Assembly (NCBI GenBank): GCA_000166095.1
Contig: CP002278.1
Location: forward strand, 150,001 to 182,000
Reading direction: 5' to 3'
DNA from: Methanothermus fervidus DSM 2088
GTDB taxonomy: Archaea; Methanobacteriota; Methanobacteria; DSM-2088; Methanothermaceae
Length of the DNA stretch: 32,000 nt
The position numbers and the translations under genes are program-made. Below, piece after piece: positions 1 through 32,000 of the stretch (position 1 is its first letter; the number at the start of each line of letters is the position of its first letter). The notes under the pieces are model-generated. The model saw nothing but the letters and a program-made list of their open reading frames with translations. It had not been told where the DNA came from and did not search any database.

Positions 1-374
1 CAAAAATACCATTACCAATATTAGATGTCAATGATAGGAGAGAAATAGGAAAAATAACTTACGCTGATGTTTGGAATGGTGTGGATAAAAGACCTAAATA
101 TAAAAAAGATAAATGTTTAAAGTGTAAAGAATGTAAAATTGAAAAAATCTGTCCTACAGATGCCTTTAAACCTAAAGAAGGTATAGACTTTAAAAAATGT
201 TTTGGCTGTTCAGTATGTGCACATCATTGTAAGGCCATTGAGATGAAAACTGGTGTTGTTGAATTTAATTCAGCTAAAATACCAGTTACATGTAGACAAT
301 CTGACATAAAGAGAGCAGAAAAATTGTCTTTAGAACTAAAAAAGAGGATAGAAAATGGAGAATTTTACTTATGA
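1..374 (+). CDS. C-terminal part of a larger protein (open to the left window edge) ending in a 2x[4Fe-4S] ferredoxin-type domain
   Basis: The frame of ORF 81..374 stays open back to nt 3 (KIPLPILDVNDRREIGKITYADVWNG then VDKRPKY...), so the GTG at 81 is probably internal. Two Cys clusters are present: CLKCKECKIEKICP and CFGCSVCAHHC. The stop overlaps the thiI start by 20 nt. The identity of the N-terminal domain is not visible; a DUF39/COG1900-ferredoxin type is only a guess. Confidence 0.6.
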   Translation, partial: KIPLPILDVNDRREIGKITYADVWNGVDKRPKYKKDKCLKCKECKIEKICPTDAFKPKEGIDFKKCFGCSVCAHHCKAIEMKTGVVEFNSAKIPVTCRQSDIKRAEKLSLELKKRIENGEFYL

Positions 375-1476
375 TCTTATAATTGCAAGATATGGTGAAA
401 TTGGTATAAAAAGTCCAAAAGTGCGAAAAAAATTTGAAAATAAATTGGTTCAAAATATCAAATCTTCTTTAAATGCAGATATCTATATTGAAGACGGTAG
501 AATATTTATTTATCCAAAAAATTTTAAAAAGGCTTTAAAATCTTTAAAAAGAATATTTGGAATCGTATCGTTTTCTCCAGCCATCAAAACATCTGCAGAA
601 TTCAATGAAATAAAAAATAAATTAGTAGATTATGTACGGAGATTAGGGATAAATAAAAAAATGTCATTTGCAATAAGACCACGTAGGGTAGGTAATCATG
701 AATTTACTAGTCAGGATCTAGCAGAATTTGCTGGAGATGTAGTAGTTAAAGAAACTGGTGCAAAGGTAGATTTAGACAATCCTGACATTGAAATTTTCAT
801 TGAAGTGAGACATGAGAACTCATATATATATCATGAAATTGTGGAAGGACCAGGTGGCTTGCCTGTTGGAACCCAAGGTAAAGTAATAGGGTTGTTATCA
901 GGAGGTATTGATTCTCCTGTGGCTTTATATCTTATGATGAAAAGAGGATGTTCTGTAACTGCATTACATTTTGATATACGACCTTTTACAATAGATGGAA
1001 ATATAAAAAAAGTTAAAAAAATTTCAGAAGTTTTAGAATCATACTCTAGTGGAGAATTCGAATTATTAATTCTAAAATATGGCGATGTCCTTAAAAAAAT
1101 TAAAAAAATTGCAGGAAAATCAACATGTATTGTATGTAGACATTTAATGTATAAAATTGCAGAAAAAATTGCAAAGAAGAAAAATGCACATGCAATTGTA
1201 GATGGAAGTAGTTTAGGCCAGGTTGCATCACAAACATTGCCAAACATACTTACAACACATTATGGAATTGAAATTCCAATTTTAAGTCCACTTATTGGTA
1301 TGGATAAAACTGAAATACGAAAGATAGCTGAAAAAATAGGGACATATGAAATATCTTGTGAAAGTCCCGACATATGTAAAGCAGTCCCTAAACATCCTGT
1401 AACTTACTCTACACCAAAAAAACTAACATCAATATTAGATAGAATGGATGTTGATGAAATCCTTAAAAAATATTAG
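355..1476 (+). CDS. thiI: tRNA 4-thiouridine synthase ThiI (THUMP + PP-loop domains, no rhodanese domain)
   Basis: N-terminus ARYGEIGIKS, PP-loop LLSGGIDSPVA, and a CxxC (STCIVCRH) plus downstream Cys residues (ISCESPDIC). Length is 373 aa. Confidence 0.9.
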   Translation: MENFTYDLIIARYGEIGIKSPKVRKKFENKLVQNIKSSLNADIYIEDGRIFIYPKNFKKALKSLKRIFGIVSFSPAIKTSAEFNEIKNKLVDYVRRLGINKKMSFAIRPRRVGNHEFTSQDLAEFAGDVVVKETGAKVDLDNPDIEIFIEVRHENSYIYHEIVEGPGGLPVGTQGKVIGLLSGGIDSPVALYLMMKRGCSVTALHFDIRPFTIDGNIKKVKKISEVLESYSSGEFELLILKYGDVLKKIKKIAGKSTCIVCRHLMYKIAEKIAKKKNAHAIVDGSSLGQVASQTLPNILTTHYGIEIPILSPLIGMDKTEIRKIAEKIGTYEISCESPDICKAVPKHPVTYSTPKKLTSILDRMDVDEILKKY

Positions 1477-1486
1477 CGGTGATAAA

Positions 1487-1675
1487 ATGAAAGGAGCTAT
1501 TGGTTTAGTGTTTTATTCACATGTTATACCATTTATATTAGGATTAATAGGTATATTATTAATGTGTACAGGAGTTATGGATGATAAGCCGATGTACACT
1601 TCTTTAGGATTAATTATATTTTTTGTGGGTGGATTACTGCCATTTATAATTTTACCAATAATTCTAGGTCTCTAA
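1487..1675 (+). CDS. small hypothetical membrane protein (62 aa from the ATG at 1487; two hydrophobic segments)
   Basis: ORF 1448..1675. The internal ATG at 1487 avoids overlap with thiI. Two hydrophobic stretches are visible (VIPFILGLIGILLMCTGV and LGLIIFFVGGLLPFIILPIILGL). I recognise no family. Confidence 0.4.
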   Translation: MKGAIGLVFYSHVIPFILGLIGILLMCTGVMDDKPMYTSLGLIIFFVGGLLPFIILPIILGL

Positions 1676-2364
1676 ATATAAAGCGGAAATTCACCTTTAT
1701 GTAATGCTGTGCCTACTAATATTTTTTTTATTCCGAAATTTTTTATTTTTGGAACATCTTTGAGTGTTATACCTCCTCCTAAAATCAATTTATCCTTTAA
1801 ATCTTTAAATATTTCTATAATATTTTCATTAATACCCTTCTCTGTACCTACTCTACTAATATCTAACAATATTATTTCGGAAGATATACCAAGATCTAAA
1901 AGCTTATCTCTAAAATCAATCAGGGAAATATCTAAATTTTTTGAATATAATTTATCATCCTTAATGTCTACACTAACAACAATTCTACTTGTAGGGAATT
2001 TTGAAACAATTTTTTCTAGTTCTTCAAAACTTTCTAAAGTTTCTGTAGCTACTATCACTTGCCTTGAAAAATTTAAAAGAAATTTAAATGTTTTAAAATC
2101 GTTGACACCAAAATCAAGCATTGTTGGAATAATATAATTTATCTTCTTTGCAATCTCTAGATTATTGCCAGTTCTCTCTATTCCATTTAAATCTGCAATA
2201 TATATTCGTCTAGCTCCCTGTCTTCTTAATGATAATGCAATCTCTATAGGATCCGGCGATCTTGAATAAATGGTTTTTAATGGAGTATATGTTTCTCTTT
2301 TTCCAGATTTGCCAGCTACTGCAATTCCATCTTTAATATCTAAGACAGGTATTACTTCTATCAT
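1672..2364 (-). CDS. HisA/HisF-related (beta/alpha)8-barrel protein, archaeal paralog of unknown function
   Basis: N-terminal VIPVLDIKDG, mid-protein VVSVDIKDD and C-terminal LILGGGIT phosphate-binding-like motifs resemble HisA/HisF. The start forms an ATGA overlap (2361-2364) with the upstream gene stop. Confidence 0.75.
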   Translation of the reverse strand: MIEVIPVLDIKDGIAVAGKSGKRETYTPLKTIYSRSPDPIEIALSLRRQGARRIYIADLNGIERTGNNLEIAKKINYIIPTMLDFGVNDFKTFKFLLNFSRQVIVATETLESFEELEKIVSKFPTSRIVVSVDIKDDKLYSKNLDISLIDFRDKLLDLGISSEIILLDISRVGTEKGINENIIEIFKDLKDKLILGGGITLKDVPKIKNFGIKKILVGTALHKGEFPLYI

Positions 2365-2702
2365 TTTTGAACCAATATGAGCTTTCCAGTTCTAGGATCT
2401 TTGTATACTGTACCCAGTTCAGCATATCCCTGTCCACTACCTTTAGATACCTCAGGAGTCTGATTCAGCTCTTTTCCCTGTTTAACTTCAATACTTTTCT
2501 TTACAGCTTCCATTAATTCTCTTTTTTCTTGTAGACTCATTTTTGCAAAAACAAGGCTTTGCATGTTCCATGCCATGATGAAGAATACAGCGAATGCCAT
2601 TGCAAGCACAAACATGCAATCAACAAAATTTATTGCTCCACTAAGTGGATCTTCTTCATGGTGATAATCGCTCAATCTCCTTCTCCCTCTCCTCCTCAAC
2701 AT
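2361..2702 (-). CDS. ExbD/TolR-like single-pass membrane protein (DUF2149-like)
   Basis: 113 aa with a basic N-terminus (MLRRRGRRR), then one TM helix containing an Asp (GAINFVDCMFVLAMAFAVFFI), then a soluble tail. The ATG at 2702 is preceded by GGAGGTGAT with about 5 nt spacing. The gene overlaps the ExbB-like gene by 47 nt. Confidence 0.65.
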   Translation of the reverse strand: MLRRRGRRRLSDYHHEEDPLSGAINFVDCMFVLAMAFAVFFIMAWNMQSLVFAKMSLQEKRELMEAVKKSIEVKQGKELNQTPEVSKGSGQGYAELGTVYKDPRTGKLILVQK

Positions 2703-3339
2703 TCTCCATCACCTCCAATATAGCCTCAGCCAGAGTTTCCAAGTTAACCAGATATTCCTCAAACCATCTTTTCCTAACCTTTGATACAAAGAAAGAGATT
2801 GCACTTGAAGCAAGTCCAAGTATTGCTGCATCAAAAGCAACTAAGAAGTGATTTGCTAGCTGAGTTATGTCTCCGGCTCCCAAAGCAACTAATCCAGGAC
2901 CTATTGGAATTAAAGTTCCGAGGAGTCCTACCTGTGGACCAAGCCTTGTTATTGAATCTGTTATTTCAACAGATTTCATGGCTTTCAGTTCTTCTCCTTC
3001 AACATATCTCCTTGCAAGTGCTTCTCTTGTCCTTGAATCTAAGTCCTCTGTGTTTGCAATATCTGTTAATATTTCTTTTTGCCTCTCTGGGAGCTTTGAA
3101 TTATTTATTATCTCTATTATCTCCTTTGGATCCCCTGGATTTGAGATGTTGTATATGGCTTCCTTTATTTCATCTACATCAACTCTAACCCTTCCAACAT
3201 ATTCAGCAATCAATCCTCCAAGTGCAACTACACTATAAGCAACAAATGCCAGCAATGTTACTATTGCTGGGATTAGGAGGCTTTGTGAAACTACATGCAT
3301 AATTCCTTGGAGTGCTTCTGATCCTGGGACTGCTGGCAA
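2656..3339 (-). CDS. MotA/TolQ/ExbB-family proton channel protein
   Basis: It has an N-terminal TM segment, a soluble middle region, and a C-terminal pair of TM segments carrying LGPQVGLLGTLIPIGPG, which resembles the ExbB/TolQ GLLGT motif. The TTG start at 3339 is preceded by GAGGTGAT lying inside the end of the upstream gene. Confidence 0.8.
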   Translation of the reverse strand: MPAVPGSEALQGIMHVVSQSLLIPAIVTLLAFVAYSVVALGGLIAEYVGRVRVDVDEIKEAIYNISNPGDPKEIIEIINNSKLPERQKEILTDIANTEDLDSRTREALARRYVEGEELKAMKSVEITDSITRLGPQVGLLGTLIPIGPGLVALGAGDITQLANHFLVAFDAAILGLASSAISFFVSKVRKRWFEEYLVNLETLAEAILEVMENVEEEREKEIERLSP

Positions 3340-3343
3340 TTTA

Positions 3344-4054
3344 TCACCTCACAAAAACGCTTTTTTTCTTGTAATAATACCCTCCCACTATTAGTAGGGC
3401 AAAGAGTGCTAATGCAGTACTTAATAAAATATGTGGTGCAGGAACATTTACTGGAGAGAATTTACTACTTGCTAAGGCACTAATATTCGGAATCAAAATA
3501 GTTGCAATCAAGAAATAAAGTCCAACAAATAACATAAAATTCCCTAAGATTATGGGATATGGTTTATTCAAAGCATCTACAATTACTTTTGAAAACAAAT
3601 AAAACACTGCTATAAACACGGATAAAAGTATTGCAGAATACTTTCCTAATAGTAAAGATGAAACACCCACCATTGGAGCTGCTAATATTATTGCAGCTAA
3701 TACTGCACCAAAACAACATGGACATGGTGCTACCATTGCTAAACATGTCATCTGCGCGGTATTTTTCTTTTTCTGTTTCCATTCATGTAATGTATGAATG
3801 CCTGCTGCTATTAAAATTGCGGCCATCAGAAGAGTTATATAAACTATGTATTTGTTAAGTGTTGGGTATATGTTCCCTATTGCTTTCCCTAGAATCCAAA
3901 TTAATAAATAAAGACCTACTCCATAACCAATTATTATACCTGCTGCATATCGACGTCTTAACCCAGCAAATCCTATTGCTAACCCTATTTTTGCACCAAA
4001 TATTAAAAGAACAGATATAATTCCTAACTCCCATGCTATAGTAATAATATTCAT
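3344..4054 (-). CDS. polytopic membrane protein (DUF2162-like predicted transporter) with HxxH and CPCPCC motifs
   Basis: About 7 hydrophobic segments by eye. Motifs are HTLHEW and CLAMVAPCPCCFG. I prefer the ATG at 4054 because GGAGGA lies 6-8 nt upstream; the ORF track begins at the TTG at 4069. Confidence 0.7.
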   Translation of the reverse strand: MNIITIAWELGIISVLLIFGAKIGLAIGFAGLRRRYAAGIIIGYGVGLYLLIWILGKAIGNIYPTLNKYIVYITLLMAAILIAAGIHTLHEWKQKKKNTAQMTCLAMVAPCPCCFGAVLAAIILAAPMVGVSSLLLGKYSAILLSVFIAVFYLFSKVIVDALNKPYPIILGNFMLFVGLYFLIATILIPNISALASSKFSPVNVPAPHILLSTALALFALLIVGGYYYKKKSVFVR

Positions 4055-4099
4055 AAAGATATCCTCCAAAATAGTAATAATCTAGTAATCTATATTATT

Positions 4100-4160
4100 T
4101 TTCTTTATTTCTTTACTTTATATTAACTTTATATATTTTTTAACTTTAACTTTAAGTCCA
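4100..4160 (-). promoter_or_regulatory. candidate promoter/operator region of the DUF2162-ExbB-ExbD-HisAF operon
   Basis: On the minus strand this reads AAAGTTAAAGTTAAAAAATATATAAAGTTAATATAAAG. It contains a TATA-like AATATATA (about 4128-4140) flanked by three TAAAGTT copies, 50-100 nt upstream of the ATG at 4054. Confidence 0.3.
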
Positions 4161-4194
4161 TTTTCAATCTAGTAAAAATAATAAACAAAAAAAT

Positions 4195-4584
4195 CTAGGG
4201 AGCGCCGCCTGCTCCTCCAAGGTTTTTACCTGTTTTTACATCTATGTATATTTCACCAACTTGTTTTCCATTTTTGATCACTGGAACAACATAAACTGGT
4301 TTTCCATCAATGTAAACAATTTTTGGAGATCCTGGGGATGCTCCAGGTTCCTCTATGTATTTACTTGCTATATTTTTTGCATCTTCTGTTGATACATGAG
4401 TTTTATTAGCGTTAGTATCTTTTGATGTTGTATTTTGAATTTTTTCTGTTTTTGTAATATTATTTTGACTCATACTATTTTTTGCTACAGCCACTTGTGA
4501 TTTATGTCCCTGTAGGAAATATCCTGCACCAATTGCGCCAACTACAAATATGCAAAGAATAAAAATTAACGCTTTAGAGCGCAT
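4195..4584 (-). CDS. small exported or membrane-anchored protein with a PepSY-like C-terminal domain
   Basis: N-terminal signal or anchor sequence (ALIFILCIFVVGAIGAGYF). The C-terminus AKNIASKYIEEPG...KPVYVVPVIKNGKQVGEIYIDVKTGKNLG resembles a PepSY fold pattern. I prefer the ATG at 4584 because GGGGTGA lies 5 nt upstream. Confidence 0.55.
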   Translation of the reverse strand: MRSKALIFILCIFVVGAIGAGYFLQGHKSQVAVAKNSMSQNNITKTEKIQNTTSKDTNANKTHVSTEDAKNIASKYIEEPGASPGSPKIVYIDGKPVYVVPVIKNGKQVGEIYIDVKTGKNLGGAGGAP

Positions 4585-4617
4585 GTTTTTCACCCCTTTC
4601 CTTTTTTACTAAAAGTT

Positions 4618-5850
4618 CTATATATATTTATCGCTCCTTTTTCTAGCTTCTTCAAGAACTTTAATTGCAGGGAGCTCTTCGCCAGAAAGAAATGCTATAC
4701 AAGCCCCGCCTCCACTACTAATATGATTTATTTTATTTGAAATACCCATTTTTTCTGCAGCCGCTGCTAAATGACCTCCTGCTATAACTGAAAATGCGTT
4801 GGATGATGCTATTGCATTTAACAAATCTTCAGTTCCTATACTAAATTGTTGTTCTTCGAAAACACCCGCTGGTCCATTAGCAAAAATTGTTTTTGCCTCT
4901 CTTATTTTTTCTGCATATATTTTTATAGTTTCCATGCCTATATCATATATTGGAAAGTTAGGAATATCATCAATAGGTACATCAATTCTCTTTCCATTTT
5001 TATTTATGGCAACATCAACAGGGGTAAGTATCTTCTCCCCATATTTATCTTTAAGTTTTTTTGCCATTTTTATAAATTTTTTATAATTTTTTCTATACAA
5101 TATTTTTCTGTTCTTTTCTTTAATATCTATCCCAGAAGCCTCTAAAAATACATTTGCCACCAAACCAGATGTTAGAATATAATCAGCAGAACCATTTTTT
5201 AAAATATTTTTCATTATCATTATTGAATCATCAATTTTAACACCTCCAAGAATATAAACACATGGCTTTTCAACGTTTTTAATTATTTTATACAATGTTT
5301 TAACTTCTCTTTCCATTAATCTTCCTGCAGCAGAAGGTAGTTTAAGCGGAAATCCAACTAATGATGGTTGTGATCTATGAGCAGCTGCAAAAGCATCATT
5401 TATATAATAATCAACAACACTTGATAATTTTCTTACAAGGTGTGTTTCTGCCTGAACTTTGGGATCTCTTTTTAAAACTTCTTCTGAATAAAAACGTACA
5501 TTTTCTAAAAGGATGATATCTCCATTTTCCATATTTCTTATTGATTCTCGTGCAGCACAACCAAATATATCCTCAACATATGTAACAGGCATATCTAATA
5601 TATTGGATAATACTTTACTATGCTCTTCCATTGTTGTGAAATCTCTTTTTCCTGGCCTACTTTGATGTGCTAAAATAGCTACCTTTGCATTTTCATCTAC
5701 TAGTTCTTTGAGTGTTTTTGAATGTAGTCTCATTCTCGTATCATCAAGTATACGTCCAGTATGAGGATCTACTGGAGAATTAATGTCTACTCTTACAAGC
5801 ACTCTGCTCCCAGAATAATCAAAATCATCCATCGTATAGAATTTGAACAA
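4618..5850 (-). CDS. pgk: phosphoglycerate kinase
   Basis: 410 aa with LLENVRFYSEE, AHRSQPS and HISSGGGACIAFLSG motifs. The TTG start at 5850 is supported by GGAGGATG 5-6 nt upstream. Confidence 0.95.
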   Translation of the reverse strand: MFKFYTMDDFDYSGSRVLVRVDINSPVDPHTGRILDDTRMRLHSKTLKELVDENAKVAILAHQSRPGKRDFTTMEEHSKVLSNILDMPVTYVEDIFGCAARESIRNMENGDIILLENVRFYSEEVLKRDPKVQAETHLVRKLSSVVDYYINDAFAAAHRSQPSLVGFPLKLPSAAGRLMEREVKTLYKIIKNVEKPCVYILGGVKIDDSIMIMKNILKNGSADYILTSGLVANVFLEASGIDIKEKNRKILYRKNYKKFIKMAKKLKDKYGEKILTPVDVAINKNGKRIDVPIDDIPNFPIYDIGMETIKIYAEKIREAKTIFANGPAGVFEEQQFSIGTEDLLNAIASSNAFSVIAGGHLAAAAEKMGISNKINHISSGGGACIAFLSGEELPAIKVLEEARKRSDKYI

Positions 5851-5862
5851 AAATACATCCTC

Positions 5863-6564
<702 letters not shown>

Positions 6565-6669
6565 TTAAATAGATTCAATTCAATTATTTATTTTTTTTCA
6601 GTATAAAAATAAAGAATTTAAAAAAACTTATATACATTTTTTAAATAATAATAATAGTGATGTCAATAA

Positions 6670-6744
6670 GCTCCGGTGGTGTAGTCCGGCCAAGCATCTC
6701 AGCCTCTCGAGCTGAGGACCCGGGTTCAAATCCCGGCCGGAGCA
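6670..6744 (+). tRNA. tRNA-Glu (anticodon CUC)
   Basis: Hand-folded cloverleaf: acceptor GCTCCGG/CCGGAGC, anticodon stem TCAGC/GCTGA with loop CTCTCGA, T arm CCGGG-TTCAAAT-CCCGG, discriminator A. It is 75 nt and no CCA is encoded. Confidence 0.9.
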
Positions 6745-6750
6745 TTAAAT

Positions 6751-7380
6751 CTATTCAGAGTAATTTATCACAACAACGCACATATATGAAAATTTCCTTT
6801 CTGCAGCCTCTTTTAATGATATTTTCGTAATTTTTTCATCTGGATAGCTAAGACGCTCACATATTATTATCTCTTTATCCCCACTAATTCCATTATTCAA
6901 CAAAAATTTGGCTAAATCATTTACGTCTTTAGAGGGCAAAACCATGATTGGTTTGTCATCGTTTAAAAATTTAAGAAGCTTTTTATAATCTTTTCTTCCA
7001 TGAAGAGTTAATAGATTTACATTATCCCATGGCATTTTGAGTTTAGCAGCGCATAACTGTATAGAACTTATACCAGGAATAACTTCCAGTTCTACATTTT
7101 TATATTTAGACAATAATTTTTTAACAGGCTTTAAAACTCCTGAAAATCCAGGATCTCCAGTTGATAATATACAGACGTCATTATTACGAGCTAGTTTTAC
7201 AGAATATTCCAACATTTTATTCATGTTTTTGGCATTTAATACAATTTTTCTTGTTGCCTGTGGAAACAAATCTAATGCTCTTTTACTACCAACTAATATA
7301 TCAACCGTATTTGCAATTTCTTCAGCTATAGGTGTTAAAAAATCTTTTGAACCTGGGCCAATTCCTACAATATAAAGCAT
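6751..7380 (-). CDS. cbiE: cobalt-precorrin-7 (C5)-methyltransferase / precorrin-6Y methylase CbiE-type
   Basis: MLYIVGIGPGSKDFLT...VDILVGSKRALDLF is typical of the CbiE subfamily of tetrapyrrole methylases. Length is about 209 aa from the ATG at 7380; the ORF track extends 16 codons further to 7428. Confidence 0.8.
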   Translation of the reverse strand: MLYIVGIGPGSKDFLTPIAEEIANTVDILVGSKRALDLFPQATRKIVLNAKNMNKMLEYSVKLARNNDVCILSTGDPGFSGVLKPVKKLLSKYKNVELEVIPGISSIQLCAAKLKMPWDNVNLLTLHGRKDYKKLLKFLNDDKPIMVLPSKDVNDLAKFLLNNGISGDKEIIICERLSYPDEKITKISLKEAAERKFSYMCVVVINYSE

Positions 7381-7483
7381 TTTTATCCCCAACAAAATTT
7401 TTAATGTTATATTTTTATCTTCAAACACAAAATTTTTTGAATATTGAAATTATTTTACTTAAACTTTTTCAGGAGGTCAAAAA

Positions 7484-8674
7484 ATGATACAAATAGCTGT
7501 AACAGGGAAACCTAATGTAGGAAAATCTACATTTTTCAGTGCAGCTACATTGTCAGATGTAGAAGTGGCTTCATACCCATTTACAACAATTGATCCAAAT
7601 CGTGCTGTGGCATATGTAACTACACAATGCCCATGCAAGGAATTAGGTTTAAAATGTAATCCGAGAAATTCTAAATGCAAAAATGGTATTAGATACATAC
7701 CTATCGAATTGATCGATGTTGCAGGCTTAGTTCCTGGAGCATATAAAGGACGCGGGCTAGGTAACAAATTTTTAGATGACCTTAGACAAGCAGACATGTT
7801 TATACATATAGTGGATGCATCTGGATCTACAGATGAAGAAGGTAAAATTGTAGAACCAGGTACTCAAGATCCTCTCGAAGATATAAAATTTCTTGAAAAA
7901 GAAATATTGATGTGGGTTTATGGAATTATAGGTAAAAATTGGAATAAACTTGTTAGGAAAATTTTGTTGGAGAATTTAAAATTTGAAGAAGTTGTGTATG
8001 ATCAACTTTCTGGCATTGGAGTATCTATTGAAGGCATTGTTAAAGCCAAAAATATGGTAGGCTCAAGATTTGATAAGTGGGGAAAAGAAGAACTTTTAAA
8101 GTTTTTAAAATATTTGATAAACATTTGTAAACCAATGTTAATTGTTGCCAACAAGATAGATATCCCAACCGCAGAAAAAAACATAAAAAAAATTAAAAAT
8201 AAATATTCAAGAGTAGTGCCTGCCTCAGCAGAAGCAGAATTAGCACTTAGAAAAGCAGCTAAAGCAGGACTTATAAAATATACACCGGGAAGTTCCAATT
8301 TTAAAATAATAAATAAAGATAAACTCAATAAAAAACAAATTTCAGCACTTAACTATATCAAAAAGAATATATTAGAAAAATATGGAAGTACAGGTGTACA
8401 AAAGGCTTTGAATAAAGCTGTATTTGAAATTCTTAAGATGATAGTTGTTTATCCTGTAGAAAATGAAAATAAAATGAGTGATTCACAAGGAAATGTATTA
8501 CCAGATGCAATTTTGCTTCCAAAAGGATCTACACCAGTTGATTTGGCTTATAAAATACATGAAGAAATTGGAGAAAATTTTCGTTTTGCTATCGATGCTA
8601 GAAAGGGAATAAAAATTTCAAATGATTACAAATTAAAAAACGGCGATATAATAAAAATAGTACATACTGCCTAA
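7484..8674 (+). CDS. Obg/YchF-family GTPase with C-terminal TGS domain
   Basis: G1 motif [35 protein letters not shown], and a C-terminal TGS-like GDIIKIV. AGGAGGT lies upstream of the ATG. Confidence 0.85.
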
Positions 8675-8699
8675 CACCAAAAATTGAAAAGAGGGTCAG

Positions 8700-8773
8700 T
8701 GCCCTGACCGGGATTTGAACCCGGGTAACGGGATCCGCAGTCCCGCGTGATATCCAGGCTACACTATCAGGGC
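8700..8773 (-). tRNA. tRNA-Arg (anticodon GCG)
   Basis: The reverse complement folds as acceptor GCCCTGA/TCAGGGC, anticodon stem CGGGA/TCCCG with loop CTGCGGA, and T arm CCGGG-TTCAAAT-CCCGG, with discriminator A. It is 74 nt. Confidence 0.85.
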
Positions 8774-8879
8774 ACTATGAATTTTTTAATTTTTAGGTCA
8801 TGAAAAGAAGATATTCACCAATTACCATTACATTTCTTATGTTCCAATGTAATATAAATTTTACTTCTTTTTTGGAGAA

Positions 8880-10790
8880 TTAAACTTTTTGTACTTTTGC
8901 ATTACATATCTCTTTTAAAATAGGTATACATGATACTCCTAAATATATTCCTGAGACGCTTGTATCATAGATGTAAAGTTCAATACCTTCTTTTTTAATG
9001 TTTTTTGCTAAGTTTACCATTTCTTTTTCAATGTCATCTGTCAGTGGAACATTTGCTCTACCATCTGTTATCATAAATGCTTTTACTTTTAATGATTCTT
9101 CTTTCATCTTTTCTCTTTTAGATAATGAAATAAGTTGTTGTAATGCGGAAGATAATGGTGTTCTACCACCAGTGGGGGCTCGTTCAATTTCATCTACAAT
9201 TTGCCAATAATTTTTTGTAGGAGGTACTACTATTTCTGATTTAAAGCCTTTGGCGAGTATAAATGCCATTTTAGATCTTTTTGTGTATCCATCTTCAATG
9301 AGTTTTTCTGCAATACCTTTAGCAATTCTTATTCTTTTCTTTACAGCCATGCTTCCACTAGAATCCAATATAATTACCCAAAGGGTAGGGGCTTTCACAC
9401 GTCTAACTCTTATTCTGATATCATCTTTTTCAAATTTAACTGGAAGTTTTCTTTCCCTAAGCATTGCATGTATTATGGAATTATATAAGTCAATGTCATT
9501 TGCAGATTCATCTTTATTTGAGGATAAGGGTATATGAGCTACTGGTATCCCTTTTGGCTGATTTATAGTTGTCATTGTAATGTCTCTTGAAGACCTATGC
9601 GCAGAACCACTGAATTTTATCTTTTTTTTAGAATCTATCTCTGGAACTTCTGTCTTTAGAGGTGGAAAAAAAGTGTCATCAAACCTCCTACTACCGAAAT
9701 CTTCACGATCAGAACTTCTATTCAATTTCTGTTTTTTACTACTTCTTATCCTGCTTCGAAAAAATTTTGTCTTAGGTAAAGATTTCCCACCTTCTTTTCT
9801 TCTTTGGAAAGGCTTATCTTTTAGTCTGTGTTTTAATGTTAGTTCCATTGCTTTTTCAATGTCTTCCATAGAAACTTTTTTTCTGCCGTCAAGAGCAGAA
9901 ATTGACTTAGCTGTCTTTATAGTTGCTATCTCAGCCCTATTTGTTTTTATTCCTAATTTAATTATTGTTTCTGCAAGTAATTCTAAAAGATCTTCATCAA
10001 CTTTAACTTTTGGTAATAATTCTCTTGCTTTGACAATTTTTTTTGTTAGCTCTTCTTCCTCTTTTTTGTATTTTTCATAAAATTCTACAGGGTCTTTTTG
10101 GAATTCTTCAGTCCTTCTAACAATTTCAATTCTCTCCTCTGGATTCATAGGTGCAGATATTTCAACACACAGACCAAATCTATCTAATATTTGCGGTCTT
10201 AATTCTCCTTCCTCTGGGTTCATGCTTCCTACTAATATAAATCTTGCAGGATGTCTAAATGAAATTCCTTCCCTCTCTATTGTGTTCCATCCCATTGCAG
10301 CTGCATCTAAAAGAGAATCTGCAATATAATCATCAAGTAAATTGACTTCATCTATATATAGAACACCTCTATTTGCTTCCGCCATTAATCCAGGATTTAA
10401 AGCTTTCTTACCTTCCTTTAAAAACTTTGTAACGTCTATAGTACCTATCAGTCTATCTATAGTTATACTTAGTGGTAAGTTAACAAAGCTCATTTTTCTT
10501 TTTTCTACCGGTAATTTTTCATTGGATGAAAAGCGTTCGTAACAATCATCACACATTTCAAGCGGATTGTTTGGGTTGCATCTAAATTCACAATCTGCAA
10601 CTACTTCAATCTCAGGTAGTATGTTTGTTAATGATCTAACTAGCGTAGATTTACCTGTTCCCTTATCACCTTTTAGTAAAACACCACCTATCAACGGATT
10701 TACAGCAACACATAAAAGAGCTGTCTTAGCTTCTTCTTGACCAACAACAGCGGAAAATGGGAAACTTAATTGCCTTTCACAATATTCCAT
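8880..10790 (-). CDS. chelatase ATPase subunit, fused ChlI/BchI-like AAA+ domain and ChlD/CobT-like vWA domain
   Basis: N-terminus FPFSAVVGQEEAK, Walker A GDKGTGKST, Walker B VLYIDEVNLL, Cys cluster CEFRCNP...CDDC, and a C-terminal vWA MIDAS motif ILDSSGSM. It overlaps the cobN stop by 25 nt. Confidence 0.85.
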   Translation of the reverse strand: MEYCERQLSFPFSAVVGQEEAKTALLCVAVNPLIGGVLLKGDKGTGKSTLVRSLTNILPEIEVVADCEFRCNPNNPLEMCDDCYERFSSNEKLPVEKRKMSFVNLPLSITIDRLIGTIDVTKFLKEGKKALNPGLMAEANRGVLYIDEVNLLDDYIADSLLDAAAMGWNTIEREGISFRHPARFILVGSMNPEEGELRPQILDRFGLCVEISAPMNPEERIEIVRRTEEFQKDPVEFYEKYKKEEEELTKKIVKARELLPKVKVDEDLLELLAETIIKLGIKTNRAEIATIKTAKSISALDGRKKVSMEDIEKAMELTLKHRLKDKPFQRRKEGGKSLPKTKFFRSRIRSSKKQKLNRSSDREDFGSRRFDDTFFPPLKTEVPEIDSKKKIKFSGSAHRSSRDITMTTINQPKGIPVAHIPLSSNKDESANDIDLYNSIIHAMLRERKLPVKFEKDDIRIRVRRVKAPTLWVIILDSSGSMAVKKRIRIAKGIAEKLIEDGYTKRSKMAFILAKGFKSEIVVPPTKNYWQIVDEIERAPTGGRTPLSSALQQLISLSKREKMKEESLKVKAFMITDGRANVPLTDDIEKEMVNLAKNIKKEGIELYIYDTSVSGIYLGVSCIPILKEICNAKVQKV

Positions 10791-13700
10791 ACTTTTTCCA
10801 CCTTTTTCATATTATTCTTCCAATTATCAACATCATTAATAGAATAAATATTAATTATTCCACCTTGTATTTCTCCTTTTCCAACTTCATCTTCTAATGT
10901 GCTTTCAATTTCCATATATAGATGTTTTAAACTTCTAATTGTTTTTTTATCGGCTTTCCACAACTTTCTTTCATAAGCCTCTAATAATCTCCTTGTAATC
11001 TCCTCTAATGCGTAAGGATTATGTTTTTTAAACCATTCTTTCATTTTGGAATATTTTTTAAATATGTTGTCAAATACCCAGTCATTAACTAATCCAGTTG
11101 TTGACTGCCAGCCATAAAGATGGAGAATCTTTTTTGAAAATTCATTTGCTCCTCTATACCCATGCTTTTTCATGTTTTTGATCCACTCATCATTCAATAA
11201 TTTACTCCTCACTATTCTTTCTATTTCTTTTTTCACATTGATAACCTTTATGTTTGAAATATCGCGCGTATCAACTTGTAATGTTTCTGTTTTCTTTCCT
11301 CTCAATGTATCTACAGCTGCTTTAAATCCTCCCTGGAATGCGAAATATCCACAGCAATTTGTTAACTCATGTTCATCACTTACATGATTCCTTGTTATTA
11401 CATCAACTTTTCTTAAATTAAGTGTCAATGATTCTGGAGCTTTAACACCAAATCTATCTTTTGAATAGGCATGATCACTCCATTTAATCCATATTTTTCC
11501 AAGTTCTTCCTTGTTTTTCCAGGCTGATGATTCAACAGCATAATTTACGCCAGCTCCATATGCTCCTGGCGGGGTTGAAAATATTCTATATTTTGCAAAT
11601 TCTTTAGCTCTTTTTACACCCATTCTTGAAAGTTCCTTTAAATTTTCTATATAATGTTTTTTAACATAGTTTTTATGAAGAGGTTCTTTGGCTTTAATAA
11701 CCTTTTTCACGGCTTCATCAATTATTTCTATGTAATTTGGCAGTGTATCACGTGTTATACCACTTATCCTCACTAAAACATCAATTCTTGGTCTCTTCAA
11801 TTTATTTAGAGGTATTACCTCAACTCCAACAACTTTATCATTTTTCCATTTAGGTTTTACACCCAATAAATATAATATTTGAGATAGCTGTTCTCCATCG
11901 GCTTTATATCCATCTATACTCCATAGAACCTGACCAACAGTTTCAGGGAACTTTCCATATTTGTTTTTATAAAATTTCAATAATTTTTCAGCTGTTTTAA
12001 CGCCAATTTTCCATGCAGCTTTTGTTGGAATTTCTGTAGGATCTACCGCATAGAAATTTCTGCCTGTAGGTATTATTTCATATTTACCGCGTGCCAAAGA
12101 TCCTGAAGGTCCTGGTTCAACAAATTCAAAATTCAATGCTTTTATAAGTCCTTTAATTTCTTTTTTACATTTTTTGATTCTATTAGATAAGTCAGCAGCT
12201 TTATTCAATAAATTTCTAATTTTCTTTTCATTTTTAACTTGAAAACCTTCTTCTTTAAATTTTTTCACAATTTCAATTTTTTTGTTTGATATAATGTCTT
12301 TCAGTAATTTTTTACCTATATCACAAACTTTCTCTGAAATTTCTTTGTTCATAACACCATTTGTAAAATCTAATGGTTTATTAATGATGTTATTATAATC
12401 AAAACCTAAAGATTCTAATAATACTTTATTTATAGATGTGGTAAGAGAAGTATCATGTGACATAGCTGTAAAAACATATTCACTGAGAATTTTTGGATCT
12501 TCAGGAGGAGTCGCAAATATATGTAATCCAACATTAATTTCTGAGTTTCTAATAAATTCAAGATATTCATGTAATTCTTCAATAACTTTCTTTTCTTCTT
12601 TGCTTTTTATTTTGATATTTTCTTTCTTTGCTTTATCTAATATATTTTCATAAATAATCCTTTTTCTTTTCTTGTCACCTAAATTTCTAGCCTTAACATA
12701 TTGTTTGATCAAAGAATCAAGTTCCTCTAAGTTTTCAGAATATTTCATAGGCGGGTGTAAATGATCTACTATAGTAGCATAACTTCTTCTTTTGGCTATT
12801 ACTCCTTCCATAGGATTAGACACTATGTAAACATACACATGTGGAATTTCGCCAATACTTGCCTCAGGAACACAAGCAGGAGAAAGACCTACACCTTTAC
12901 CTGGTCGAAATTCTAATGATCCATGAGTTCCAAAGTGAATTAAAATGTCATAATTCTTTGATATCCATTTGTAAAAAGCCCACCAATGATGTGGTGGAAC
13001 AATATTGGGGTCATGTAAAATTTTGCATGTTTTTCCATCACATTTTGAGCCTTCACAACCAAATTTTGGCTGTGTAGTAAGCAACACATTGCCAAACTTT
13101 ATACCTGGAATAACAAATTTATTGTTGTAGATCATTCCTCCTTTGTTATTTTTAAGTACTTCATCAGGACTTCCCCAATTTTTTATTATTTTCTTCCTTA
13201 GTTGCTTTGGAAGTTCTTTAAACCAATTAATGTATTCTTTACCGACAAAATCCACAGCTCCACCATTACTAACAATATCTTCAACACTTGTCCATCTGAA
13301 TTCACTTATAGCCCGCTTATTTAAAACCATTTTAATTAATTCTTCTCCATTTTCAGGAATATTTTTGACTTTATATCCATTCTTTTTTAGATGTCTTAAA
13401 ACTTTAACTACACTCTCAGGAACATCTAATCCCATTCCAACTCCAATATTTCCCTCTAAACCTTTGCATGGAGGACTTATTAATACTATGGCTATCTTTA
13501 TATCTTTTCTTGGTTTTTTCCTCAACTTTATCCAATTTTTTACCTTCTTAACAAAATATTTAATATTGGGCTCATATCCTTGTCCTTTATTCTTTCTTCC
13601 ACCAATAAAAATAGGTTCAATAGCTCCTTTTGTTTCTGGAAGGATAACACCATATACCTGTGTTAAATAATCTACACCATTTTCGTTTTTCCATTCTTCA

Positions 13701-14464
13701 ATACTTTGATACCAAGACCTTAGTGGTGAAAATATTGGAACATTTAATTTCTTTACATCAAAATCTTTAATACCAAAAGAAATTAGTGATATTATTGCAT
13801 CAACTATGGGTCTATTTTTCTCAAATAAAAATTTTTTAATAACTTCCATTTTTTCCATGCCAATGCCAGTTACAGGGTCCTTTGTATATGTAAAGATAGG
13901 TATTACTCCCAATCCTTCATTTTCCAAATATTTAATAAGCATGTTTATTTGCGTTAGATCATCATATAACCATTCATTTCTCCAAAAGATAATTCCAACA
14001 AGTGGTCTTTTACCATATTTTTCCACGTATTTTTCTAAATATTTCTTTTTAGATGTCGTAACTCCTAACTCTGGATGATAGATTCCAGAGATTAATGTTT
14101 TCTTTGGCTCATCATATTTTATTTCTTTACCACTTAAATTTATGAGAAATTTAACAAGGTTTCTCAAATTTTCTTTGCCACCATAAATATAGTATTTTCT
14201 GGCCTTGATTAACACTTCTTTATCCACGTTGTTTAATTCTTCTAATGGATAAGAAATAATTTTTGCATCTATATTTTTTAAAACATTTATACATTCATCC
14301 GGCAAACTAGAAGTAAAAACAAAAATTACTTCAGATTTTTTTATTGTGTTAATTTTGTCAACGCATTCTCTGTCTGTTAATACTAACCCATCTATCTTTT
14401 CTTCTTTGAAAATTTCTTTAAGTACTTGTATAGGCCTTGCATCATAACATATAAATGATATCAT
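10766..14464 (-). CDS. cobN: CobN/ChlH-family large chelatase subunit
   Basis: About 1232 aa. It carries the CobN-type signature HFGTHGSLEFRPGKG and ...DVITRNHVSDEHELTNCCGYFAFQGGF. I prefer the ATG at 14464; the ORF track starts at the GTG at 14476. Confidence 0.9.
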   Translation of the reverse strand: MISFICYDARPIQVLKEIFKEEKIDGLVLTDRECVDKINTIKKSEVIFVFTSSLPDECINVLKNIDAKIISYPLEELNNVDKEVLIKARKYYIYGGKENLRNLVKFLINLSGKEIKYDEPKKTLISGIYHPELGVTTSKKKYLEKYVEKYGKRPLVGIIFWRNEWLYDDLTQINMLIKYLENEGLGVIPIFTYTKDPVTGIGMEKMEVIKKFLFEKNRPIVDAIISLISFGIKDFDVKKLNVPIFSPLRSWYQSIEEWKNENGVDYLTQVYGVILPETKGAIEPIFIGGRKNKGQGYEPNIKYFVKKVKNWIKLRKKPRKDIKIAIVLISPPCKGLEGNIGVGMGLDVPESVVKVLRHLKKNGYKVKNIPENGEELIKMVLNKRAISEFRWTSVEDIVSNGGAVDFVGKEYINWFKELPKQLRKKIIKNWGSPDEVLKNNKGGMIYNNKFVIPGIKFGNVLLTTQPKFGCEGSKCDGKTCKILHDPNIVPPHHWWAFYKWISKNYDILIHFGTHGSLEFRPGKGVGLSPACVPEASIGEIPHVYVYIVSNPMEGVIAKRRSYATIVDHLHPPMKYSENLEELDSLIKQYVKARNLGDKKRKRIIYENILDKAKKENIKIKSKEEKKVIEELHEYLEFIRNSEINVGLHIFATPPEDPKILSEYVFTAMSHDTSLTTSINKVLLESLGFDYNNIINKPLDFTNGVMNKEISEKVCDIGKKLLKDIISNKKIEIVKKFKEEGFQVKNEKKIRNLLNKAADLSNRIKKCKKEIKGLIKALNFEFVEPGPSGSLARGKYEIIPTGRNFYAVDPTEIPTKAAWKIGVKTAEKLLKFYKNKYGKFPETVGQVLWSIDGYKADGEQLSQILYLLGVKPKWKNDKVVGVEVIPLNKLKRPRIDVLVRISGITRDTLPNYIEIIDEAVKKVIKAKEPLHKNYVKKHYIENLKELSRMGVKRAKEFAKYRIFSTPPGAYGAGVNYAVESSAWKNKEELGKIWIKWSDHAYSKDRFGVKAPESLTLNLRKVDVITRNHVSDEHELTNCCGYFAFQGGFKAAVDTLRGKKTETLQVDTRDISNIKVINVKKEIERIVRSKLLNDEWIKNMKKHGYRGANEFSKKILHLYGWQSTTGLVNDWVFDNIFKKYSKMKEWFKKHNPYALEEITRRLLEAYERKLWKADKKTIRSLKHLYMEIESTLEDEVGKGEIQGGIINIYSINDVDNWKNNMKKVEKVWNIVKGN

Positions 14465-14476
14465 AGTTACACACAA

Positions 14477-14538
14477 ATTTTGTCCTATGTTTAAAATTTT
14501 TTGTTTATTTTATATTTAAAAATCTTGGGTGGATATAA
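14477..14538. promoter_or_regulatory. 62-bp divergent promoter region between cobN (-) and cbiL (+)
   Basis: A/T blocks TTAAAATTTTTT (14491-14502) and TTTATTTTATATTTAAAA (about 14505-14522) could serve as TATA elements on either strand. GGGTGGA lies upstream of the cbiL ATG. Confidence 0.3.
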
Positions 14539-15231
14539 ATGAAAGGAAAATTTATAGGAGTAGGTGTGGGACCAGGAGATCCAGAACTCATGACAGTTAA
14601 AGCAGTTAAAATAATTAAGTCTGTTCCAGTAATATGTGCTCCAAGATCTTCACCTCATAGGCCAAGTATTGCATTAAAAATAATTAAAAATATATTAAAA
14701 AAACGTAATGACAAATATGAAGTCATAGAACCTGTATTTCCTATGATTGAAAATAAAGAAAATCTAAAAAAATATTGGGATCATGCAGCGGAAATTATTT
14801 CTGAACATCTTTCTGAAGGTAAAGATGTTGCATTTGTAACTATTGGTGATCCATCTCTTTATAGTACTTTCACTTACATATGTAGGAGAATTAAGAAAAA
14901 ATTTCAAGTGGAAATGATACCAGGTATATGTTCATTTACAAGTTGTGCTGCTAGTGCATGCCTTCCATTAGCTGAAAAAGATGAAACTTTGCTTATATTA
15001 CCAAATGTAAATAAAAAAATAAAAAAAATTATAGGTTATGTTGATACTGTTGTAGTGATGAAAACATCCCGGCACGGTAATTTATTGAAAAAAATTGTTG
15101 AAGAAGATCCTAGAAAGAAAAAGATAATATCTGTCGTGAATTGTAGCATGAAAAATGAAAAAATTGTTGAAGGTTTTGTAGAGGATGGTGGATATTTATG
15201 TACAACACTTATTAAGTTTTTAAGTGAATAA
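14539..15231 (+). CDS. cbiL: cobalt-factor II / precorrin-2 C20-methyltransferase (CbiL-type)
   Basis: [16 protein letters not shown], an N-terminal class III tetrapyrrole methylase motif. The 230 aa length and overall pattern fit CbiL/CobI; the subfamily call is less certain than the family call. Confidence 0.8.
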
Positions 15232-16185
15232 TTGTTTAACTACCCATTCTGGTTTAAATTCGATTAAATCATCATAATTTTGACCTATACCTAAGAATAG
15301 TATTGGTTTGCCTATAACATAACTTATAGATATTGCAGCACCGCCTCTGGTGTCTGCATCAGCTTTTGTAAGAATTACACCATCAATGCCTATCTTTTCA
15401 TCAAACATTTTTGCTTGTTCTACGGCATCATTGCCTGTAAGTGCATCTCCAACAAAAATTATAAAATCAGGATTTACAACCCTTTTTATTTTTGCCATTT
15501 CTTCCATTAGATTCATGTTTGTCTGCATTCTTCCAGCAGTGTCAATAAGCACAACATCTTTATTTTTAGATTTTGCATGATTTACAGCGTCATATGCCAC
15601 TGCTGCAGGGTCTGACCCTTTTTTGTGTTTTATAACTTTTACTCCAAGTTTTTCTCCATGTTTGGTTATTTGTTCAATTGCACCAGCTCTAAATGTATCT
15701 GCGGCTGCTATAACAGGTACCAATCCTTTTTCCATGAAATATTTAGCTAGTTTAGCAATAGTAGTTGTTTTACCTGTTCCATTCACACCAACAAACAATA
15801 TGACAAATGGTTTTTTCTTTATTTTTAATAAATCCTCAACGTTGCTATCTGTTTTTAAGATCTCAAGTATTGCATTTTTTAAAGCATTTCTTGTGTATTT
15901 ATCAATATCAGTGCTTCTTTTAACTTTTTTACCAACTAATTCTTTTTTAACAGACTCTGTTATTTTTTCAGCTACTTCTAATGCTACATCTCCCTCTAAT
16001 AATTCTAGTTGCAACTCCCACAAAACGTCTTCTATATCATCTTCAGAAATTGTCTTCTCCTTTATAAAAGAAAAAATACCTGATTTATTTTCCTCTACTT
16101 TACCCTTTTCAATTTCCTTTTTTGATACAGATTTAGTTATTTTTTTTACAGCCTTATTTAATTTATTTTTTAAGGATTCAAACAA
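15220..16185 (-). CDS. ftsY: signal recognition particle receptor FtsY
   Basis: [20 protein letters not shown] and TKADAD motifs. The N-terminus is acidic and basic. Confidence 0.95.
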
Positions 16186-16608
16186 TTATTCACTTCCTCT
16201 TACCTTTTTTAATAACTCTTGTGCTTGTGGAGACAATTTTGATATTTCTTCATTGATTTTTTGTAAATCTTTTGATAATCTTTCAACACTTTTTTCTAGT
16301 TCTTTTCTTCGTTTTTTTAACGTAGATTTAGCATCTTTAATACTTTTTTTTATTGCTATTCCAGCACCAACACTCATTATTACATTTTTTGTATCTTTTA
16401 ACTCTGCTAATGCAAATGATCCAGCACCTATTGGTACAAATATTTCTGCGCCTTCTTTCCCATCTATAGCATCTAATGTTTCATCTAACATGTCTAACTC
16501 AGCTATAGTACTACGGATAGTATCTATTTGTTGCTTTATAATTTCAGATTGTTCTTGATATACTTTAAGTTCTGCCAATATTTCCTCTAATTTTTCTTTA
16601 TCTTTCAA
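16186..16608 (-). CDS. pfdA: prefoldin alpha subunit
   Basis: 140 aa with coiled coils flanking central beta hairpins (IFVPIGAGSFALAELKD...VIMSVGAGIAIKKS). It sits in the conserved position between rpl18a and ftsY. Confidence 0.85.
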   Translation of the reverse strand: MKDKEKLEEILAELKVYQEQSEIIKQQIDTIRSTIAELDMLDETLDAIDGKEGAEIFVPIGAGSFALAELKDTKNVIMSVGAGIAIKKSIKDAKSTLKKRRKELEKSVERLSKDLQKINEEISKLSPQAQELLKKVRGSE

Positions 16609-16854
16609 TCAGATCACCCTCTCAACTAATTGTCTGATCACTGGATCTTCTATGTCATCAGGATCCTTTATCTTCTCTATTTTTTCTATAATTATTTCAC
16701 GCCGTGATACTCCATGTCTTCCACCAAATTCAGAATAAATTTTTTCATAGACTTCTTTTTTACTGAGAGCTCTTACTTCTTTTGTAAATGGCTGCATTTC
16801 TTCACCCATTTTAAATTTCCCACGAACTTTATAAGTTTTTGTATCCATAATCAT
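16609..16854 (-). CDS. rpl18a: 50S ribosomal protein L18Ae/LX
   Basis: YKVRGKFKMGEEMQPFTKEV...KEVYEKIYSEFGGRHGVSRREI. The start is either the ATG at 16854 (ATGA overlap with eif6) or the ATG at 16848 (better spacing from GAGGG). Confidence 0.8.
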   Translation of the reverse strand: MIMDTKTYKVRGKFKMGEEMQPFTKEVRALSKKEVYEKIYSEFGGRHGVSRREIIIEKIEKIKDPDDIEDPVIRQLVERVI

Positions 16855-17519
16855 CCCTCAATAAGTCCTAATGCTTCCTCTATTCTTGCAAGTTCAGGTC
16901 CAGTCGTTTCCTTACTAACAAGTACTCCTTTAGAGTTGGCAATCATGCATGACCCTATAAAAATCATGCCATGATTGACGGTTCCAAGATCAGCTGGAAC
17001 TTTTAAAACTTTTTCAACTGTCTCCAATTCTTTTTCTTTAACATCAGGATGTAATAATGCACCTTTATTAGTAGCAATTCCTACTGAACCTACAATAGTA
17101 TAAGTTCCTAACAACAGATCTTTGACATTGACGTCTAATGTGTCTTTGATCGTGTTCACAGCTTCTGGAGAAAATAAAGGACTTATAATTGCACCATAAT
17201 CATTAGATAATATAAGATTTCCAAGAGCGGTGTGTTTGTCTTCAACTATACCTACATTAACACCTATATCCTCTAAAATTTTCATTTCTTGATCCATTAT
17301 ATTGTTTGGGACTAATATGCCATTAGAATTACCTACTGATAATACTCCAACCAATTCACTACCAGCAATAGTAATTTCAAATACTTCTACATCCAAAACT
17401 TCTTTTATGTCTCTTTTCACAGATTTTGGTAAGTGTGTAGATACTAAGGCTATGTCTTCAGTCACTGAAACGTATGCGCCTATAAAGCTTCCTTCAGATA
17501 TTTCAATTCTTTTTATCAT
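16851..17519 (-). CDS. eif6: translation initiation factor 6 (aIF6)
   Basis: 222 aa with pentein-repeat patterns (GSFIGAYVSVTED, GNSNGILVPN, ALGNLILSNDYGAIISP, NKGALLHP, NSKGVLV). Confidence 0.9.
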   Translation of the reverse strand: MIKRIEISEGSFIGAYVSVTEDIALVSTHLPKSVKRDIKEVLDVEVFEITIAGSELVGVLSVGNSNGILVPNNIMDQEMKILEDIGVNVGIVEDKHTALGNLILSNDYGAIISPLFSPEAVNTIKDTLDVNVKDLLLGTYTIVGSVGIATNKGALLHPDVKEKELETVEKVLKVPADLGTVNHGMIFIGSCMIANSKGVLVSKETTGPELARIEEALGLIEG

Positions 17520-17522
17520 GTT

Positions 17523-17768
17523 TTAATCCGCCAAAGAAACTTTAACAACGCCGTCTTCATCTTTAACGGCTTTAACTTTTATTTTGGGAGGTATTTTCTG
17601 AATTCCTCTTTCCCAGACTTTTTCATTTACGGAACGATCTATTTTAACTTCTTCTGCTTTCATATGTCTCTTCATAAATTCTCTTATAAATCTAATTGCT
17701 CTTGGTGCCCTGATGGTCCGTGGTACATTCTTTACCTTTCTTAAAGGTATTGTATAAACTCTCTCCAT
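17523..17768 (-). CDS. rpl31e: 50S ribosomal protein L31e
   Basis: [31 protein letters not shown]. The ATG at 17768 is preceded by AGGTGAGGA; the ORF track starts at the GTG at 17777. Confidence 0.9.
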
Positions 17769-17777
17769 AATCCTCAC

Positions 17778-17933
17778 CTATACTTTAAGTTTATTTCTTC
17801 TCCAATGTCTTTCTTTTGGATTTCTAATGTTCCTTCTGCCTGTTTTTAACATTACCCACGCAGGTACACGTCTATTCTGTCTCATGGCTTTAGATAACCT
17901 TATTTTTTTTGCTAAATGTTTGTTTCTACTCAT
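17778..17933 (-). CDS. rpl39e: 50S ribosomal protein L39e (51 aa; absent from the supplied ORF track)
   Basis: Hand translation of the minus strand gives [51 protein letters not shown], with the stop TAG at 17778-17780. Confidence 0.9.
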
Positions 17934-17937
17934 GCTA

Positions 17938-18522
17938 TCACTTCCAGCCTATAACTTGTGTTTGATAATGAGATGGTGGAAAATATGATTCAGGTTTTTC
18001 TCCTATTTTTTTTATTAGATATCTTATCTCCACTTCATAATCTGAAGTTTTCATAAGTTTACTATCTATTTTCCTTAATTTAAACAACCGGGCAGATAAC
18101 CTATTTATGGTTTTATGCCCCATACCTCTTAAAGTTATATATTCTATATCATTTTTATCTTCAAGACTTCTTATTTCATCGATATTTAATTTGGGGACCC
18201 TATCATCCCTTCTTGTACCATCTGCAACAACAGGGTACTTTTTAGCAACTTTTTCAACAACTTTTTTATGTAAATAATTTATGCCATTATTTGGAAATCC
18301 ATCCTCAAGTATTTTTTCTACAGCTTTAATAATGATTTTTTTATTTAATTTTAATACTTTATGTTCAAAGTCTAAAGCCTTTGCAGATTCAGCAGCAGCT
18401 TTCCATGAATCATAAATTCCAAAATTAACTGTTACAAGTTCAACATCCATACCTAATCTATCGAGAATCGTAGCCATTAATGAACTATCTTTTCCACCAC
18501 TGAATAAAACACATGCTTTCAT
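17938..18522 (-). CDS. PP-loop (SGGKDS) ATP-pyrophosphatase superfamily protein, function unknown
   Basis: [18 protein letters not shown]-terminal PP-loop, and ADGTRRDD mid-protein. About 194 aa from the ATG at 18522. Confidence 0.6.
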
Positions 18523-18524
18523 CA

Positions 18525-18869
18525 CTACATCCTTTTAATTCTTATTCTTCTTCTCTTACTGCTAATCTTCCTTAACAATTCTTTTAATTGTTTATCAGTT
18601 ATTCTTGAACGAAGCTGACCTGCACTAGCTAGCTGAATTAGCTGAAGTTCTAACTGTTCTACAAGTTCAGGCCTTGCTAATCTTAAGTTTGCTAATCTGC
18701 TTCTAGCTTGTGGTGTTAATATTCTCCTCAATATATGTCTCTTCTGAATCTCAAATTGTCTTCGAATTTGTTCCTTTTGAGCCTCTGATACTTGTTCCCT
18801 TTCTTCAGCCATTGCTTTACGTTGTAATTCTAACAATTTTCTACGTCTTATTTCTTCAATATCTGTCAA
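18525..18869 (-). CDS. PDCD5/TFAR19-like DNA-binding protein
   Basis: 114 aa with LTPQARSRLANLRLARPELVEQLELQLIQLA. It sits in the conserved archaeal position next to rps19e. Confidence 0.8.
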   Translation of the reverse strand: MTDIEEIRRRKLLELQRKAMAEEREQVSEAQKEQIRRQFEIQKRHILRRILTPQARSRLANLRLARPELVEQLELQLIQLASAGQLRSRITDKQLKELLRKISSKRRRIRIKRM

Positions 18870-18891
18870 TATATCATCTCCTTTTATAAAT

Positions 18892-19335
18892 TTAATATTT
18901 ACTAAGCTCAGGAATCTTTTTCTTGATTTTATGTGATAATTTATCTAGGAAAGATCTACCTTCAGGTGTGATAATCCTTCCTTCATCGGTTTTTTCTACA
19001 AATCCAAGTTTTTCTAATTGTTGTAGTCCTTTTCTTACAATTGCTCCGCTGCCTCTCCTAAATCTCTCAGGCCTGGCACCTCTATCCTTTCTTCCACCAT
19101 ACCAAGTTCTTAAACGATTAACACCTACAGGTCCATCCAAATATATGCGTCTAAGTAAAGATGCCAATCTTATGTACCACCAATCAGGATTATCAGGACG
19201 ACGCTCTTTGTGTACACCTGTTTTTACAAACTTAGCCCATTCAGGTGGTTTTATTTCGGATTTTTTCTTTAATTCTTTTGCAACTTCCTCTATAAGTAAA
19301 TCTGCAGGCACATCATAAACTGTTGTCATTTGCAA
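18892..19335 (-). CDS. rps19e: 30S ribosomal protein S19e
   Basis: [20 protein letters not shown]...[35 protein letters not shown]. Confidence 0.92.
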
Positions 19336-19339
19336 CCTC

Positions 19340-19603
19340 CTAGTTTTTGTTTTTAAATAATACTGCCGTATTACCTCTCAAGTCTACTAATGAAGCACCA
19401 GTTTTTCTGATTATCTCTTCTAAATATTCATTTTTTCTTGTAGATATAGTTTTAGCAAATCTTATTTTAATCACCTTTTTTGCCTTTAATTGCCTTTTAA
19501 TTTCATTTATTAGATTATTTGTAATTCCGCGTTTCCCTATATTTACAGTCACTGCTGTAAGTGATTTACGCATTAACTCTTTTTTTCTTTTTATAACTTT
19601 CAA
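19340..19603 (-). CDS. YhbY/CRM-domain RNA-binding protein
   Basis: [30 protein letters not shown] matches the CRS1/YhbY pattern. The TTG at 19603 has AAGGAG 8 nt upstream; an alternative ATG lies at 19573. Either start overlaps the rnp4 3' end. Confidence 0.75.
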
Positions 19604-19928
19604 GTTTCATTCTCCTTTTTTCTTTTTTTTCTTTAATATATGGATACCTCATTATATGCCCACATTCAAGACATTTAATTTTCACTTTTCCTCCTGAAAC
19701 TCTTATCCTACTATTATAACCTGGTTTTAAAAATTTATAGCATTTTTTGCAAAATCTTCTTTTCCAAATTCTAGGTATTCTAATATTGTATTTCATTGCT
19801 ATATTTCTTGCTATTTCTACATATCTATGAGATCTCTCTGGGTGCTTATGAAATTCTCTTTCAGCGAGATTAAATAAAATATTGATTCTTTCTAATGCTA
19901 TTCTGATCATCCATCTAGGTCTTCTCAA
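19566..19928 (-). CDS. rnp4: RNase P protein component 4 (Rpp21 homolog)
   Basis: [15 protein letters not shown]...[13 protein letters not shown] plus the zinc ribbon CKKCYKFL...CLECGH. The TTG start has AAGAGGT 5 nt upstream. Confidence 0.85.
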
Positions 19929-19939
19929 ACTAGAACCTC

Positions 19940-20497
19940 TTAGTACTCATTTGAATTCTTGAATTTTTCTCTAACAAAATCCTCTAAAAAATCTATTTTA
20001 CCTGGTTTAAAAATTTTCTTTCCATTAATTATCTCAACTATTAAATTACAAACATCATTGGGTAATAAATTAGTTGTATCAATTTCATGAACTTTATATC
20101 CATGAATTGATAATGCCTCATGAGTACAAACTCCAAGGGCTTCAGCTTCAACATTTTCCATTATTTTGGATTTATTGTATCCTCTTTTTTCCAATCTTTT
20201 TTTTAGATGTGATGGATGTAATCTTAACACAATTACAAAGTCAGCTGAATGACAAAGATGAGAAAGATGGCCTTCGACAATCCATATATTTTTATCTGAA
20301 GCTATTTTATTTATTTCTTTACATAATTTTTTTAAGTCCACAATTACGCTGTTCCTTTTTTCATCTAAACCTATATACAAACTTTTTTCTTTCACTAATT
20401 CATTTATATTTATAACTTTAGCAGATAATTTCTTTGCTAAGAGTTTTGATACAGTTGTCTTTCCAACTCCTGGAGTACCTGTCAAAAATATTTTCAT
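19940..20497 (-). CDS. Fap7/AK6-type putative adenylate kinase / NTPase
   Basis: [16 protein letters not shown]-loop. It is 185 aa and sits in the conserved position near rnp4. Confidence 0.8.
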
Positions 20498-21270
20498 AAT
20501 AATCTTTCTCTAATTAATTCTGCAACTTTTTTTCCTGATAGTAACATTCCACCAAAAATCGGTCCCATTCTATAAGATCCATAGACAGAATTAGCAGCCA
20601 TCCCGGCAACATATAGGTTAGGATATACTTCACCCGTATTTTTTATGACTGCTTTTTCACCTTTTTCTGCCCACATTGGTTTTTCTCCAACTATCCTACC
20701 AGTTTCTGTATTTAATACAGGACCTAATTTTTTTTCTACAGCCTTTACAACTTCACAATCATGTCCTGTAGCATCTATTACAAATTTAGATTTTATAACA
20801 AGTGGGTCAACATGAATTTTAGCCATTTCTGCTGCAGTCCAATTAACAACTATTCCAGAAATTTTTTTATTTTTTATAACAATGTCCTCTATGTTTATTA
20901 AATTAAAAATTTTGAGCCCTGATTTGCATGCCTTTGAAGCTAGCGTTGTTATCATCTCTATAGCATCTGCAACATAATAATTATTTTCATATCTTTCAGT
21001 GTTTACATCAAATTCATCTAATATTTTCTTACCTTCTTCTTGTACTACTATTTTATTAAACATCATTCCGCCGCCCCATGCACCGCCACCTATGGAAACT
21101 CTTTTTTCAAATAATGCTACTTTGAAACCTTCTTTAGCAAGATAATAACCTGCTGTTATCCCTGAAGGTCCTCCACCAGCAATTGCAACATCTAGATTAG
21201 TGTTATCAATTAATTCTTCCATATATTTACTTATAATAGCCTTAGAAATTGTAACTTCGTTTAACACCAT
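20494..21270 (-). CDS. thi4: thiamine thiazole synthase Thi4 family
   Basis: FAD/NAD-binding motif [23 protein letters not shown], and 258 aa. ATGA overlap with the downstream gene. Confidence 0.9.
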
Positions 21271-21273
21271 AAA

Positions 21274-22353
21274 TTACACCTTTTTTATTATCTGAACAAT
21301 ATCTCCATCCTCAAGAACATGTTCTAATCCTACTTTCTGACCATTGAATTTTGCAGATTTTCCCCATACCCTTGCATATCTGAAATCCTCTAAAAAGCTT
21401 TTATGTAATTTTTTACAAACATCTTCGATAGTACATCCCTTTCTCATAATTAAAGGTTCTTTATAATTTGGGTCCTTACCAGGTTTTTTTGTGTAGATAC
21501 GTATAAGATTTAAATTTTTAAATATTTCTTCTTTGAGTTTATCAATATTTAAATTATTTTTTGCTGAAACTAGGATAGCATCTGGAAATTTAGATTTAAC
21601 ATGTTTAAGATATTCTTTATTCACCAAATCTATTTTGTTCACAACTTTTAAAACAGGTATATATGTTCTATTTCCGGCTATTGCATCTATGAATCTATCT
21701 ACATCAAACTTCTCTCTTATAATTACATCAGCACTGTAGATATTATATTCACGTAAAATAGATCTGACAACTTCTTCATCAACTTTATTTGTTGAATAAA
21801 TATTGATTCCGCCTCTTTCTTTCTTTTTGATGCGTATATCAGGAGGTTTTTCTCCAGGTCTAATATCTACATTCCTTAGTTCATTTATAATAGTGTCGTA
21901 ATCTAAATTAAACACATCCATTACTACAACAATTAAATCTGCGGCTCTAACTGATGAAAGTACTTCTCTACCTCTTCCTTTACCTTCTGAAGCACCTTTG
22001 ATTATACCTGGAATATCAAATATCTGTATTTTTGCACCTTTGTATTCAAGCATTCCTGGAACTATGTTGAGTGTTGTAAATTGATAATTCCCAACTTTTG
22101 ATTCGGCATTAGTAAGTTTATTCAATAATGTAGATTTTCCAACTGATGGAAATCCTACTAAAACAACTGTTGCATCACCAGTTTTTTTAATTAAAAAACC
22201 TTTACCTTTAGATTTCCCAGATTTTTTTGAGGCTTCTTCTCTTAATTTTGCAATTCTTGCCTTTAATCTTCCAATGTGTCGAGCAGTCGCCTTATTATAG
22301 GGCGTTCTTCTTATTTCTTCTTCTAGTTCTTTTATCATTTTTTCTATATCCAT
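21274..22353 (-). CDS. DRG-family (developmentally regulated) GTPase with TGS domain
   Basis: I choose the start MDIEKMIKELEEEIRRTPYNKAT (ATG at 22353), which matches DRG N-termini and avoids overlap with aglB. G1 motif is GFPSVGKSTLLNKLT, and there is a C-terminal TGS-like GDIVQI. Confidence 0.9.
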   Translation of the reverse strand: MDIEKMIKELEEEIRRTPYNKATARHIGRLKARIAKLREEASKKSGKSKGKGFLIKKTGDATVVLVGFPSVGKSTLLNKLTNAESKVGNYQFTTLNIVPGMLEYKGAKIQIFDIPGIIKGASEGKGRGREVLSSVRAADLIVVVMDVFNLDYDTIINELRNVDIRPGEKPPDIRIKKKERGGINIYSTNKVDEEVVRSILREYNIYSADVIIREKFDVDRFIDAIAGNRTYIPVLKVVNKIDLVNKEYLKHVKSKFPDAILVSAKNNLNIDKLKEEIFKNLNLIRIYTKKPGKDPNYKEPLIMRKGCTIEDVCKKLHKSFLEDFRYARVWGKSAKFNGQKVGLEHVLEDGDIVQIIKKV

Positions 22354-22357
22354 TCTA

Positions 22358-24931
22358 TCACTGAGCAGTCCATATTGAAACTCCTGGTTCTGAATGTAGA
22401 TACTTAAATGTTGTCTGGTTAAAACCTCCAAGTATGAATAATTTTGTAAAGACTGAATCTTCAAGTTGTTTATCCATAACTATTGTTACATATGATCCTC
22501 CTTGGCCAATTACGACTAATCCGTAATTACTATCTTTATCAACTATTTCATTCTTTACAACACGATTTCCTTCAATTATTACTAACTTATGTGGTTTAAC
22601 TTCATTTAAATTACCTTTTGTACCCATGAGAATTGTTGCATTTATTTCATTAGCTTTTTTCTCAATTTTTGTACATATCATCTGATTTTGCATTACTTCG
22701 TTTATTGTGTATATCACGGTTTTATCCTTTTCTTTCTGTGGTGGAGACACTTGTTGTGAGATGTGGTAGAAGTAATGAGTACCATTTTTTGTTTCAAAGT
22801 TCCAGCTTCCGAAATATGACCACCATGCTGCTTTGGGTATCATATCTGAACTACATACAAGTACAAATGGTCTTTTCTTGTCTGGATGTGTATATTGTAA
22901 AATAGTATCTGCTTGTTGAGGTGTAAGCTTATATTCATTTATCATTATGTTTCTAGCTTCTGATTTTGGAACACCCAATGTTTTATCTAATATTTCAACA
23001 GTTTTTGCGGTGTCGTGTGTGTAATTATCCAATGTTAAATATGCTTTATCACCACTACTTGCCAACATTCTTAAAATTCCGGCTGATAATGTTTCATTGT
23101 TAGTTAGCAACGCTTTACCTATCCAATATGCTCTAGGCGTGTTCTGAGAACCACCATCAAATGTTACAGGTCTATCTGCTTCATAAGTGAAAAAGTGCCC
23201 AAAGTCCCACCAGGACATAATTACGGTTCCCGGTGTCGTATGATCTTTAATCCATTTTGTTGCATTGTACATTCCTGTATTTGATGATGGGACGATCTGA
23301 GATGCAAATTGTTGTGCTCCATATATTGAAGGAGTTGCAGCGACTCCTACAATCAATAGTGCAATTATAACCGATCTTAACGAATGTTTCCTTACAATAT
23401 AAACTAAAATAGCTGAAATAATTCCAGCTAAAAATTTCATTTGGACTGTTGGTGCAAATGGCGACGCGGCTAATATACCACAGATAAATGCAAGTGTTAA
23501 GGCTGTAAGTTCTGCACGAACATGTTTTTTCACGAAATCTGCAGCAAAACCAACAAAAATTCCTGCAGAAAGTGACATTGGTATTGAAAATGGTTCAGCA
23601 AATCTTATACCCTTCGTTACTGCATAACCTGCCATAATACTCCAAATTGTAAATAACACAGCATAAAATAAATGTTCTATTTGAATATCTCTTGATACTT
23701 CTTCACTTATTCTTCTTTTTCTTTTCTTAAATTTACTTGTTTTACCTGCTCTAATTTTTGGAGTAGTTTTAAGGAAATCTTTTGTCAATGAAAATTCACT
23801 CCTATATATAGAACCAGCTTTCCATAAGAGAGCAATTATCCCTGCAACACCTAATAGAAATACCCCAAGTCCTCCTATTTGACCAACAGCTGACATTTGA
23901 TTAGGTAAAAATACAGACCCTGGTTTTCCAGGTATGGGCATTACAAAGGGAGGAACTTGCAACTCAGCAACTGAAATATATACGTTAGGATATGAAGATG
24001 TTTGAGTCAATGCTTGCATTTGTACTGCACCTACTAACTGAGACAATGCATTAGGTATCGCTGATGGACCACCACCTATCGTTAATATGCCACCACAAAT
24101 GATAGCTACAATCAACAATGCTAATAACTCTCTTTGTCCTTTTATCCAATCTAGCTTGCTTACATATTCTACCTTTCCTCTCTCTATGAAGTATCTCAGT
24201 CCGAAGTATACAAGTGCAACCACAAAAATAACTGCTAGGTAGAATACATATCCAACCCATGAAAGTGAGAATAATATTATTGATATGGCCGTGGCTACAG
24301 CAAATATAACCCTACGTTTAAACGTTTTTGCAACTATACTTTCAGCAAAAAACCACATAATTAATATTGGGAACAAAACGTTAAACATAGCCGTACGGAA
24401 CAGTCCAGCGAAGGTGTGTGCAAAATACACAGGTGCAAATGCTACTAAGAGTGCTGCTGTAATACCACCATAATCATTAGTTATTTTTCTTACAAATAGA
24501 TATGCAGGAATTACAACGAGAGATCCTATAAATGCACCTGTCCAAAATGCTACCACAGGCAATGAAACTTTTTTAAAGATATTAACAAACTTATAAAGGA
24601 AAGAGGTAACATAGACAATCATTGGTGGATAATCAACTGGTCTACCTGGTGGATAGTAGGAGTGTAGGTCCCAATCTTTACCATTTACTTTAGTATCTCC
24701 CAACATTCCTTTTGTTAAAAAATTAGTTGTTAAACGTAAGTTGTAGTATGAATCTATTTCACTAAAGTAAGGTAATCCTGTAGATGGATCTTTGTAGAAG
24801 TTTTTTTGGTCTGGAGGAACGCCTCCAATGTTTACGGCCTCTGATCTTATATAAAATGCTAATGAAAAAAGGATAGCAATGATGGCTATTTGTTTAATAG
24901 TGTTTAGCATTTTTTTCTTCACTATGACCAC
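22358..24931 (-). CDS. aglB: archaeal oligosaccharyltransferase AglB (STT3 family)
   Basis: The N-terminal half is polytopic, with EIDSYYNLR (first acidic motif) and SWWDFGHFF (WWDYG motif), followed by a large C-terminal soluble domain. The start is ambiguous among the GTG at 24931, GTG at 24922 and ATG at 24910. Confidence 0.9.
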   Translation of the reverse strand: MVIVKKKMLNTIKQIAIIAILFSLAFYIRSEAVNIGGVPPDQKNFYKDPSTGLPYFSEIDSYYNLRLTTNFLTKGMLGDTKVNGKDWDLHSYYPPGRPVDYPPMIVYVTSFLYKFVNIFKKVSLPVVAFWTGAFIGSLVVIPAYLFVRKITNDYGGITAALLVAFAPVYFAHTFAGLFRTAMFNVLFPILIMWFFAESIVAKTFKRRVIFAVATAISIILFSLSWVGYVFYLAVIFVVALVYFGLRYFIERGKVEYVSKLDWIKGQRELLALLIVAIICGGILTIGGGPSAIPNALSQLVGAVQMQALTQTSSYPNVYISVAELQVPPFVMPIPGKPGSVFLPNQMSAVGQIGGLGVFLLGVAGIIALLWKAGSIYRSEFSLTKDFLKTTPKIRAGKTSKFKKRKRRISEEVSRDIQIEHLFYAVLFTIWSIMAGYAVTKGIRFAEPFSIPMSLSAGIFVGFAADFVKKHVRAELTALTLAFICGILAASPFAPTVQMKFLAGIISAILVYIVRKHSLRSVIIALLIVGVAATPSIYGAQQFASQIVPSSNTGMYNATKWIKDHTTPGTVIMSWWDFGHFFTYEADRPVTFDGGSQNTPRAYWIGKALLTNNETLSAGILRMLASSGDKAYLTLDNYTHDTAKTVEILDKTLGVPKSEARNIMINEYKLTPQQADTILQYTHPDKKRPFVLVCSSDMIPKAAWWSYFGSWNFETKNGTHYFYHISQQVSPPQKEKDKTVIYTINEVMQNQMICTKIEKKANEINATILMGTKGNLNEVKPHKLVIIEGNRVVKNEIVDKDSNYGLVVIGQGGSYVTIVMDKQLEDSVFTKLFILGGFNQTTFKYLHSEPGVSIWTAQ

Positions 24932-24932
24932 C

Positions 24933-27050
24933 TCAAATAGATCTTACATATTTACATTTTGGGAATCCTTTACAACCTACAAACTTACCATATCTCCCTG
25001 ATTTTATTATTAAATCATTTCCACATTTAGGGCATTTCCCAACTATTTTTTCTTCATCTATTTTTTTACCACATTTAGGATTTAAGCATGCTACACGTCT
25101 GGGGTTGCCATATGATATTAAGGGTAAACCACATCTCTTACATTTACTTTCCAAAATTATTGCATTTTTTGGAAGTGAATAAGTAACTTTACATGCGGGG
25201 TAATTTGAACATCCTACAAATCTTTTTTTGTATTTTTGGGAATACCTGATTATTAAATTTCCACCACATTTGCATTTACCTATAATTTTTGATTTTTTAT
25301 ATGCATTATATAATTCTTCCCCTATTTCTTTTTGCTTATCTTCAATACTATTTAATATATCTTTAACTTCATTTTTAGCTTCAGTAATCACGTTTTCTTT
25401 ATTAATTTCTCCTTTTATTATTCTTTTTATCTTTTTTTCAAATTCTCTTGTGAGTTTTTCACTAGTAATTTTCTTACAATATTTTTTTAAGATATTAATT
25501 ATTTTTATTCCAAGTGGTTTAACTTTAATCTTCCTACCTTCTATATATTTCCTGTCATACAATGCAGATATTATTTCTGCCCTAGTTGATTTCGTACCTA
25601 AACCTCTAACTTCCATTTCTTTAATTAAAGATGCTGCAGTATACCTAGCAGGTGGTTTGGTTTTTTTCTCCTCTTTAATGATTTTTTCAATTTTTAATTT
25701 ATCCCCTTCCTTAATTTCTGGAAATTCTTCATTTTTGACACTTGTATAAGGATAAAAACTCATCCAACCTTCTTTAATTATTTTTTGTTTATTAAAAATA
25801 AATTCATAATCATTTATGGATAATACTCCTCTTAAATTTGCAATTTTGGCTTTATCAGCAAAAACTGCAATAAATCTATGAACTATCAACTCATATAATT
25901 TTGATTCATCTTCATTCAAATTTTTTGGCATTACACCTGTCGGATGGATTGCCGGATGAGCTTCATCAGTTTTTTTACCTTCATACGGTTTAAATGGCTT
26001 TGATAATTTACTTATATATCTTTCGAACTTGGGATTTTTAGATAATCCCTCAAATATTTTCTCATAATCAATACTTGGTGGTAATTTCTGAGAAGAAGTT
26101 CTAGGATATGAAATGTAACCACCAAGATATAAATTTTGAGCCAGAGATTGTGTTTTTCTAGGGCTAAATCCAAACAATCTATATGCTTCTGATTGCAAGG
26201 TTGTTAAGTCAAAAGGAACTGGGGGATTTCTGTATCTTTTAGTAATTTTCACAGATTTTACTATAGCATTTTTATTTTTACATTCTTTAACAATTTTTAA
26301 TGCTTTATTTTTATCAAATATTTTTTGTTCTTTAAATTTTGCCGTAAAGAATTTAGTTTTAGCTTCGATGACCCAATATGTTTTTGGTTTAAATTTTTTG
26401 ATTTCTCTTTCTCTATCCACCAATATAGAGAGAGTAGGGGTTTGAACCCTGCCAGCTGATAGTTTGACGAATTTTTTTGTGGAATTCTGAATAGAGTTCA
26501 TCAATGCCCTAGAGATGTTAACACCAAATAAAAAATCAAGAAAATGTCTTGTGATTCCTCCATTAACCTGGCCATAATCTATAGATGTGAGATTTTCATA
26601 TGCTTTTCTTATATCTCTCTTTGTTAAGGTTGAAAATTTCATTCGTAGTGATTTTTTTAAAGATTTTTTGCCTATACAATACCTTAATACATTGTAACCT
26701 ATTAAAGTTCCTTCTATATCATAATCACAGGCATGTATATATCTATCTGCTTTTTTACCCAATTTTTTTATTGCATCAATATAATTTTTAATGTATTTTC
26801 GTTTTTTATCAACTAAATAAACAGGTGTCCACTCTAAATCAAAAAAATAATCTTTCTTTTTATTTGAAGGTGCTAAAGTATATAAGTGTCCTACAGCAGG
26901 TACTACCAATATTTTTTTGTCAGTTTTTTTAATTTCCCAATATGGTACATTTTTGTATTTTTTCTTTTTTGTTGATGAAGATAAGGAATTAGCAATCTTC
27001 TCTGCTGCTTGTGGTTTTTCACAAATTATAACTTCATTTACGAGAGTCAT
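24933..27050 (-). CDS. topA: type IA DNA topoisomerase (archaeal TopA/Topo III-like) with three C-terminal zinc ribbons
   Basis: Toprim motifs ICEKPQAAEKIA and ACDYDIEG, and active-site Tyr region GGYISYPRTSS. C-terminal CxxC...CxxxxC units occur three times (for example CPKCGNDL...GCKGFPKCK). Confidence 0.9.
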   Translation of the reverse strand: MTLVNEVIICEKPQAAEKIANSLSSSTKKKKYKNVPYWEIKKTDKKILVVPAVGHLYTLAPSNKKKDYFFDLEWTPVYLVDKKRKYIKNYIDAIKKLGKKADRYIHACDYDIEGTLIGYNVLRYCIGKKSLKKSLRMKFSTLTKRDIRKAYENLTSIDYGQVNGGITRHFLDFLFGVNISRALMNSIQNSTKKFVKLSAGRVQTPTLSILVDREREIKKFKPKTYWVIEAKTKFFTAKFKEQKIFDKNKALKIVKECKNKNAIVKSVKITKRYRNPPVPFDLTTLQSEAYRLFGFSPRKTQSLAQNLYLGGYISYPRTSSQKLPPSIDYEKIFEGLSKNPKFERYISKLSKPFKPYEGKKTDEAHPAIHPTGVMPKNLNEDESKLYELIVHRFIAVFADKAKIANLRGVLSINDYEFIFNKQKIIKEGWMSFYPYTSVKNEEFPEIKEGDKLKIEKIIKEEKKTKPPARYTAASLIKEMEVRGLGTKSTRAEIISALYDRKYIEGRKIKVKPLGIKIINILKKYCKKITSEKLTREFEKKIKRIIKGEINKENVITEAKNEVKDILNSIEDKQKEIGEELYNAYKKSKIIGKCKCGGNLIIRYSQKYKKRFVGCSNYPACKVTYSLPKNAIILESKCKRCGLPLISYGNPRRVACLNPKCGKKIDEEKIVGKCPKCGNDLIIKSGRYGKFVGCKGFPKCKYVRSI

Positions 27051-27076
27051 AAACAGTCACTTCACCACACTAGTAA

Positions 27077-28552
27077 CTATATAATATCATGCTTTTGTAT
27101 CAATAGCAACTCATCAGTAGTAAGTTTTTTCCCTCTTTTGAATTTTTGATAGATTTTTTTGGCTCTTCTTTTCTCTATAAATTCTTTCTTGTTCTGGAAA
27201 CTTTTGATAATTCTTTCTCTCTCATCCTTAAGTTTCCTAATTTTTTTATTTATTTTATTTATTTTAGACATTATTTTCTCAATTTCTTCATGTTTTTTAT
27301 CTGCTTCTTTTTTGTATTTTACAAATCGTTTATGAGCATCATCAGCCTTTTCTCTCAATTTATCAACTTTTTTAAAATGTTTTAACATCTTTTCATGATA
27401 TTCCTGTGATTTTTTTGCTAGAGTTAATACCTTTTCGTGACATTCTTTAGCCTTGTTTTTGAGCTTATGTGCCTCTTCTTTAATTTTTTCATTTTTTCTA
27501 ATTTTTTTTAATTTTTTTCCCAATTCACCAACCTTTTCAATTAGCTCGTTTTCCTTTTGAATACTTAGAACTCCAGTCTCTATTTTATTTTCAATTCGTT
27601 TTATTTCTGCCATAATTTTCCTTTTTTCTCTGTTAATTGGATCCCATTTTAATTTCTTAGATTTTTCTATGAACTCTGACCTTAAATTTTTATATTTTTT
27701 TACTTTTTCGTTGATTTTATCTCTTTTTTCTCTATAATCCAATGCCAATTTTAAATTTTCCTGAACTTTTCTATTTAATTCATTTCTAATTTTCCTATAT
27801 TTTCTAGCTTTTGAATTAAATTTATTCCTCTCTTTAATTAATATAGCTTTCTTTTTTTCGTATTTTGTCTTTTTATCGATTACTTTATCTAATTCTTTCT
27901 CCAAAATTTCTAAGTCTTTATTATTTACATTATCTACAATCGGAATTATTTTACGAAGATCTTTCTCATTAATAACGACGTCTGCAATTTTTTTAACTAT
28001 TGGTTTTGCGTTAAAAGCTATTCCTACCTTAACAGCCTCTAAAATAGGCATGTCGTTGGCACCATCTCCAACAGCGATACATTCATCAAAACTAATGTTT
28101 TCTTTTTTTAATAGTTTACATAAAACATCATATTTTGATCCTTTTACTAGAGGACCACTTACTTCCCCTGTTAAAACACCATTTTTCACATGTAATTTAT
28201 TAGACACTACATAGTCAATTCCCAATTTTTTCTTTATTTCTTCTGCTACAATATCAAAGCCACCAGTTATTGTAACTACTTTACAACCTCTAGCTTTTAA
28301 CTCTTCAATTGTTTCCTTTGCCCCGTTCATTAATGGAAGTTTTTTTGCAAGAGATTTGATATCTTTAATTGGAATACCTTTAAGAAGTTTAACTCTTTTC
28401 TTTATAGAACTTTCAAAATCTAATTCTCCTTCCATCGCTTTTTTCGTGATTTCACTTATTTCTTCCTTTAAATTTTTTAGTTTGGCAATTTCATCTATAC
28501 TCTCACAATCTAAAAGAACATTATCAAGATCAAAAATTACCATCTTTATCAA
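27077..28552 (-). CDS. serB: phosphoserine phosphatase-like HAD domain fused to a long Lys/Glu-rich coiled-coil domain
   Basis: The N-terminal 200 aa or so carry VIFDLDNVLLD (DxD), TGGF and GDGANDMPIL. Residues from about 206 to 491 are heptad-like and K/E/R-rich, ending in KRGKKLTTDELLLIQ. Confidence 0.8.
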   Translation of the reverse strand: MIKMVIFDLDNVLLDCESIDEIAKLKNLKEEISEITKKAMEGELDFESSIKKRVKLLKGIPIKDIKSLAKKLPLMNGAKETIEELKARGCKVVTITGGFDIVAEEIKKKLGIDYVVSNKLHVKNGVLTGEVSGPLVKGSKYDVLCKLLKKENISFDECIAVGDGANDMPILEAVKVGIAFNAKPIVKKIADVVINEKDLRKIIPIVDNVNNKDLEILEKELDKVIDKKTKYEKKKAILIKERNKFNSKARKYRKIRNELNRKVQENLKLALDYREKRDKINEKVKKYKNLRSEFIEKSKKLKWDPINREKRKIMAEIKRIENKIETGVLSIQKENELIEKVGELGKKLKKIRKNEKIKEEAHKLKNKAKECHEKVLTLAKKSQEYHEKMLKHFKKVDKLREKADDAHKRFVKYKKEADKKHEEIEKIMSKINKINKKIRKLKDERERIIKSFQNKKEFIEKRRAKKIYQKFKRGKKLTTDELLLIQKHDII

Positions 28553-28563
28553 ACTATCACCAG

Positions 28564-29115
28564 TTAAATCAAGTTTAACTCTTTTAAACGTTCTTTAGTT
28601 TTTTTAACACCTAATTTTGCATCTTTCGGGTCTCTTGCCCCAGTACAAACAACTTTTCCAGATCCAAATAAAAGCAATACAACCTTTGGCTTATCAAGTC
28701 GATACACTAACCCTGGAAATTGTTCAGGTTCGTATTCTGTATTTTCCAATGTCATCGCAATCTCATCTAAATTTAATGGTTTAGAAAGATTAGCAGAGGC
28801 AACTATGTTTTGTATTTTTATTTCATAATCTTCAGGGATGTCAGGGTCAACTTCTCTTATTTTATTAACAGTTGTTTTAATAGCCTTTATTGAATCTTCA
28901 ACTGATTTTGCACCAGTGCATACAAGTTTTCCAGATCCAAATATCAATGCTGCAGTTTTTGGCTTATCAAGCTTATATACTAGTCCTGGAAATTGTTTTC
29001 TATTGAAATTGACACTTTTAAGAGCTTTAGAAATTTTTGATAAATCTATAGGTCTTCCTAATGTTGCGGATGCTACTATGTTTTCTATTTCAATCTCTAA
29101 ATCGTTTTCACCCAC
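28564..29115 (-). CDS. tbp: TATA-box binding protein
   Basis: Two direct repeats: ENIVASATLG...FPGLVYKL...LIFGSGKLVCTGAKS and QNIVASANLS...FPGLVYRL...LLFGSGKVVCTGAR. GTG start with AAGGGGGT upstream. Confidence 0.95.
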   Translation of the reverse strand: MGENDLEIEIENIVASATLGRPIDLSKISKALKSVNFNRKQFPGLVYKLDKPKTAALIFGSGKLVCTGAKSVEDSIKAIKTTVNKIREVDPDIPEDYEIKIQNIVASANLSKPLNLDEIAMTLENTEYEPEQFPGLVYRLDKPKVVLLLFGSGKVVCTGARDPKDAKLGVKKTKERLKELNLI

Positions 29116-29147
29116 TTAATCTACCCCCTTAGCAATGTTAACAGATA

Positions 29148-29163
29148 AAAGATATATTTATAA
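29148..29163 (-). promoter_or_regulatory. candidate TATA box of the tbp-led gene array
   Basis: The minus strand reads TTATAAATATATC, about 25 nt upstream of a plausible transcription start. That start would leave a roughly 15-nt leader containing the SD AAGGGGGT. Confidence 0.35.
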
Positions 29164-29309
29164 CTTTGACTACTTAAAAAATATAATTGACTGACATGAT
29201 GGAAACAAATTTAAGAGTTTTTAAATCCCATTGACAGTCCATTACACAGTAATTTACACAATAGATTTTTGTTATTTATGTCCCAGTGTTATGTGCAGGA
29301 GGCCAAACT

Positions 29310-31685
29310 TTGAATAAAAAATTAAGAGAAAAATACGAAAAAATTAAAGACAAAATATCAGAAGAAGAATTTTTAGAACTGATAGAAAAAAAGAAAAAAG
29401 AATTTGAAGATATTAGATTTATGAAAGATAGTAACGACGAAGAAATAGCTGAATTGGTAGTAAGTGAATTTTTAGAGGGAAAAAACGAATATTTATCTGA
29501 TAAAGAAGAATTTGCGATGGATAAAATATCTAAAATTGAAGAAGGTGCTGAAAATTTGACAGTTAAAGGTAGAGTAATGAGAATATCAAATCCTAGGAAG
29601 TTTGTAGATCAAAGAGGTAAAGAAGGTAAGGTAGCAAACGTATTATTAGCAGATGATACAGGAGAAATTAGAGCTGTATTTTGGACAGAAAATATTCCTT
29701 TACTTGAGAAAATAAATGAAGGAGACATAATTGAAATAAAAGGTGTTGAAGCTAAAAGAGGGTTTGGTGGTAGAAAAGAAGTACATTTACAGCCAAGATC
29801 AGAAATAAAAAAATTAAAAGCAGAAGAATATCCAGAATTTCCTGAATATGAGGAAAAATTCATAAAAATCGGTGAAATTACTGGAGATCAATCAGAAGTC
29901 AATGTTATGGGACGTATAGTACATATATCTCCTATAAGGACATATAAACGGGATGGTAAAGAAGGAAAAATGGCAGCAATAAAATTAAAAGATGATAGTG
30001 GTGAGATAAGATATTTACTTTGGAATAGGGACGTAGATATAATCAATGATTTAAAACTTAAAGAAGGAGACGCTGTGAAAATACTTGGAGCTCAAGTTAG
30101 AGAACGAGATGATGAAATTTATTTAAGTCATGGTGGTTTGAGTAGAATAGAAAAAGGTGATTATGACGTACCCAAATTTAAACCTAAAGTACATAAAATT
30201 GGAGAGCTCCATGGTGAAGAACGTGATGTAACTGTAATTGGATTGGTTACAAAAGTCCAAGATATTGTTAAATTTGAAAGACCCGATGGAACAAAAGGAG
30301 CTGTAAAATCAATTAAAATAAAGGATGATACTGGATCTACATATGTAAAACTTTGGGGAGAAGATGCAAAATTAAAAATTAATAAAGGAGATGTAATTAA
30401 AGTAGTTGGAGGAAATGTTGTATTTGATGACTTTACATCTTCCTATTGTATAAATACAAATTGGAACACTAGGATAGAAATTAACCCTGAAAATATAAGT
30501 AATGAATTATCAAATCTTTTAAAAGAATATAAAAATGAATTAAAACCAAAGAAAATAGGTACAATATTAGAAATGGATAGTGAAGAAGGTGAAGAAGTAG
30601 ATGTACTAGGTAGGGTTATAAGTGTAAGTGAACCTCGTGAATTTCAAAGAGATGACGGTATTGGTATAGTGAGATCTGTGGAAATAGCTGATGAAACTGG
30701 AATTATAAGAGCTTCATTTTGGGATGATAAAGCCTCTGAAAAGATAGATATAGGTGATGTACTACAAATAGAAAATGCGCGTATTAGAATAGGAAGTTAT
30801 GGTGTTGAATTAAGTGTTGGAAAAACATCTCGAGTCATTCGAAAAGAAAATACGGCAGTTCCATCTCTTGAGGAACTTGAGAAAAAGATTTTTGTAACAA
30901 AAAATATAAAAGATCTTGAAAGAGATGATAGGCACATAAAAATTATTGGACGTATTATTGATATTGGCGAAATTGCTGAAAATCAAAGAGAAGATGGTTC
31001 AATTATCAAGTTTAGAAGAATGGAAGTTGCAGATAAAACAGGTACAATCGAAGTTTCACTTTGGGATGATAAATATAATCTACCACTCGACATTGGAAAT
31101 GTAGTTGAAATTTATAATCCAAGAGTTGTTTTAAGAAATGAAAGGTTGGAATTAAGAGTAGGTAGGTCATCAGAAATAAAAGTATTGAAAAATGCAAAGG
31201 ATATTCCAAAACTTGAAGAACTGGTGGATTTACATTGGCCAAAAAAAGATATTAAGGATTTAGAACCTGGAGATAGGAACGTAAGAATAACTGGGAAAAT
31301 TGTAGAAATTTCAGGTAGTAGACCAATATCCTACCGTTGTCCAAATTGTCATGAACGTATAGATATAACTGAAGAATCTGTATGTAATTTCTGTGGTGAA
31401 CCAATCGATGAACCAGAACATTTACTAGTGATACCTGCTAAGCTTGTCAATGACACTGGAGAAATACGTGTGGTATTTTTCAGGAGAGAGGCTGAAGAAT
31501 TGATTGAGATGAAAACTGAAGAAATTGTCGAAATAATCAACGAAGTTGGAGAAGAAAATGCATTAGAAGATAGAATTAAAAGTTTTGAAGGAATAGACGT
31601 AACTCTTTTGGGATATGTGAGTGCAGATGAATATACTGGAGAACTCACGTTCATTCCCCGAAAAATAATTAAAAAGGAACTATAA
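29310..31685 (+). CDS. replication protein A (single-stranded DNA-binding protein) with six OB folds, the last carrying a zinc ribbon
   Basis: There are five tandem units of pattern V.V.GR(V/I)..IS..R.F.R.DG..G.V....I.D.TG.IR...W.D plus a final unit with CPNCHERID...CNFCGE. I prefer the TTG at 29310 because AGGAGG lies 7 nt upstream; the ORF track begins at the GTG at 29286. Confidence 0.85.
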   Translation: MNKKLREKYEKIKDKISEEEFLELIEKKKKEFEDIRFMKDSNDEEIAELVVSEFLEGKNEYLSDKEEFAMDKISKIEEGAENLTVKGRVMRISNPRKFVDQRGKEGKVANVLLADDTGEIRAVFWTENIPLLEKINEGDIIEIKGVEAKRGFGGRKEVHLQPRSEIKKLKAEEYPEFPEYEEKFIKIGEITGDQSEVNVMGRIVHISPIRTYKRDGKEGKMAAIKLKDDSGEIRYLLWNRDVDIINDLKLKEGDAVKILGAQVRERDDEIYLSHGGLSRIEKGDYDVPKFKPKVHKIGELHGEERDVTVIGLVTKVQDIVKFERPDGTKGAVKSIKIKDDTGSTYVKLWGEDAKLKINKGDVIKVVGGNVVFDDFTSSYCINTNWNTRIEINPENISNELSNLLKEYKNELKPKKIGTILEMDSEEGEEVDVLGRVISVSEPREFQRDDGIGIVRSVEIADETGIIRASFWDDKASEKIDIGDVLQIENARIRIGSYGVELSVGKTSRVIRKENTAVPSLEELEKKIFVTKNIKDLERDDRHIKIIGRIIDIGEIAENQREDGSIIKFRRMEVADKTGTIEVSLWDDKYNLPLDIGNVVEIYNPRVVLRNERLELRVGRSSEIKVLKNAKDIPKLEELVDLHWPKKDIKDLEPGDRNVRITGKIVEISGSRPISYRCPNCHERIDITEESVCNFCGEPIDEPEHLLVIPAKLVNDTGEIRVVFFRREAEELIEMKTEEIVEIINEVGEENALEDRIKSFEGIDVTLLGYVSADEYTGELTFIPRKIIKKEL

Positions 31686-31700
31686 TATAAGGAGATAAAA

Positions 31701-32000
31701 ATGACAGAGTTAGAAAATTTACCTAACGTGGGTCAAAAAACTGCCAAAAAATTACGCGATGCTGGATTTGGAGACATAATGAGAATAGCTACTGCAACTC
31801 CAAAAGAATTGGCAGTGAAAGCTGAAATTGGTGAAGGAATAGCAGAAAAAATAATTGCAGCCGCTAGAAAAATAGAAAAAATAGATTTTGAAACAGCATT
31901 GGATGTTGTAGAAAGGCGAAAAAATGTTGGTAGGATTACCACAGGTAGTAAAGCATTAGATGATTTAATAGGTGGTGGAATAGAAACGCAATCTATAACT
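31701..32000 (+). CDS. radA: DNA repair and recombination protein RadA (N-terminal 100 codons; runs off the right edge)
   Basis: Hand translation from the ATG at 31701 (GGAGA upstream) gives [37 protein letters not shown]...[22 protein letters not shown]. It shows a helix-hairpin-helix domain plus the start of the ATPase core, and it is absent from the ORF track. Confidence 0.9.

Follow-up and report, generated by a model that had tools for sequence, protein, structure and literature searches.

A three-gene MotA/ExbB-like, DUF2149 and DUF2162 module of Methanothermus fervidus as a putative proton-driven motor for capturing metals or tetrapyrroles at the cell surface

TonB and TolA attach to ExbBD and TolQR through a single transmembrane (TM) helix. 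Another described system is the hmu operon of Bacteroidota, which is regulated by iron and heme and whose published HmuS protein is membrane-anchored, periplasmic and ATP-independent and frees iron outside the cytoplasm. Since HmuS-dependent dechelation works in lysed-cell membrane fractions with NADH, HmuS catalysis itself may not need a proton gradient. HmuTUV of Porphyromonas gingivalis has been proposed to move heme or iron across the inner membrane, and a model published in EMBO J in 2025 takes HmuU/HmuV to be the power source of the TonB-dependent receptor HmuR. The published annotation of P. gingivalis HmuU/HmuV agrees with a pair made of a MotA-like and a DUF2149 protein, and our reading of the literature found no biochemical or genetic test for any DUF2149, HmuU/V or DUF2162 family protein.

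We analyzed a stretch of 32,000 nucleotides of the M. fervidus DSM 2088 chromosome (hereafter the window), in which three translationally coupled minus-strand genes lie at the coordinates given in a preliminary description, with the start codons of all three backed by ortholog alignments (Table 1). The Shine-Dalgarno sequence of gene 1 lies 7 nt 5' of its ATG, the TTG of gene 2 follows 4 nt past the gene 1 stop with GAGGTGA sitting within the last codons of gene 1, and gene 3, whose ATG is preceded by GGAGGTGAT, overlaps gene 2 by 47 nt. A fourth, HisA/HisF-related gene (1672-2364) overlaps the DUF2149 stop codon (ATGA), and the ortholog of this gene does not follow the regulation of the module. 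On the far side, the leader is a putative promoter region judging from its letters; one copy of the word ATTATTAC, which word statistics show to be enriched in promoters of the module in other methanogens, lies at 4074-4081, and the gene upstream of the trio encodes a small PepSY protein. No exported CobN was found adjoining the window trio, which leaves two options: a client gene at another site, or a trio acting alone. The sole CobN in the window is of the cytoplasmic type and belongs to a canonical cytoplasmic set (8880-14476) of a 1236-aa CobN and a 636-aa ChlI/ChlD fusion. The larger window ORFs scanned include no TonB or TolA, in agreement with the preliminary description, and the window ORFs scanned hold neither HmuY hemophore or HmuR TonB-dependent receptor domains nor motility genes.

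Table 1. Positions of the module genes, key codons and leader within the window
Feature	Position	Strand	Description
DUF2162 gene (gene 1)	3344-4054	minus	ATG start; 236 aa; polytopic membrane protein, ~7 TM helices
C111-P112-C113-C114 codons	3713-3724	minus	invariant intramembrane Cys motif of DUF2162
MotA/TolQ/ExbB-family gene (gene 2)	2656-3339	minus	TTG start; 227 aa; 3 TM, ExbB-like topology
T142 codon	2914-2916	minus	TM2 channel-lining Thr, equivalent to ExbB T148/TolQ T145
D170-A171-A172 codons	2824-2832	minus	TM3 of gene 2 protein
DUF2149 gene (gene 3)	2361-2702	minus	ATG start; 113 aa; one TM; homolog of Bacteroidota HmuV
D28 codon	2619-2621	minus	TM aspartate of DUF2149
Leader/putative promoter region of trio	4055-4194	minus	AT-rich; TATA-like AAATATATAAAG; Shine-Dalgarno GGAGGAT

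The gene 2 product truly belongs to the MotA/TolQ/ExbB family, and its model lies closest to ExbB. It contains three hydrophobic segments and the motif LGPQVGLLGTLIPIG, matches MotA_ExbB (PF01618) over residues 102-199 at 31.6 bits against a gathering score of 22.9, and matches a PDB MotA sequence with an E-value of 0.001. Its scores fall far under every cutoff of the NCBIfam equivalogs TolQ, ExbB and MotA, making it a family member and not an ortholog of any of the three. The AlphaFold model (pLDDT 76.8) shows an ExbB/TolQ-type fold that comprises TM1, a helical domain in the cytoplasm, TM2 and TM3 as a hairpin and a cytoplasmic helix at the C-terminus; when it was searched against the PDB with Foldseek, the best 18 matches were all ExbB chains (E 2e-4; TM 0.55-0.65 at full length, ~215-235 columns), followed by MotA, TolQ and PomA. 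With the E. coli pore threonines (ExbB T148/T181, TolQ T145/T178) as reference, T142 aligns with the first of each pair and is conserved in 100% of the 84 family members scanned, archaeal and bacterial alike. Of these 84, 83 have D170, which is not universal, being A in Aureibacter and T in Trichlorobacter lovleyi. A172 takes the place of a Thr that aligns with the second threonine and is present in the other 83 of 84 scanned homologs; by visual alignment T. lovleyi has Val at this position, with Thr at the two preceding ones. The motif AFDAAILGL is shared by the window protein and a metagenome copy (P0005) that is independent of it and 99% identical, and the T172A change could alter or weaken proton conduction in the window protein. 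We propose that the gene 2 product is the pentameric proton-channel (A) subunit of a motor.

Gene 3 matches DUF2149 (PF09919), a family of about 555 clusters at 50% identity, with 76.6 bits against a cutoff of 27.1. Its product combines a basic cytoplasmic N-terminus with a single TM segment that carries D28 within NFVDCMFVL, and thus shares with ExbD, TolR and MotB an N-in single TM with a conserved Asp near the cytoplasmic end; D28, N25 and G97 are invariant in 82 diverse family representatives. In hhalign comparisons D28 falls on ExbD D25 (P = 0.0011) and on TolR D23 (P = 0.0051), in alignments that span only 18-21 TM-helix residues at a low hhalign probability of 7-21%, and hmmsearch against the PDB also aligns the DUF2149 TM with TolR and ExbD TM peptides. 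None of the residues after the TM align to ExbD or TolR. The extracytoplasmic tail is short, with ~65 residues and the conserved motif LGTVYxDPxTGKL (GxVYxDPxTGKL family-wide), and contains neither the ~80-residue folded periplasmic domain of ExbD/TolR nor the OmpA-like peptidoglycan-binding domain of MotB. The window protein does not match Pfam ExbD (PF02472) at E <= 0.1, and 3 of the 82 DUF2149 members touch this profile, the best at E 0.003. DUF2149 is thus no member of the ExbD/TolR/MotB family: its likeness to ExbD is confined to the TM helix, the extracytoplasmic part is unrelated and the Pfam ExbD match is absent. We propose that DUF2149 serves as the B subunit of the motor.

Gene 1 matches DUF2162 (PF09930) along the entire profile (233 bits, positions 1-223 of 223), and its product carries all invariant columns of a 73-sequence DUF2162 alignment. 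The AlphaFold model (pLDDT 73) predicts an all-helical protein with ~7 TM helices, the last followed by a basic tail (…VGGYYYKKK), and the positive-inside rule suggests an N-out, C-in orientation. A search of solved structures with this model returned nothing significant (best E 0.26), known transporters included. C111, C113 and C114, which form a P-C-P-C-C motif, are invariant in 73 archaeal homologs, and because the bacterial T. lovleyi copy reads P-C-P-V-C, the conserved core is C-P-x-C, a candidate soft-metal or redox site.

Measured against these results, the preliminary description had correctly guessed the DUF2162 and DUF2149 profiles; the MotA_ExbB match and the conservation of the TM Asp bear it out, and its expected ExbD match did not materialize. 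Its label of an ExbB/ExbD-like module holds for a MotA/ExbB-type protein with an N-in, single-TM Asp partner and fails for the family assignment of that partner, and its term "Cys-rich" was an overstatement for a DUF2162 protein that has 4 Cys in total, three of them invariant.

Comparison with other genomes placed the DUF2149 gene directly downstream of the MotA-like gene in 77 of 80 loci, with the two overlapping in 94% of them. The pair is found in Methanobacteriales, Methanococcales, Bacteroidota (HmuU/HmuV), Gammaproteobacteria, Desulfuromonadota and Bacillota, and is not specific to archaea. The expected synteny was borne out, with the trio order kept across methanogens: CobN, DUF2162, MotA-like and DUF2149 genes follow one another in M. 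wolfeii, M. marburgensis, Methanobacterium, two MAGs and M. maripaludis. An exported CobN lies directly upstream of the trio in most methanogen loci, an opposite-strand gene intervenes between CobN and trio in two (L005/L006), and the chromosomal position of the trio among housekeeping genes, beside CobN, is kept across two archaeal orders. The gammaproteobacterial order is CobN, MotA-like, DUF2149 with no polytopic subunit, and DUF2162 is likewise missing from Bacillota modules; Aureibacter has HmuR-HmuY-CobN-HmuT-MotA-DUF2149, and the T. lovleyi cluster contains the trio plus CobN, along with exbB-exbD-tonB as a separate set. The Bacillota pair sits among SLH/Shr-like-HID surface proteins, and because its partner there is not CobN, "chelatase driver" is too narrow a description of the whole MotA-like/DUF2149 family. 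Further neighbors are CbiM in Methanobacterium, nicotianamine-synthase-like genes in Methanothermobacter, FecCD/binding-protein genes near the module in M. maripaludis, corrinoid salvage and BtuCD-like genes downstream of it in L042, and TonB-dependent receptors in Aureibacter, T. lovleyi and L085.

The partner in these relatives is a full-length CobN/ChlH homolog (PF02514). Nearly all module-adjacent full-length CobNs possess a signal peptide and a C-terminal TM; two CobNs beside ChlI/ChlD genes possess neither. At 79 of 81 loci the gene directly upstream of the MotA-like gene codes for a protein with a TM helix at its C-terminal end, as against 103 of 681 proteins in the background set (Fisher P = 2e-53), a comparison to be read alongside the possibility that Methanobacteriales surface proteins in general carry C-terminal TM anchors. 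In the published proteome of M. marburgensis (Methanothermobacter), the MotA-like ortholog MTBMA_c10530 (P0012/ADL58647) is up about 35-fold under Ni limitation, MTBMA c10540 is detected under Ni limitation only, and c10580 and CobN1 are up ~300-fold, with no change in any of them under Fe or H2/CO2 limitation; c10540 is equated with DUF2162, and c10520 with DUF2149, by gene order only. The M. marburgensis ortholog has also been flagged in print as a Ni-limitation-induced "Transporter", and cobalamin riboswitches precede the module operon in four proteobacterial loci (L042, L085, L048 and L090). The metal or corrinoid link suggested at the outset pointed in the right direction. Its companion statements need revision: the client described as unknown gives way to the exported, C-tail-anchored CobN-like protein that relatives place beside the trio (compare HmuS-T-U-V), and the claim that no experimental characterization exists gives way to the Ni induction of the M. 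marburgensis ortholog and the iron/heme regulation of the bacterial hmu operon.

Because an exported CobN-type partner accompanies the module elsewhere and nickel starvation induces it in another methanogen, we consider it on balance probable, if by no wide measure, that the trio is a proton-motive-force (PMF)-driven motor powering extracytoplasmic metal or tetrapyrrole capture, probably nickel scavenging in methanogens. A PMF-driven motor with the same core as HmuU/HmuV, and with a 5:2 stoichiometry presumed from solved relatives, would be built from the MotA/ExbB-like protein as a probable pentamer and from DUF2149 as a probable dimer that places Asp28 in the pore. DUF2162 would be a 7-TM accessory subunit, presumably with a permease role, whose C-P-x-C site most likely hands the captured metal ion inward and less likely acts as a redox relay. 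Beyond the cytoplasmic membrane ATP is lacking, and it is there that the motor would supply energy to surface proteins anchored by a C-terminal helix. Foremost among its clients would be an HmuS-type, exported CobN-like (de)chelatase of class I, to which it may be physically coupled, and the motor would then take the part that the ChlI/ChlD (CobS/T) AAA+ ATPase plays for cytoplasmic CobN/ChlH. The methanogen system probably serves high-affinity nickel (possibly Ni/Co) scavenging, and we infer that nickel is also the substrate in M. fervidus.

The persistence of the trio as a unit even without an adjacent CobN, both in the window and in L005/L006, raises the alternative of a self-contained importer in which DUF2162 is a Ni2+/Co2+ permease cycled directly by the MotA-like/DUF2149 motor with no CobN-like partner. 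The invariant intramembrane C-P-x-C, the translational coupling of the DUF2162 gene to the MotA-like gene and the published "Transporter" label are consistent with this, but we find it unlikely: Gammaproteobacteria, Bacillota and Bacteroidota run the pair without DUF2162, which argues that the core job of the motor is independent of this subunit, while the exported CobN directly upstream in most methanogen loci and the lack of a structural match between DUF2162 and known transporters also speak against it. Moreover, we know of no 5:2 motor that drives a permease directly. If the trio carried whole metallo-tetrapyrroles (corrinoid, heme or F430-like) through the cytoplasmic membrane, this would accord with the proposal for P. 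gingivalis HmuTUV, with the B12 riboswitches and corrinoid salvage genes of proteobacterial modules and with the Shr-like heme-binding surface proteins of Bacillota modules. We judge it distinctly improbable, given that a BtuCD-like ABC importer adjoins the gammaproteobacterial module and FecCD/binding-protein genes lie near that of M. maripaludis, so that a separate importer is already present, and given that gammaproteobacterial modules have no polytopic subunit at all, that HmuS releases iron extracytoplasmically and that M. marburgensis responds to nickel ion supply.

A plain ExbBD/TolQR analogue, energizing an outer-layer transporter or envelope upkeep (pseudomurein/S-layer), would explain the predicted ExbB-like fold of the A subunit, the TonB-dependent receptors adjoining three of the modules and the powering of HmuR in the EMBO J model. 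Such a role is very improbable in light of the Ni, B12 and Fe regulation, which is ill-suited to envelope housekeeping, and of the lack of TonB/TolA among the larger window ORFs scanned. To our knowledge, archaea and the Bacillota lineages in this comparison have neither an outer membrane nor TonB-dependent receptors, and both keep the pair. The MotA-like/DUF2149 pair is not merely a Ton energizer, being present in archaea and Bacillota and, in T. lovleyi, encoded beside a dedicated exbB-exbD-tonB set. The MotA-like protein also gives a weak PADLOC match to ZorA (E 2e-4, 18 bits) through the shared MotA/ExbB domain only, which could hint that a MotA/MotB-like pair forms the base of a Zorya-type anti-phage defence system or of a motility stator here. 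However, the match of this 227-aa protein covers only positions 41-146 of a 505-position profile, the other two trio proteins match nothing, and the locus has no long tailed ZorA, no ZorB, ZorC or ZorD and no effector genes. The conserved chromosomal position among housekeeping genes next to CobN in two archaeal orders and the lack of motility genes in the window also oppose both roles, which are effectively refuted and have a negligible chance of being correct.

Returning to the reading of the trio as a motor for surface capture, a bolder version, which we regard as possible yet doubtful, would make MotA-like/DUF2149 a separate class of 5:2 proton motors whose output passes via the C-terminal membrane helix of exported proteins. 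With CobN-like partners, PMF would replace the AAA+ ATPase of cytoplasmic class I chelatases and mechanically power metal extraction or insertion outside the cell, and the trio would be a methanogen nickel-scavenging machine with DUF2162 as the ion path. If true, this motor class would be common to archaea, Bacillota and double-membraned bacteria, the trio would be the missing high-affinity nickel-scavenging machine of methanogens, and the nickel may come from tetrapyrroles or from metallophores, for which the nicotianamine-synthase-like genes beside the Methanothermobacter module would be a pointer.

Among known systems, ExbB-ExbD-TonB and TolQ-TolR-TolA resemble the module in their 3-TM A subunit with a conserved TM2 Thr and in an N-in, single-TM B subunit that has an Asp of the essential type at an equivalent depth and is encoded directly downstream with overlap. 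They differ in the periplasmic domain of ExbD/TolR, which DUF2149 does not have, in the presence of TonB/TolA and in the position of the client helix, which is N-terminal in Ton/Tol and C-terminal in the candidate client here. The hosts of the module also include archaea and Bacillota, which are conventionally single-membraned. Structures of ExbBD and TolQR include the client TonB or TolA (PDB 9ddo, 9ddm and 9kpz), and the upstream-encoded protein here likewise ends in a single TM helix. With CobN-CobS-CobT and ChlH-ChlI-ChlD the module shares a full-length CobN/ChlH homolog as partner; in contrast to these systems, module-linked CobNs are exported and membrane-tethered with no AAA+ partner gene nearby, and the genes of a putative proton motor, which may substitute for the ATPase, occupy the place that ATPase genes would otherwise take.

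Two bacterial systems come closer. In Hmu (P. gingivalis, B. thetaiotaomicron; Aureibacter pAT2, L089), HmuU belongs to the MotA-like subfamily (31% identity to the window protein in a tblastn search), HmuV belongs to DUF2149, and Aureibacter HmuU has an annotated DUF2149 gene downstream. The order of a large CobN-like protein, a polytopic membrane protein, a MotA-like and a DUF2149 protein is shared, as is regulation by metal starvation, and both HmuS, which works without ATP, and the methanogen partner CobNs are extracytoplasmic proteins with a signal peptide or N-terminal TM and a C-terminal TM. Hmu differs in that HmuT, which has no Pfam family, is unrelated to DUF2162 (hhalign P = 0.33 for the one Aureibacter HmuT tested), in its inducing signal of iron/heme versus nickel in the methanogen, and in HmuY/HmuR, whose absence from the window is expected without an outer membrane; the window also has no adjacent HmuS-like gene, which is present in M. 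marburgensis, M. wolfeii, Methanobacterium, MAGs and M. maripaludis. The T. lovleyi (Geobacter) plasmid pGLOV01 carries members of these three families in an identical order (DUF2162 215 bits, MotA_ExbB 40 bits, DUF2149 115 bits) and, like the methanogen modules, an exported, C-tail-anchored CobN adjoining the trio. This bacterial module differs in placing CobN after the trio and not before it, in its DUF2162 motif of PCPVC and in its position behind tandem cobalamin riboswitches and a TonB-dependent receptor, within a cobalamin-biosynthesis region of the plasmid.

The trio is one ortholog of a widespread gene module. An open reading frame and Pfam check recovered all three minus-strand genes where the preliminary description had placed them, and a profile search matched each to its family (PF09930, PF01618 and PF09919; scores are tabulated). 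The tight coupling it had read at the gene junctions likewise held: the MotA-like gene begins with a TTG 4 nt past the stop of the DUF2162 gene, with GAGGTGA lying within the last codons of the latter, and the DUF2149 gene begins at an ATG with GGAGGTGAT ahead of it and overlaps the MotA-like gene by 47 nt. All three start codons were supported by ortholog alignments. The window DNA is AT-rich (31% GC) and the organism is placed in Methanobacteriales; no close sequenced relative was found, the best full-length homologs being only 50-60% identical.

Coordinates of the trio and of other features in the window
Feature	Position	Strand	Evidence or remark
DUF2162 gene	3344-4054	minus	PF09930, 233 bits, full-length
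MotA/TolQ/ExbB-family gene	2656-3339	minus	PF01618, 31.6 bits (cutoff 22.9)
DUF2149 gene	2361-2702	minus	PF09919, 76.6 bits
HisA/HisF-related gene	1672-2364	minus	TIGR00734, 236 bits; ATG overlaps DUF2149 stop (ATGA)
PepSY protein gene	4195-4593	minus	30 bits; N-terminal TM; directly upstream of trio
ChlI-AAA+/VWA (ChlI/ChlD-type) fusion gene	8880-10790	minus	636 aa; 25-nt overlap with CobN
Cytoplasmic CobN gene	10766-14476	minus	1236 aa; no signal peptide or TM
Tetrapyrrole methylase genes	6751-7428; 14539-15231		flank the chelatase set
tRNA gene	6670-6744	plus	between glycolytic/GTPase and chelatase genes
tRNA gene	8700-8773	minus	between glycolytic/GTPase and chelatase genes

Judged by its sequence, the middle protein truly belongs to the MotA/TolQ/ExbB family, with a predicted 3-TM layout of the ExbB/TolQ type, and its earlier designation as MotA/TolQ/ExbB-like was borne out by a PF01618 score above the cutoff together with the ExbB-type fold of its model. 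The AlphaFold model (pLDDT 76.8) found its best PDB matches in ExbB chains, which took the top 18 places (E ~2e-4; TM-score 0.55-0.65 over the whole chain), followed by MotA, TolQ and PomA. Residue T142 corresponds to the pore-lining TM2 threonine of ExbB (T148) and TolQ (T145) and was invariant in 84 archaeal and bacterial MotA-like homologs. Profile comparison ruled out that the protein is an ortholog of ExbB, TolQ or MotA, and a role of the trio in Zorya defence was rejected after comparison with defence profiles.

The third gene had been credited with the architecture of ExbD/TolR/MotB, of which the basic cytoplasmic N-terminus, the single TM segment and its aspartate stood but membership of the ExbD family did not: the window protein had no match to the Pfam ExbD model, which only 3 of 82 relatives touched. 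The aspartate, D28, was invariant in 82 diverse representatives of the DUF2149 family (~555 clusters at 50% identity). When the family profile was compared with all PDB sequences, TM peptides of TolR and ExbD appeared in the top five with their aspartates in register, at E values of only 1-2. ExbD/TolR homologs sought for profile building in ~1.4 Mb of collected loci were not found, and single E. coli ExbD and TolR sequences were used in place of an ExbD profile; hhalign gave P = 0.0011 for ExbD and P = 0.0051 for TolR over 18-21 TM columns and no alignment to either protein beyond the TM helix. The hhalign probabilities are low because only this helix aligns, and with no match beyond it DUF2149 is ExbD-like in its working helix but a separate family.

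DUF2162 is predicted to be a 7-TM helical protein (model pLDDT 73), and its model had no significant match among solved structures. To call it Cys-rich was an overstatement, since it has four cysteines only, three of them within an invariant P-C-P-C-C motif; the alignment also revealed invariant P-Y-P…G-N-x-M and P-N motifs. The one bacterial DUF2162 examined carries PCPVC at the cysteine motif, and the conserved core is therefore an intramembrane C-P-x-C. This core resembles the CPx metal site of P1B-type ATPases, a likeness that we treat as a lead only.

Scanning the DUF2149 alignment against one genome per GTDB species yielded 80 loci, which we annotated with home-built HMMs. In 77 of the 80 the gene directly upstream of DUF2149, and on its strand, was the MotA-like one, with an overlap in 94% of those; this pair is the invariant core of the module. 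Methanobacteriales and Methanococcales share the order CobN-like (1450-2100 aa), DUF2162, MotA-like, DUF2149, found in M. wolfeii, M. marburgensis, Methanobacterium, two MAGs and M. maripaludis, and Gammaproteobacteria have CobN-like (~1450 aa), MotA-like, DUF2149. Among Bacteroidota, whose pair was reached by tblastn against plasmids (a search for HmuV by cluster name among the deep-search representatives returned Methanosphaera and metagenome proteins instead), the Aureibacter hmu operon reads HmuR-HmuY-HmuS(CobN)-HmuT-HmuU(MotA-like)-HmuV(DUF2149), in agreement with publications on P. gingivalis and B. thetaiotaomicron; immediately 3' of the Aureibacter operon (locus L089, 10479-10513) is an Rfam DUF805b RNA motif (53 bits). 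Plasmid pGLOV01 of Trichlorobacter lovleyi encodes a TonB-dependent receptor, DUF2162, MotA-like, DUF2149 and CobN, then a separate canonical exbB-exbD-tonB set. In Bacillota (Syntrophomonadaceae, Pelotomaculum, Desulfotomaculaceae) the pair sits amid SLH-anchored surface proteins with Shr-like heme-binding HID domains, and no CobN was found beside it. The large flanking SLH proteins (L009, L019 and ~45 other Bacillota loci) carry HID, Fn3_assoc, Big_2 and weak Oxidored_molyb-like domains. A ~550-aa protein encoded just upstream of the Bacillota MotA-like gene, often overlapping its start by 4 nt, ends in a terminal TM helix and a conserved …GAG(R/K)(R/K)YxEY tail.

Nearly all full-length CobN-like neighbours of the pair begin with a signal peptide and end in a single TM helix and a basic tail, a topology seen in archaea, Gammaproteobacteria, T. 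lovleyi and Aureibacter, whereas both CobNs adjoining ChlI/ChlD AAA+ genes (in the window and at locus L028) have neither signal nor anchor. CobN topologies split by neighbour, so there are two settings, one cytoplasmic with an ATP motor and the other exported with a proton motor encoded alongside. The role of such cytoplasmic sets in methanogens is called unclear in the literature. The protein encoded just upstream of the MotA-like gene varies with lineage, being DUF2162, CobN, HmuT or the ~550-aa Bacillota surface protein. It bore a hydrophobic C-terminal helix in 79 of 81 loci, whereas among the other proteins of these loci 103 of 681 did (Fisher P = 2e-53). A TonB or TolA client joins its motor by one TM helix. 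PDB structures solved for the TonB-ExbBD and TolAQR complexes hold the client together with the motor, and by analogy the C-terminal helix of the upstream-encoded protein is a plausible counterpart of the client helix. A similar anchor on the FmdE-domain surface protein of Methanothermobacter suggests that C-tail anchoring may be a general style of that order. The regular expression for a C-terminal G-x-G-aromatic docking motif had been framed post hoc and fitted only 32 of 81, and the motif was dropped.

No exported CobN lies beside the window trio, whose upstream neighbour encodes a small membrane-anchored PepSY protein, and the remainder of the window consists of housekeeping genes; the client, if any, must therefore be encoded elsewhere in the genome. 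The PepSY gene was rejected as part of the module, having no homolog beside the pair in ~90 other loci. The HisA/HisF-related gene also comes after the trio in Methanothermobacter and in two MAGs, and was rejected as a fourth member because its M. marburgensis ortholog, MTBMA_c10510, is not Ni-induced and CbiM takes its place in Methanobacterium. The window MotA-like protein has Ala-Ala (AFDAAILGL; A171-A172, codons 2824-2829) where homologs carry (A/T)-Thr; A172 aligns with TM3 residues ExbB T181 and TolQ T178, and the 83 other homologs scanned all have Thr there. The same residues occur in P0005, an independent metagenome copy (99% identical), which makes them a trait of the lineage rather than an error of sequencing. 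The T. lovleyi protein has its Thr one or two positions earlier in TM3 by visual alignment, so there may be some latitude in this requirement. Apart from this substitution, the window proteins retain every residue that is invariant in the three families, from which it follows that selection acts on the genes.

In Proteobacteria and Desulfuromonadota the operon has same-strand cobalamin riboswitches immediately upstream (L042, L085, L048; a tandem pair in T. lovleyi), and CobD/CbiB, BtuCD-like genes and an aminotransferase come after the module at L042. A search for riboswitches and known RNAs near archaeal modules found tRNAs only. The Bacteroidota hmu operon is published as strongly induced on iron or heme starvation. 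In the M. marburgensis proteome (Nature 2025, PMC12350162), nickel limitation raised MTBMA_c10530, a "Predicted transporter protein", from ~5e6 to ~2e8 and c10580 and CobN1 by ~300-fold, and c10540 was detected under nickel limitation only; none of the four changed on iron or H2/CO2 limitation. We identified c10530 as the MotA-like ortholog by UniProt name, gene order and the listing of Kaster et al.; the ortholog, P0012 (ADL58647.1), is 59% identical to the window protein and its UniProt name is exactly that of c10530. By gene order only, c10540 is DUF2162 and c10580 the FmdE-domain protein. The locus runs from the HisA/F-related gene (c10510) through DUF2149, MotA-like and DUF2162 to CobN in 604/849/195-aa pieces (c10550-10570), then a 964-aa exported FmdE-domain protein and nicotianamine-synthase-like genes. 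The CobN is intact (1643 aa) in a sister genome and fragmented also in M. wolfeii. Kaster et al. independently listed c10550-10570 (MTH673) as a CobN-like chelatase and put it forward as a possible F430 nickel chelatase. Its export signals speak against such a biosynthetic role in the cytoplasm. The F430 chelatase was reportedly later shown to be CfbA. Two nicotianamine-synthase-like genes and the C-tail-anchored 964-aa protein adjoin the module in L091 (1-9070; M. marburgensis CP001710) and L092. The neighbourhood looks like a nickel-starvation island.

Promoters of the module's FmdE-like, CobN and DUF2162 genes contained the word GTAATAA/TTATTAC at ~6-fold the density of the remaining intergenic DNA in those archaeal loci (21 occurrences over 2,990 bp, compared with 8 over 6,601 bp; Poisson P = 3e-10, for a word chosen post hoc and two loci from sister species). 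The word often forms an inverted pair (TTATTAC-N14-24-GTAATAA), often abutting the TATA box, with sites at L091 916-1062, 3958-4141 and 9071-9273 and in module promoters of L001, L003, L005 and L093 (M. maripaludis). The window has 8 copies of GTAATAAT where 3.2 are expected, three of the eight at the DUF2162 gene (4041-4048, 4074-4081 and 3371-3378); a simple inverted-repeat search of the trio promoter for a G/C-containing repeat found none. A nickel-responsive regulator may use the word as its operator.

The reading best supported by the observed family memberships, the fold, the invariant residues, the coupled genes, the partner topology and the regulation is a proton motor of the 5:2 type working on C-tail-anchored extracytoplasmic proteins. 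A MotA-like pentamer would surround a DUF2149 dimer whose Asp28 binds protons, and its output would pass by physical coupling to these proteins on the outer side of the cytoplasmic membrane. With a CobN-like partner, the motor would do the work done for cytoplasmic class I chelatases by their AAA+ ATPase, and DUF2162 would provide the inward route for the released metal, presumably nickel in methanogens. Against this reading count the published finding that HmuS-dependent dechelation runs in lysed-cell membrane fractions given NADH, and a literature in which we found no test of any MotA-like (HmuU), DUF2149 (HmuV) or DUF2162 family member. The driving of CobN in particular is weakened by the Bacillota partners, which are not CobN, and the inclusion of DUF2162 by its absence from several lineages with the pair and its lack of relationship to HmuT. 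It is hard to maintain, as has been assumed in print, that HmuU/HmuV do no more than power the TonB-dependent receptor HmuR. T. lovleyi maintains a dedicated ExbB-ExbD-TonB set beside the pair. The pair also occurs in archaea and Bacillota, which are conventionally single-membraned.

The gene families are already catalogued and the bacterial operon already named (hmu); we found no paper treating the archaeal trio as an HmuUV-type motor, discussing a split of exported and cytoplasmic CobNs between proton motor and ATPase, or linking the M. marburgensis nickel-limitation "Transporter" to the MotA-like family. The module bears on which system imports nickel in methanogens under limitation, where this "Transporter" is induced (PMC12350162). 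Nickel supply limits the enzymes of methanogenesis, so its acquisition machinery matters for controlling methane production, and the full four-gene module occurs in the genetically tractable M. maripaludis, making the model directly testable. ExbB/TolQ/MotA-type motors are, to our knowledge, understood in bacteria alone, mostly as reaching the outer membrane or the flagellar rotor. A relative conserved in both archaea and Bacillota that has a B subunit of its own, and neither TonB nor TolA, suggests a wider use of the motor principle. The module also bears on the purpose of HmuT, HmuU and HmuV and on why archaea carry so many CobN/HmuS homologs. HmuS is published as membrane-anchored and periplasm-facing, taking iron out of heme without ATP, and the module-linked CobNs share its topology in both the exported side and the membrane anchor.
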